DNA from: a virus
Direction: 5' to 3' (one strand)
Virus record (IMG/VR): IMGVR_UViG_3300043811_000226
DNA: 64,000 nt
The notes below the pieces were generated by a model. The model was not told the origin of the DNA. It saw only the letters and a program-made list of their open reading frames with translations, and did not search any database. Position numbers and translations under genes: made by a program. This document shows positions 1-64,000 of the stretch, in pieces; the first letter of the stretch is position 1; each line of letters starts with the position of its first letter.

Positions 1-142
1 GCCCGGGGAAGGCAGGACGCACGTCCAAGTACACCGCCAAGGCCTTCAGCACGGCGACACTGTCCTCCAAACGCCCACTGTCTTCAAGGTCCTTCGCTAC
101 GTCGAGGCATCGACCAAACACCGTCTGGTCGGCTGTGCTCAC
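1..142 (-). CDS. partial hypothetical protein (runs off left edge)
   Basis: GTG at 142 overlaps the TGA of 139..1164 (GTGA coupling); frame open to the edge: MSTADQTVFGRCLDVAKDLEDSG... Confidence 0.5.
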   Translation of the reverse strand, partial: MSTADQTVFGRCLDVAKDLEDSGRLEDSVAVLKALAVYLDVRPAFPG

Positions 143-1164
143 AGTGTGCGCCTTACGGCGAAGGGAATGTTCGGGATCGCGACGTCGAAAAGATCGTCGG
201 TCCCGCTCGACGAAGCCAGGAGATTCAGCGACTCGATGGTGGGGTCGGCAGGCACGGTGACGTCACGAGCGAGGGCAGTCCCGGGGATGGAGACGGTGAT
301 GTCCGCGCCGCGTGCGAGCAGCGCCTCGGCATGCCCGTTCGAATCGGTCAGGAGCTTCAGCGAGCCGCCCGTGACGGCCTTGCTCTCGGCCTGCACTCCA
401 TTGAACCGGTTGTAAATGAGCACTTCCTGGTTCGGCAGTACGCTGCCGGTCATGTCGACCAAGTCCACGTAGCACCTGCACAAACTGGCCGTGGACAGTC
501 CTGCGGTGATCGTACCCTGGAAGGGGCGGGAGAACTGGCTGACGGTCTGGCTCGCGCTGCTAAAAAAGCGGGCCTGGTAGAAGAAAGACGGGGCTCCGTT
601 GGGGTCAACGAAGCCGTACTCCTCCTGCCCCCGAACCAGCACGATGCGCGCGTCGCGCCCGAAGGCGAGCGACCCGGCACCCGAAGTGGGTAGGCCGAGG
701 AGGGGGGCAGCATCGCCGCCGACGCAGGCGAGCGACGTCTTGACCCCCACCTCCACGGTGCGCACGACGAGCAAGGGACCGAGCACGTAGGCCACGAGCA
801 ACCCCTGGCTCTGCGCCTGGATCTGCGTCGCGGCCTGCGCAAAGGTGAAAGGGTCGGTGCCAGAAAAGGTGATGTTGACCGGCACTTTGCCATCGAGCAG
901 GAACTGCAGGAGCAGGCCGTTGAGCGGAATGCTCGGCCCCGTCTGGGGGCTCGCCGGCGGGGGGCCGGCACCAATGGGCAGGACGGCCGGCATGGCCCCC
1001 GTGTCGTGCAGCTGCTCGTAAGGTCCCTGGTCTGTCCCCCGCGACCGCCACACCTCGAGCCGATCGAAGTTCCCTTCCCAGGAACCCTCTGGCACGAAGA
1101 AGTCGAGCTGGAACCGCTCGTTCGTGAGCTCGGTGACGGTAACGCTGAGGATGACGAGAGACAT
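139..1164 (-). CDS. putative virion structural protein carrying one copy of the sheath-shared beta module
   Basis: 341-aa ORF; segment LNGLLLQFLLDGKVPVNITFSG...GGDAAPLLGLP resembles repeats in the sheath. Confidence 0.55.
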   Translation of the reverse strand: MSLVILSVTVTELTNERFQLDFFVPEGSWEGNFDRLEVWRSRGTDQGPYEQLHDTGAMPAVLPIGAGPPPASPQTGPSIPLNGLLLQFLLDGKVPVNITFSGTDPFTFAQAATQIQAQSQGLLVAYVLGPLLVVRTVEVGVKTSLACVGGDAAPLLGLPTSGAGSLAFGRDARIVLVRGQEEYGFVDPNGAPSFFYQARFFSSASQTVSQFSRPFQGTITAGLSTASLCRCYVDLVDMTGSVLPNQEVLIYNRFNGVQAESKAVTGGSLKLLTDSNGHAEALLARGADITVSIPGTALARDVTVPADPTIESLNLLASSSGTDDLFDVAIPNIPFAVRRTL

Positions 1165-1170
1165 GACCGC

Positions 1171-1554
1171 TCAGGCCTTGGTGCTGAGAATGTTGCCGTT
1201 GCGGTCGATGGACTTCGGGCCGAGGTCGACGCCGTACTTCTTGCTCAACTCCGCCCGCTTGGTCTCCATCATGACCTGCAGATCCTTCATGGCCATGGCC
1301 GTCTCGTTCTTCTGGTACTCGATGATCTGCAGGCGCTGCTGCAGGTTCTGCATCTGCAGATAGATGTTCTCGATGGCCAGGCGGTCGGCCTCGTCGATCT
1401 TCTTGCTCGGAGCCGTAGCAGACGGAGTTTCTGCGCCGACTGCGGGTATGGGGGGAGGCGTCAAGGCCTTCTTCGCCAGTTCCACAAGGTCGGGCGCACC
1501 ATTGACCTTGGGGGGCAGCGGTACTTCGGGCGGCTGCACGTCGTTGTTCTCCAT
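1171..1554 (-). CDS. hypothetical protein with coiled coil
   Basis: ORF tightly packed in the minus-strand run; heptad-like LQMQNLQQRLQ segment. Confidence 0.6.
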   Translation of the reverse strand: MENNDVQPPEVPLPPKVNGAPDLVELAKKALTPPPIPAVGAETPSATAPSKKIDEADRLAIENIYLQMQNLQQRLQIIEYQKNETAMAMKDLQVMMETKRAELSKKYGVDLGPKSIDRNGNILSTKA

Positions 1555-1563
1555 GTTCTTCTC

Positions 1564-1782
1564 CTACTTCGCCACGAGGAAGTCGTTGATGCTGGACACG
1601 ACAAGGTCGGACGTCGCGCTCACGCTCGTCTGCGCGAGACGCTCCGACCCCGTTCTTCCAACCAAGATCGCCTTCAACACCGCGACCTGGTTCTGGAGCG
1701 TGTTCGTGCGGGACGTGGCCCACTGCGTCGCGGCCTGCACCAAAGCGTCGAGGCGCGCGTTGCGGTCGGCGACAGAAGCCAT
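1564..1782 (-). CDS. hypothetical protein
   Basis: 72-aa ORF with SD-like GTAGGGG, packed between neighbours. Confidence 0.55.
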   Translation of the reverse strand: MASVADRNARLDALVQAATQWATSRTNTLQNQVAVLKAILVGRTGSERLAQTSVSATSDLVVSSINDFLVAK

Positions 1783-1792
1783 TGCCCCTAGT

Positions 1793-1987
1793 CTACCTCA
1801 AGGAAGTCTTCGGCTGAAAGACGCGTGGAACGAAGCCTCCTTTCTTTACCCACTCGTCGAGGGAAAGAACCAGCTGCGCCAGACGCTCTCCGTCATCTAG
1901 CCGGCTCGTCACATCATCGCTCTTTTCGTTCTGCAACCTGTCAGAGAGAGCGAGGGCTTCTGCCCAGCATGCGTCCGGATCCATCAC
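1793..1987 (-). CDS. small hypothetical phage protein (MDP...LDEWVKKGGFVP)
   Basis: start overlaps the stop of the upstream gene; strong GC3 codon bias. Confidence 0.6.
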   Translation of the reverse strand: MMDPDACWAEALALSDRLQNEKSDDVTSRLDDGERLAQLVLSLDEWVKKGGFVPRVFQPKTSLR

Positions 1988-3141
1988 GCCTCCATAGCTG
2001 CAGCAAGCAGCTTGCCGGCTTCGCGCTGCAAGTCGAGTCGCCGGTCAGGGTCTTCGGTGCGTGCCGCGATGGCGCTCAAGCCGCCAGCGGCCCAGTAGAG
2101 GTTCGGTACCCGAGCGCCGTCGGGGTCGAACGAGATGGGCGGCAGGTCGATGATGGTCTCGGCCTTCTGGTCGAGGACGTTCTTCAACCACTCGAGGTCC
2201 CCCTTGCCCAGGACGTCGCGCAGGCGGTGGCTCAACTGGTGCCAGGGGATCTTCTCGTTGTGCGCTGCGCGGATGGCCTCGAGCAGGCGCTCGACGGTCT
2301 TCTCCGACAAGTAGGCCGTCACGTGGTCGCGCACTGCACCTTGCTGCGCCTCGAGCTCCTTCTTCGCGGTCTCATCGGACATCTCGATATCAGAGTCTTC
2401 GATGATGCTGCCGATGTGCGCGCGACGCAGGCCCTCGTCGATGACCGAGGCCGTGCCGGCGCCCACACGCCAGAGCGTCTGCAGGACCTTGAGCTTGCCA
2501 GAACCGAAGTCGCTGTTGCTCCATTCGACGCCAAGGCAGATGTACTCCCCAGGGAACGCCTCGAAGACCTTGGGCATGAGACATTTGAGCGCACTGCGCA
2601 CCGGCGAGTTGGCCGCCTCGATGGGGCGCGCCCCCTCCACCCTGCACTGCTCGATGAAGGTGCGAAGGAGCGGCGCACTCGCCAGGTGCCGGTTGAACCG
2701 ACGGGACAAGAAGCCTCGGAGCTCCTGTCCTACAAGTCGGTGCAAGAACCGCTGCGGCTGCCCGCCACGGTCGAGCCAGTCGGGCGTCTGAAAGAGCGCG
2801 TTCAGGTTGTCGCAGAGCAGGTCGTTCTTCCACGAAGGTCCGGACTGCAACATGTTCACGAAGTTCATGTTCATCTGGACCTTCGCGCACAGTTGGTTCA
2901 GCGCGTGGCGGTTGATGGAGAACTTGCCGTCGGTCTCCTTGTAGTGAATGAAGACCTCCTTCGACTTGTCCCCGCTACCTGTCAGAAACGTCATCGCGCG
3001 CGGAGGCACCAGGCGGTCAACGATGACGGTCGCTGTGACGATGTCTAGGAGGAACTGTTCTTGTTCTGCCCCGAGCTTGAAGCGCGCCTCCATTCGCTGG
3101 CGGGCCGCATCGAAGGCGTCGAAAAGGTTGGTCTGGTTCAT
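1984..3141 (-). CDS. DUF932-like phage/plasmid protein
   Basis: RGFLSRRF, GVEWSNSDFGSGKL and RRAHIGS resemble the DUF932-type pattern; start reset to ATG 3141 after AAGGAAG. Confidence 0.5.
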   Translation of the reverse strand: MNQTNLFDAFDAARQRMEARFKLGAEQEQFLLDIVTATVIVDRLVPPRAMTFLTGSGDKSKEVFIHYKETDGKFSINRHALNQLCAKVQMNMNFVNMLQSGPSWKNDLLCDNLNALFQTPDWLDRGGQPQRFLHRLVGQELRGFLSRRFNRHLASAPLLRTFIEQCRVEGARPIEAANSPVRSALKCLMPKVFEAFPGEYICLGVEWSNSDFGSGKLKVLQTLWRVGAGTASVIDEGLRRAHIGSIIEDSDIEMSDETAKKELEAQQGAVRDHVTAYLSEKTVERLLEAIRAAHNEKIPWHQLSHRLRDVLGKGDLEWLKNVLDQKAETIIDLPPISFDPDGARVPNLYWAAGGLSAIAARTEDPDRRLDLQREAGKLLAAAMEA

Positions 3142-3265
3142 GGCTTCCTTGACTTGCGCAGAGGACTCTTTTAGAGAAACAAGTACCCGTCGGGACGAGT
3201 GCGCGCTTCGTGCTGCGTCTGTCTCCCGAACTCCTATACCCGCGTGTGAAGGAGAATTGGTCGCC

Positions 3266-3487
3266 ATGAGCTTCAGGGTCTATGTGTCCGGCGTTGCCGT
3301 CGAGTGCGACACACCAAAAGAAGCCATCGCTCTGGCCAATGAACTGAAGCCGGGCCCTTCCCCTAGGTACGAGCCCAGGCTTGTACCTCCCATCAGGGAG
3401 GTCCCCACGGCGCGGGAGCCAAAAGAAGCTGGGTCTGAAGTACCAGAGACGACGCCGGTAGCGGACGACGTAACGCGCTACGTCTGA
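3266..3487 (+). CDS. small hypothetical protein
   Basis: ATG 3266 after GAAGGAG; MSFRVYVSGVAVECDTPKEAIALANEL. Confidence 0.55.
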   Translation: MSFRVYVSGVAVECDTPKEAIALANELKPGPSPRYEPRLVPPIREVPTAREPKEAGSEVPETTPVADDVTRYV

Positions 3488-3500
3488 GAAAGGTCGAGCG

Positions 3501-4811
3501 ATGACACAGAAGGAGATGCAGGTTGTGTTTTGTACGACCTGCAAAGGTAGAACACAGCACATCGAAGAGACGTTGCCCGCGAACCTGCGAGACAACAAGC
3601 ACGCGCGCCTCGTGCTCGTGAACTACAACAGCCCCGACCACCTCGACGACTTCATCCGCAAGAACCACATGCCCGACGTCGAGAGCGGGAGGCTGTCGGT
3701 CTACCGGTTCACCGAGCCTGGACCGTTTCGGATGGCGCACGCAAAGAACTTGTCCCACCGGCTCGCGATCATGGAGGGGGCGAACGCGCTCGTGAACGTG
3801 GACGCGGACAACTTCGCTGGACTCGACTTCGACCAGTACGTGACCCGCCGGTTGGAGGCGTACGAAGGAGAAGCCTTTCTCTGGGCCAACATGCGCAAAG
3901 GGGAGATGAAACGAGGCATCTCTGGACGGATCGCCGTCACGACCCATGCCTTCCTCGAGGCGGGTGGCTACGACGAGGTGTTCTCTTCGTGGGGCCCGGA
4001 CGACAAAGACTTCAACCTCCGGCTGCGTCGCCTCGGGTTTCGCCCGCTGGAGATCGACGAGAAGTACCTCGACGCGATCAACCACAATGACAAGACCAGG
4101 TTCCGTGAGTACCCCGAGGTCAAGTACGCATCGGAAGACTTCATGCTCCCAGGGCGTGGGCACATGCGTGTCGCCAACGCAGGAGACTTTGGGTGCGGCG
4201 TCGTCTACAAAAACTTCGGTCGCGAGCCGATTGAACTCCTGTCGCTGCCCACCCGCATCTTCGGGATCGGCATGCACAAGACAGCCACGACCAGCCTGGG
4301 TCATGCGCTCGAGGAGCTCGGCTACGACGTCGGCCACTGGAAGACTGCGCACTGGGCGAAGGCCATCTGGGAGGAGATGAAGGCGCACGGTAGCTCGCGC
4401 ACGCTCGAGCGCAGCTACGCGCTCTGCGACCTGCCGATTCCGATGCTCTTCCGCCAGCTCGATGACGCATACCCAGGCTCCAAGTTCATCCTGACGACAC
4501 GGGATGAGGATGGGTGGATCGAGAGCGTTCGCACGCACTGGAGCGACAAGAACCCGTGGCGCGCGCAGTGGGACACCGACCCCTTCACGCACAAGATCCA
4601 CCGCGAGCTCTACGGCGGGGTGAAGTTCAACGAGCCGGTCATGCGCGAGCGGTTCCGCAAACACAACGCCGAGGTCCTCGAGTACTTCAAGGACCGTCCG
4701 AGGGACCTGCTGGTGATGAACATGAGCAAGGGGGCGGGCTGGTACGAACTGTGCGGCTTCCTCCGAAAGCCCCTGCCGACGGTGCCCTACCCACACGCGA
4801 ACAGGGACTAA
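3501..4811 (+). CDS. glycosyltransferase (GT2/GT7-like)-sulfotransferase fusion
   Basis: DxD motif NVDADN; GGYDEVFSSWGPDDKDFNLRL; sulfotransferase 5'-PSB loop IFGIGMHKTATTSL and 3'-PB-like KFILTTRDEDGWIES. Confidence 0.85.
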   Translation: MTQKEMQVVFCTTCKGRTQHIEETLPANLRDNKHARLVLVNYNSPDHLDDFIRKNHMPDVESGRLSVYRFTEPGPFRMAHAKNLSHRLAIMEGANALVNVDADNFAGLDFDQYVTRRLEAYEGEAFLWANMRKGEMKRGISGRIAVTTHAFLEAGGYDEVFSSWGPDDKDFNLRLRRLGFRPLEIDEKYLDAINHNDKTRFREYPEVKYASEDFMLPGRGHMRVANAGDFGCGVVYKNFGREPIELLSLPTRIFGIGMHKTATTSLGHALEELGYDVGHWKTAHWAKAIWEEMKAHGSSRTLERSYALCDLPIPMLFRQLDDAYPGSKFILTTRDEDGWIESVRTHWSDKNPWRAQWDTDPFTHKIHRELYGGVKFNEPVMRERFRKHNAEVLEYFKDRPRDLLVMNMSKGAGWYELCGFLRKPLPTVPYPHANRD

Positions 4812-4844
4812 AAAGAAACGGGGATCGGCCTGCGCCGACCCCCG
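4811..4844 (-). terminator. intrinsic terminator downstream of tmRNA
   Basis: minus strand CGGGGGTCGGC-GCAG-GCCGATCCCG followed by TTTCTTTT. Confidence 0.7.
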
Positions 4845-4881
4845 TGTCCCCGATAACGCGTCGCTCGTACTGCCAGAAGAG

Positions 4882-5238
4882 TGGACCCGCGGGGAATCGA
4901 ACCCCGGTCCGACAAACCGTCTGAACGTCTTCTTCACGTGCGTGGTCGGTCTAAGGCTCCCGACAGCCTCGCGGTGTTCGACACAGGCATTCCGCCGCCC
5001 GTCAACCTGTCGTGTCCCCAGCTCCCCGGTTGCGAGAGGGCTGCATGGCTCGTGTATTTACGCCTCCCGGAGTACTCGAACTCCTCCTCCGAGAGACGGA
5101 CTAGGCCGCCAGTTTGACGGCGTTGTCGTTGCTTGCGTTGTCGTTCGCAGGCAGGACGTGCTCACTTGATCAGAGCGGATTGAGCGCCGCTCGCACGCAG
5201 ACAGTTCTTCTTGTTCGCCGTCGAAACCGGTCGGGCCC
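4882..5238 (-). ncRNA. ssrA: tmRNA, tag (A)ANDNASNDNAVKLAA*
   Basis: 5' GGGCCCG pairs with 3' CGGGUCC-A including G3.U; T-arm CGGGG-TTCGATT-CCCCG; PK1 stems GAGCGG/CCGCTC and GCTCA/TGAGC; tag ORF 5148-5101 ends LAA-TAG. Confidence 0.97.
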
Positions 5239-5346
5239 GTTGTTTCTGGGCGCCTACGGTTCTCACGTAGGCGGAGTGCGCTTGCCGCGCCTGGCACTCG
5301 TGCATGGCGTTCTCCCCACCAGCGGGAGGTTCTGAAAGTACTACCT

Positions 5347-6153
5347 CTACTCCTCGTCCTCTTCAAGCCCCATGTGCTTACGAAGCGTGTCGCCCATGGT
5401 CGTCTTCATGCGCGCGATCTGGGAAGGGCTCTTGCCCATCTTCTTCGCGAGGTCGTTGGTCTTGGTGATCTTGGTGTGCCCGTTGGTACCGAAGACATGG
5501 TTGAAAAGCAGGTGCATGTCGGGCTTGTTCGGGAATATCTCGGGCAGGATGTTCTGCGCGACAGCGATCTGCTGGTCTTCGAAGCCGCGGCCCGTGCCGT
5601 CGCCGGCGCCGTAATCCATCCCTTCCTCCCCGCCAGAGCGGCCCATCGGGATGTCCCGCCGGACCGCAGAGAGGATGGTGTCGATGCGCTTGGGCTTGAG
5701 GCCCGTGTGCTGCGCGAGCTCCTCGGTTGTGGGTGCACGTCCAAGGTCTTCGGTCAATGCGTCGCGCGCCTTCTGCAGCTTGCCGATCTGACCTGAGACG
5801 CCCTCAGGAATATAAAGTAGATTTTGAAAACGGTTGTTGTAGCGCATCGCCTTACGCATGTAGTTGTCAGCATGCGTATTGAGAGCTGCGCCTTTACTCG
5901 GGTCGTAGGTCTCAAAGGCCTTGATGAGGTGTGTCTGCAGCTCCGCCTTGAAAGAACTCTCCGGGACAGTCGGCGCCTTGTACTGCCTGACTTTCTGTGA
6001 GATCACGGGCTCATAAAGCTTGAGGAGTGGCTGCAAGTCTTTCGGTTTCCTACCGCCAGACTTCCACTTGTTCAGCAAGGTTATCTCGTCAGCCTTTCGT
6101 TTCGTTTGTGCCGCTTCCTTGGATTGCATGTAGTCATCAAGAGGCCCTGGCAT
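5347..6153 (-). CDS. RNA polymerase sigma factor (sigma70 family, group-3/FliA-SigF-like)
   Basis: region 2 (AELQTHLIKAFETYDPSKGAALNTHADNYMR), region 3 (LGRAPTTEELAQ), region-4 HTH (TNDLAKKMGKSPSQIARMK); ATG 6153 after GAAGGAG. Confidence 0.85.
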   Translation of the reverse strand: MPGPLDDYMQSKEAAQTKRKADEITLLNKWKSGGRKPKDLQPLLKLYEPVISQKVRQYKAPTVPESSFKAELQTHLIKAFETYDPSKGAALNTHADNYMRKAMRYNNRFQNLLYIPEGVSGQIGKLQKARDALTEDLGRAPTTEELAQHTGLKPKRIDTILSAVRRDIPMGRSGGEEGMDYGAGDGTGRGFEDQQIAVAQNILPEIFPNKPDMHLLFNHVFGTNGHTKITKTNDLAKKMGKSPSQIARMKTTMGDTLRKHMGLEEDEE

Positions 6154-6792
6154 CTTGTTCTCTCCTTCGACCATCTGCCATGGAGACAGCTTCTTCTGCG
6201 GACCATCCGTACTTCACGATGCGCGTCCATGTACGCAAGTAGGGCGCACCAGTAAGCTCAATCAGCTCGCCGATGGACATCTTGCGCCCGTTGTAGACGA
6301 CGAAGCGTGTACTGCGCCTGTTCCTAGACTGCTCCTTAGAAGTCGCCCACACGCAGTGTACCCAAGTTCGTTCTTCTTCCTCTCGATGGAGTAACCAGGA
6401 CCTGGCCGGCGGCCCATATCAGCTAGGAAGTTCTCGAATTTGTGCCAGCGGTGGCAGACAGTGATCCCGCGACCACCGTAGTCCTTGTAGGCCCTGACGT
6501 TCTTGTTGTAGCAACGACGCAGCATACCTGCCCAAATGCCGTACTCAAGACTCTGGTGACCCCTAGGAGCATCACCGTGTGTACGAGAGAGGTCTCCGAC
6601 AGTAAGCCGGCTACTCAAGCAACCGCACGATGTGGTGTGCCCAGACTTCAGATGTCCTGAAGGAACAATGCAGGTGTTGCCGCACAGGCACCAGCACTGC
6701 CACAAGGCACTGCCGCAAGAACTTGTGCCTGTACGTTCTTCCACCTTCAGCCTTCCGAAGGTCTGCAAGGTGAGATCTTCAAACGCTCCCAT
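6137..6792 (-). pseudogene. frameshifted HNH homing endonuclease
   Basis: WQCWCLCGN...SCGC, YGGRGITVCHRW, SIERKKNELGY in one frame; CVWATSKEQSRNRRS continues in another frame after only 2 nt (6356-6357). Confidence 0.8.
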
Positions 6793-6828
6793 GAAACCTC
6801 CGGCTTCTGTCAGCCGGTGGCTGACGGG

Positions 6829-7254
6829 TTACCTTCTTCCGAACAGGCGCATGACCCGGTCCGTCAACGACGGCCGGTCGGCCGCGGCGGTCTTGGCGGG
6901 CAGGTGGCCACGCTGAAGGAGCGGGCTGTGGGGGGTACCCTCGCCCGCGTTCACGAAGTTCTGACGCATGAGGGCCTGCTCCGCCGGCGCCGTCGTCTTG
7001 GGGCTGTCGAAGATGCGCTCGAGCAGGCTGCCGCGTCCGTCGCGCGCCTCCTGCAGGGCGGCCTGTCCGTACACGTCCGGGTAGCCGTTGTGTCCCTCGG
7101 CGGGCTTGTCACCCCAACGGGCGTCCAACGTCCCCGGAGAGCGGTCGCCCGGCGGCGTGCGCACATCGGCCACGCCCTTCTGCGTCTCGTCCTCGTTGGT
7201 CTTCGGTGCGTCCGCGCCCTTGGACATGGCCTGCTTCAATGCGTCGACGCTCAT
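6829..7254 (-). CDS. hypothetical protein
   Basis: 141-aa ORF, strong GC3 bias, SD GGAGTG. Confidence 0.6.
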   Translation of the reverse strand: MSVDALKQAMSKGADAPKTNEDETQKGVADVRTPPGDRSPGTLDARWGDKPAEGHNGYPDVYGQAALQEARDGRGSLLERIFDSPKTTAPAEQALMRQNFVNAGEGTPHSPLLQRGHLPAKTAAADRPSLTDRVMRLFGRR

Positions 7255-7271
7255 GATTCACTCCGTTTGGG

Positions 7272-7661
7272 TCATTCTACTACGCCGCCGCGGGTCCCGC
7301 GAAGCGCAGAGCCGAAGGCCTGCAGCGGACCCTTGTAGCCCTCGAGCTCCCTACGGGTCACGTCCAGCGCTGCCTCGGTGTCTTTCAAGGACCGCTCGAG
7401 ATCCTGCTTCTCGAGCTCGAGCTTCTTGATGCGCTGGTTCATGACCGAGAGTACTTCCACATGGAAGTCGTTCGACGAGAAGACGCGGAAGCCTTCCCGG
7501 AACCGCTTCAAGATCTCGTTCCAGAGCTCCTCGTCGACCACACCGCACGTCAGCGTGAGTTCAGCGCGGAACTTCTCCCCCTCGGCAATCGCCTGCACGG
7601 CAGCCGAGTGCTTGAACCAGAACGTGATGCCAGCGACTTGTTCTTCATGCTCGTTGCTCAC
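7272..7661 (-). CDS. hypothetical protein with C-terminal coiled coil
   Basis: 4-nt overlap with upstream gene; IKKLELEKQDLERSLKDTE. Confidence 0.6.
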   Translation of the reverse strand: MSNEHEEQVAGITFWFKHSAAVQAIAEGEKFRAELTLTCGVVDEELWNEILKRFREGFRVFSSNDFHVEVLSVMNQRIKKLELEKQDLERSLKDTEAALDVTRRELEGYKGPLQAFGSALRGTRGGVVE

Positions 7662-8233
7662 TTGTCCTCCGTGGCGTAGAGCTCACCCAGCAGCTGGATG
7701 TGGTTGCTGTTGAACGCGTCCACCGTGTTGCGTGCGAGAAGCACGCTTCCAAAAGCCTTGCCGATAGAAGTGGCCCTTCTTCGGTCTCCCTTCGCGTACC
7801 GCGTAGCCTCTACAAGAAGCTTCTTGGTGGGCGTGTACACGTCCGGCGTAAGAAACCTCCCCGGCATCACGTACTCGGCATAACGGATGTTGAGGTGCTG
7901 GCGAAGTGTCTCAACTACACCGAGCAGGTCGCGTGTCGATTCTCGCGCGAGCTTCGCACTCTCACCCGCGCTGAGGAGCTTGTCTGCACGGGCCGTAGGG
8001 CCTGTGGACGACCACGATAGGAAGTGGTTCGCCAGGTCCGCCGAAGACACGACACAGAAGGCCACGCGAAGTTTCTCTGTAGCTGGCGACAGCGGGTGCG
8101 GGGGGATGGGTTCCGCCTTGGAAGCCGCCACGAGGATCTTCTTGGCCAGCTGGTCGCCGAGCTTGAACTCGAACTTCGGCGGGGGCTGGCCCCCGATAGA
8201 GCGAACTCCTGTGAGCACCTTGCAGTAGGTCAC
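7658..8233 (-). CDS. hypothetical protein
   Basis: coupled overlaps at both ends. Confidence 0.55.
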   Translation of the reverse strand: MTYCKVLTGVRSIGGQPPPKFEFKLGDQLAKKILVAASKAEPIPPHPLSPATEKLRVAFCVVSSADLANHFLSWSSTGPTARADKLLSAGESAKLARESTRDLLGVVETLRQHLNIRYAEYVMPGRFLTPDVYTPTKKLLVEATRYAKGDRRRATSIGKAFGSVLLARNTVDAFNSNHIQLLGELYATEDK

Positions 8234-8829
8234 ACATGCACCTCGGACATCCTTTCGGCGAACTCCACAAGCTCCTCGGTGGTCTTTCCTACATCAAGCA
8301 GGAAGTAGTAGAAGTCGTGGCCCACGATCTGAGCCCACTTCTCCTTCTGTGCAGCAACGGGGGTCTGGAAGTAGAGACGGGCGCGGCTGATGAGCTCGAG
8401 TGAACGCGACACGAGCGCCTTCATCCGAAGAGCGCGCGTGCCTTGCAGCTGCGATGCACTGCGTCCTGAGTCGGTCATCTCGTGCTCGGCGACTTCCACA
8501 TTGGATGCTTCCACAGCCGCGCGAAGGGCCGATTCGAACGCGCTGAGCTTGTGGTCGTCAAGGACGGGCCGGTCTTCCGGACTGGCCATGCCCTGCACTA
8601 AGACCGGGTCGAGTCGCTCGAGCACGAGGTTCGCCGAGACGTAGCAAGCCCACGACACCCGGTACGTCGTCATGGCAGGCGTGTTGTCCCCCTCACGGCA
8701 CTTCTCACTGGCGGCGCGCAGTCGCGCAGCAAGGTCGACGTGAAGCAGCTCCGAGCGCTTGAGGTACTCGTTGACGCTGTCGCAGTAACCCCACGCGAAA
8801 GGGTCGAACGTCCACGGTCGCTCGATCAT
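8230..8829 (-). CDS. hypothetical protein
   Basis: strong SD AGGAGG; first gene after the promoter motif at 8861-8888. Confidence 0.6.
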   Translation of the reverse strand: MIERPWTFDPFAWGYCDSVNEYLKRSELLHVDLAARLRAASEKCREGDNTPAMTTYRVSWACYVSANLVLERLDPVLVQGMASPEDRPVLDDHKLSAFESALRAAVEASNVEVAEHEMTDSGRSASQLQGTRALRMKALVSRSLELISRARLYFQTPVAAQKEKWAQIVGHDFYYFLLDVGKTTEELVEFAERMSEVHV

Positions 8830-8860
8830 GAAGTCCTCCTGAGGATGTACTCCCTCAGGT

Positions 8861-8888
8861 TCTTATCCCACGTCTGCTGCTACTTTAG
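8861..8888 (-). promoter_or_regulatory. conserved bipartite promoter-like motif (copy f)
   Basis: CTAAAG-N16-ATAAGA with GGG before ATAAGA. Confidence 0.65.
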
Positions 8889-10457
8889 CGCGACGCCTTT
8901 GTCTCCACCGATGGTGCTCTTGAACGCGCCGGGGATGCCAACACCGAACCTGGCGCCGCGAGGCTTGGCGATCTGGGCGATGGAGGGGCCAGGTGGCGGG
9001 GAGGCCTTGGGGGCGCCTACGCTCTGGGTCTTGGCGAGCTGGCCGGCCGGCGTGAGCCCAGCCGCCCCACCTTCCTTGCGCAGCTGCTCCACGAAACGCG
9101 CGAGCTCGGCGGTCGACATCGCGTACTTGCTGCGCTTGAAGTCGCTCTGGCTGTAGGTGAGGTTGTCGGGAAGAAACGCGTCAGCTTTCTCCTTGCCCTG
9201 CTCCTTCTGCAGGAGGTTGCCCTCGCCTTTGCTCTTGCCGTTCTCGTCGACCTCGATGACCGCATCACCCTCGAGCTTGACCAGCTTGCCAGCATACTTC
9301 GAGGTGTTCTCAGGTTGCGGGTTGTGGATGTTGTCGGTCGGACCGGTCGGCATCGAGGTCTCGCCACTGTTCTTCTGGATGGCGCGGTCCAACCGCGGCG
9401 CGCGGAAGGGCGGCAGGTCGCTCGCCATCATGAAGTTGCCGCGGGTCGGTGCACTGGCAGCAGCCTTCTGCTTCTCATCCATGGCCTTGCGTGCTGTGAG
9501 CGCGCCGTAACGACCGAGTAGTCCTGCCCCAGTAGCCACACCAGAAGTAGTTGCTGCCAGATGTCCGGCAATAGCAGGGTCTAGAGCACCGAGCAGTAGA
9601 GTGGAAGGTGCCAACGGAATGAGCATCTCTTTGCCCATACCAGCGGAGGACTTAGAGGCCTGTCGTAGTACATCCTTCGACCTCTTACCGGAGCGTGCAG
9701 CCTGTTCACCAAGACTCGTCTGGTGACTCTCCGTACCACGTAGCGCAGCCTCCCCAGCAAGTGCTCCCAGTCCAGCTCCAGCCAGACCACCAATAAGACC
9801 AGCGCGAGGACTGAAAGAGCCGACCTGGTAACCAAGCGCCCCCAAGGGAACAGTGGTCATCAGGTGCGCGCCAAGGCGACCCTTCCAGCGCTGTGGTTCT
9901 GCATTCGGGTCGTCCTTCTCATCGCTCAGCAGCATGCGCCCTGCAAGACCTGCTGCGAGCGCTCCACCGGCGAGGTTGGCCGCTCCTCCCGGAACGTGCA
10001 GTGAACCTGCCGGTGCAGGGGAAGGTCCAGCAGAGCGCGCCCTTGCACGGCCGACCGAAGCGCCTTCGTTGAAGCCTGGCTTGTACTTCTCCTTGGCCAG
10101 GTTCAGGAACTTCTCCTGGACCTTCGGGGAGAGGCCCTCGGTCTCCATCATCTTCTTGAACTCGGTGTGGCTGCCACCCTTCGCGAGGTGCGGGCCGCCG
10201 ACTTGTTCCCACCACTGCCCAACGCCCATCGCCGCGAGCTTGTCGAGGAAGTCGAACCCCTCGAGCAGCGCCGCCATCCCCGCCTTGGTCAGGTCACCAT
10301 TGCCAGGTCCCACCATCGGCGTCACCGCACCACTGTTCTTCTGGATGGCCGTGCGCAGCTGCGGCGCCTTGAAGGGCGGCAGTACACTCGCCCCGCTACG
10401 GATGTCTGGGTTGAGCGGAGTCGAGTACTGGCTGGTGGAGAAGGCGAGCTTGGCCAT
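8880..10457 (-). CDS. putative internal head protein (K-x-A motif, glycine zipper, internal repeat)
   Basis: FDFLDKLAA; GLIGGLAGAGLGALAG; two copies of LPPF(K/R)APxLxxAIQKNSG; start reset to ATG 10457. Confidence 0.5.
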   Translation of the reverse strand: MAKLAFSTSQYSTPLNPDIRSGASVLPPFKAPQLRTAIQKNSGAVTPMVGPGNGDLTKAGMAALLEGFDFLDKLAAMGVGQWWEQVGGPHLAKGGSHTEFKKMMETEGLSPKVQEKFLNLAKEKYKPGFNEGASVGRARARSAGPSPAPAGSLHVPGGAANLAGGALAAGLAGRMLLSDEKDDPNAEPQRWKGRLGAHLMTTVPLGALGYQVGSFSPRAGLIGGLAGAGLGALAGEAALRGTESHQTSLGEQAARSGKRSKDVLRQASKSSAGMGKEMLIPLAPSTLLLGALDPAIAGHLAATTSGVATGAGLLGRYGALTARKAMDEKQKAAASAPTRGNFMMASDLPPFRAPRLDRAIQKNSGETSMPTGPTDNIHNPQPENTSKYAGKLVKLEGDAVIEVDENGKSKGEGNLLQKEQGKEKADAFLPDNLTYSQSDFKRSKYAMSTAELARFVEQLRKEGGAAGLTPAGQLAKTQSVGAPKASPPPGPSIAQIAKPRGARFGVGIPGAFKSTIGGDKGVALK

Positions 10458-10459
10458 GC

Positions 10460-10657
10460 CTAGGTCTGCGTCAGTCCGCATCGTTCGCAGACGGGAGCAC
10501 CGGACGGGATGGTGCTCGCAGTCTGCTTCTCCGGAAACTGAAGCTCGCATAAGGCCTTCACGAGTGCGTTCTTCTGATCCGGACGCGGGATGATCTGTGC
10601 CACCTCGTGCCAGACGCCCAAGGCACCGGGGTGCTGCGAGTATTGCGGATCGGCCAT
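10460..10657 (-). CDS. small hypothetical protein with CxxC
   Basis: SD GAGGTG before ATG 10657; CERCG near the C-terminus. Confidence 0.45.
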   Translation of the reverse strand: MADPQYSQHPGALGVWHEVAQIIPRPDQKNALVKALCELQFPEKQTASTIPSGAPVCERCGLTQT

Positions 10658-10667
10658 CGTAGTCACC

Positions 10668-12314
10668 TCAGTAGTACGTGTCGTAGTGGCTGATCGTACG
10701 CTCGATCATGAACGTCCAGACGGTGTTGTTGGAGCTGGTCGTCTGCGTGACCGTTCCGCTCAGGACGCCGCCAGACATGCTCAGCGAAAAACCGAGCCCG
10801 TTCGTCGTGGCGAGTGCGTTTAGCTTCGGGCTGTCGTCCATGTCGACGGGGTCTCCGCTGATCAGTGTCCCGTCCATCTGCACGCGCGCCCTCTTCTTGA
10901 ACCATGCGAACAGGTTTCCGCTGTAGTGAAAGCCCGTCGCCAGTGCCGTGATCGTGTACTCGACCGTGACCTCCGCCAGGGAGACGTCCACCGGCTGCAG
11001 CGCGATCGCGATCACCGGAGTAACCCCCGAGTTGGTCAGCGCGCGGCTGAACGACCTCCGGTACAGGGGTCCGTCCCCTTGATAGGGGTACAGCGCCGCC
11101 AGCTTGACGTTCCCGCTCGTCTTCGTCGCGACGTACATCGTTCCGTCGGCAGAAACCGCGATACCTCGTGACACTCCAGTGGTCGGTCCCAGACCCTGCA
11201 GGAACCGGAGGTTGTCGGGGCTGTACCTATTGAAGCCGTGGATGGCGGACACCCAGATCGAGTACCCGTCAAACTTGATCCTCGACCCAGGATTGAAGGT
11301 GTCCGTGATCGAGGCGACCAGGCTCCCGTCGCTAGCCGACAGCTTCGCTAGGACCCCCGTCGACGGGTTCAGCGTCCAGATGAAGGCGCCGTCGAAGAGC
11401 ATGTCCGTGACACCGATGGTACCGGCATTGCTGATGTCGCCGCCGACCTGCGTAAGGCTCCCGTCGGTCGTGGTCGTCGAGTACTTGCGGATCTTGCTGG
11501 TCCCCGTGAAGGACACCCAGACGTTGTCGTTGTTGTCCTTGCAGATCGCCGTAGGGTTCTCGGCGACCGTTAGTGGAGTGGAAAAGCTGCCTCCGAAGAG
11601 GAGATCCGCGTAGACCTTGCCAGCCGATGGCGCTGTCCAGAAGAACTGAATCTGTCCGTCCTGATCCACGACAACGACTCGGCCGCCCGTCCAGTCCTCA
11701 CCGCCGGCCAGGTGCTGCAGCACGCTGAAGTTGTCAGCGTTGAGGCACCCGTCGGCCCACACGTCGAGCCCGCCCTTGCCGACGGTCACGATCCCGAAGT
11801 AGCTCCCCTCAAGGATGGGACCGAAGACGACGAGGTCGTCCGGGTTGTGCGGCCCAGCCAGCGACCCGAGCTTCTCCATCCTCTGGCCGCCGATGTCGTA
11901 GGACCAAAGCTCACCTTCGCCGGCGCCCGTTCCAGCCAAGTACAGCTTGTTCGGACCCTCCTTGCTGAGGTCGAGCAGTCCGATGCCAGCTCCACAGAAC
12001 AGGCCCTCCCCACCGTCTCCGAGACCGGTGTCGATCAGCCACGGAAGGGTGTTATCCGTACCTCCCATCCAGAGGTTCGCTCCGAGCGGTCCTGCGCGCA
12101 CCGCTGAACCGTTGTCTCCAGCTGGGGCTCCGCCACCTCCACTAGGAGTCGCCCAATCTGCTGCCGACGAACTCGTCGCCGTTAGAACTTGCCCCGTCGA
12201 CGGCGTCCCGCTGACCGCAATGCCATCGAGTTTGGCGACGCCAGGATTCGGGTAGGTACCTGTCAGGTCGCCGCCTGCAGGTCCGCTCGGTGCGCCTCCG
12301 GGAATGAACGTCAT
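10668..12314 (-). CDS. tail fibre / receptor-binding-like protein
   Basis: N-terminal GPAGGDLTGTYPNP and GQVLTATSSSAADWATP fibre-type motifs; central beta-propeller-like blades (NVWVS, FIWTL, SIWVS). Confidence 0.65.
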   Translation of the reverse strand: MTFIPGGAPSGPAGGDLTGTYPNPGVAKLDGIAVSGTPSTGQVLTATSSSAADWATPSGGGGAPAGDNGSAVRAGPLGANLWMGGTDNTLPWLIDTGLGDGGEGLFCGAGIGLLDLSKEGPNKLYLAGTGAGEGELWSYDIGGQRMEKLGSLAGPHNPDDLVVFGPILEGSYFGIVTVGKGGLDVWADGCLNADNFSVLQHLAGGEDWTGGRVVVVDQDGQIQFFWTAPSAGKVYADLLFGGSFSTPLTVAENPTAICKDNNDNVWVSFTGTSKIRKYSTTTTDGSLTQVGGDISNAGTIGVTDMLFDGAFIWTLNPSTGVLAKLSASDGSLVASITDTFNPGSRIKFDGYSIWVSAIHGFNRYSPDNLRFLQGLGPTTGVSRGIAVSADGTMYVATKTSGNVKLAALYPYQGDGPLYRRSFSRALTNSGVTPVIAIALQPVDVSLAEVTVEYTITALATGFHYSGNLFAWFKKRARVQMDGTLISGDPVDMDDSPKLNALATTNGLGFSLSMSGGVLSGTVTQTTSSNNTVWTFMIERTISHYDTYY

Positions 12315-12323
12315 GGTCTCTCC

Positions 12324-12890
12324 TCAATGCCCTGCGGCTGCACGCGCTGCCTGGAACGCCTTGAAGCTGCCCTTCGGGGGCGGCTGACGTGCCGTCTGCG
12401 CGAACTGCGCCACGCGCTGAAGCTTACCCGCAATGAGGTCCGGCGTACCGGGGATGGGCGTCGTCAGGGCATTCTTCGCAGCGCCGACGAAGTCTCCGAG
12501 CACGCCGGCGTGCTTGGCGATGGCCTCGAGCTCGTCGGTGAACCCGGCCAGGGCGTATTTGCCGAGCGGCGAGACATGCTGGAGCGAGTCGGGAACATGG
12601 AACGCACCGTCTCGCTTGAAGAGACCCGCGAGCCATTCGTCGTGCGTGTGAGCACCCACAGGACGGAAGTCGAGCCCGTAGTTGATGCGCATGCCTGCAG
12701 TCTTCACGTCATCACCTGGAGTCTTGTAGATGCTCTTCGCATGCGCACGACCTTCGGTGGTCCCGTAGCCTTTAGGACTCTTTCCCAAGGCATGGCTTTG
12801 ATTCGTAGCAATGCCGAACGCCTCGGACTTCGGCATGTCCGGGTTCTTTTCAAGCAGTCTCTCGGCACGAGCATGGATCCAAGCAGGCAT
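12324..12890 (-). CDS. putative head protein (FTDELEAIAK motif; possibly ChaB-like N-terminus)
   Basis: MPAWIHARAERLLEKNPDMPKSEAFGIA; VKTAG; FTDELEAIAK. Confidence 0.5.
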   Translation of the reverse strand: MPAWIHARAERLLEKNPDMPKSEAFGIATNQSHALGKSPKGYGTTEGRAHAKSIYKTPGDDVKTAGMRINYGLDFRPVGAHTHDEWLAGLFKRDGAFHVPDSLQHVSPLGKYALAGFTDELEAIAKHAGVLGDFVGAAKNALTTPIPGTPDLIAGKLQRVAQFAQTARQPPPKGSFKAFQAARAAAGH

Positions 12891-13651
12891 TACTTTCTGC
12901 TCCTCTTCTTCAGCAGCGAGTAGACCGTATGGTACGGCCTGCCTAAAGCATCCGCTATTTCTCGGTACGTGTGCCCTTCATTATGTAGCCGCTGCAGTTC
13001 GAGTAGCTCGTCAGACTGCACGTAGCGATTGCGCCTTGTTCTGAACGTCGGCGCCCACTTATGCGACAGCTCCGGCACCGGGCATGGACCGATCCATGAA
13101 AGCCACTTCGCGACGTCGTCAACACCTAGTTCAATACGTGGGTGCTTCTTTCTGGAGTACCGAAGCCGCGGTCTGAAGCCACATAGCTCCAGTTGCTTCA
13201 ACAGTCTACGCACAGAAAGGTCGTCGAAGCCGTCTGTGCAGAAAACAATCCTGGGGTTCTGCTTGTGTAGCGAGCCGTCACCTACATACCAGTGAAGTGC
13301 AGCCAGCGGAGAGAGTACAAAGTCAGCAGGAACGATCTTCTTCTTACCAACGTACCAGCGACTACGGACAGCACTTAGCGCCGGACAGCGCTTTGAAAAA
13401 GACTGCCACATCGTTTGTGGTTTCTTGTTGAACTTACCTGGCTTTCGTATGAAGCGTGTAGGAGTACCACCTAGCCTGTGCAGAGCAGCAAAGGCATACG
13501 CGGCCTGGCCCTGGTATGCTGTCTGTAGTTGGAAGCGCGCGTTGGTGTACCGCCTACCGATTACCAAGGAGCCGTCACCAAGGAGCTCACCCTCAAGTGT
13601 GGCAAGCTCGCAAGCTGTGAGAACTAAGCTGGTCAGTGTGGATGCAGGCAT
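12890..13651 (-). CDS. free-standing two-motif LAGLIDADG homing endonuclease with C-terminal HTH
   Basis: LEGELLGDGSL and LAALHWYVGDGSL motifs; TYREIADALGRPYHTVYSLL; lower GC than flanks. Confidence 0.88.
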   Translation of the reverse strand: MPASTLTSLVLTACELATLEGELLGDGSLVIGRRYTNARFQLQTAYQGQAAYAFAALHRLGGTPTRFIRKPGKFNKKPQTMWQSFSKRCPALSAVRSRWYVGKKKIVPADFVLSPLAALHWYVGDGSLHKQNPRIVFCTDGFDDLSVRRLLKQLELCGFRPRLRYSRKKHPRIELGVDDVAKWLSWIGPCPVPELSHKWAPTFRTRRNRYVQSDELLELQRLHNEGHTYREIADALGRPYHTVYSLLKKRSRK

Positions 13652-13655
13652 CGCA

Positions 13656-14057
13656 TCACCTCGAGAAACCAGAAGGGGTTGGTGCGTCGGTCATGGCGCC
13701 CTGGTTCTTGTCGTACTGACCTTCGTGCACCTGGCCCATGTACTTCTTCAAGCGCCCCATCTCCGCGCGCTGGTCGAGCGAGCTGCGGAAGAGTGGCATC
13801 GCGCCCATCCCGATGGCACCCGCCGCCGCCGCGCCACCAAGACTCCGACCCACAGGCAGACGACCGTGCTCAATGCTGTGGCTGACCGCCTTGCCGACCG
13901 CGCCGGCGCCCGCACCAAGCACCCCGTAGCGCGCAACTTGCCCTCCCGTCGGCTTGTTCTTCTCGAGTGACTCGAGTCGATCAAGCGACGCACGCGCCTG
14001 CTCATCGGAGATGACTCCTAGTTTCACAAGTTCGTCGAGGAAGGCGACTTTGTTCAT
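13656..14057 (-). CDS. putative head protein (FLDELVKLG, glycine zipper)
   Basis: MNKVAFLDELVKLG; GVLGAGAGAVG. Confidence 0.55.
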   Translation of the reverse strand: MNKVAFLDELVKLGVISDEQARASLDRLESLEKNKPTGGQVARYGVLGAGAGAVGKAVSHSIEHGRLPVGRSLGGAAAAGAIGMGAMPLFRSSLDQRAEMGRLKKYMGQVHEGQYDKNQGAMTDAPTPSGFSR

Positions 14058-14569
14058 GCCGCGTGCTTCTTGCCATTGCCGAGCAGCATCTCCGGAATAG
14101 ACCCAGCGCCGTAACCCATGGCGGCGCCAGACAGAGGGTTCTTGCCGAGGCCACCTGCCAGTGCAGCACCCGCCGTTGCGCCGATGGCAGGACCTGCTTC
14201 AGCCAGCCCGGAATGCAGCGCCTTGCCCACGTCGAACGCTGCTTCCTTGACGAAGGCAGCGGCCACCTTGAACACACCAACGTCGACGCCCGCTGCCTTC
14301 TTCTCCTTCACCATCCCCGGGAACTTGCGCGCGACGTCCTTGCGCACCTCGGAGAGGTCCTTCTTGTCGTGGTGCATGGCCGCAAGTCCAAGCGCGGCCT
14401 TGGCGTGCGCTCTGTCCTCGATGGGGTAGGCCGGCTTGCCTGTATTGGAGGCCTTCGCACTGACAGCGAAGTCTTTATTCGGAAGGTCAGCGCGCGCCGA
14501 TGGAGTCAGGTCGGCTGCGATCTTCGTGAGCTCGTCGAGAAACCCGCTCTTCACCGTAATGAGGTCCAT
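14054..14569 (-). CDS. putative head protein (FLDELTKIA; small YPI..RAHA domain)
   Basis: SD GTAGGAG, ATG 14569; LTPSARADLPNKDFA...YPIEDRAHAKAAL resembles a small phage domain (DUF6582-like, from recall). Confidence 0.55.
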   Translation of the reverse strand: MDLITVKSGFLDELTKIAADLTPSARADLPNKDFAVSAKASNTGKPAYPIEDRAHAKAALGLAAMHHDKKDLSEVRKDVARKFPGMVKEKKAAGVDVGVFKVAAAFVKEAAFDVGKALHSGLAEAGPAIGATAGAALAGGLGKNPLSGAAMGYGAGSIPEMLLGNGKKHAA

Positions 14570-14579
14570 CGTTGTTCTC

Positions 14580-15632
14580 CTACACTTGAACCGCTCGCCG
14601 CCCAAAGCGCGAGCTCAATGCGTCCACACCCGCTGCCCCCGCAGACCCTGCCGCACTACGCAGCATGCTACCCATCACATCAGCACCCATAGCCACACCA
14701 GGAGCGGCTGACCCAGCGACACCTGCCAGCTGCGGCAAGGCCTTGGTCAGCGCCGCGTGCGCTGTCCCTTGCGGGTTGAGCTTTGCCGCGCGAGACGCCG
14801 CGTGCCCAAGACCAGTCGCGCCCACCTCGGCGAGAGTGCCCGCCGGGTTGACCACGTGCAAGGCTGCCTTGGCCACCGACTTCAAACCACCCGCCTTGAG
14901 GTCCGCTCCCTTGCCGGCAACCGCCTGCCCCACCCCGTAACGCAGACCCCCTGCAGCCCCGGGAGCGGCGGTCTCCATCAGATGCTGGCCGGCGTGCACA
15001 AGTCCATGGCCCGCGGCTCCCGTCTCGATGGGGGCATTGAACGCGTGCACCAACTTGCTGGCGCCGACCATCCCTCCACGCTCGAGGGCACCACCGAGTG
15101 CTGAAGCACCCGAACCGATGGCCTTGCGCGCCAGGCCGATGACGGCCTCTTTGAGCAGCTCCTCGGCCGCAATCTTCTCGAACTCGTCGACGAACGCCGC
15201 CATGACGAGCTCCGCGTGTCCCACCTTGAAGCGCGGAGGAGCCACCGTGCCCGCCGTCTGCGTTACCGACGTCGCAGCAGGGCTGATGTACTTCGTCAGG
15301 CCGAAGTCCCCGGAACCGAAGATGGGGGCCTTGCCTGGCTTGGGGATGTGCAGCGACCCGAGCCCCTTCATTGCCGCCGGCGGCAAGGCGTTGGCGAAGG
15401 CCGAGTCCTTCTCGTCCGCCGCCATCTTCATAGCCGAAGGCATCATCGTGTGCGCGTACTGGTCGGCTGCGTGAAAGCCCGGCATGTGCCCCACCTGCAC
15501 GCCCTTCCACACGCCATTGATCATCGGCGCCTTGCTGGGAGTGGGCAGCCTGCCAAGCGCGCGCGCCGCACCAGACGCGCCCGGAAGCAGGGCGTTGGCG
15601 AAGGCACTGTCCTTCTCTTTGATGGGGGTCAC
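14580..15632 (-). CDS. putative head protein (FVDEFEKIA, Ala/Gly-rich)
   Basis: two EKDSAFANAL repeats; AAFVDEFEKIAAEELLKEA. Confidence 0.55.
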   Translation of the reverse strand: MTPIKEKDSAFANALLPGASGAARALGRLPTPSKAPMINGVWKGVQVGHMPGFHAADQYAHTMMPSAMKMAADEKDSAFANALPPAAMKGLGSLHIPKPGKAPIFGSGDFGLTKYISPAATSVTQTAGTVAPPRFKVGHAELVMAAFVDEFEKIAAEELLKEAVIGLARKAIGSGASALGGALERGGMVGASKLVHAFNAPIETGAAGHGLVHAGQHLMETAAPGAAGGLRYGVGQAVAGKGADLKAGGLKSVAKAALHVVNPAGTLAEVGATGLGHAASRAAKLNPQGTAHAALTKALPQLAGVAGSAAPGVAMGADVMGSMLRSAAGSAGAAGVDALSSRFGRRAVQV

Positions 15633-16258
15633 GTGTGCTCCGCGGGACTGTTGAACGCACCGATGCCAGACGAGTTCTGCGCGAGACCTGTCACCGTGGT
15701 GGCATTGTCTCGTTGGTCGTATCGGTCGACCTTGTTCATGTCGCTGTCGGCCGTGGGAGTGTTGCCCTTCTTCGGCTTGCGCGCGCTCTGGTCATTGGTG
15801 ATGAGACGCCCGGGGGGCTGGGTGATGCGTCCATCAGGAGAGGCCGTATCCATGTTCGCCTGCGTCGGCACGTACCCGGGCTTGGGCGCCGTATTGTTGC
15901 CAGCGCGCATGTCTTCTCCCGTCGTCACGGGAAGCGTCTGAGTGACGGCTCCAGGAACCATGCCGGTCTTCGCCTGCATCGGAATGTTGGTCGGATCCTT
16001 GGTTGGCACCTGACCGGGGCGCTTGGGGGGTTGGGCAGCGCCCGGGTCATCGGCTCCCGAGCCGCGTACGTCCTGTGGGTTGCCTTGGCTATCCGCCTTC
16101 TTCTGCTTGTAGAGCGTCCCGGCGTTGTGCTTTTTGATGAGGTTGTCCACGGAGATGGGCCGTACGCCGGTCCGGCTCTTGGACACCTCTGTCAAACCGT
16201 GCGACGCCGAGATCTTCTCGAGCTCGTCGACCATCGCAGTGAGCTGTGCAGCGTCCAC
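15629..16258 (-). CDS. putative head protein (MVDELEKIS)
   Basis: AMVDELEKISA; three P(K/R)xGxxPT repeats. Confidence 0.55.
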   Translation of the reverse strand: MDAAQLTAMVDELEKISASHGLTEVSKSRTGVRPISVDNLIKKHNAGTLYKQKKADSQGNPQDVRGSGADDPGAAQPPKRPGQVPTKDPTNIPMQAKTGMVPGAVTQTLPVTTGEDMRAGNNTAPKPGYVPTQANMDTASPDGRITQPPGRLITNDQSARKPKKGNTPTADSDMNKVDRYDQRDNATTVTGLAQNSSGIGAFNSPAEHT

Positions 16259-16315
16259 ACGGGAAGATTACCAGCCACATCGCCAGAAGGGGAGGCTGTG
16301 CTAGCCTGAAGTCCC

Positions 16316-16582
16316 ATGAAGCACGGGTGTTTGGGACTTCTGCTTCTTCTGGCCGGCTGCAGTGGTGGTGCGAACGACGTCATCGCCAAGGACGCGAAGA
16401 ACGCGGCGCTCGACGAGCTTCTCATCGAACAGATCTGCGCCCCCGAACTCGACGACGCAGGCACCTGCAAGCCAAGCCAGGTACGCGGGATGGAACGCGC
16501 CGCCTTCTGCGCGAACTCGAACATCCTCTTCAAGTTGAACCAGACGGTGCCCGACTCCGGCATCTCCTGCCCGACGCCATGA
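16316..16582 (+). CDS. small lipoprotein
   Basis: signal peptide with lipobox LLLLLAGC; four further Cys. Confidence 0.7.
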   Translation: MKHGCLGLLLLLAGCSGGANDVIAKDAKNAALDELLIEQICAPELDDAGTCKPSQVRGMERAAFCANSNILFKLNQTVPDSGISCPTP

Positions 16583-16854
16583 CCACGGAAGACGAAGAGA
16601 AGGTCTCGGCCCTCATCGCGAAGGCTGCCACGCTCACCGGCATGAGCACCCAAGAGCTGCAGGACTTCCTGTCGATGACGCCGGAGATGCAGAAGCAGGC
16701 CGTACAGACCTACGTCGACGCGGACTGGGTGAAGAACCGAGACACCCTCGCCGACGTCATCTCGGTGCTACAGATCATCGGCACCATCGCAAGTGTGGTC
16801 TCAGGGGTCGCCGGCGCCGCGACGGCAGTGCAGGCCCTGCGTTCTCTTCTTTGA
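16579..16854 (+). CDS. small protein with C-terminal hydrophobic helix
   Basis: ATGA overlap with the lipoprotein stop; VISVLQIIGTIASVVSGVAGAATAV. Confidence 0.65.
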   Translation: MTTEDEEKVSALIAKAATLTGMSTQELQDFLSMTPEMQKQAVQTYVDADWVKNRDTLADVISVLQIIGTIASVVSGVAGAATAVQALRSLL

Positions 16855-16858
16855 CCCC

Positions 16859-16886
16859 TTGACGCTCAAAGAAGAGGTCTTACGCT
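16859..16886 (+). promoter_or_regulatory. sigma70-type promoter for the PTH2/tRNA-like locus
   Basis: TTGACG-N16-TACGCT. Confidence 0.6.
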
Positions 16887-16955
16887 ACCCCTCCATGAAC
16901 TGCTGCCTATAACGCCGTCCCCCTCGAGGCCTCCCCTCTCTACCACTACGTCATC

Positions 16956-17243
16956 GTGAGAGCGGACCTGCCGCGCGGCCTTCAAGCCGCCCAAATTGTA
17001 CATGCCGCGGGAGAAAGTAGCCCCGGCAACCTGCCATCCGGCACCCACGCAGTCTGCCTCGTCGTTCCTGGAGAGAAGGAACTGGGCGAGCTCGAGACCA
17101 AGCTTAGGCGGGCCGGTATCCAGCACTCGACCATCATCGAGAGTGACAGCCCCTACACAGCCCAGCGCATGGCCATTGGCTGCGCGCCCGCAGGAAAGGA
17201 GGTGCTGCGTCGCTACTTGTCGGCGCTGCCCTTGCTCCGGTAG
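16956..17243 (+). CDS. pth2: peptidyl-tRNA hydrolase, PTH2-like (true N-terminus probably upstream of this GTG)
   Basis: YHYVIVRADLPRGLQAAQIVHAA motif; SDSPYTAQRMAIGCAP; in-frame coding extends to 16899. Confidence 0.8.
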   Translation: MRADLPRGLQAAQIVHAAGESSPGNLPSGTHAVCLVVPGEKELGELETKLRRAGIQHSTIIESDSPYTAQRMAIGCAPAGKEVLRRYLSALPLLR

Positions 17244-17249
17244 AACAAC

Positions 17250-26047: not shown

Positions 26048-26695
26048 ATGCAAGCAAACAAGGTTCTTCTGGTGGCGGTACTTCTCTTGGTCAGTGGTTG
26101 CGGGGTTGCCGCGGGAGGCACGGGGGACAACCCGTCAAGCGGCAGCAGCGGTGGAAGTAGCAGCGGCAGCGTCGGGTCCGGCCAGTGCTGCTCGAACCCC
26201 GGTGCGGTGGGTCCCCAAGGTCCTGCCGGTCCGATGGGTGCCCAAGGTCCAGCAGGGGCAACCGGCGCTCGAGGAGCAACAGGAGCCACCGGTCCCCAAG
26301 GTCCCGCAGGCAGCCCCGGATCTGACGGCCAGGCCGGTGCGCAGGGTCCCGCGGGCGCCGCGGGGACGCCGGGCGCGGCGGGCGCGCAAGGACCGCAGGG
26401 TCCCGCCGGCGCGGCGGGCGCACCTGGCCTGCTCACCAGCAAGGCGAGCATCTACACGGTGACGACCGTCAGCGTCGGCGGCACCAACGGCACGGGCACC
26501 GCCGACGCAGCATGCAAGGGGGTCAACGACATCCTGCTCAACGGCGGCTGCTCCGTGCAGAACTACGGCGTCGAACTCTCGGTTCCGACGAACAACCCTG
26601 CAGGCACAGCGAGCTACTGGACGTGCACCGTGAACCCCGGCATCTCGCCGGTGCCCTCGGTCACGGCCATGGCGACTTGCATCACGGTCCCGTGA
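26048..26695 (+). CDS. collagen-like lipoprotein
   Basis: lipobox LLLVSGC; about 25 Gly-X-Y triplets; C-terminal four-Cys domain (C...GGC...WTC...ATC). Confidence 0.85.
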
Positions 26696-26713
26696 GGAAG
26701 AAAGGAGAACAAC

Positions 26714-26974
26714 ATGATCAGCATCCTGTGCGTGAGGTCGGTGGCGAAGGCCTTCTTGGCACTCGACCGTCCCCTCGAACGGCTGCACAGGCTCACCAGC
26801 CTGCTCGCAGGCACACGCGAAGTGAAACCGGTGAGCATCGGAATCGTGGTCGACCGCGAGCAGCTCCATCGCATCGTCACACACCCGGACGTCGTCGCTG
26901 GGTTGGAGCTGGCCGAGACGCTACGGCGCAAAGGCGTGCTGCATGCCTGCTCTTCTTGTGGAGCGGTCGCGTAG
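26714..26974 (+). CDS. hypothetical protein (C-terminal CxxC)
   Basis: SD AAAGGAG; HACSSCG. Confidence 0.6.
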   Translation: MISILCVRSVAKAFLALDRPLERLHRLTSLLAGTREVKPVSIGIVVDREQLHRIVTHPDVVAGLELAETLRRKGVLHACSSCGAVA

Positions 26975-27039
26975 CAAACACGAAGGGCACAAGGGAACAA
27001 GAACATAGGGGCGCACTGCCCACCGTAGGAGGCACGGCC

Positions 27040-27492
27040 ATGGAAGGACAAGAACCTGGACTGCGCGCGCAGCTCAGTGCGCAGCAGAGACGGCAGCTGG
27101 AGTACCTCGGACTGACCTCGGAGCAAAAGCCGAGAGAATCCGGGGATAAGAACAGTGGAAGGACAGTAGTTCCGACCACCCAAACCAAGAAGGAGGACAT
27201 CCACATGGAAGCCACGACTCAGGAGACGAACAGGACGCGCAACGAAGAGAACAGCAGCCACCCGGCGGTGGACGCCGTCGAGCGGAACACGAACCGCATG
27301 GCCAACGCCGCCGAGGCTCTGGTCGGCAGGTTCGACCGGCAGCACAGCTTCAAGGCCGAGGCCATCCGCGTTGGCGCGACGGCCGTGGCCACGGGCATCG
27401 TGACCGGCCTCGTCGTCGTTGGCATGCAGGCGCTGCTGATGCCGGACACGGTCAAGGTCGAGCAGGTCGTTCCCGGCACGCCGAAGAAGTAG
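27040..27492 (+). CDS. membrane protein with two in-frame starts (27040 and 27205)
   Basis: both ATGs preceded by AGGAGG; C-terminal TM GATAVATGIVTGLVVVGMQALLM. Confidence 0.65.
   Translation: MEGQEPGLRAQLSAQQRRQLEYLGLTSEQKPRESGDKNSGRTVVPTTQTKKEDIHMEATTQETNRTRNEENSSHPAVDAVERNTNRMANAAEALVGRFDRQHSFKAEAIRVGATAVATGIVTGLVVVGMQALLMPDTVKVEQVVPGTPKK
27124..27151 (+). promoter_or_regulatory. conserved bipartite promoter-like motif (copy b)
   Basis: CAAAAG-N16-ATAAGA, then ACAG-TGGAAGG. Confidence 0.7.
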
Positions 27493-27506
27493 GTCGGCTG
27501 GGTGAG

Positions 27507-27534
27507 AGTGCTGCCCTTCGGGGCGGCACTTTTC
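27507..27534 (+). terminator. intrinsic terminator
   Basis: AGTGCTGCCC-TTCG-GGGCGGCACT then TTTC. Confidence 0.75.
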
Positions 27535-27556
27535 ACTTAGCCTCTCAGGGGTTCAG

Positions 27557-27584
27557 CAAAAGCGCCTCACGCCGCGGCATAAGA
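27557..27584 (+). promoter_or_regulatory. conserved bipartite promoter-like motif (copy c)
   Basis: CAAAAG-N16-ATAAGA, then CTAC-TGAAGG. Confidence 0.7.
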
Positions 27585-27588
27585 CTAC

Positions 27589-27701
27589 TGAAGGGTCCCA
27601 CCGCTCCCAAAGGGCCTCCTCCTTCTTGTCTGCGCGGGATGCCTTCACTCGGCGCTCATCCCCCTGGCCGTGGGGGGTGGGCGCCGTTCTTTTTTTTTTT
27701 T
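27589..27701 (+). ncRNA. candidate small RNA with exposed anti-SD loop
   Basis: bounded by promoter motif c and a strong terminator; 5' stem TGAAGG/CCTTCA plus TCCC/GGGA; loop CCTCCTCCTTCTTG; no ORF. Confidence 0.6.
27650..27701 (+). terminator. strong intrinsic terminator
   Basis: 15-bp stem CGGCGCTCATCCCCC/GGGGGGTGGGCGCCG, then TTC and a run of 12 T. Confidence 0.85.
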
Positions 27702-27798
27702 AGGGTCTGTGCCTACTGCTCCACACTTGACATCTTCTTTTTTACCCTTGCGGTGCCGCGCGACAGAACGTACATCTACAAGAAGAAAGGAGGACGCC

Positions 27799-28083
27799 AT
27801 GAACACGATGACCACGGAACTCGACAACGACAGGTACGACGCTGCCAACGAAGCCGTCCTCTTCTGTCTGACCTTCCTCTCGGAACGGGAAGAGCACACG
27901 GCTGCCAGCTGCATCGAAGGGATCGACGCCATCATCGACCAGCGAACGGGTCGCATCGCATACAACCGCCTCTTGGCGGCGCACCGGTGCACACGTGACG
28001 TTGCGGCGAAGTACACGCTCAGCACCGCAATGCACACGGTCGAGCGCGCGCTTCACGTACAGGCTCTCCTAGCTGCGAGCTGA
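27799..28083 (+). CDS. hypothetical protein
   Basis: SD AAAGGAGG before ATG 27799. Confidence 0.6.
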   Translation: MNTMTTELDNDRYDAANEAVLFCLTFLSEREEHTAASCIEGIDAIIDQRTGRIAYNRLLAAHRCTRDVAAKYTLSTAMHTVERALHVQALLAAS

Positions 28084-28085
28084 CG

Positions 28086-28114
28086 CAAAAGTCTCCTCCT
28101 AGCGCGGCATAAGA
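28086..28114 (+). promoter_or_regulatory. conserved bipartite promoter-like motif (copy d)
   Basis: CAAAAG-N17-ATAAGA, then CCTC-TGGCGG. Confidence 0.7.
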
Positions 28115-28158
28115 CCTCTGGCGGACACCAGAGTGTCTGCCGACGCTAGGAGGAGACC

Positions 28159-28839
28159 ATGCGTTGTTTTCAGGTCATGGAAGAAGTGAAGCAGGGCATC
28201 CCCGTACTCATCGGGAGTGGAGAAGAAGGGCACGTCGCCCCATACCTACCAACGCCACCAGGCTGCACCATGCGGCTCCTGCTCGACACGCAGATCACAG
28301 ACTGCGTCAAGGACTGCTTCAACACCGATCCCGACTATCCCCACGCACTCAAAGACGTGAACGTCGAGTTCGGCGACGGCTTCATCCTGTTCAGAGGGAA
28401 GAAGAAGCACGGAAGGCTACACGACAGGCAGTGCTTGGTACGCGTAGTGACTGCCGGGGGTGTTGGCGGCAAGGTAAGGCTTACCTCGAACTCGTACGTG
28501 ACGCAGCTGAGAGGGCGCAAGGTTCCGGAAGTCCAGAGGGCGTACAACGCCTTCCCGGACGATGGTGTGCTCACCTTCTGCACAGCTGAAGAGCTCGAGC
28601 GCATCAACGAGGGGGTCGATTACCTCGACGTCGTGCTCGTCATGCACAAGGGAGCGAGCTTCCGCATACAGCGCAACGGTGCACTGGAGGGGGCCAGTCC
28701 CTGGATGTCAATTCAGTGGACAGGTGAAGGTATCTTCATGGACAACCGTGATGGTCGCTTCGACCAAAACGGCAACAGGGTCTACCGACGGTCGGCTGCT
28801 CCCTTAGTAGAGGCAGCTGTACCAGCCGCGGCTGAGTGA
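28159..28839 (+). CDS. hypothetical protein
   Basis: SD AGGAGGAG; 226 aa. Confidence 0.65.
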   Translation: MRCFQVMEEVKQGIPVLIGSGEEGHVAPYLPTPPGCTMRLLLDTQITDCVKDCFNTDPDYPHALKDVNVEFGDGFILFRGKKKHGRLHDRQCLVRVVTAGGVGGKVRLTSNSYVTQLRGRKVPEVQRAYNAFPDDGVLTFCTAEELERINEGVDYLDVVLVMHKGASFRIQRNGALEGASPWMSIQWTGEGIFMDNRDGRFDQNGNRVYRRSAAPLVEAAVPAAAE

Positions 28840-29153
28840 GTAGGGTGGGGGGTGGAGCCGTTGGCTGCCCCCTTTTCCTTAGCCACCGGCTGGTCCTTCT
28901 TGGGAGCCGCCTTGCGGTCCGGAGACACACCCTCTATGCGCTTGCCGATCTGCTCGAGCAGCGCGCGCACGGTGCGCTGACAGGGCCCACAGAGGTCCTC
29001 GAAGGAGACGACGAACTCCTTGCCTTCAGCGTCCTGGAGTCTCGCCGAGAACGCGTGGCTCGGAGAGGGAACCGTCTCCGGCTCCACCCCCGGCCGCGTC
29101 TCCACCCTCTGGCACCTCGAACACTCGATCTCCACGACTTGTTTCCGGGCCAT
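28782..29153 (-). CDS. Zn-ribbon protein with Lsr2-N-terminus-like pattern
   Basis: MARKQVVEIECSRC...FEDLCGPCQRTVRALLEQI; basic tail. Confidence 0.45.
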   Translation of the reverse strand: MARKQVVEIECSRCQRVETRPGVEPETVPSPSHAFSARLQDAEGKEFVVSFEDLCGPCQRTVRALLEQIGKRIEGVSPDRKAAPKKDQPVAKEKGAANGSTPHPTHSAAAGTAASTKGAADRR

Positions 29154-29337
29154 CGCCTTCATCTCCTTCGTTGTGCGTCTTGAAGTACAAGTAGGTCTTC
29201 AAGATCGCGATTTCGGATCGAACGAGTGGGTCGTTGCCCTTGGCGCGGAACCACGTCTCGAACGCACGGATGTCTTCCTCGACCGTGCTCTCCAGCGTCT
29301 TGCCTTCTTCTACAGCTCCTACTACCACCGTCAGCAT
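29026..29337 (-). CDS. hypothetical protein
   Basis: SD AGGAGG before ATG 29337; DPLVRSEIAILKTYLYFK; 3' part overlaps the next gene. Confidence 0.55.
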   Translation of the reverse strand: MLTVVVGAVEEGKTLESTVEEDIRAFETWFRAKGNDPLVRSEIAILKTYLYFKTHNEGDEGDGPETSRGDRVFEVPEGGDAAGGGAGDGSLSEPRVLGETPGR

Positions 29338-29339
29338 CA

Positions 29340-29367
29340 CAAATCCTCCTGCGGTTCGGGGATAAGA
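29340..29367 (+). promoter_or_regulatory. conserved bipartite promoter-like motif (copy e)
   Basis: CAAATC-N16-ATAAGA, then AGCA-TGGAGG. Confidence 0.6.
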
Positions 29368-29382
29368 AGCATGGAGGTCCCC

Positions 29383-29625
29383 ATGTTGAAAGGCTTTGAA
29401 CTCTTCCACGTTCTCGAGACACTTGATGCGCAGGAGCGCGAAGCGACGGCCGCCCTACACCAATGCCAGGCGCGCCCACGGCGTGAGCGTCTACCGCAGC
29501 TGCAAGCGGCCATCGACAGGCACGAACTGGAGCTCGTCAAGGAGCTGAATCGAGTGCGACGTCTGAAGGCCACGACCACGGTGCGGCACTCGGTGGCTGT
29601 GTGGTCTGAGGGAGGTAGTTGCTGA
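29383..29625 (+). CDS. small helical hypothetical protein
   Basis: SD GGAGGT before ATG 29383. Confidence 0.55.
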   Translation: MLKGFELFHVLETLDAQEREATAALHQCQARPRRERLPQLQAAIDRHELELVKELNRVRRLKATTTVRHSVAVWSEGGSC

Positions 29626-29672
29626 CGAATAGCGCGCGCCCGCGAGGGCTGCGCGCTATTATTTAGCCTCCC

Positions 29673-30095
29673 ATGCTTCGACAAGCACTCGACCGCGACA
29701 TCCCAGGCATCCTCCGGCTCGAGGGGATGCTCTTCTCCAACTCGATGAGCGAGGAGATGATCGTGCGCGAGCTGCAGGTGGGGCAAGGCTTCGTGCTCGA
29801 GGCTGCGACGGAGAACCCCGTGCTCGGCTACATCCTGGTCCGAGACGACGGCTATCTGCTCGACATTACCCGGCTTGCCGTCGACCCCCAGCAGCAGCGT
29901 TCTGGTGTGGGCACCGAACTTCTTCGCCACGTGCTGGCAAAGAACCGGACGACGGTTCTCACGGTCAAGAAGAGCAACCATCGCGCGTTCCAGCTCTACA
30001 CGAAGCACGGCTTCGTGATCACGGGACACTTCATCGAGGAGCGCGCGTGGGCAATGCGCCGGGACGTGGAGCTTTTGGAGCGCCGAGCGGGGTGA
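29673..30095 (+). CDS. GNAT acetyltransferase (RimI-like)
   Basis: ITRLAVDPQQQRSGVGTELL (motif A); NHRAFQLYTKHGF (motif B). Confidence 0.88.
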   Translation: MLRQALDRDIPGILRLEGMLFSNSMSEEMIVRELQVGQGFVLEAATENPVLGYILVRDDGYLLDITRLAVDPQQQRSGVGTELLRHVLAKNRTTVLTVKKSNHRAFQLYTKHGFVITGHFIEERAWAMRRDVELLERRAG

Positions 30096-30267
30096 CCGTG
30101 TACGCAGCGCCACAGCCGCCGCACTTCATCACCTGCTTGCCGTCAGGCAGTCGCTGCGATGTGCAGAGGTTCTGGCACTTCATGCAACGCTGACGACCAA
30201 CACCGCCCTCAGGTGTCTTCTGGAAGACGTTGCCTTTGTTGTCCTTGGTGCCGCGGATGATCTTCAT
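30031..30267 (-). CDS. small Zn-ribbon protein
   Basis: CMKC...CGGC. Confidence 0.6.
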   Translation of the reverse strand: MKIIRGTKDNKGNVFQKTPEGGVGRQRCMKCQNLCTSQRLPDGKQVMKCGGCGAAYTVTPLGAPKAPRPGALPTRAPR

Positions 30268-30689
30268 CAGTCGCCTCCGAAGATGATGGGCTCGCCCTCG
30301 TTCGCCGCCGCGATGACGTGCTCTTTCACGTGGGTCTTCTCGGCTTCCGCCTTCGCTTCGGCCGCCGCGAGCTCCTCGATGTACTCCTTGAGGTAGGCAT
30401 TGAAGTTGATGGCGTTGGTCTCGGTGACAGGGATGTGCCCCTTGATACCGAACCGCAGCTCGTTGAACAGGTCCTGGGCCACCCGCCGCAGCACTTCTTG
30501 CTGCGCCTCGATCATCTGGATGCCGTCGGAGAAGGCCTTCGTGTTGGTGTTGAAGGCGTCTTCGAGCTGCTTCACGCGCTCGGTGAGCGCCTGCATGGCA
30601 GCGAAGACGCTAGGTTGATTCCCCGCCTGTGGGCGGTGGGGTCTTGCTGCGCTTGCGCTTCTTGCCTTCTTTCGGCGCTGCTGCGTCAT
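30267..30689 (-). CDS. coiled-coil hypothetical protein
   Basis: ATG 30689 after AAAGGA; ALTERVKQLEDAF. Confidence 0.55.
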   Translation of the reverse strand: MTQQRRKKARSASAARPHRPQAGNQPSVFAAMQALTERVKQLEDAFNTNTKAFSDGIQMIEAQQEVLRRVAQDLFNELRFGIKGHIPVTETNAINFNAYLKEYIEELAAAEAKAEAEKTHVKEHVIAAANEGEPIIFGGD

Positions 30690-30975
30690 TCGACTGGGTC
30701 CTTTGCTTGGGAACGAGTTCGTCTCGATGGATGGTGAGGAAGGCGTCGCGCTCATCGAGCTCCATGCCTTGCTTCTCCATGATGAAGTTCATGCAGTAGA
30801 GGATGGACTCCTGCGCCACGATACGGTCGGCGGGTTCCACCTGCTCACAGATGACGGTCTTCTTCGCCTCGGTGTCACCGTCGACGTAGTCCGTCTTGAT
30901 GATGCGCAGGATGTGCTCGAGGAAAGAGACGTTGTGCGCCCTGAACTTCCTCTTTTTTTCGTTGCTTTCACTCAT
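30610..30975 (-). CDS. hypothetical protein
   Basis: ATGA coupling to the upstream gene; GC3 bias. Confidence 0.55.
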   Translation of the reverse strand: MSESNEKKRKFRAHNVSFLEHILRIIKTDYVDGDTEAKKTVICEQVEPADRIVAQESILYCMNFIMEKQGMELDERDAFLTIHRDELVPKQRTQSNDAAAPKEGKKRKRSKTPPPTGGEST

Positions 30976-31634
30976 GCGGATAGCAGCGCCTTGAAGCGTC
31001 CCAGTAGGTTAGCACCAGAAGAGGTGTCCTTGATGATGTTGCGCAGAGGATAGATGAAGACCTCGCGTTTGGCGCGCGCCACCGAGAGCTGCTCGCCCAT
31101 CAACTGCTTGCTCTGCTCAAGGGTGGCGGCCTTGCGCAAGTCGATCTTCGGGACCTTCACGTAGATGTCCGCGTTGTGACCGAGGCGCACGAAGTACTTG
31201 TAAAGAAGCCGGGCCCAGTTGTCGGTCGACAGGCGTGCGAAGATCTCTCCATGCACTTGCGTGCCCTTCCATACCTTCTGGCAGGAGGGGCAGACGAGGT
31301 GGCCGTAACCCTGCGACGCATCGGGGATGAGGCCCTGGCAGTCGCTCACACCCAAAGTCTTACCGGGGCACAAGTAGATCTTGCAGTCGCCGCCGCCATG
31401 CAGCTTGGCGCCGCTCTCCCAGAAGGAGACCGCGCCGGCGTGGGCGGCCCTACCCGTACGTCGGCTGTTGAAGAACAGCTCGATCTTGTACTTGGCGATC
31501 TTGCGAGCGGCGAGCTCCTTCTCGAGCACAATCATTCGCTGCTTGAGCGTCTCAATGTCCTCCTCGGACAGAGTAGGGGCTGCCTCGATCGGGTTGTCCT
31601 CCCCGTACTTGACCTGTTGTGTGATGACCGGCAC
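30972..31634 (-). CDS. hypothetical protein with Cys cluster
   Basis: CKIYLCPG...DCQG...VCPSCQK. Confidence 0.6.
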   Translation of the reverse strand: MPVITQQVKYGEDNPIEAAPTLSEEDIETLKQRMIVLEKELAARKIAKYKIELFFNSRRTGRAAHAGAVSFWESGAKLHGGGDCKIYLCPGKTLGVSDCQGLIPDASQGYGHLVCPSCQKVWKGTQVHGEIFARLSTDNWARLLYKYFVRLGHNADIYVKVPKIDLRKAATLEQSKQLMGEQLSVARAKREVFIYPLRNIIKDTSSGANLLGRFKALLSA

Positions 31635-31637
31635 GGC

Positions 31638-32114
31638 TCAACCTCCCCGCTGCTTCATTGCGACAGCTTCGGGGCCCACCTTTACTGTACCAGAAGGCCC
31701 GGCGCCTCGACGGCCCCCCGCCGTGTTGTTCCTGTCCGAGTCGACACCGCCTAGCGGAATCTCCATGACCTCTGCGCGCGCCGAGGGAGAGGTCTTGATG
31801 ATGTTCGCGATGTCCGCGTAGTGCCCCGCAATGCCCTCGCCTTGAAGAAGGATGCGCCAGGCGTACACCATACGGTTAGTTTCCTTCTTGATGAAGTACG
31901 ACTTCGAGAGGTCGACCTTCCATGGTCGACCGCGCTCCATCGCTTCGAGAAGGCGCCACATCACGATCTTCCAGTTGTTGCCGTTCAGCCCAAGGCGGTC
32001 GTCAGGGATGCGCCCGAGAAGACGCAGCTGTCCCGGCGTCTCACTCTGCGCGACCACCTCGAACCCCACCTTGGCGCGTAGCGCCGCGATGAGCTCCTTA
32101 GCTGTGGTCGCCAT
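31638..32114 (-). CDS. hypothetical protein
   Basis: ATG 32114 after GGAGG; MATTAKELIAALRAKVGF. Confidence 0.6.
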   Translation of the reverse strand: MATTAKELIAALRAKVGFEVVAQSETPGQLRLLGRIPDDRLGLNGNNWKIVMWRLLEAMERGRPWKVDLSKSYFIKKETNRMVYAWRILLQGEGIAGHYADIANIIKTSPSARAEVMEIPLGGVDSDRNNTAGGRRGAGPSGTVKVGPEAVAMKQRGG

Positions 32115-32583
32115 GGGCCTCCACCGTCGACGCCGTGCAGACCATGAAGGCCTTCTTGTCTCCGAAGAACAGCTCGCGTACGTCCTTGAAGAACACACGC
32201 TTGCCGTCTTCCTCCAAATACGAGAGGCCGTTGGTCAAGAACGTCTCGATGGAGTCACTAACCCACGCGATGATGTACTCGCCGAGCGGGGTCTTGCCGT
32301 ACGTGACGTCGACATCGGTGTCCTGCTGCCCACTGTCCAGATGGAGAAGACCGGTGCGTGTCGTCGAAAGGTACTGACGAACGGCCTCGAGGTCGGTCTC
32401 CCGAACAAGGACGTACTCCTCGCTGTTCAATGCCGACACGATGAGCGACGACGCCGTGTCAAGGTCGACCGGCTCCTCGGCTGCTTCCTCCCCCTTCAGT
32501 GCCGGGTTGAAGCGCTGCATCTCCTTGAGCATCGCGGGTGAGACGACACCGGCCTTGAGCACAGCCTTGGTCAGAGGGGTCAT
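32098..32583 (-). CDS. hypothetical protein
   Basis: coupled ORF in the minus-strand run. Confidence 0.6.
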   Translation of the reverse strand: MTPLTKAVLKAGVVSPAMLKEMQRFNPALKGEEAAEEPVDLDTASSLIVSALNSEEYVLVRETDLEAVRQYLSTTRTGLLHLDSGQQDTDVDVTYGKTPLGEYIIAWVSDSIETFLTNGLSYLEEDGKRVFFKDVRELFFGDKKAFMVCTASTVEAHGDHS

Positions 32584-33122
32584 TCTTTCACCTGCTGCAT
32601 GGCAACCTTGTAGCTCTTCTTCGTGTCGATGAGAGCCGCGGCCTTGGAATACGCCGCGCAGAGAATGAGCACGTGGTCCTCGATGAGGCGGTCCGTGAAG
32701 AAGGGTACGCCGAAAAACTCGTCATGCGTCACGCACTCGATGCCCGTCCAGCCCTTGTACCACTGCCACAAGTGCGTGTTGGCGCCGCCAACAAAGGCCA
32801 CAGGATTCAGCTGGTCGACCGACATCCGATGAAAGAGCCGGCCGACGACTACGGCAGCGTTCTCTTGCTCCGAGGGAATTTCCAGCACCTCGCTGTTTCG
32901 GATGATGGAGTGGGGCTGCAGCGTCTCGAAGTCGACCGAAAGAGGCTCCGCCTGCTCGCCGCCTCGAACGAAGCGCCGGTAGGTGACCTTGCCACGAGCA
33001 TCGACCGAGACCGACTGCACCCTCGACTGCTTGAGGATGGCCTCGATGCTCTTGAGAAACCCGGTCACCCCTACGTTCTTGGGGACCTCGATAGACCCTT
33101 CGACTTCCTCGTACTCCGCCAT
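32580..33122 (-). CDS. hypothetical protein
   Basis: TGATG coupling to the upstream RHH gene. Confidence 0.6.
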   Translation of the reverse strand: MAEYEEVEGSIEVPKNVGVTGFLKSIEAILKQSRVQSVSVDARGKVTYRRFVRGGEQAEPLSVDFETLQPHSIIRNSEVLEIPSEQENAAVVVGRLFHRMSVDQLNPVAFVGGANTHLWQWYKGWTGIECVTHDEFFGVPFFTDRLIEDHVLILCAAYSKAAALIDTKKSYKVAMQQVKE

Positions 33123-33301
33123 CAGACTTGCTCCTCGTGATCACGCACACCGACGCGTCGCTCCATCGCATCGGACTCTACCAGCTGCTGCAAAAACTGC
33201 GTGATGACTGCGGTCAGAGTAGTGTGCCTGCGCTTCACGACGCGGGTCGCCTGCTCCTTGAGTCGCGCATCGATGCGCAGCTGAAGGCGGTCTTGTCTCA
33301 T
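33122..33301 (-). CDS. ribbon-helix-helix DNA-binding protein (59 aa, not in the ORF track)
   Basis: my translation: MRQDRLQLRIDARLKEQATRVVKRRHTTLTAVITQFLQQLVESD...; ATGA and TGATG couplings. Confidence 0.7.
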   Translation of the reverse strand: MRQDRLQLRIDARLKEQATRVVKRRHTTLTAVITQFLQQLVESDAMERRVGVRDHEEQV

Positions 33302-33753
33302 GCAACCAGGCGTAGCCTCGCGCGGTAAGTAGCCGCTTCTACCGCCAGTCGCATGGTTTCGTTCACGAACTCTCTGACAGTAATACCTTGCAGGTCTGCG
33401 GCCTCCTTCAGCGCTGCTCTCAGGTCAGCATCCAAGCGCACCGTAGAGTAGCAGTTGTTGCTCTTGTTGTTGGCCTGCTCCGCGCGCGTTGCCCAACGAC
33501 AGTTGCTCTTCTCGTAGTTACCGTCGTTGTCTTTTCTATCGAGGCTGTGTTGCGGCGATGGACGGCGGCCCATGTCCTCGAGGAAGTTGCGTACACCATC
33601 AGGTCCGCGCCAACGAGCGCATACCGAGATGCCTCTTGCGCCGTACCGACCATACTTCTCGTCGTTGGGGTTCGTGCAGCGCTGGATCGCACCATGCAGT
33701 GCATTGAACTCCGGCGTACGTCGGCGCTTCCTGCTTTCTCCGTGAGTATTCAT
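33298..33753 (-). CDS. HNH endonuclease with C-terminal RHH-like domain
   Basis: YGARGISVCARW, SLDRKDNDGNYEKSNCRWAT; STVRLDADLRAALKEAADLQGITVREFV. Confidence 0.85.
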   Translation of the reverse strand: MNTHGESRKRRRTPEFNALHGAIQRCTNPNDEKYGRYGARGISVCARWRGPDGVRNFLEDMGRRPSPQHSLDRKDNDGNYEKSNCRWATRAEQANNKSNNCYSTVRLDADLRAALKEAADLQGITVREFVNETMRLAVEAATYRARLRLVA

Positions 33754-34010
33754 TGTGTCCCCGTCACAAACTTGATCGCGTCCAAGTAGTCTCGAAGACC
33801 AACGATTGACGAGTGCTTCTCGCAGATGAGGTCCAACACCCGTTCATGCGCCCAGTCCAGCACTTCGTCGGTCATCGGTTTGCCGACAAGGTCGGGAGCT
33901 AGCTTCGCTTCGAGCTCTTTCTTCAACCCACCATCATGGCCGATGAAGGTCGGAGCCCACATAAAGTTGAACGCAATGACTCCGGGTTCGATGCTGGTGA
34001 CGAGTCTCAT
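33750..34010 (-). CDS. hypothetical protein
   Basis: coupled ORF, GC3 bias. Confidence 0.6.
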   Translation of the reverse strand: MRLVTSIEPGVIAFNFMWAPTFIGHDGGLKKELEAKLAPDLVGKPMTDEVLDWAHERVLDLICEKHSSIVGLRDYLDAIKFVTGTQ

Positions 34011-34012
34011 GG

Positions 34013-34399
34013 CTACAGCTCCCCACGAATGGCGCGCACGAAGTCGCAGTTCGGCACGTCCTCGATGAAGTTGCTATCCACCATGCTACGCACAGCCTTC
34101 AGACGTCCGCTGCCACGTAGCTTGTTTAGTGTCGACGCTAGCCATTCGTCCTCTGCCCTCTCTCGGGCCTCCTGAGACAAACGCGCGTACCGGTACTGAG
34201 ACAGCAGGCGGAACGGCAGGCAGACCCAGGTGCGTAGAGCACGAAACACGCGCACGAAGAGTACAGGACGCCCAACGTAATGCCTGACATAGATGTAACG
34301 CACTTCGCATGGGCGCTGAAGCATAAGCAGCATCCACTCCCGCACGAACCCCAAGAAGCTCATCGAGCGCAACTGGTTCAAGCGTTCGTCGTCCATCAC
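34013..34399 (-). CDS. hypothetical protein
   Basis: coupled ORF. Confidence 0.5.
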   Translation of the reverse strand: MMDDERLNQLRSMSFLGFVREWMLLMLQRPCEVRYIYVRHYVGRPVLFVRVFRALRTWVCLPFRLLSQYRYARLSQEARERAEDEWLASTLNKLRGSGRLKAVRSMVDSNFIEDVPNCDFVRAIRGEL

Positions 34400-34725
34400 T
34401 TCTTCTCCAGCAGGTAAAGGATGTCGTCCTCGCGGATCATCCCGATGTCCTCCTCCAGCTGCTGCAAGACGCGCTGAATGGCTTTGCCTTGCTGGTGCTC
34501 GAGGTTCTCCCGAAAGAAGCAGACCCGGTCTCCTTGTTTGACGCCCATAGGGCGGCGAGCGTTCTTGCCGTAGAGCCAGCGGCCCGGACCGACACGGAGA
34601 ACCGTGCCCGTACGCTGCCTCTCGGCGCCGCTGCTGCTCTGAGGGAGGACAATGCCTCCTCGAGTCGTCTCAGGCAGCGGATCGAGGCTGACGACCAGCC
34701 AATCGAGAAGAGGCCTGACACGCAT
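34396..34725 (-). CDS. groES: co-chaperonin GroES (Cpn10) homologue
   Basis: VRPLLDWLVV, ETTRGGIVLP, GTVLRVGPG, VKQGDRV, IREDDIL. Confidence 0.88.
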   Translation of the reverse strand: MRVRPLLDWLVVSLDPLPETTRGGIVLPQSSSGAERQRTGTVLRVGPGRWLYGKNARRPMGVKQGDRVCFFRENLEHQQGKAIQRVLQQLEEDIGMIREDDILYLLEKK

Positions 34726-34726
34726 A

Positions 34727-35104
34727 TCAGCCTTTCGCAACGCCGGCGGCGGGAGTGGGTGTGTCCTCACCGAGGACGTCGACCGCATCCTCCTTCGGGA
34801 TGCTGGCCATGTTCTCGCCGGCGATGCGCTCCTCGAGCAGCTTCACCAGCCAGGAGTCGGCCGCGATCCTCTTCAAGGTGGCGGCGTAGTTCTCTCCGTT
34901 CGGGGCGCGGTGCCACACACCTCCGATGCGGTGCATGATCTCGATGTGCGTACGCCCATCGTCGTCGACCCACTCAACCGCGAACTCCTCGGACCGCGCG
35001 ATGTTGGTCACGCGGCGGCTACCACCAGCCATCGCACCACGCTGACCTGCCGACTGCCCCACGCCCGTAGGACGACCCGCTACTCCACCATCGTTTGCGA
35101 ACAT
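34727..35104 (-). CDS. hypothetical protein
   Basis: SD AAGGAGAG; GC3 bias. Confidence 0.6.
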   Translation of the reverse strand: MFANDGGVAGRPTGVGQSAGQRGAMAGGSRRVTNIARSEEFAVEWVDDDGRTHIEIMHRIGGVWHRAPNGENYAATLKRIAADSWLVKLLEERIAGENMASIPKEDAVDVLGEDTPTPAAGVAKG

Positions 35105-35838
35105 GACGTGCTCTCCTTCTCTTTCTTGTACTCGTCGTACTTCTTCTGGAGGCCTTCACGACTAATCCACGACCTGCCTCCATTCCAGGCGCGTGGGAAG
35201 TAGAACCTATCGAGCTTGGTTCGCTCGAGCAGGTATTCGGTGTCGATGTAACCGAGAGCCTGCTGGCACGTGACAGCGAAGCGCTCCTTGCACCTCTTCG
35301 GGCAGACGAAGATGGTCTTGAAGACCTGACCTGCGCGCTCAGGATCTGCGAGAAGACCGGGAGACGTGAACATCCCCCAGAAGCCGCAGCCAGGGCACTC
35401 GAGCTCGTGACCCCTGACGCGGAAGTAGACCACGTCACCGAACGAGTCAACGAGAGCCTCGTGTCCAACCTGGATGGGCGGCTGAATGCGCAGCTGCCGC
35501 TCTTCACGCACACGACGCACCGTGCTCGAAGGACTGTGGGTTGGGTACTCCATGGCCTGAATGGCCGCCACAGTGTCCTTGCGCAGCAGCTCCACAGTCT
35601 TGTCATCGAGCTTGTACGGCAAGAGGCCTTCTCGGTCCGTGCGTTGAAGTACTACGCCGACAGGCTGTTCTTCCGGGAAGCAGAGAAGAACCGAGGCGAG
35701 TTTTTGCATCATGCGCTTGAACTCGAGGTTCTCGAAGGTCCCTTCCTCGGTAACAAGGCCGTTCTCGTTGCTCTTGATGTCGCCTGTCGAGCGGTCTTCG
35801 GGCGTGCGTCTGTAGGAAAGCGTTACTTCCACGCTCAT
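35080..35838 (-). CDS. hypothetical protein with C-terminal Zn finger
   Basis: LECPGCG...VCPKRC. Confidence 0.6.
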   Translation of the reverse strand: MSVEVTLSYRRTPEDRSTGDIKSNENGLVTEEGTFENLEFKRMMQKLASVLLCFPEEQPVGVVLQRTDREGLLPYKLDDKTVELLRKDTVAAIQAMEYPTHSPSSTVRRVREERQLRIQPPIQVGHEALVDSFGDVVYFRVRGHELECPGCGFWGMFTSPGLLADPERAGQVFKTIFVCPKRCKERFAVTCQQALGYIDTEYLLERTKLDRFYFPRAWNGGRSWISREGLQKKYDEYKKEKESTSCSQTMVE

Positions 35839-36329
35839 GAAGTCTTCTCCAGCTGCTTGCCTGCGTACGAGACGGGACGGGTGATGCGGTAGATGACCGC
35901 CCCCTGAGCTCCAGCACCGAAGTACACCCTGGTACCATCCCAGAGCTCGAGGGCGTCGATGATGGTGCGCTCCGCCCCCCGAACATCTGTTCCGATGATT
36001 CGGCGTACCGGCTGTTCTTTGAGCAGTGCCTGCACGGTATCGAGAGAGCAGTGGTGCTCGTCAGGAAAGCCGAGGCCGTTGAAGGCGGCGAAGGCCTCCT
36101 TCGGGGTTGCCTCCTGTACGGTCATGAGCGAGAGAACCTCCGCGTCAACCTCCCGCTCTTTCAGGCCACGGGCCGGCTTGCTGCAGAGCGGGCACAGATA
36201 CTTGTCCGGCCAGAACTCACTGCGGGTGCCGACGAGCTGGTCAAGCTCGCGCACGCTCTCCATCGAGGCGACGCTTTCAGGCATCACCCGGATGGCAGAC
36301 TTGCATGGTAGGCAGACGACGACGATCAT
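35835..36329 (-). CDS. hypothetical protein with Zn finger
   Basis: VCLPC...LCPLC. Confidence 0.6.
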   Translation of the reverse strand: MIVVVCLPCKSAIRVMPESVASMESVRELDQLVGTRSEFWPDKYLCPLCSKPARGLKEREVDAEVLSLMTVQEATPKEAFAAFNGLGFPDEHHCSLDTVQALLKEQPVRRIIGTDVRGAERTIIDALELWDGTRVYFGAGAQGAVIYRITRPVSYAGKQLEKTS

Positions 36330-36937
36330 ACCGAGCCCACCCCGTCCTCGTCAGGGTCCCGCCCACCTGTGAACGTAGAAGCGTCGACGCCGGCGTTGGG
36401 CACAACGGGGTAGCCCTTCTCCGCTGCAGGCACAGTGCGCGATGGCACGACAAGCTTGCCGTTGACCACGCGCTTGTTGTTCCTGCGCGTCGTGACCTTG
36501 ACTGCAGGTGCTGTTTCCGCCGCAACAACCGTGGGGCTGCCTTCTTTGAGCAGGAGCTGCTCTTCTTCTGACATAGCGGAATTGTCAGACGGAGCGTCCT
36601 GCCCACCAAAGACGTGGGTGGGAGTCCCGTCCTCTGACACCACATCTTCCACGACAGCAGGAGCGGGCGCGATTTCTTCAGGCTCGACTGAGTCTTCTGG
36701 TACCGGTGCTGGCGTCGGAGCCGAGGCTGCCTTGCGAACAGCGGGCGGAACACGAACGGCTGACTTGGGCTGCCCCTTCACCTGAACGTGCTGCTCCATG
36801 ACTGTCGCCGCGGCCTCGTCATCCACGGCCACACGCAGGGAGCTGCCATTCGGCAGGACCAGGGTGAGGTAGGTCACCGTGGTGTTCTGCTCGAAGTCGA
36901 GCTCCTGTGCGATGCCCGTGATGGTGCAGTCAATCAT
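36326..36937 (-). CDS. hypothetical protein
   Basis: coupled ORF; acidic Pro/Ala-rich middle. Confidence 0.6.
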   Translation of the reverse strand: MIDCTITGIAQELDFEQNTTVTYLTLVLPNGSSLRVAVDDEAAATVMEQHVQVKGQPKSAVRVPPAVRKAASAPTPAPVPEDSVEPEEIAPAPAVVEDVVSEDGTPTHVFGGQDAPSDNSAMSEEEQLLLKEGSPTVVAAETAPAVKVTTRRNNKRVVNGKLVVPSRTVPAAEKGYPVVPNAGVDASTFTGGRDPDEDGVGSV

Positions 36938-37233
36938 CCGCCGCCCTTGGGAGAAGGAGGAGGCGTCTGGGTGGTGCGCGAACGGTCGGCAGCCTCGGTC
37001 TTCGCCCTACGGACGATCTCCGTGCCCATTTGGGCCAGGACGATGAGGTGCTTGCCTCCGCGGTGCGCGTTGACGAGCAGCATGCAATTGGCCCACTGCT
37101 TGTCCTTGTAGTCGGCGCCTTCTGGCACAGCGTCGAAGGCCATGCAGTCTGCTCCGCACGGGCGCTCCATGTTCAGAAAGCACATGAGGCCGTTCGGCTG
37201 CGTAGGTTCACCCTGGTTGTGCTGCTGCGTCAC
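36934..37233 (-). CDS. small Cys-containing hypothetical protein
   Basis: GTG 37233 after GGAG; MCFLNMERPCGADCMAF...WANC. Confidence 0.55.
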   Translation of the reverse strand: MTQQHNQGEPTQPNGLMCFLNMERPCGADCMAFDAVPEGADYKDKQWANCMLLVNAHRGGKHLIVLAQMGTEIVRRAKTEAADRSRTTQTPPPSPKGGG

Positions 37234-37657
37234 CGTGCTTCTCCTTCTCGATGGCTGCGCGTGTATCGGCAATGCTCTGGACGATGGCCTTGGCCGCTTC
37301 TCCGACGTAGCGAGCCAGGACTTTGCCGAAAGCCGCGGCCGTGCGTGGGTCGGGCTGATCGAGGAAGCCCCACTTGATGAGCAGAAAGCCGATAGCAGTA
37401 GCGAACTGCTGCTGGGCGATGAGCTTTCGCACGTCGATGAAGAACCGCTGAAAGACTTCTTCAGGGGTGCCTCCGTCGTGAGAGAAGCGGAAGGTTGGCA
37501 GGTCCTCCACCCTGCCTGACCAACTGCAGATGTTGCAGCGAGCGTCCCCGCCGGAGAGGGACGATGCAGTAACGTCGGCCCCTCCGCAGGAAGGACAGAA
37601 CCAGGCCTGTGCATTCGGCTGCTGGTTCGGGTTTCCGTTGCTGTTGTCGGGCTTCAT
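37208..37657 (-). CDS. hypothetical protein with Zn ribbon
   Basis: FCPSCGG...CNICSW. Confidence 0.6.
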   Translation of the reverse strand: MKPDNSNGNPNQQPNAQAWFCPSCGGADVTASSLSGGDARCNICSWSGRVEDLPTFRFSHDGGTPEEVFQRFFIDVRKLIAQQQFATAIGFLLIKWGFLDQPDPRTAAAFGKVLARYVGEAAKAIVQSIADTRAAIEKEKHGDAAAQPG

Positions 37658-38103
37658 ACCGGCACGATCCTTCCGAGCTTCGAGTAGAGCTTGTTGCTCG
37701 CGGCTCTAGACGCTGCTGTTGCCGGCTTGCTGTCCCGGTTCACTGTGACCGTACGCGTCCGGCTACGCATCTTGGTTTCCTGCCATAGAGGCCTGATGCT
37801 CAAGCCACCCTTCTTCACTTCGTCGAGCAGGATGCGAACGTGGTCGCTCCTGTCGCGTTGCTTCTGCGTCTCGAGCCAGGGGAAGGCGACCTTCATGTAG
37901 TCGTCGAAGACTTCCTTGCCCTTGTCCTTGCTGATGATGGCCTGCGCGAGTGCACGGAGTCGTGCGTGCTCTATCTGCTCCTTCTTGAGCACGTACAACA
38001 TGAGGATGGACTCCCGAGGCGACCCCTTTGGGGGCGGCTCGCGCAGGGACGCGAACAACAGGGTTGCTCGTGCCCAGCCCTCGGGGGTCTCTAGCCATTT
38101 CCC
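37654..38103 (-). CDS. T segment of tail assembly chaperone (reached by -1 frameshift)
   Basis: -1 frame open from the slippery site: GKWLETPEGWARATLLFASLRE...; no strong SD for an independent start. Confidence 0.75.
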   Translation of the reverse strand, partial: GKWLETPEGWARATLLFASLREPPPKGSPRESILMLYVLKKEQIEHARLRALAQAIISKDKGKEVFDDYMKVAFPWLETQKQRDRSDHVRILLDEVKKGGLSIRPLWQETKMRSRTRTVTVNRDSKPATAASRAASNKLYSKLGRIVPV

Positions 38104-39320
38104 AGCTTCTCCGCGACGAAGAGCTTGCGCACCCGGATGTCGAACCAGAAGTAGTTCACTCCGAGCGACGCGAGCATGTGGAAAGGGAACCGCGTGACGT
38201 GGTTGAACTTCTTCCAGAAGGCGGCCTCGTCGAAGTTGCCCTCCGCGTCTCGATGGGTCGGAAGCACGTTGCCGTTGATGGCGCGCAAACCAATGGTCAC
38301 GCTCATCATGGAGAACTTGTCGAGCAGATAGCGCTCGGTGATCTCGATGCCCTTACTCTCCTCCATGATGAGGCGTTTGATGGCGAGGTCCTCTGTACCC
38401 TGCATCGACTCGAACTCTGGCTCGAATTTGCCAGGGACGATGGGGACCCTCTGCGTAACGAAGCCGCGCATAACGAGGTCTGTGACATCAAGCGGCTTGA
38501 GGCGCGCCTCGATGATGTCGCGCTGCTCCTCGTTGTTGATGATGTCCTTCATCATCATCTCGCGGAAGGTGTTGAAGTCGAAGTCGTCGAGCTTCTTCAC
38601 GGCTTCCTTGATCGTCGACGACGTCACGCTCGGGTCAGCCTGAGGACCGTCGGTCGGTGAGTTCCCCAAGCGCCCCGCCGCACCGGCGACGCCTGCCGCT
38701 GCCTCCTGCTCAACAGCCGCGGTCTCGCTCTCGGCCCCCTGCCTCTTCTTCTGCAAGTCGTTGATGGTCTGCAGGTCGGCAAGGGCCTTGGCCCCCAGAC
38801 CTTTGCGCGCCGTGCCAAGAGCCTGGGGAGCGACACGCTGACCGTTACGCACGACGCCGTACTTCAATGCCAACGCCGGCTGGGAGCTGGCGTACATGCT
38901 CCCCTGCCCTTCCTTGAAGTCGGGGTCGCTCCTCGCCTCGTTGGGCAAGATGTCGCCCGGCAGAATGCCGATGGGAGGAGGACCTGAACGCGCGGCTGAG
39001 GGAGCCGCTGCTGTTATCGGCGGGGCGGGGTCTTGAAAGAGCCCTGTCCTCGGTGGCTGCGCGCCCGCTCGCTGCACGTTGGCCTGATCGGCCATGGTGC
39101 TGCCGTCAGTCGCAGGCATGTCGAGGCGAGGGATGGGAGGCGCCTGGCCTCCGGCCACGGGCGTCGTGTACTTCGGCGGCCCTCGACGGGCGGCGACTTC
39201 GGCCGCGTACCTCACGGCCGCAGGGTCGGTAACACCAGGAGAAACAACAGGGGTACCGAACACCACAGGGTTGTTCACGTCCTTGTTGACCGCCTCAGTC
39301 GACTCAGGGTTGCGCCTCAT
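38091..39320 (-). CDS. tail assembly chaperone G
   Basis: ATG 39320 after GAAAGGAG; ends KLGNG* over G-GGA-AAT; low-complexity N-half, folded C-half. Confidence 0.7.
   Translation of the reverse strand: MRRNPESTEAVNKDVNNPVVFGTPVVSPGVTDPAAVRYAAEVAARRGPPKYTTPVAGGQAPPIPRLDMPATDGSTMADQANVQRAGAQPPRTGLFQDPAPPITAAAPSAARSGPPPIGILPGDILPNEARSDPDFKEGQGSMYASSQPALALKYGVVRNGQRVAPQALGTARKGLGAKALADLQTINDLQKKRQGAESETAAVEQEAAAGVAGAAGRLGNSPTDGPQADPSVTSSTIKEAVKKLDDFDFNTFREMMMKDIINNEEQRDIIEARLKPLDVTDLVMRGFVTQRVPIVPGKFEPEFESMQGTEDLAIKRLIMEESKGIEITERYLLDKFSMMSVTIGLRAINGNVLPTHRDAEGNFDEAAFWKKFNHVTRFPFHMLASLGVNYFWFDIRVRKLFVAEKLGNG
38097..38103 (-). other. -1 programmed ribosomal frameshift slippery heptamer GGGAAAT
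   Basis: X-XXY-YYZ phasing G-GGA-AAT, one codon before TAG. Confidence 0.8.
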
Positions 39321-39361
39321 GGGCTCCTTTCTGCCAGCACGATGTGAGTACAACGAGTAGC

Positions 39362-39395
39362 TAAAGAGAAAGGCGTCGTCAATGAAGACGACGCC
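39362..39395 (-). terminator. intrinsic terminator
   Basis: GGCGTCGTC-TTCATT-GACGACGCC then TTTCTCTTT. Confidence 0.75.
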
Positions 39396-39401
39396 CGGGG
39401 T

Positions 39402-39878
39402 TCACTGCACAGCGCGAAGAAGTACGGCGCGGACCTCATCGTCAGGCATGCCTCCCGGCACGAGACTGACGCGTGCCAGGACCATGTCCTGAAGGCGAAG
39501 GGGCGGGCTGCTAGGCCGAGAGAAGGTGCCTTTGAGCAGCAGGAAGGGACCGCGCACACGCAAGTCGCCCTCTTTGTGTGGAACCACGAAGCTCACGTCG
39601 GGAGGGAACAGGTCCGAGAGTTTCATACCCTGCGCGACGAGAAGGGCAGCCGTTTGAGAGAAGACGAACGAGGGGGAAGTGACCTTCTCCCATTCGACTC
39701 CGCCGTTACGGCAAGGCCTCTCCCACGAGAACGTGGTGCAGTAGCCGATGGACCCTGACCAGCCGCCTCCTACGAGCTCTACTCGGTCGGAACCTTGGTC
39801 CACCCGACAGGTCCACGCGGTTTCGGCGGCGGCGGGACCCTCACGACCTTCATCAGATGTCTCTTGCATACAGGGCAC
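39402..39878 (-). CDS. hypothetical protein (start uncertain)
   Basis: coding-like codon use from about 39790 down to the stop. Confidence 0.45.
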   Translation of the reverse strand: MPCMQETSDEGREGPAAAETAWTCRVDQGSDRVELVGGGWSGSIGYCTTFSWERPCRNGGVEWEKVTSPSFVFSQTAALLVAQGMKLSDLFPPDVSFVVPHKEGDLRVRGPFLLLKGTFSRPSSPPLRLQDMVLARVSLVPGGMPDDEVRAVLLRAVQ

Positions 39879-40033
39879 CTTCCGACGTCATGGTGCGTCG
39901 AGTCGAACGGGATGATCATTCCAAGCGTCCAGCCGGCGCTCATCGCCTGCTCGATCTCGGCCTTGCCGTGGCACCCAGGGTGCGTGCATTCCAGTCTGTA
40001 CGCGAAGAACAGCGGGTTGACCATCTTGGGCAC
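39779..40033 (-). CDS. small Cys/His-rich protein
   Basis: CTHPGC...CPVC; SD GAGGA. Confidence 0.6.
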   Translation of the reverse strand: MPKMVNPLFFAYRLECTHPGCHGKAEIEQAMSAGWTLGMIIPFDSTHHDVGRCPVCKRHLMKVVRVPPPPKPRGPVGWTKVPTE

Positions 40034-40445
40034 GGTAGGTCCTCACTTGCTCGCGCACGGCGTTGAAGTACTCGGCGCTGCCTGGATTGTACGCCCGGAG
40101 CCAGCCGAGGTCCTCACAGTCACTTGAGCAAGCCGCCCGGATGCGGTTCAGGAACCAGCCCATTCGCTGGATGTTGGTGTGCCCCTGCCTGAGCGGACGA
40201 ATTTCACGTGTGCTGTGCGCGTTGATCTGCCCAAGGCCCACCGAGTAGCTGCCGTCCTTCTCGTGGCGTACGAGTCCAGGCACCCACAAGGTCTCGCGGT
40301 CGATGATGGCCACGAAGATCCACGGGTCGAGGTTGTAGTGCTTGGACTCAGTCAGAATCCACGTCGCGTACCTCTTCGCCCTCGTCTGAGGTACGGTCGG
40401 GTTGGTGTGTCGGATCGCCAGGGCCAGTACCACTTCTGCGAGCAT
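39888..40445 (-). CDS. lytic transglycosylase (SLT-like)
   Basis: LDPWIFVAIIDRET (catalytic Glu), SVGLGQIN, LRAYNPG. Confidence 0.8.
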   Translation of the reverse strand: MLAEVVLALAIRHTNPTVPQTRAKRYATWILTESKHYNLDPWIFVAIIDRETLWVPGLVRHEKDGSYSVGLGQINAHSTREIRPLRQGHTNIQRMGWFLNRIRAACSSDCEDLGWLRAYNPGSAEYFNAVREQVRTYRAQDGQPAVLRVQTGMHAPWVPRQGRDRAGDERRLDAWNDHPVRLDAP

Positions 40446-40755
40446 CCAGCTTCTCCTTGAGCGTGAGGATCTGTTCGAGGACCTCCTTCTTCGAGAGGTC
40501 GCGTAGGGGCGGGTTCGACCCAAGCCGGAGCTCCCCTCGCACGAGGGCCTGCTTGAGGGCCTCCTCGAGCATGGCCAGAAGGTCGAGCAGGTCGGCGCGG
40601 GCTCGGTTGCGAAAGAGCTCCACCAAGTCGAAACACTCAGGGCATACGAAGACGCTGGCTTGCCCGCCAGGGCGGGAAGGCAGGTCGTTGCTGCCACCGA
40701 AAAACTTTGCCACCGCCGGATCGACCGGACGGTGGCAGTTCATGCACGGCATCAT
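40348..40755 (-). CDS. Zn-finger hypothetical protein
   Basis: CMNC...CPEC. Confidence 0.55.
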   Translation of the reverse strand: MMPCMNCHRPVDPAVAKFFGGSNDLPSRPGGQASVFVCPECFDLVELFRNRARADLLDLLAMLEEALKQALVRGELRLGSNPPLRDLSKKEVLEQILTLKEKLDARRSGTGPGDPTHQPDRTSDEGEEVRDVDSD

Positions 40756-40760
40756 GCGCG

Positions 40761-41300
40761 CTACGACGTCTCACTGCTGTCGTCGGTGCCTGTCCTCGAC
40801 GGGAGCACACGAATGGGCGCCGTCATCTTGCGCGTCGCGCGCTTCTGACTGTCAGTCAGACTCTCGCCTACCAAGCGAAGCAGTGCCTCCTGCTCGAAGC
40901 CCGCGGCGTCTGCAGCGATCTTCATGTTGAGCGCGGAGTAGTCCGAGCGCACACGGAAGATGAACTGATCCATCGCCGCGTCAGCAACGTGGGCGTGCGC
41001 TTGGCAGAAGACCGGAGGCTGCATCATGTCGACCTCCCGACGGTAGCTCGGAGGGGCGGCGAAGTAGTTGCGCAGCCAGTTCCAACCGCCGCGGTCTCTC
41101 TTGAGCACCGGCGCCGGGAAGCGTGCGACCTCGCCACAGACGCACTTCGGGGAGGACTCGTACTCGGCGCGGGCTCGGTCCTCGGCCTGCAGCAGCTCGA
41201 TCTGGATTGGGTTTCGTAGCCGCTTCATAAGGACGGCGAGGAAGGCGAGGATGCCACCTATGATGAGGAACCCGGGTCCGTAGTTCTGCCAGAAATCCAT
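40761..41300 (-). CDS. membrane-anchored hypothetical protein
   Basis: N-terminal TM GFLIIGGILAFLAVLM; CVC and CQAH. Confidence 0.65.
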   Translation of the reverse strand: MDFWQNYGPGFLIIGGILAFLAVLMKRLRNPIQIELLQAEDRARAEYESSPKCVCGEVARFPAPVLKRDRGGWNWLRNYFAAPPSYRREVDMMQPPVFCQAHAHVADAAMDQFIFRVRSDYSALNMKIAADAAGFEQEALLRLVGESLTDSQKRATRKMTAPIRVLPSRTGTDDSSETS

Positions 41301-41671
41301 GATGCGACGTCTCCTTGTTCTGTTTCAGGCGGTGGGAGGGTTGAGAGTAGAGCGGCCCGGTCTCGACGCAAGGCTTCTTCTACTTCCACCTTCTCGATCA
41401 GCACCTGCAGGCTGTGCAGGTGCTCGTAGAGAGAAGAGCGTAGGTACTCGGTGTTTTGCGTGAGCCGGTCGAGAGCCCGGCGCCCGTGCTGCTCTGCGCG
41501 CTTCAAGTCGAGCAGCACGTAGAACTGGCCGTCGTCGAGAAGCTGCTTGATGGCAGCGCCGTCCTGCTGCGTGAGCAGAGGGGAGCGCGGCAACCAGTCT
41601 AGAAACGGCGTGTCCACGAACGTGCATAGACGAATGATCTTCTCCGCCTCTTCGAGCTGCTCGAGTCTCAT
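41258..41671 (-). CDS. hypothetical protein
   Basis: coupled ORF. Confidence 0.55.
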   Translation of the reverse strand: MRLEQLEEAEKIIRLCTFVDTPFLDWLPRSPLLTQQDGAAIKQLLDDGQFYVLLDLKRAEQHGRRALDRLTQNTEYLRSSLYEHLHSLQVLIEKVEVEEALRRDRAALLSTLPPPETEQGDVASWISGRTTDPGSSS

Positions 41672-42063
41672 GGCTGAACGAAGAAATCATTTACTTTGGT
41701 CCACCCCAAGAGAGCCGCCGGGTCCGGGGTCACCATGACGTTGACCGCGTTCGACGTCTTCTGCACCACGATGGCCATGACATCGGACTGCGTGATGGGT
41801 CTCGAGAGGAACTGGATGAAGTACTGCAGGTTCGGCGGCCAGGTCTTCGGAAAGTTGGTGCCTGGCGGCAGGGGAGCAGTAGGGTCCTGCCACCGTACCC
41901 AGAGCGAGTAGCGAGTGATGCCGTTGGACGACTCGATGTCCTTCAGGGCGGCGTCCAAAGCCAGCGCCCTGTTCTGATCGATGTTCCCGTCAGGGCACCG
42001 CGTCCCGCGCTGCGCGAACGCCAGCAGCGCCTCGTACTGCTCCTGCGAAATAGTGAGGTTCAT
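41668..42063 (-). CDS. hypothetical protein
   Basis: ATG 42063; strong GC3 bias. Confidence 0.6.
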   Translation of the reverse strand: MNLTISQEQYEALLAFAQRGTRCPDGNIDQNRALALDAALKDIESSNGITRYSLWVRWQDPTAPLPPGTNFPKTWPPNLQYFIQFLSRPITQSDVMAIVVQKTSNAVNVMVTPDPAALLGWTKVNDFFVQP

Positions 42064-42076
42064 AGACCGAAGAGTA

Positions 42077-42841
42077 CTACTTGTCGCGCACCCAGGCCAA
42101 AGCAGTAGCTGTGAAGCGCTCCAGCTCATCGAGGGTGCCGTCGTTATTGATCGTGAAGCTGAAGTAGTCCTCGGGGATGGTGCTGAACTCGGTCTCGCTG
42201 AGATGCTTCGCAGCCGCGCCTTCGAGCGTCGTAGGACGCTTCATGAGAAAGACCGCACCGCCAGCGGCATTGATGGCCCGGACCTCGTTCTTGAAGCGAA
42301 CGTCGGAGATGACGACACCCTTGGGTTTCTGCAGCCCTCCCACGAACAGTAGTCCTGACTTCTGCGAGTAGTAGTTCACACCGTTAGGGTCATCCCGATC
42401 ATCTGCCAGGAGCCTGGTGGCCGTACGCAGAGCGTAGTCGACCCACACGTCCGGGTAGCAATCACGCCCCCACTCCGTACCGAGGCGCTGGAGCGCGTAA
42501 CGCGTCGTGAGCACGCAGTCCGTGTGCTCTTGGCTTCCTTTGATCACGTGCTGGCCGTCCTTCACGTAGATCTCTCTCGACCAGCAACCGCAGCGCTGAC
42601 AGATCGACATCCCTGAGATGATGGGACCCCACACGTGCGGGATGTTCTTGAAGCGCTCGTCCACGGCGTTGCGCTTCTCGCTCGGTCCCCATAGCTGTTC
42701 GTCAGTGAAGGCGAAGACGTCCTTGCAGATGCGCTTCAAGGGGTCTGCGAACGCCACCTTCGCAAAGCCATGGTTCTTGACGAGGAAGTCCGCCGCTGTG
42801 TCCTTGCCGCTGCCTGCCGGCCCGCACAGTCCAATGATCAT
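42077..42841 (-). CDS. deoxynucleoside monophosphate kinase (T4 gp1-like)
   Basis: MIIGLCGPAGSGKDT P-loop; FADPLK; LQRLGTEWGR; VVISDVRFKNE; HLSE. Confidence 0.92.
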   Translation of the reverse strand: MIIGLCGPAGSGKDTAADFLVKNHGFAKVAFADPLKRICKDVFAFTDEQLWGPSEKRNAVDERFKNIPHVWGPIISGMSICQRCGCWSREIYVKDGQHVIKGSQEHTDCVLTTRYALQRLGTEWGRDCYPDVWVDYALRTATRLLADDRDDPNGVNYYSQKSGLLFVGGLQKPKGVVISDVRFKNEVRAINAAGGAVFLMKRPTTLEGAAAKHLSETEFSTIPEDYFSFTINNDGTLDELERFTATALAWVRDK

Positions 42842-43164
42842 GTCTTCTTCTCCTTGAGTTCTTTCGCCCTCGCTTCCGGCATCGTCCAGCCGGCATCGAG
42901 GGCCTTCTTCTCCCAGGGCGCGAGTCCCTTGGGTTTCACAGGGAACTCCCCAGACCAGCGACAGTGGTAACACACAGCCTCGAGGCAAACGTTGTCGAAC
43001 GCCTGCCCGTGATCCTCGGTGCCTTCATCTTCGCACTCGCAGATAAACCCCAGGCACCCGCCACGCCGGTTGTGCAAGCTAGCGCACTTGTCTTCACCTC
43101 CTTTGCCGTGCTTGCTCGGCTCGGCCCCGCACTTCGGGCACGCCCACTTGATCTGTACGGTCAT
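42838..43164 (-). CDS. Cys-rich small protein
   Basis: CPKC, CLGFICEC, CLEAVCYHC. Confidence 0.6.
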   Translation of the reverse strand: MTVQIKWACPKCGAEPSKHGKGGEDKCASLHNRRGGCLGFICECEDEGTEDHGQAFDNVCLEAVCYHCRWSGEFPVKPKGLAPWEKKALDAGWTMPEARAKELKEKKT

Positions 43165-43487
43165 ACATCTCTCCGAAGAACGCGCTCGAACAGGTGGTAC
43201 AAGAGGTCTATACCGCCGTTCTCGCTGCGCTTGATGAACGTGCCGAGGTGCTTGAGTTCCGTGACTGTGTCCTCTGGCAGGCTAGGGATCTCGTCACCGG
43301 TCAGGCGCACCTCGAAGTCACGCCGCTGCTGTGGCATGCCCGTGTCGACGAGCGCCCACAGGCAAGGGCGCACGCTCATGCCATTCGACGCGAAGTCTGC
43401 GTGAAGGACCTTCGCATCCATAGGCAGGTCGAGATGGAAGAAGCCGTCTTCATCCGTCTTGATGGGGTACTTGTGAACCGTGCGCAT
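43161..43487 (-). CDS. conserved-type small phage protein
   Basis: TVHKYPI...LWALVD...TG...HLGTF pattern. Confidence 0.65.
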   Translation of the reverse strand: MRTVHKYPIKTDEDGFFHLDLPMDAKVLHADFASNGMSVRPCLWALVDTGMPQQRRDFEVRLTGDEIPSLPEDTVTELKHLGTFIKRSENGGIDLLYHLFERVLRRDV

Positions 43488-43496
43488 GCTGTTCTC

Positions 43497-44009
43497 CTAG
43501 TCGCAGTCCGGACAAGGCGGCTCTTGGCCTGCCAGCGAGATCTCGTTCAGCTTGCGCTGCTCATCGAGGATGGCTCGGCGCTCATCGTCTAGCTTCTGTT
43601 CATCGACCTCGATGTACTCGAGCCAGAGCTTGTCGAAGTTCTTGGTAGCCAGCACCAGCTCTTCGCCGATGTACGGACTGTTCGCGCAAGGTTCTGCGAC
43701 GACGTACTTCTTCTCTTCGAGCCACTCCATGAACGCACCAACGACGAGCTTGTCCTTGTGTGACGCGCGTAGCTTCTCGCAGTTGGGGACCTCGAGGGTC
43801 TTCGATGTCTTCTTTTCTGCCATGACCTTCCTCATTGGGCAGGCTGTATGCTGCCTCGTCCAGGTCTTGCCTCCATCGGCAGACCACTCCACGAAAGAAG
43901 TGGGCCTGCCGTTGGGATGTCGAATGGGGCGGCGCTTCATACCGCAGCGCTGACAGGTATCCCCATTGGCGCCGTAGCCGTACCAGTGGTCAGGTTGTGC
44001 CTTGGGCAT
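43497..44009 (-). CDS. hypothetical protein (possible internal start at MAEKK)
   Basis: HWYGYGANGDTCQRCG N-domain; GAGGAAGG before the internal ATG. Confidence 0.55.
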   Translation of the reverse strand: MPKAQPDHWYGYGANGDTCQRCGMKRRPIRHPNGRPTSFVEWSADGGKTWTRQHTACPMRKVMAEKKTSKTLEVPNCEKLRASHKDKLVVGAFMEWLEEKKYVVAEPCANSPYIGEELVLATKNFDKLWLEYIEVDEQKLDDERRAILDEQRKLNEISLAGQEPPCPDCD

Positions 44010-44154
44010 CGGGCGTCCCCTTGCAGTCGTCTGTATCGGGCGGCTTCGCATTGTGCCCGACGGTGTGCTCCTTCAAGCACTTGGTGCACTTGTAGACGTC
44101 CTTCTCCGAGAAGGAGTCCTTGATCCAGTCAAGCTGAAACCAATTGTGCTTCAC
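43990..44154 (-). CDS. small CxxC protein
   Basis: GTGA coupling; KHNWFQL...KCTKC. Confidence 0.55.
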   Translation of the reverse strand: MKHNWFQLDWIKDSFSEKDVYKCTKCLKEHTVGHNAKPPDTDDCKGTPDAQGTT

Positions 44155-44867
44155 GAGCTGACCCGGCCCTCTAGCACCATCTTCTCGAGCGGCGTGAGGT
44201 CCCACTGCGCGAGCACGGTATAGATCAGCCCCGAGACGTGCTTGAGAAGAAGCGGGTCGGGCGGCGCCATGTGCTCCCACTTCGCTTCCCAGAGGATGTG
44301 GTAGCCAGAAAGCTCGCCCTTCGGACGAAGCATCACCGGGATGGCCGGTACGAGCGCCTTGAATTTCTCCTGGCTCAGACGAGGCAGGTTGTTCTGCTCG
44401 CGCCAGTGCTCGTTGGTGAGCTCGGGCGGGAACATGGCGTCGGGGATGCCGATGGCACCGTTCTTGAACCGACCCTTGTTGTGATCGTAGGGCACCCAGC
44501 GGTCTTTGTAAAAGACGATGTGGTTGCGATCTCGCGACACGATGACGTTCGGCCAGTCGGCCTGCGCTACCGCCAGAAGAGGCAGGCGCTTGCCTTCGCG
44601 CGCGATGCCGGCTTCGCGCATCACCTGCCCTAGGTTCAGAATGCGCTGACCATTGGCCATCACGCGGTACGACTCCATGAGGACCTCGTCCTCCTTCTCG
44701 ATGGTCGACTTGAACGAGCGCGCTGAGCGCAGGCTGCGTCCTGCAGCGAGCACCTTCTCTCGCGCCTCCTTCATGCGCGCCTCGCGATGCTCACGTACCT
44801 TCTTCCGGTAGTCCTTGTAGTGGATGGCGGCGATGCGCGGATCCATCTGGTGCGTGGTGATATTCAT
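44151..44867 (-). CDS. hypothetical phage protein
   Basis: SD GGAG before ATG 44867; YHILWEAKW...DPLLL...LAQWDLTPLE. Confidence 0.65.
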   Translation of the reverse strand: MNITTHQMDPRIAAIHYKDYRKKVREHREARMKEAREKVLAAGRSLRSARSFKSTIEKEDEVLMESYRVMANGQRILNLGQVMREAGIAREGKRLPLLAVAQADWPNVIVSRDRNHIVFYKDRWVPYDHNKGRFKNGAIGIPDAMFPPELTNEHWREQNNLPRLSQEKFKALVPAIPVMLRPKGELSGYHILWEAKWEHMAPPDPLLLKHVSGLIYTVLAQWDLTPLEKMVLEGRVSS

Positions 44868-44877
44868 AGGCGTTCTC

Positions 44878-45312
44878 CTAGTCCTTGTACTGACGGTGTT
44901 TGATGCCCACGGTGTCGAAGAGCTCGAGACCACGACGGATGCGGTAGTCATTGAGGTAGAGCACTTCGCGAACGTTGCCGAGGTTGATGAGAAGCTTGGC
45001 GCAGTTCACACACGGAAGGTGCGTGCAGAAGACGATCTTCTCGGTGGCCCTGGGTGCGTCGCAGTTGACGACGGCGTTGGCCTCCGCATGGATGCAGCCG
45101 CACAGGCCCGGCGTGTCGGAGTCGCACTCGTTGGGTAGCCCCGCGGCGTTGCCGTTGTAGCCCCAGCTCAGAATCTTCCTGAAGTCGGGGGTGGCGACGA
45201 CGCACCCGACCTGCACCAGCTTGCCCTCAGAACTGGTACGACGACAAGTAGATCGCCGGCTGAGACTCTCGGCGATGCCCATGCAGATGCTCTCGAACGA
45301 CGGTCGGATCAT
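44878..45312 (-). CDS. dCMP deaminase
   Basis: STC..., VGCVV, GYNG, IHAEANA, THLPCVNCAK Zn-deaminase motifs. Confidence 0.92.
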   Translation of the reverse strand: MIRPSFESICMGIAESLSRRSTCRRTSSEGKLVQVGCVVATPDFRKILSWGYNGNAAGLPNECDSDTPGLCGCIHAEANAVVNCDAPRATEKIVFCTHLPCVNCAKLLINLGNVREVLYLNDYRIRRGLELFDTVGIKHRQYKD

Positions 45313-45620
45313 TGGCTCTTCTCCAGGGTTTCCTTGTGCCACGTCTTGAAGCGCGCGAGCTTCACGTCGAACTGCAGCTTGAAGGCGACAAGGTCGCCGG
45401 CCGTGAAGTTCTCGGTCTTGAAGAACTCGATGGCCGCAGACAGATCCGCGAGCTCGCTGACTAGGCGCTCGCGCAGGTTGGTCCCATCCCAGTGGTCCTC
45501 CTTGCCAGCGTTGCCCATCAACTTGCCGCTTACCTGGGACACCTCCCCTTGTTCTTCGAGTAGCTTGCCGAGGCCGGGCCACACGCGGCTCCCGAGCATG
45601 AAGTCTCCATTGCCTTCCAT
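45309..45620 (-). CDS. MazG-like nucleotide pyrophosphohydrolase
   Basis: KLLEEQGEV...LVSELADL (EExxE...ExxD). Confidence 0.7.
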   Translation of the reverse strand: MEGNGDFMLGSRVWPGLGKLLEEQGEVSQVSGKLMGNAGKEDHWDGTNLRERLVSELADLSAAIEFFKTENFTAGDLVAFKLQFDVKLARFKTWHKETLEKSQ

Positions 45621-45925
45621 CAGATGACTCCTCTCACAGTTAGTACTTGCCGGATGCAGTCGCGCGCGTAGTCGCACGCCCTGCGTTGCACGCGCCACGA
45701 CAGCGGAGTGCTGCCGTAGGACGCCCCGAAGACTTCTTGCCGCGTGAAGACGCGGTCATGGTGGTGAGGCTCCCCTTTGTCCTCCCACTTCACACGCAGC
45801 ACGAACTCGCCGTTCGGGCGGGCCACGAACTCGACACCGGTCGCCCCCGTCGACCTCCGAATCGGATCGAACCAGCGCTCCAGCTGCTGACGAAGACCCT
45901 GGAGAAGAGCGTCACCTCGGTCCAT
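45620..45925 (-). CDS. hypothetical protein
   Basis: ATG 45925 after GGGGGAG; TGATG coupling. Confidence 0.6.
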   Translation of the reverse strand: MDRGDALLQGLRQQLERWFDPIRRSTGATGVEFVARPNGEFVLRVKWEDKGEPHHHDRVFTRQEVFGASYGSTPLSWRVQRRACDYARDCIRQVLTVRGVI

Positions 45926-45937
45926 ACTGGCTCCCCC

Positions 45938-46390
45938 GTGGCTGGCGAAGCATACTTCACGTCCGAGCGTTTCATTCACGACGACCTGGCATACAAGGTC
46001 GAGAAGATGGTCATCCTCGCGAGAGGCAAGTACAAGAGGACCGGCAAGTTCGAAAGCTACGCCATCGCCTGGCCCAGCGAGACCATTACAGGCGACGACG
46101 GCAAGGCCATCGCAGGCTCCGTGCTGATGCGCCTGCAGGACGACACACCGCCGCAAGAAGTGATGCAGTCACTCAAGAAGATGGTCGTGCGCACCAAGGC
46201 CTACGGCCTGGCGCTGTTCGAGAAGAAGGTCGACGCGCTGCGCATACTCTTCGAGACGCACCATGGCGCTCGAGCGTGGATCGTACCGCTCGAGCGCCAT
46301 GGAGACCGTCTAGTACCAGGCAAGTACACCATCCGAGACAACGCCGAGTGCCTGGGCCTTCTCTGGCAACCCAGGCGCGGTACCGCCTAG
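45938..46390 (+). CDS. hypothetical protein (start uncertain)
   Basis: strong GC3 bias in this frame from about 45938. Confidence 0.55.
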   Translation: MAGEAYFTSERFIHDDLAYKVEKMVILARGKYKRTGKFESYAIAWPSETITGDDGKAIAGSVLMRLQDDTPPQEVMQSLKKMVVRTKAYGLALFEKKVDALRILFETHHGARAWIVPLERHGDRLVPGKYTIRDNAECLGLLWQPRRGTA

Positions 46391-47214
46391 GACGCCGCCT
46401 GCTTGTCGAGGGCCTGCGCTGCGGGAGGGATGGGGAACTTCGCTGCCTCGGCGGCCCTCTTCAGCCGTTCGTGCTGCGCCTGAGCCACCGGGTCGAGGGT
46501 AGCAGAAGGAGGGGCCTCCGGCTGACGCTCAGCCTGGGGCGGGACCACGATGCGTGCCGCACCCGGCTGCGCGACGACTTCGTCGCCCTGGATCGCCGAG
46601 CTCGCGTCATCGTCACTCGGAGGCGTCGGGATGCGCTCGGGCAGCGTGAGACCTTCACGCGCTGCCGCCACGAGACGTCGCGCAGACTCCCGCGCGTTCT
46701 CGGAGTACTCGGCCGTCGCGATGTCGTAGGCACGCTGCTCGAGCGGGTTGAGCTCGCCCGTGTTGCGGTACGCAGCGATGACCGTAGAGGCGGCGTGCTG
46801 ACGCACCGTCGTGGGGTCGTCCCCGTTACCGAGGCGAGGCGGGGTGGGGAAGAGGTCCTGCTGCGAAGACGACGCCTTGACGCCCGTAACGGGAGTGCGC
46901 TTCGGAGCTGCCTCGGTTGCAGGCGCCCGACCGCGCCGACCCGCTGTCTTCTTGGCGGTCTTCTTCACCGCCGGCGCAGCTGCTGCAGCAGCCGCCTTCT
47001 TCGCCTTTTTGGGCTGAGGTCGCGGAGTGACCTCCTTCTTGGTGGCGTTCTTGCCATCGGCGAAGTACTTGTCGGCGAAGTCGTGTGCGCGCTTCTTGTC
47101 CTTCTCGTTCCAGGTCGCCTTGCCGATGGCTCTTCGCGCACCCGTGAGACCGGCATACTTGCCGTTCTGGGCGTTCTCGATGAAGCTGTCGACGGTGAGT
47201 TTCTCGTAGTTCAT
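46387..47214 (-). CDS. protein with Lys/Ala-rich histone-H1-like segment
   Basis: PKKAKKAAAAAAAPAVKKTAKKTAGRRGR. Confidence 0.65.
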   Translation of the reverse strand: MNYEKLTVDSFIENAQNGKYAGLTGARRAIGKATWNEKDKKRAHDFADKYFADGKNATKKEVTPRPQPKKAKKAAAAAAAPAVKKTAKKTAGRRGRAPATEAAPKRTPVTGVKASSSQQDLFPTPPRLGNGDDPTTVRQHAASTVIAAYRNTGELNPLEQRAYDIATAEYSENARESARRLVAAAREGLTLPERIPTPPSDDDASSAIQGDEVVAQPGAARIVVPPQAERQPEAPPSATLDPVAQAQHERLKRAAEAAKFPIPPAAQALDKQAAS

Positions 47215-47332
47215 CTGCAGTCTCCTCTTTTGTTTCGCTCGGGATGAGCGAACAAGCCGTCTCTCTAACGAGGGCGGCTGTGCACCACGGCACTGGGTGG
47301 AAGTGAAAGAACTACTCCCCCTACATCAGAAG

Positions 47333-47503
47333 TCAACCAGCTGGTGTCTTCTTCTTGTGCACTAGCACCAGAACAGAGGCACCCAGGCCCATGCACAAAA
47401 GCCCGACGCGTGCGCCCTTATTCCCTCCGAAGTCGTAGTGCATCTCCAGAAGAAGGCACACAATAGAAGCAGTCAGCATTCCCACAGCAGCAGCACGAAG
47501 CAT
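47333..47503 (-). CDS. small two-TM membrane protein
   Basis: SD AGGAGG; AVGMLTASIVCLLL and VGLLCMGLGASVLVLV; basic C-terminus. Confidence 0.55.
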   Translation of the reverse strand: MLRAAAVGMLTASIVCLLLEMHYDFGGNKGARVGLLCMGLGASVLVLVHKKKTPAG

Positions 47504-47649
47504 CGAGCGCCTCCTGGAGCACGTCGAGTGCTCCGTACATCTTCTTCCGCGTTCGGGGAAAAGAATGCTGAGGCGATCTGGCTTGCCACAACAGTAGGGG
47601 TCGACGCTACAATCCAACTGCTCGTACAACCCCTACTTCAAGGTGAGTC

Positions 47650-48645
47650 ATGCACACAGTCTTCGCTCCGCACCTCAAGTGCAACGTTGTCATCGGGGCC
47701 TGCAAGCTGCCCGATCCGCACGCAATGCGCTTCCACCTCGGCGACTACGTCGACGAAGCCACACTCCCGCCGTCTCCCGCCTCAGTGGACTACAGCGCCC
47801 CCGCCATGTCGGTCATCTCGAACATCGAAGGCAACGACTCGGTGGGTGACTGCGTTCTGGCAGAGGAGGCTCACTTCGTCGGTGTAATGACCGGCAACAC
47901 GGGCCGGCTGTTCTCGTACACACCGGCCCTGACCCTCGCCGCGTACTCGGCCATCACAGGGTACAACCCGAGCGACCCGAGTACCGACCAGGGAACCGAC
48001 CCGACGGTCGCGATGAACTACTTCGTCAAGAACGCCTACGCGGACGGTACCAAGCTCGCCGGCTGGGCCATGGTCGACGCTTCCAACAAGACGCTCGTGA
48101 CCTTCGCCATCAGCGCCCTTGGCAACTTGAAGCTCTGGGTCGGTCTGCCTGATGCGTGGATCAACCCCTTCCCCAGCAAGAACGGCTTCGTCTGGGACGT
48201 CGCTCCTCCCAACGCGAACAACGGTCACTGCATCGGCTCATGCGCCTACAACTCGACGCAGATCACCATCGTGGGCACCAACGCGCAGGGCGTGCAGGTC
48301 ATGACCTGGGGGCTCATCGGCACTATCACCTGGGCGGCCTTCGCAGCCCTCTTCGTGCAGAGCGCCGGCGGCGGCGCAGCCGTGCGAATCACCCCCGACT
48401 GGTTGGCCAAGGGTGCCACGAAGACGCCAAGCGGGTTCGCCTACGCGGACCTCATCTCGGATCTCAACCGGTTCTACGGAAGCAACATCCCGGTCCCCAC
48501 GCCTCCCCCGCAGCAGCTGCCGGCCACCCTCGCCAACGCGCAGATGGTGACGAACAACGCGCTCTCGCGCCAGCTCCCCTTCATCCAGAGGGGCAACGCG
48601 AAGACTCTCGTCGATGCGGCACTCGCCACGCTGGTCTGGCCGTGA
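47650..48645 (+). CDS. papain-like (C1-type) cysteine peptidase-like protein
   Basis: GNDSVGDCVLA (Cys), NNGHCIG (His), QVMTWG. Confidence 0.7.
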   Translation: MHTVFAPHLKCNVVIGACKLPDPHAMRFHLGDYVDEATLPPSPASVDYSAPAMSVISNIEGNDSVGDCVLAEEAHFVGVMTGNTGRLFSYTPALTLAAYSAITGYNPSDPSTDQGTDPTVAMNYFVKNAYADGTKLAGWAMVDASNKTLVTFAISALGNLKLWVGLPDAWINPFPSKNGFVWDVAPPNANNGHCIGSCAYNSTQITIVGTNAQGVQVMTWGLIGTITWAAFAALFVQSAGGGAAVRITPDWLAKGATKTPSGFAYADLISDLNRFYGSNIPVPTPPPQQLPATLANAQMVTNNALSRQLPFIQRGNAKTLVDAALATLVWP

Positions 48646-48890
48646 AGGCGCTGTACTTCCTGGCCGCTGTGTTCCTGACCGGTTGCTCCAAGCAGCCACC
48701 GGCAACCACTCCTGCGCAGCGCGCGTTCGACCTGTTCGTTGAGGCAGGCTGCACTGCCGCCGACGACAGTGGTGCCGGCGCGCAGGCGTTCCTCGAGGAG
48801 TCCATGTCCGACGCAGCTCCTCCCTTCTTCGCCTGTCTGCTCGAAGGAGGCACCATCACGTCCTGCAACGTCAACTGCGCAGGCCAGTAA
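48642..48890 (+). CDS. small lipoprotein
   Basis: GTGA coupling; lipobox VFLTGC; four further Cys. Confidence 0.7.
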   Translation: MKALYFLAAVFLTGCSKQPPATTPAQRAFDLFVEAGCTAADDSGAGAQAFLEESMSDAAPPFFACLLEGGTITSCNVNCAGQ

Positions 48891-48909
48891 CCAACCAAGA
48901 CACGACAAA

Positions 48910-48949
48910 GGCCGGGTCCTGCTGAAAGCGGGCCCCGGCCTTTCTCTTT
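48910..48949 (+). terminator. intrinsic terminator
   Basis: GGCCGGGTCCTGC-TGAAA-GCGGGCCCCGGCC then TTTCTCTTT. Confidence 0.75.
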
Positions 48950-48960
48950 GGAGGACTCCC

Positions 48961-49194
48961 ATGGCAAGACGAAACGTGTTCATCTGCGATGAGACGGGCT
49001 GCGGTGCGGTGCTGGTACACCCGGAGGACGGCTTCGTCTTCTACGGCGTCGTGCGCACCACGGACATCGACGGCTCCTCGACAACCCTCATCACGTTGCC
49101 TGAGATGACGTCGTCGACCGACCCACCCGAGACAGTTCTTTGCAAGGACTGTCTCGTCAAGCGACTGCGCCTCGACGGGGTGAAACCCAAGTGA
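48961..49194 (+). CDS. small Zn-ribbon protein
   Basis: SD GGAGG; CDETGC...LCKDC. Confidence 0.65.
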   Translation: MARRNVFICDETGCGAVLVHPEDGFVFYGVVRTTDIDGSSTTLITLPEMTSSTDPPETVLCKDCLVKRLRLDGVKPK

Positions 49195-50051
49195 ACTACG
49201 AGCGTGCGCTGGCGACGCTAAACCACGCGCGCACGGGCAAGAGGCTAGAGAGGAAGAAGCTCGAGAACGCCACCTGGGTCCAGCTGGTCAACGGCGAGCC
49301 TCCTTGCATCGATCTCACGCTCTTCCAGAAGCACATCCTCACCTGGTACCCGAACGGCGACATTGCCATCGACAACCACACCTACTGGGCCTACACAACC
49401 AAGGACCGGCTCAACAAGTACATGCCGTCTGGCTTCAGCGTCTGGCAGAACAAACCGTACTGGTACATCCGGACGCCGGCAGCGGTGCTTCCCTACTACA
49501 ACCGGATGCACCTGACCAGCAAAGGCCTGGACCTCGCCGTGCCGGACCAGGTGCACGACGTCGGCGTCATCGATATGAAGCGACGCGCGCACGAGTACGC
49601 GAAGGCCTACGCCGCACGCCTGGTCAACGGCAAGATCGCACGCGCGCCGGACTGCCTGGACTGCCGGCTCGATGATGGCTCACCGCTAACAATGGAGGAC
49701 CGTCTGCACGCACTGCGACACATGAACAGGTCGGAGTTTCCGAGCAACATTGCCATCAAGGCCATGATGGAAACGACCGTCGGAGACCGCCACCACTTCC
49801 ACAGAGGCAACGCGGTGTCTTCTTCCTTCCTGAGGGACATGCTCCATAAGTCTTGGGAGGAGGCGCAGGTCTTCTGGAGGAAGCCCCGAACGAAGAAGGA
49901 GCTCATCCGCCAAACCGAGAAGAAGATGACGTCGGACCTGGACTTCTCGTTCCCTCCGAACGCGCCGAGCGAGTACAGAACCAACTTCCGAACGATGGTC
50001 GAAGACTACTTCCTCGAGTACATCATCGGCTTTGAAAGAATGTCGGATTGA
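49191..50051 (+). CDS. hypothetical phage protein
   Basis: GTGA coupling; TTKDRLNKYMP; GC3 bias. Confidence 0.65.
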   Translation: MNYERALATLNHARTGKRLERKKLENATWVQLVNGEPPCIDLTLFQKHILTWYPNGDIAIDNHTYWAYTTKDRLNKYMPSGFSVWQNKPYWYIRTPAAVLPYYNRMHLTSKGLDLAVPDQVHDVGVIDMKRRAHEYAKAYAARLVNGKIARAPDCLDCRLDDGSPLTMEDRLHALRHMNRSEFPSNIAIKAMMETTVGDRHHFHRGNAVSSSFLRDMLHKSWEEAQVFWRKPRTKKELIRQTEKKMTSDLDFSFPPNAPSEYRTNFRTMVEDYFLEYIIGFERMSD

Positions 50052-50065
50052 GCTAGTAGTAAGCC

Positions 50066-50464
50066 ATGGGCACGAAGAAGAACAAGAACGCGCCTGTGAT
50101 GCGCCTGGTTGCTGACATCAACGGCGACGCCTGCATCCTCTTCCGTCTGCTCAGACCCCTCATCAACCAGGAGAGGGAGTTGCAGGGCAAGCCCCCGACC
50201 ACCCAGAGGGAGGTGGTCGGGGCGCTCATCACCGCGTATTGTCTTAGCCACCAGGACGACATCCTGGGCATGCTCGATGAAGAACACCGACCCGCCTTCG
50301 AAGCAGCCCTTCGACGCCACAACGTCCGCACCCAATTTCCGAGCCCCCATCGCGGTCCTGCCCGACCTGCCTCGGCTCAACTTCCCGTCGCTGGACCAAG
50401 TACTGGTGCACCCGTCGAGCCCGCACCCGCTGCTGCAGCTCAGCGAGACGCCGCCGCCGAGTAG
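50066..50464 (+). CDS. hypothetical protein (coding signal ends near 50338)
   Basis: strong GC3 bias to 50338, then out-of-frame-like tail. Confidence 0.55.
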   Translation: MGTKKNKNAPVMRLVADINGDACILFRLLRPLINQERELQGKPPTTQREVVGALITAYCLSHQDDILGMLDEEHRPAFEAALRRHNVRTQFPSPHRGPARPASAQLPVAGPSTGAPVEPAPAAAAQRDAAAE

Positions 50465-50810
50465 CGTCTCGCTCTTCCAAGGCCTGCTCGGAGGGCGCCT
50501 CGAGGTCCTGGTGCAGGACTCCATCGACCACCCAGAGCGCTACGACGAGCCGACGCGGCTGATGCTGCAGGAGCTCGCCGCGGGCGCGAGCAAGCTCGAG
50601 GAGCTGACCGCCGCCGAGCGGGGCATCCTAGACCGGGCGACGATGGACTTCGCCGCCTACAGGCCACCACAGGCGCCCAAGAACGCACCAAAGCCACAGC
50701 CCCCGATGAAGAAGCCGCGGCTGGTGGAAGCTGCCGACGCGCTCGAGGACGGTCGGGCCCCCCAAGTCGAGGAGCCCGGCGGAACGATGACGCCCTACTG
50801 GTGGTTGTGA
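50337..50810 (+). CDS. coding segment lacking an obvious start (possible +1 frameshift continuation)
   Basis: strong GC3 bias in the +1 frame from TTC 50337 to the stop. Confidence 0.5.
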   Translation, partial: FRAPIAVLPDLPRLNFPSLDQVLVHPSSPHPLLQLSETPPPSSVSLFQGLLGGRLEVLVQDSIDHPERYDEPTRLMLQELAAGASKLEELTAAERGILDRATMDFAAYRPPQAPKNAPKPQPPMKKPRLVEAADALEDGRAPQVEEPGGTMTPYWWL

Positions 50811-50811
50811 C

Positions 50812-51879
50812 TCAGGCGTCCTTCTGCTGCGACGCGTCGTACTCGTACTCGATGGCGTAGCGGTGGCCGGCGCCGTGGTAGGTGCCGGCGGTCAGACCGA
50901 GCGTGGTGTTCGCCGTGCTGGTGCCGTTGGCCGCGATGACAAGGGTCGCCGAGGTGTCCTGCAGAGAGGTGGTCAGCGTGAGGTCAGTGCCGGTCAGCGT
51001 GGCGACCAGGCCGGGCCAGGTCACCGCAATGAAGGCGAGCAGGCTCGACTCGGAGTCAGAGCCCGTGGCGCTCGTGCCGTCGAAGGTGACCGACGCATGG
51101 GTGCCGTTGACAGTCATGTCGAGCACCAGGCCCGTGCCACCGCCGGCGAGGGTCCCACCCGTGCCATAGAGGCCTGCGGCCGTGACGTCCGCCGAGCCCG
51201 TGGTCGTCGCCGGCGCCTGGGTGGTCGGTGCGGTGAAGGGTGTGTAGGCCCCGTTGGGCGCATTGGTCGTCGCTGCAACGAGAGAACCGGCCGTCGGTAC
51301 GGTGCCATCTGCAAGCTCTCGGCGAATGAGGCCAACGGCCTGGCCTGTGCGCAGCTTCTGCGGGAAGGCCAGGCCGATAACCACGCCGTTGAGCACCGAG
51401 AAAGTCGCGTCGACGCCACCGCCGTCAGCCGCAGGCGTCACCGTCAGAACTCGTGCAAAACACTTCACGCCAGCATGCGTGCCGGAGGCATTGGTGCCCG
51501 TGATGGTCTCGGAGATGGGGTTGCCGTTCACATCGATCCCAGTGACCACCACGCTATGGCTCATGTGCGTAGGGGTGCCGCTGCTCGCGACGACCACTTC
51601 GACGTTGCGCGGAGGGCTGAGAGCGATGCCGGCATTGCCGTTGACCTTGTACGTCACCGAGGACGTCAAAGTGCTGAGCGTTGCAGCCAGGAAGGTGATC
51701 GCACCAGCCGCCGGGGGATAGTCGTACTCCTCGACAGTCACCGCCACGAGAGGACTCATGGCCACGGCGACGTCCTTTCGCACGTCGGCTACTTCTCCGG
51801 CAATCCCGCCCGCATTGAGCAGGTGCTGCAGCCGTGCCAGCATCTTCGAGAACAGACCAGAACCGCTTGATCCAGACAT
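50812..51879 (-). CDS. virion structural protein with a module nearly identical to a sheath repeat
   Basis: DVTAAGLYGTGGTLAGGGTGL vs sheath DVTASGLYGAGGTLAGGGTGL; ATG 51879 after AAGGAG. Confidence 0.65.
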   Translation of the reverse strand: MSGSSGSGLFSKMLARLQHLLNAGGIAGEVADVRKDVAVAMSPLVAVTVEEYDYPPAAGAITFLAATLSTLTSSVTYKVNGNAGIALSPPRNVEVVVASSGTPTHMSHSVVVTGIDVNGNPISETITGTNASGTHAGVKCFARVLTVTPAADGGGVDATFSVLNGVVIGLAFPQKLRTGQAVGLIRRELADGTVPTAGSLVAATTNAPNGAYTPFTAPTTQAPATTTGSADVTAAGLYGTGGTLAGGGTGLVLDMTVNGTHASVTFDGTSATGSDSESSLLAFIAVTWPGLVATLTGTDLTLTTSLQDTSATLVIAANGTSTANTTLGLTAGTYHGAGHRYAIEYEYDASQQKDA

Positions 51880-51892
51880 GGGGTGACTCTCC

Positions 51893-52492
51893 TTACCCGA
51901 GTGGTGTTCCAACCTGGGGTTGCCCGTATTGGTTCACCCCGAACGGCAGCTGGTAGCCGACACCACGAACCGGATGTCCCATGCCATAGACAGGGGTCGT
52001 CGGTTCTTTTGCCATGGCGCGTGTCCCAGCGTGCATTGCCTTGCTCGCTAGGATACCAGTAGCCAGGGTACCTCCGGCAAGAGCCAGGTTCGTTTTCACG
52101 CCGAGCCCTCCGCCGAGCCACTTCTTTCCCTGCGCGAGAAGGTTGCCCGCAGCAGGTACTGCCCCAGTTCCGATGCCACCCATCTTCGCCAGATCGGCGC
52201 CGGCATCGGCGGCAATAGAAGCAAGACGTACCATCGCCTGGTCAGGGATGGGTGTGTAGCGAAGAGCTTCTTCTGCCTGTTGAAGCTTGGCGAGTTCGTA
52301 CTCCCGTAGTGCTTCCTGCTGGAGGGCTTGTTCTTCCCGCGCCTTCTGGTCCCCCTTCTGGTTGCTGTGCGCGAGTTCGGCGTTGGCAAGCCCCGCCATC
52401 AAGCTAGCGAGCAGCGGAACTCCAGCCGTCTTCGCCAGGAAGACGTCCTCGGTTCCGTAGCGCTGCATGAGGGCGGGGTTCGGAGTGTTCAT
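51893..52492 (-). CDS. putative head protein (K-x-A motif, glycine zipper)
   Basis: FLAKTAG; LALAGGTLATGILA. Confidence 0.5.
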   Translation of the reverse strand: MNTPNPALMQRYGTEDVFLAKTAGVPLLASLMAGLANAELAHSNQKGDQKAREEQALQQEALREYELAKLQQAEEALRYTPIPDQAMVRLASIAADAGADLAKMGGIGTGAVPAAGNLLAQGKKWLGGGLGVKTNLALAGGTLATGILASKAMHAGTRAMAKEPTTPVYGMGHPVRGVGYQLPFGVNQYGQPQVGTPLG

Positions 52493-52719
52493 CGCGGATG
52501 AGGCGGAGGCAAGGTCCGGCGGACCAGCGACGTGACGTCGGAGACCTTCTGCGTCGTTGCAGCTTGTACCCGACGGAGTGACTCCATGGCTTCTTGTAGC
52601 TCTGGGTCTACACCGGGGCTGGTCTTCTCCTCCTCCGTCTCTTCCTCCTCATCGTCTTCTACAGGCGGTTTCGGAGCACTCCCTCGAGCTGTCCCATGCT
52701 TCTTTCGATGGCTCTCCAT
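52489..52719 (-). CDS. small acidic hypothetical protein
   Basis: SD AGGAGG; EDDEEEETEEE. Confidence 0.55.
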   Translation of the reverse strand: MESHRKKHGTARGSAPKPPVEDDEEEETEEEKTSPGVDPELQEAMESLRRVQAATTQKVSDVTSLVRRTLPPPHPR

Positions 52720-53105
52720 TGTTCCTCCTGGGACTTCACGAACGCAGCGAAGGCTTCGTTGCGTACGTACCTGCTGCCTCTCTCTTTTAGCCTGTCGATA
52801 TCAGAGCGCATGCTCCGCAGCTGGTCGTTGAACGTCTCGAAGGGGTCGGGTCGGCTTGCACGCTCTTCCTTGCGCGCAGCGAGCAGCTCGGCCTGATGCT
52901 CCTTTTCCTGCTCTTGTTCGGCCTTGTACGCGTCGAACTCGAGTCGCCAGCCCTTCTGCAGAGCATTGAGCGCGACCTTTTGTTCCTTGACGCCCTTCTC
53001 GGCTGTGCTGAGGCGCATCTTGAAGCGCGCGTAGGAGCCAGCGAACGCGAGCACCGCGGTGATGGCAGAGGTCAGCCCGTGTTGCGAGAGAGCGTTCCAG
53101 TCCAA
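52659..53105 (-). CDS. N-terminal TM plus coiled-coil protein (holin or inner-spanin-like)
   Basis: TTG start after GAGGAGG; LTSAITAVLAFAGSY then long heptads. Confidence 0.5.
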   Translation of the reverse strand: MDWNALSQHGLTSAITAVLAFAGSYARFKMRLSTAEKGVKEQKVALNALQKGWRLEFDAYKAEQEQEKEHQAELLAARKEERASRPDPFETFNDQLRSMRSDIDRLKERGSRYVRNEAFAAFVKSQEEQWRAIERSMGQLEGVLRNRL

Positions 53106-53141
53106 GGGGCCTCCTCGCCGTCGGGAGCACCCGAGGCGGCC

Positions 53142-53531
53142 TCATCCTAGCAGCCAGACCCTCACCTGACAGGATGCGGTGAAGGCAATGGAGAGGGAAG
53201 TGGCGCCCGCAGAAGGCGTGGGGTTGATCCACACAAGGAAACCACCCGGCGCGATCTCGAGCGGCTGCGAGCCACTGTTGAGGGTCGCGAGGATAGGGGC
53301 CGCACCCGACTGCCCACTGTCGTAGCGGACCATGACCCCCTTGGCTCCCGGAGCTCCGATGGAACCGAAGGGCACGGCCTGCGTACCCGAACCAACGAGG
53401 TTGAGGACCGACGACTCCAGAGCGATGAAGCTCGAGGAGCCGTTGAACGGGATGGGGTCCTGCGGAAGCGACTGGTCGGCCGCCAGCTGCAGCGCGCCAG
53501 TGAACGAGAAAGGCTGAGGGGCAGGCGGCAT
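53142..53531 (-). CDS. small beta-rich structural protein
   Basis: directly downstream of the tube gene. Confidence 0.55.
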   Translation of the reverse strand: MPPAPQPFSFTGALQLAADQSLPQDPIPFNGSSSFIALESSVLNLVGSGTQAVPFGSIGAPGAKGVMVRYDSGQSGAAPILATLNSGSQPLEIAPGGFLVWINPTPSAGATSLSIAFTASCQVRVWLLG

Positions 53532-53553
53532 CGACTACTCCGTGGGGGTGGGA

Positions 53554-54312
53554 CTAAGACCCGGGGAGGCCAGGGAACGTGGCGTTGCCGCCGCCGGCGT
53601 TGCTCGAGGTCGTGTTCGAGATGAGTGTGAGGGCCGCGACGGCGACAGGCACCGCGCGCTCGAACTGCACCGCCACCGACTCTTGGATGAGAACTCCCTG
53701 AGCGTCGGTCGCCCACGAGTGGTTCGGCAGGTAGCAGGCCTCGAAGTACACCGCCGCGAGGGTGTCGAGGTTGATGTCGCGGATGTACATCAGGATGCCG
53801 ATGGGCTGCGCGAACAAGTCCGACGCCAGGTTGACGTAGATGTTCTCGTAGCCGGGCGGGATGATGACGTCGTGAGGGTTCGCAACGCTCGCCGCGCCGA
53901 CGTTCGGGAACATCGATGGGACGATGGTCGGCGGGATGAGGTCCTGGTAGTAGGCGTACAGGATCCGCAGCAGCGAGGCGCCGTGGTAGTAGATGCGCCC
54001 GAGGCCGAGCTGCCCCACCGTGCGCCCGGCGATGAAGTAGCTGCGCTCCGAGCCGATCTCGAAGATGCGCGAGAACTGCCGCGTGTGCGAGAGGTTGAAG
54101 TTCTGGATGATGCCGATGGGGAAGACGACCTGGTTGGCCGCTTGTCCATTGCCTGCCACCGCCCCCGCAATGGCCGCCGACCCACCGATGTTCGCGAGAC
54201 GGGGAGGCCCCGCCGCCAGCATCGTGAACCCTGCGTTGGCGTAGCGCCCATCGACCAGGCCTGCCTGGACGTAGTTCGAGTACGGCGCCCAATCACTGAA
54301 GTTGCCGGCCAT
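53554..54312 (-). CDS. tail tube protein
   Basis: PIGIIQNFNLSHTRQFSRIFEIGSERSY; follows the sheath gene. Confidence 0.8.
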   Translation of the reverse strand: MAGNFSDWAPYSNYVQAGLVDGRYANAGFTMLAAGPPRLANIGGSAAIAGAVAGNGQAANQVVFPIGIIQNFNLSHTRQFSRIFEIGSERSYFIAGRTVGQLGLGRIYYHGASLLRILYAYYQDLIPPTIVPSMFPNVGAASVANPHDVIIPPGYENIYVNLASDLFAQPIGILMYIRDINLDTLAAVYFEACYLPNHSWATDAQGVLIQESVAVQFERAVPVAVAALTLISNTTSSNAGGGNATFPGLPGS

Positions 54313-54316
54313 GGTC

Positions 54317-54538
54317 TTACTCCCTCACCTTGGAAACGTAGTTTCCGCCGAGGCTCTCGTACACGTTCAGGGTGTCTCCGGTGTTGAACATCGCCGCGAC
54401 TTTGAGCAGCTCGGGGTCTGCACTCGCCGACTTCTGGAGGAGGACCGTGTCGACGGCACTGAGACGAGGAGAACCGAACCGCTCCTCGAGAGCAGCCCGG
54501 CCCACCACATCAGCAGCCAGTTTACGGAGGTCGTCCAT
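54317..54538 (-). CDS. small K-x-A motif protein
   Basis: TAATG coupling to the sheath stop; DLRKLAA, QKSAS, LKVAA. Confidence 0.6.
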   Translation of the reverse strand: MDDLRKLAADVVGRAALEERFGSPRLSAVDTVLLQKSASADPELLKVAAMFNTGDTLNVYESLGGNYVSKVRE

Positions 54539-57500
54539 TAGATGGTCAGCGTCAGCCGGATGTAGTTGCAGGGGAAGGGCACGTCGAGGGTGACGTCGAT
54601 GAGCACCGTGTCCGGCGCCGACACGTCCTGGATGATGTTGTTCAGGTTCGACCCGATGAGGACTCCTGCCTCGGCGAGGAACCCGAGCAGTCCGTGGATG
54701 ACGTGGCCGAGCGAGTCGAGGAAGCCCTGGGTGATGTTGAAGCGCCCGATGAAGGTCTTCAGGCCCGTACGCAGGAACTTCGCGCAGAAGTCGACGACCT
54801 TCGTGATCGAGTCGGTCCTCGTCTCGATGGACGTCATGTCCGTCGTGAGGGCCATCCGGCTGATGAGAGGCGTCGCCGGCGCGTCCTGGACGATGACGTA
54901 GTTGCCGCCAGCCGCCATCACGTTGAGCTGCGGCTCGCTGAAGACACCGTTCGACCCGATGACGCGCGTGAAGCCCGTCATGGGGAAGTTGGTGAACGAC
55001 TGCTGCGGTGGCTGGTTGGCGATCAACCCCACAATGGCCGAGTTCAAGTAGAACCCGTCGATGACCTGCTCGACTCCTTGCAGCGTCGCGGCGCAAGTGT
55101 CCGGGAAGGTCGACCACACACGGCGGTCCTGGTAGCCCTGTGCCACCTTCTGGACCGTGATGGCGATGTTGTCGCGGTCGGGGGTCACACCGTCAGGCAG
55201 GACCAAGGCCTTGCCGCGGATGCGCACAGCGAAGGGCTCGGCGATGAGCGGCGAGGGCAGCGCCGACGTCGCGTAGTACCCGTCGTCGTTCTGACCAGGC
55301 AAGAAGCCCGAGGTCTGCACCGTGACGACCGACCCGACGACGTTGATGATGCTGTAGTGGTTGCCGTCACCGATATCGAGGAAGATGCCTGCCGTCACGG
55401 CGTAGGGGCCGACGCCACTCTCGCCGTTGGCCAGAAGAAGCGCGCCGAGGTTGGCGACGCCCGTGTCGAACACGTTCGTCGTGATGGTCGAGTTGCCGTT
55501 GATGCCCGACGCCACCAGCGTGTCGAGGTAGTGCGTCGGCACCGAGGGGTTGATGAGCACGATGCGCTCGCCCTTGTTCTCGGGAGCGCTCATCGTGTCG
55601 ACGTGCGTCTGGAAGACCTGCGAGACGGACGGGTCGTGTGTCAGCGGCGCGATGCCGTAGACCTCGAAGGCCTCGAGGAACGACGCCGCGCGTGTGAAGC
55701 CGGCCACCGTGCCGAAAGGAGAACCACCGCTCGACTCGTCGACACCCAGACCCGTGACCTGCGTGTTCGGGGCGTTGAGCAGCGCGAAGTAGATGCCCAG
55801 AGCGAGCGGGTTGTCCGTATCGACCGGGGAGAGTTGTGCACTGAGCGTCGCCGTGTCGCTGAAGCGCAGCAGTCCGGGGCTCGCCGCCTTCGACGTCACG
55901 TCGAGTCGCAGCGCGTGGTAGGCCACGTAGATCTGGGCGTTCGAGGGGAGGACAGGAGTGCCTTGCGTATTGCGCAGGATCTCCGGCAGGGTCTTGATGT
56001 TGCCCGAGCTGTCGACGTCCAGGTTCGGGAACGGCCGAGTGACGCCCGCCGACGGGGCGTCGGCGTTCAGGTTCTCCGCCATGATGTACCAAGCCAGCCC
56101 GACGTTGGTCGAGATGGGGACCTGGCGGTTGATCTTCAGCTGGTTCGTGTTGCCGCCCGGCGCGACCTGCACGATGGTCGCGAAGTTCACGCCGTCGACC
56201 CAGAGGACGTCTCCAGGAAGTGGCGCGAAGGGGTTGCCACGCGACACGGTGCCCGCCGTCAGACCAAGCGTCGGGCAGGCGGTGCCACCGACTACCTTCA
56301 CGATGGACTGCTGGCCGAGTGTCGTGTTGGTGAGCGCAAGGTCGGAGCCCGAGAGGCTGGCCAGAAGAAGTCCGCCCGCCACAGCTCCGAAGAGGGCGTT
56401 GATCTGTGCAAGCACCAAGGACGGCGTCGTTGCGCTTTCGAAGGTGACCGTCTGGGGCTCGTTGCCGTCGTCGAGGGTGAGCGTCTGCCCGTTGGGCACA
56501 CCACCGCCAGGAACAGCGATGGTTCCGACGATCTGCGCCGAGGTAGGCGAGGCCGTGAAGTTCGCCCCCTGGAACTGCAGGAGTGGCGTCGTCGCCGCGC
56601 CACTCCCGCTGTCGATGGCAACCACGCCGGCGATGCCCGTCGTCGTGCCAGGCGCGACGCCGAGGTGCGCGTTGGCCGTGCCAGCACCCACCAGGATGCT
56701 TCCCGTTGCACCGACGGTGAGGTCGGTAATCTGCAGGTGGTTGCCCACCGACGTGGAGATGGCCGTGGCAACGGCTGCCACGACCGCGGTGACCTGTGCC
56801 ACCGTCGCTGCCATGGTGAGCGCGGGAGCGAAGGTCACGGTGAGCGGCGAGGCCGCGCCGTTGAAGGTGAGGATGAGCGTCTCACCGTCCAGCGTACCGG
56901 CCGTGCCGTTGTACGTGGTCGCCGTCAGGCCGAGCGCAGTGTTGGCCGTTCCCGAGCCCACAACAATGCTGCCACTGGCTCCGATGGTGTTGTCGGTGAG
57001 CACCAGGTGCGTCGCGACCACCGTGGCCGTGAGCGTCGGCCACTGGGTGTTGATGGCCGCGAGCATCGCGGCTTCGCTCGCGTCGTTGGTGAGCCCAGCG
57101 CCGTCGAAGGTCAGCGTCGTCGAACCTGCCCCGTTGACGTTGAGGATCAGGGTGAGCCCCGTCCCGCCACCGGCGAGCGTACCGCCCGCACCGTAGAGTC
57201 CAGAAGCGGTGACGTCAGTCGTACCCGTATGATTCGCCGGCGTCGCGTACGTCAGCGTCGTCATGTCGACGCTGCCCGTCACCGTCGCAGCCGTGCCGAT
57301 GCCATTCTCGAGGAAAGCCTCCGTCTGCAGCAGCTCCATCAGCGCGCTGCCCTGGCCTCCGAGGAACAAGAACGCGCGCACGGTCGTCGGATCGACGACG
57401 AGCTGCGAGAGGTTGTTGTTCGGGTTGGGGTAGCTCGCGAACGAGATGTTCGTGATGTGCTGGTCGTAGCCGACGGACCCCGAGTAGACCTTGTTCACGC

Positions 57501-57996
57501 CGAACCCGAATGCCGCAAGAACTGCGGGCGCCGTGGTGGACAGAACTTCGATGGTCTGCAGGGCGTTGGCTGCGACGGAACGGATGCGCCACTGCGTCCC
57601 GCTGTTCACCGTCTCAGCCGTAAACGACGTCACGCCTGCCGCAGCGAAGGCGAGCAGAACTTGCGCGACGATCTGCGCGGGCGACAGCGGCGTGCCGGAG
57701 AAGTCGATGCTGACGGCGGGCCCGTTGTTCAACGAGAGGTCGAGGTTCAGCGCGTTGAGCCCCGCGTAAACCGGAGGCGAACCCGTGCCCGCGATCGACA
57801 GCGCGATGGCCTGCAGGGCCACAAGAGCCTGAGGGTTGAGGGTTTGCGCACCCGTCGCAGAAGCCACCAGTACGTCGACCACCTGCCGGCAGACGCCAAC
57901 GATGCAGGGAACGAGAGTCGGGGTGATGACGGTCGGGGTGACCGTCTGGAACACCTGAATTACTTCGACTCCCGGTCGCGGAAGTTCGGCCGCCAT
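54538..57996 (-). CDS. tail sheath protein with four inserted repeat modules
   Basis: N-terminal LPRPGVEVIQ; C-terminal SITKVVDFCAKFLR...VTLDVPFPCNYIRLTL; 1152 aa. Confidence 0.88.
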   Translation of the reverse strand: MAAELPRPGVEVIQVFQTVTPTVITPTLVPCIVGVCRQVVDVLVASATGAQTLNPQALVALQAIALSIAGTGSPPVYAGLNALNLDLSLNNGPAVSIDFSGTPLSPAQIVAQVLLAFAAAGVTSFTAETVNSGTQWRIRSVAANALQTIEVLSTTAPAVLAAFGFGVNKVYSGSVGYDQHITNISFASYPNPNNNLSQLVVDPTTVRAFLFLGGQGSALMELLQTEAFLENGIGTAATVTGSVDMTTLTYATPANHTGTTDVTASGLYGAGGTLAGGGTGLTLILNVNGAGSTTLTFDGAGLTNDASEAAMLAAINTQWPTLTATVVATHLVLTDNTIGASGSIVVGSGTANTALGLTATTYNGTAGTLDGETLILTFNGAASPLTVTFAPALTMAATVAQVTAVVAAVATAISTSVGNHLQITDLTVGATGSILVGAGTANAHLGVAPGTTTGIAGVVAIDSGSGAATTPLLQFQGANFTASPTSAQIVGTIAVPGGGVPNGQTLTLDDGNEPQTVTFESATTPSLVLAQINALFGAVAGGLLLASLSGSDLALTNTTLGQQSIVKVVGGTACPTLGLTAGTVSRGNPFAPLPGDVLWVDGVNFATIVQVAPGGNTNQLKINRQVPISTNVGLAWYIMAENLNADAPSAGVTRPFPNLDVDSSGNIKTLPEILRNTQGTPVLPSNAQIYVAYHALRLDVTSKAASPGLLRFSDTATLSAQLSPVDTDNPLALGIYFALLNAPNTQVTGLGVDESSGGSPFGTVAGFTRAASFLEAFEVYGIAPLTHDPSVSQVFQTHVDTMSAPENKGERIVLINPSVPTHYLDTLVASGINGNSTITTNVFDTGVANLGALLLANGESGVGPYAVTAGIFLDIGDGNHYSIINVVGSVVTVQTSGFLPGQNDDGYYATSALPSPLIAEPFAVRIRGKALVLPDGVTPDRDNIAITVQKVAQGYQDRRVWSTFPDTCAATLQGVEQVIDGFYLNSAIVGLIANQPPQQSFTNFPMTGFTRVIGSNGVFSEPQLNVMAAGGNYVIVQDAPATPLISRMALTTDMTSIETRTDSITKVVDFCAKFLRTGLKTFIGRFNITQGFLDSLGHVIHGLLGFLAEAGVLIGSNLNNIIQDVSAPDTVLIDVTLDVPFPCNYIRLTLTI

Positions 57997-58011
57997 CAGA
58001 GGCTCCTTTCG

Positions 58012-59004
58012 TCACACTTTGACTGTGCTCGTCCCAGTGCCATTCGCATCGTGTCTCTCACACGATTCTTCCACACTGGGCGCTGCTATGGGAATAGACC
58101 GACCCCCCATCCCCGGTGGTCGCACGGCCGGACAGTTCGGTCTGGAGGCTCGAACTACAACACGCTGAGCGGGGTTCAGTGGGTGCGGCGCGGTGAGAAG
58201 AACAGGGGCAGTTGCCCCCGGTACAGGCGTATTGCCGTACACGTCACTCGCAAGAGGTGCGAAAGCTGGAGGTCTGTACCCCTGCACGCCCACGGGCAGG
58301 TTTGCGCCCGCAGCTTCGATGGGTCCACAGTGTCCACCAACGCGCAAGTTCTGCTCGTTGATGGCCCGAAGCTTCAATCGAATTGACAGCGTGATCTCCT
58401 CGAGGATGTTCTTGCCGAGAGGACTTGCCTGCGACGTCCGATAGAATTGAAAGGGGCAAGTGACCGGCGTGACGTACCACTCGTCGCCGGAATCCGCGAC
58501 GATGATGGAACCTGCAGGAGAAGGAGAACCGATGGCAGGCTGTCGGCCAATCTCAAAGAACCCCGCCTGCATGAGCTGCTCTCTGTGCATCCAGAGTTGT
58601 TCGGCGCACACCCAAGCGATGCGTTCGCACTCGAGTGACACGCGCGAGCTGCAATTGATGACCATCGTTCCAGGCACAAGAACGGACTTCTTCTTCGTGC
58701 CAGTCCGCATGTCGAAGTCGAGCATGTCGTCGAGGCCGAGTGAATAGAACTGCACCGGGCCACGCGTAAAACTGACCGCAGGTCGCTGCCCGATATTCTC
58801 GGCGTGAATCGGGTTCTCGTTGGAGATGTAGATCTCCGTCGAGTTCGAGTCTTCCTCCCAGTGGTAGGCACCAATCGGCGCAGCGGAGAAGAGACCCTGG
58901 AAGAAGCCTACAAATAGAGAGCGAGCGTGCTCGAGGGGCGAGTACTTGAAGCTGTCCTCAGGGAAGGCGCCCGCCGGGTTTGTTGTCGGAACCTTCGAGG
59001 GCAT
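58012..59004 (-). CDS. tail terminator/completion-like protein
   Basis: ATG 59004 after GGAGG; RPAVSFTRGP, GTMVINCSSR; between neck and sheath genes. Confidence 0.55.
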   Translation of the reverse strand: MPSKVPTTNPAGAFPEDSFKYSPLEHARSLFVGFFQGLFSAAPIGAYHWEEDSNSTEIYISNENPIHAENIGQRPAVSFTRGPVQFYSLGLDDMLDFDMRTGTKKKSVLVPGTMVINCSSRVSLECERIAWVCAEQLWMHREQLMQAGFFEIGRQPAIGSPSPAGSIIVADSGDEWYVTPVTCPFQFYRTSQASPLGKNILEEITLSIRLKLRAINEQNLRVGGHCGPIEAAGANLPVGVQGYRPPAFAPLASDVYGNTPVPGATAPVLLTAPHPLNPAQRVVVRASRPNCPAVRPPGMGGRSIPIAAPSVEESCERHDANGTGTSTVKV

Positions 59005-59308
59005 TTCGCATCGCCTCCACCTGACGGGCCTGAGCCATATTGTACGCCAGCCCCAGACCCCCACCAAGCATGGGTAGGGCAGCAAGCGTGAGTGCAGGAG
59101 GGATGTCACTCCCCGTGACGTGGCGGTAGGCCTTGTTCGCGAGCTGCCCTGCACCGAAGCCCGCGAGCGTTCCAACCCCCATACCGACAGGAGCTGCCAG
59201 AAGAGTACCTGCCGCACGCAGATTCTTCTTCGCCTCGCCCTCGGCCATCTTGCAGAGTGCCTCGGCTTCTTTGCGCGGCAGGTAAGCGAACAGAGTGGGC
59301 GTGCTCAT
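58958..59308 (-). CDS. small glycine-zipper protein
   Basis: GMGVGTLAGFGAG; LGGGLGLA. Confidence 0.55.
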   Translation of the reverse strand: MSTPTLFAYLPRKEAEALCKMAEGEAKKNLRAAGTLLAAPVGMGVGTLAGFGAGQLANKAYRHVTGSDIPPALTLAALPMLGGGLGLAYNMAQARQVEAMRNALEGSDNKPGGRLP

Positions 59309-60204
59309 TGCTTGGAGTAGGTGGAGGTGTAGAGGCTGAAGATGCTGGGAATCTCCGAGTCCATGAAGGACTCGAGGTTCATCGGGTTGGTGTAGTTCCT
59401 CGACGGGTTCAGCCAGAGGGTCTTGAGCGGCTGGTCGAGATTGATCGGTACGAGGAACTCGATGTCCTTGGGTGGTACTTCGTGCAGTTGTACTTCCTGA
59501 TGCACCACCGCACGCCCTTGCTCGGTCTGGTTGACCTGCACGACACGCCAGCGCCGGTTCTCCGGTTCTACGACGAGATCACGAGGCTTTAGTGGCGGGT
59601 ACCAGACAAGTCGAGCTGTCGTATTCGACTGCTGCTGCGCGCCGACATTGGTGTTCTGCTCGCTCTTGGCCGACGGGTCGAACTGCATCCACGACTCGAT
59701 GGGGGACAAGTAGCCTCGCACGAAGCTCGTGTCGAAGCAGAGCCGGCAGCCCGATTGACGCTTCGTGCGCAACACCGGGTTCCAGCAAGTACAGCGCTGA
59801 CCAAACGTGCGCGCAGGCAGTACCCAGCACCGGCGTCCAGCGAACTCCCGAAAGAGAAGCTGCATGTGTCGCCGGAGCTCAAGGGCGATGAGGTCAGCGT
59901 CAGGGTCTTTGGTGACAGGACCGAAGGTCGCTGTGTCCCCTGTCGGAACACGTGTGATGAGCAGCTGGTAGAAGTACTTGCGCCAGCGGTGCCCTCCCAC
60001 GAGTACGTTGTCGACGAACGTGTAGATGTCCTGGAAGGGTACCGAAACGTTCTCGAACGGGCCGCTCGGTGACTCACTGCGCTGCACCTGGAAGGTGTAG
60101 TCGAGGACGTCCTCGCTCGTGTCATCGAGCTTCCACGACAGCTCGTTGTAATCGACGTCTAGAGAGCGACATCGAAACTCGATGACGTTGAGCGGGACGC
60201 CCAC
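59305..60204 (-). CDS. neck/head-completion protein with Zn finger
   Basis: FN3-like start (ELSWKL...FQVQRSESPSGPF); GQRCTCW...CRLCFDTSFVRGY. Confidence 0.65.
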   Translation of the reverse strand: MGVPLNVIEFRCRSLDVDYNELSWKLDDTSEDVLDYTFQVQRSESPSGPFENVSVPFQDIYTFVDNVLVGGHRWRKYFYQLLITRVPTGDTATFGPVTKDPDADLIALELRRHMQLLFREFAGRRCWVLPARTFGQRCTCWNPVLRTKRQSGCRLCFDTSFVRGYLSPIESWMQFDPSAKSEQNTNVGAQQQSNTTARLVWYPPLKPRDLVVEPENRRWRVVQVNQTEQGRAVVHQEVQLHEVPPKDIEFLVPINLDQPLKTLWLNPSRNYTNPMNLESFMDSEIPSIFSLYTSTYSKQ

Positions 60205-60213
60205 AGCTTCTTC

Positions 60214-61299
60214 TTACGCCGCCCGCAGGCGCCCGAGCATCCCGGTCGGCCGCGTGAAGTCGCCGACGTTGGGGGGCATCATGGGAGAACCTGTGGGCAA
60301 TCGACTTCCGAGGACGGAGGGGTCGGCCATTCCACCCGGTGAGGGTCGGCGGGCACCGGGGGCGCCTCCCCCCATGAGAGTGCCTCCATACCCCTTGGCA
60401 GCTTGTCCCAGGGACTGGCCGCCCATCACACGTCCACCGATGCCGCCCGCAGCGTGCCCGAGCGCGGCGCCGCCGAGGGCCCCACTGAGACGGTGCCCTT
60501 CGCCCCCAGCAAGCGCTCCACCGGCCGCACCGAGCGCGGCGCCGGCCATCGCAGGGTTCTTCGCAGCAAAGCCGAGTGCCTTCTGAGCAAGTGGCGCCGC
60601 AGATGCCAGCATCCCCCCAAGACCCGCGGCCTGTTTGGCCATCACCGCACCGGCGTGCCCGCCGTACATACGCAGCAGCTCGACGTGCGCCGCCTTGTCG
60701 AAATCCTGCCGCGCGAGCTCGCGCCCAAGGTTGTCGGCGAAGGCGATCTTCTCCTGTGGAGTCCCGCTGAGCACGGCCGCGGCCGATTTGGCGACACCGC
60801 CCCCGAGACCCTGGCTGTCGTCCTGCACACCCTCCGCAGGCACCGGCCCGGGAGCCCCGGCTCCTTGCGCAGGAGTGTCTGCGGTCGCGCCGAGCTCCGC
60901 CTTGAACTTCTCCAGCTCGAGCAGGCGCTTCTTCATGCGGATCTGGTCCTTCATGTCGTAGAAGTTGTCGTCGAGCTTGTTCTGCTGACGGCGCTCCTGG
61001 CGCTTCTGTATGTCGGTCATCTCGGCCTGCAGCTCCTCCTGCTCGAGGGCGATGGCTTGGTCGAGAAACGGCGTGCCCTTGAACTGGTCGAGCCAGGTCT
61101 TGGGAGTGCCGTCGGACTTGCATTCGTCCATGTACGCCGCCTTCTCGAGGTGCGGCCAGAGGCGCGCGACGGGCGTGCCATCGGCCAGCTTGCGCAGCTC
61201 CTCGGCCGGCAGCTTCTCGAGCAGGGACATGACCTCGACCGTGCTCTCCTTGCGGAGCTGCTCCTCGTAGGCGACCTTCAGAAATTCGTTCAGCATCAC
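60214..61299 (-). CDS. putative head protein (multiple K-x-A, glycine zipper)
   Basis: LKVAY, EKAAY, KSAAA, EKIAF, DKAAH, KQAAG; GAALGAAGGALAGG. Confidence 0.55.
   Translation of the reverse strand: MMLNEFLKVAYEEQLRKESTVEVMSLLEKLPAEELRKLADGTPVARLWPHLEKAAYMDECKSDGTPKTWLDQFKGTPFLDQAIALEQEELQAEMTDIQKRQERRQQNKLDDNFYDMKDQIRMKKRLLELEKFKAELGATADTPAQGAGAPGPVPAEGVQDDSQGLGGGVAKSAAAVLSGTPQEKIAFADNLGRELARQDFDKAAHVELLRMYGGHAGAVMAKQAAGLGGMLASAAPLAQKALGFAAKNPAMAGAALGAAGGALAGGEGHRLSGALGGAALGHAAGGIGGRVMGGQSLGQAAKGYGGTLMGGGAPGARRPSPGGMADPSVLGSRLPTGSPMMPPNVGDFTRPTGMLGRLRAA

Positions 61300-64000: not shown

Follow-up and report, generated by a model that had tools for sequence, protein, structure and literature searches.

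The DNA analyzed here (the window) is a stretch of 64,000 nt from IMG/VR virus record IMGVR_UViG_3300043811_000226, and it is part of a large uncultured phage; one of its proteins, of 94 aa, is also found on contigs of 171-195 kb, among them two IMG/VR records rated 92% and 100% complete. Genes for a 1210-aa tape-measure-like protein and a collagen-like tail-fibre protein lie upstream of the region of interest, a plus-strand island that extends from 26048 to ~30095 and is bordered by genes on the minus strand. Within this island, an intergenic unit (the RNA unit) lies between a weak terminator that ends the gene of a membrane protein (weak terminator 1) and the promoter region of the gene for the 94-aa protein (Table 1). 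The membrane protein has a short and a long isoform (95 and 150 aa), the short one starting at ATG 27205; a search found no viral relatives of it, and Pfam and PHROGs gave no match to a toxin or holin family. The 94-aa protein is confidently predicted to form a five-helix bundle (pLDDT 87); a comparison with the PDB gave nothing significant in structure, and neither Pfam nor PHROGs has a family for it. In these two databases the neighbors of the RNA unit are without family, except the collagen-like tail-fibre protein. Ahead of the 94-aa gene stands an element (TTGACA...CCTTGC in the locus comparison) that occurs in one copy per genome and marks the downstream limit of the RNA unit; because of this single occurrence it is probably a separate promoter or operator dedicated to the 94-aa gene.

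Table 1. Features of the RNA unit and its surroundings (positions in the window; SD, Shine-Dalgarno; RBS, ribosome-binding site).
Feature	Position	Strand	Description
Candidate RBS target, short isoform of the membrane protein	27186-27197	+	12-nt perfect complement of the RNA tract, predicted duplex ~-24 kcal/mol; candidate target in this genome only
Weak terminator 1	27508-27533	+	Hairpin and short T-run ending the membrane-protein gene; kept in 9/9 loci
Promoter of the phage class	27556-27584	+	GCAAAAG 27556-27562, 16-nt spacer, ATAAGA 27579-27584
5' hairpin domain	27589-27647	+	Closing stem UGAAGG/CCUUCA, inner stems, apical loop CCUCCU; MFE and centroid folds
Anti-SD tract	27614-27628	+	GCCUCCUCCUUCUUG; GCCUCC 27614-27619 is the part invariant across relatives
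Intrinsic terminator	27650-27701	+	15-bp stem 27650-27686 (12 G-C), 7-nt loop, TTC, T12 27690-27701
Element ahead of the 94-aa gene	27727-27778	+	TTGACA...TTTTTACCCTTGC...CGTAC (TTGACA...TTTTTACCCTTGC part 27727-27751); in 9/9 loci including the RNA-less L010
RBS region of the 94-aa gene	27778-27794	+	ACAAGAAGAAAGGAGGA; candidate trans or cis partner, 8 + 6 pairs with a 3-nt bulge, -23.5 kcal/mol
94-aa neighbor gene	27799-28083	+	ATG 27799; invariant ANEAVLFC motif
14-nt perfect inverted repeat	28086-28158	+	GTCTCCTCCTAGCG / CGCTAGGAGGAGAC around the ATAAGA promoter (28109) of the 226-aa gene

Transcription of the RNA unit is predicted to start at ~27589-27591. The predicted folding energy of the entire unit is -55.7 kcal/mol (z = -4.4), and its terminator, at -33.5 kcal/mol, is by far the strongest hairpin-plus-T-run within the 64 kb. 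The initial annotation had described a 15-bp hairpin and T12 about 110 nt after the promoter with no open reading frame between them, and all of this is confirmed: the promoter-to-terminator stretch holds no start codon with an SD and no credible reading frame. Its further statement, that the 5' stem leaves the anti-SD tract largely unpaired, holds for one part of the tract and fails for the other; CCUCCU (27615-27620) forms a 6-nt apical loop with an unpaired probability of 0.99 in the predicted fold, but CCUUCUUG is held by CAAAGGG in a weak 7-pair helix with one G-U pair and one bulge. Separately, the T-runs of terminators in the window (27530-27545, 27690-27706) and in all related loci are regularly followed by (T)AGC(C/T), e.g., TTTCACTTAGCC and TTTTTAGCTAC, which is a conserved punctuation.

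A 25-aa TTG frame (27626-27703) and an ATG frame beginning at 27639 were rejected as genes, both running through the terminator, and coding potential of the RNA unit was rejected on both strands. The conserved letters could in principle be a minus-strand signal, with GGAGGC serving as the SD of a tiny reading frame, inasmuch as AAGGAGGAGG is followed on that strand by TTG and a 21-codon frame, and a 31-aa GTG frame lies at 27553-27648. This is extremely unlikely: no start or peptide is conserved among the lineages described below, the orientation of the promoter and of the T-run terminator is that of the plus strand, and every gene of the island is on that strand.

ATAAGA occurs at eight sites in the window, six of which have a GCAAww-like box 16-17 nt upstream. 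Five of these boxed sites (26022, 27146, 28109 and 29362 on the plus strand, 8866 on the minus strand) lie 15-55 nt before an SD and start codon; the sixth, at 27579, is the only one that leads to a terminator and not to a gene. The ATAAGA at 22334 (minus strand) was rejected as a second unit, being at the end of the tape-measure gene and followed by an overlapping ORF with a GTG start. In the complete genome of a relative (G002), ATAAGA-N3-7-GRAGG is present 13 times vs once for a reversed-pattern control, ATAAGG variants occur as well, and, among UGGAGGC sites with a start codon and reading frame behind them, 10 of 18 are found 4-5 nt after an ATAAGR box. The consensus of the class is GG(G/A)ATAAGR-N4-TGGAGGC with the start codon close behind; since TGGAGGC follows ATAAGR by only 4-5 nt, mRNAs of this class would start almost at their SD. 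Judged by its position before genes and by its enrichment, the motif is real as a class of putative promoters. The full two-part form, GCAAww-N16-(G/C)ATAAGR with TGGAGGC 4-5 nt later, has at least 18 sites in G002; the class is probably undescribed, and its reader is probably a phage-specific or alternative sigma factor. Several class transcripts open with a 5' hairpin, as does the candidate RNA. A class promoter and a 5' hairpin (GUGGAAGG...) also lie inside the long form of the membrane-protein gene (27124-27205, plus strand) and are kept in distant relatives (L002 4327, L009 2329, L008 2363); this conservation supports separate expression of the short isoform.

Relatives of the region were sought with the 94-aa neighbor as anchor, and eight further loci were recovered. 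A conservation search in related phages had been proposed as a check in the initial annotation. Units of the same build occupy the same syntenic place in seven other loci (L006, L001, L007, L002, L011/L012, L009 and L008) and are absent from one (L010), where a gap of 173 nt is found at the equivalent place. Every unit lies between the weak terminator of the membrane gene and the TTGACA...CCTTGC element, and gene maps of two further relatives show gaps of 311-337 nt at the place of the unit, enough room for it. The units fall into two lineages. In the first (window, L006, L001, L007) GCAAww-N16-ATAAGA is present, and a 5' hairpin starting with (U)GAAGG precedes the terminator; in the second (L002, the identical L011 and L012, L009, L008) the -10 box is decayed or absent and no promoter is recognizable, the 5' hairpin is closed by GUGAGA/UCUCAC, and the terminator hairpin is long. 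Stem sequences are not shared between the two lineages. However, GCCUCC is found in the apical part of the 5' hairpin in all eight distinct units, with a mean unpaired probability of 0.53-0.99 in predicted folds vs 0.32-0.45 for the whole RNAs; an invariant, mostly unpaired motif of this kind is what an accessible seed of a trans base-pairing sRNA would look like.

Lineages that keep the RNA unit share just 25-47% identity in the neighboring protein. For the window and L006, identity is 93.4% in the 5' domain vs 72-90% in the flanking genes, and it is unbroken from the -10 box (27578) to 27634; the differences lie in a bulge, in the linker, or as a paired deletion in the terminator stem, and in other relatives the terminator stems are preserved through two-sided changes. 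L002 and L009 agree at 88% in the 5' hairpin vs 58% and 76% in the flanking genes, and at 91% in weak terminator 1. Two independent comparisons thus show the 5' hairpin to be better conserved than the flanking coding DNA, and it ranks as the best conserved part of the region. Because the MAFFT alignment of all units is poor, no family-wide covariation statistic is claimed. A covariance model made from second-lineage units detects no paralogue in a complete 194-kb relative or in the window, and the RNA unit is for this reason regarded as single-copy. The same model weakly touches the units of the window and L006 (E 0.016 and 0.14), mostly over the terminator; the case for a common ancestry of the units of both lineages rests on synteny, build and the shared motif, and not on the model. 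Comparison with cultured phages by blastn returned nothing relevant to the RNA unit; a metagenome scan gave no locus beyond those recovered through the 94-aa anchor, and a genome scan gave none.

These data bear on the view that the stretch has no RNA function and is a transcriptional insulator made of tandem terminators, combined with the leftover class promoter and leader of a lost gene. The 5' end, ATAAGA-N4-TGAAGG, does resemble the start of a class mRNA, L010 lacks the unit, and the promoter is decayed in the second lineage. However, a relic is not expected to surpass the rest of its region in conservation in two independent comparisons, nor to retain a loop with GCCUCC in lineages that have no stem sequence in common, and this view is held to be improbable. 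The element is likely a real one, selected as RNA.

The anti-SD tract invites comparison with the RBSs of the island. As initially reported, TCCTCCTTCTTG (27617-27628) and CAAGAAGGAGGA, the latter at the RBS of the short membrane-protein isoform, are exact reverse complements; CAAGAAGGAGGA ends 7 nt before ATG 27205, and this 12-mer occurs at no other place in the 64-kb window. When the 5' domain was shuffled with dinucleotides preserved, 5 of 5000 shuffles reached a 12-nt match in the nine initiation regions of the island, and when permutation was confined to the nine bases behind an unchanged CCTCC core, 40 of 5000 did so for the same nine regions; because so few shuffles reach it, the match is unusual in this genome (p ~0.001-0.008), and it exceeds chance even for a pyrimidine tract facing purine-rich RBSs. 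The bulged pairing with the downstream RBS is also as the initial annotation described it.

The relatives do not keep these extended pairings. In the closest relative, L006, the RBS of the membrane gene reads CACGAAGGAGGA and the RNA tract is unchanged, so that this target-side change, which is uncompensated, leaves a match of 9 nt plus a mismatch; in L007, L002, L009 and L008 the match is 4-5 nt. L002, L009 and L008 can pair with this RBS through GGAGG only, and in L007 it is the poorest partner of its locus (-8 kcal/mol). Extended pairing with the RBS of the 94-aa gene is likewise not conserved among relatives, and the GAAAGGAGGA core of that RBS is kept even in the RNA-less L010. In L002 the terminator loop matches the downstream RBS over 8 nt; this lead was rejected, since L011 does not keep the match. 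The proposal that the RNA is a repressor of the upstream membrane protein, in the manner of a type I antitoxin, is not supported by this comparison. A dedicated repressor of the short isoform, antitoxin-like or c4-like, would account for the 12-nt perfect complement over the SD and for the fact that the RNA adjoins the 3' region of the membrane gene in every relative that has the RNA; yet with an uncompensated change already in L006, only 4-5 paired nucleotides in the four other loci, and a protein of 95/150 aa that matches no toxin or holin family, it has a low probability.

A different regularity recurs among the loops. The four second-lineage units all have the loop GCCUCCA, which complements the UGGAGGC leader motif exactly, and the L007 loop, GCCUCCUC, is complementary to GAGGAGGC at two RBSs of the same locus. 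That each loop fits the SD context prevalent in its own phage is suggestive, within small samples that are no proof of a target set. Because extended complementarity is not kept for any single orthologous RBS, "target" here rests on a generic SD complement of 5-8 nt, and such a complement is offered by nearly every gene. A naive duplex scan of the whole window is uninformative, because long GC-rich duplexes swamp it; when the scan is restricted to initiation regions, island genes rank 3rd, 10th, 12th, 20th and 32nd among 389 SD-plus-start sites by the energy of the duplex with the seed, which is high but not unique. The broader alternative in the initial annotation, action on strong-SD mRNAs at large, fits these observations better than targeting of the membrane protein does.

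The lack of a conserved specific mRNA target would also be compatible with a protein-binding RNA, or with a mimic of the 16S 3' tail that acts as a decoy for a tail-recognizing factor. The bacterial 16S 3' end carries a conserved CCUCCUU tail, and CCUCCUCCUUCU in the window resembles this 3' end. However, the conserved part of the loop is GCCUCC only and not a longer tail-like stretch, and no partner protein is indicated, the helical 94-aa neighbor having no informative fold match; a decoy is very improbable.

A cis function requires closer attention because anti-SD elements are common in this phage. CCTCC is present in the spacer of ~8 of 22 class promoters (window, G001 and G002), where it is complementary to the SD just downstream. 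In the hairpin formed by the inverted repeat at 28086-28158 (-58.2 kcal/mol, z = -9.9) the SD of the 226-aa gene is buried in read-through RNA, and in RNA initiated at the 28109 promoter it is left largely open in the predicted fold. In phage T4 genes e, soc and 49, an anti-SD upstream of the promoter pairs with the downstream SD, and only promoter-proximal transcripts are translated. In the window, too, one predicted hairpin encloses an internal promoter, and 28086-28158 is, on the modeled folds, a control of the T4 gene e/soc type. Promoter-embedded hairpins that sequester an SD, known from T4, would thus be in wide use in an unrelated, high-GC phage clade.

By analogy, the RNA unit could be a cis-acting anti-SD element of longer transcripts, produced by read-through from the membrane gene or past the unit's own terminator into the 94-aa gene, such that only transcripts from the proximal promoter are translated, as for T4 e and soc. 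This reading draws on the use of the device elsewhere in the phage, on the centroid fold of read-through RNA 27589-27805, the only predicted fold of it that pairs the anti-SD with the downstream SD, and on the second-lineage unit, which has no promoter of its own and lies behind a weak terminator. However, the anti-SD is cut off from the downstream SD by the strongest terminator of the window, with its T12, and behind this terminator comes a separate conserved promoter-like element; the two arms are 165 nt or 430 nt apart here vs 15-60 nt in proven cis cases, and extended complementarity to the SD of either neighbor is not conserved. A cis role is accordingly possible but unlikely.

The explanation that best accommodates these results is a small non-coding RNA gene whose loop initiates pairing with SD regions, and it is held with middling confidence. 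The part of the initial annotation that called the unit a small non-coding RNA with an anti-SD loop is supported by comparison, as position, 5' hairpin, GCCUCC and terminator are kept across lineages. The product would be an RNA of about 100-113 nt. In the lineage of the window it would be transcribed from its own phage-class promoter and stop at the strong intrinsic terminator; in the second lineage, with its decayed promoter, it would arise by read-through of the weak terminator of the membrane gene, as an sRNA of the 3'-UTR type. The apical loop of the 5' hairpin would present GCCUCC, in the same sense as the anti-SD core of 16S rRNA, and the most likely consequence is loop-initiated pairing with the GGAGG(C) SD regions of mRNAs, by which binding of the 30S subunit would be blocked. 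In the window, if the weak inner helix opens, the pairing could grow to as many as 12 bp at the RBS of the short isoform. Phage mRNAs of the same promoter class, which carry their SD ((U)GGAGGC) at the 5' end or close to it, would be the likeliest targets, and host mRNAs are possible as well. We infer that the RNA unit is transcribed and is probably a translational regulator of the phage, with repression as its presumed effect; that its loop acts on SD regions in trans has about an even chance of being correct.

Combining this RNA with the cis elements gives a more speculative and rather doubtful picture, a two-tier control of translation by RNA only, in which cis anti-SD arms and a single-copy trans RNA would serve one promoter class. 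In the first tier, read-through copies of a gene would be kept silent by the anti-SD arm in its promoter spacer; in the second, the loop of the trans RNA (GCCUCCA in one lineage), complementary to UGGAGGC as the class-specific SD at the 5' terminus, would switch off or buffer the class at a set time of infection.

Comparison with Rfam gives no hit at gathering level for the RNA unit and only chance-level hits at E up to 10; the sole thematically related one, below threshold, is the CcsR1 model, with 11.5 bits vs a gathering score of 65.3 (E 4.4). Pairing of loop-borne anti-SD motifs with RBSs is established for cuckoo/CcsR/NfeR1 RNAs and for sRNAs of the RNAIII type (PMC4615179). The cuckoo RNAs (CcsR1-4/RSs0680a-d, alpha-r14 and NfeR1; Rfam RF02791 and relatives) carry the anti-SD CCUCCUCCC in the loops of 2-4 adjacent motif hairpins with highly variable stems, and end with a terminator (PMC4615179). 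The present RNA is likewise small, with an anti-SD in a hairpin loop, variable stems and a terminal terminator, and its loop tract CCUCCUCCU has 8 of the 9 bases of CCUCCUCCC. However, it has one motif hairpin rather than 2-4, its relatives keep only GCCUCC with varied bases around it, and it belongs to a phage, whereas cuckoo RNAs are chromosomal (Alphaproteobacteria) and often co-transcribed with a DUF1127 gene, with Hfq binding as a further characteristic. In the Firmicutes, the pyrimidine-rich loops of RsaE/RoxS and of RNAIII hairpins seed SD pairing in several mRNAs (PMC4615179); their motif is UCCC/CCCC and they are host-encoded, unlike the GCCUCC of the present unit, which has no similarity to them in sequence or model.

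The c4 RNA of phages P1 and P7 is a phage small RNA that prevents translation of a nearby phage gene through loops base-paired around the RBS (PMC12197685), and the present unit resembles it as a phage-encoded small RNA with a loop complementary to a nearby RBS. Unlike the unit, which lies downstream of one candidate target and in one lineage has its own promoter, c4 is processed from the transcript of its target and lies upstream; its complementarity is specific and matched phage by phage, as opposed to 12 nt in the window, an uncompensated 9 nt in L006 and 4-5 nt in the others. As for type I systems, their toxins are hydrophobic and usually under 60 aa, in contrast to a protein of 95/150 aa with complementarity that is not conserved. 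The enterobacterial 3'-UTR sRNAs (DapZ, from an internal promoter; CpxQ, by processing) share with the unit a position behind a protein gene and an end at a terminator, and one lineage of units has an internal promoter (DapZ type) and the other has none; they differ in that a weak terminator hairpin separates gene and RNA here, and there is no homology. The build of T4 e and soc recurs in the window at 28086-28158, but the RNA unit departs from it in that its anti-SD is separated from the nearest downstream SD by 165 nt and a strong terminator. Since the RNA unit does not conform to known families in number of motif hairpins, in model score or in conserved specific complementarity, the best reading is that of a new sRNA family, which so far has turned up only in one small clade of uncultured phages of ~170-195 kb.

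To our knowledge, few phage-encoded sRNAs are known, and most of these come from enterobacterial prophages; we found no described sRNA family from large uncultured soil-type phages. If the element is real, this phage carries its own RBS-masking RNA, which is constrained more strongly than the neighboring proteins, and a loop of 6-7 nt together with a defined promoter class would offer a compact handle on the timing of translation in such phages.

Other features of the window are recorded here in their own right. A full-length, one-piece tmRNA (4879-5238, minus strand) is found with Rfam at 82.5 bits; ARAGORN did not report it. Two tandem tRNA-like genes (17250-17406, plus strand) have non-standard anticodon loops, to which ARAGORN assigns four-base "anticodons" and no amino-acid identity. 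Within the island, a GNAT acetyltransferase gene has no SD; a T-run and the anti-SD-like AGCCTCCC stand before its ATG (29652-29675, plus strand), and this start context is kept in L006 (4824-4847) and L007 (5205-5228). The start may be leaderless, coupled or mis-set.
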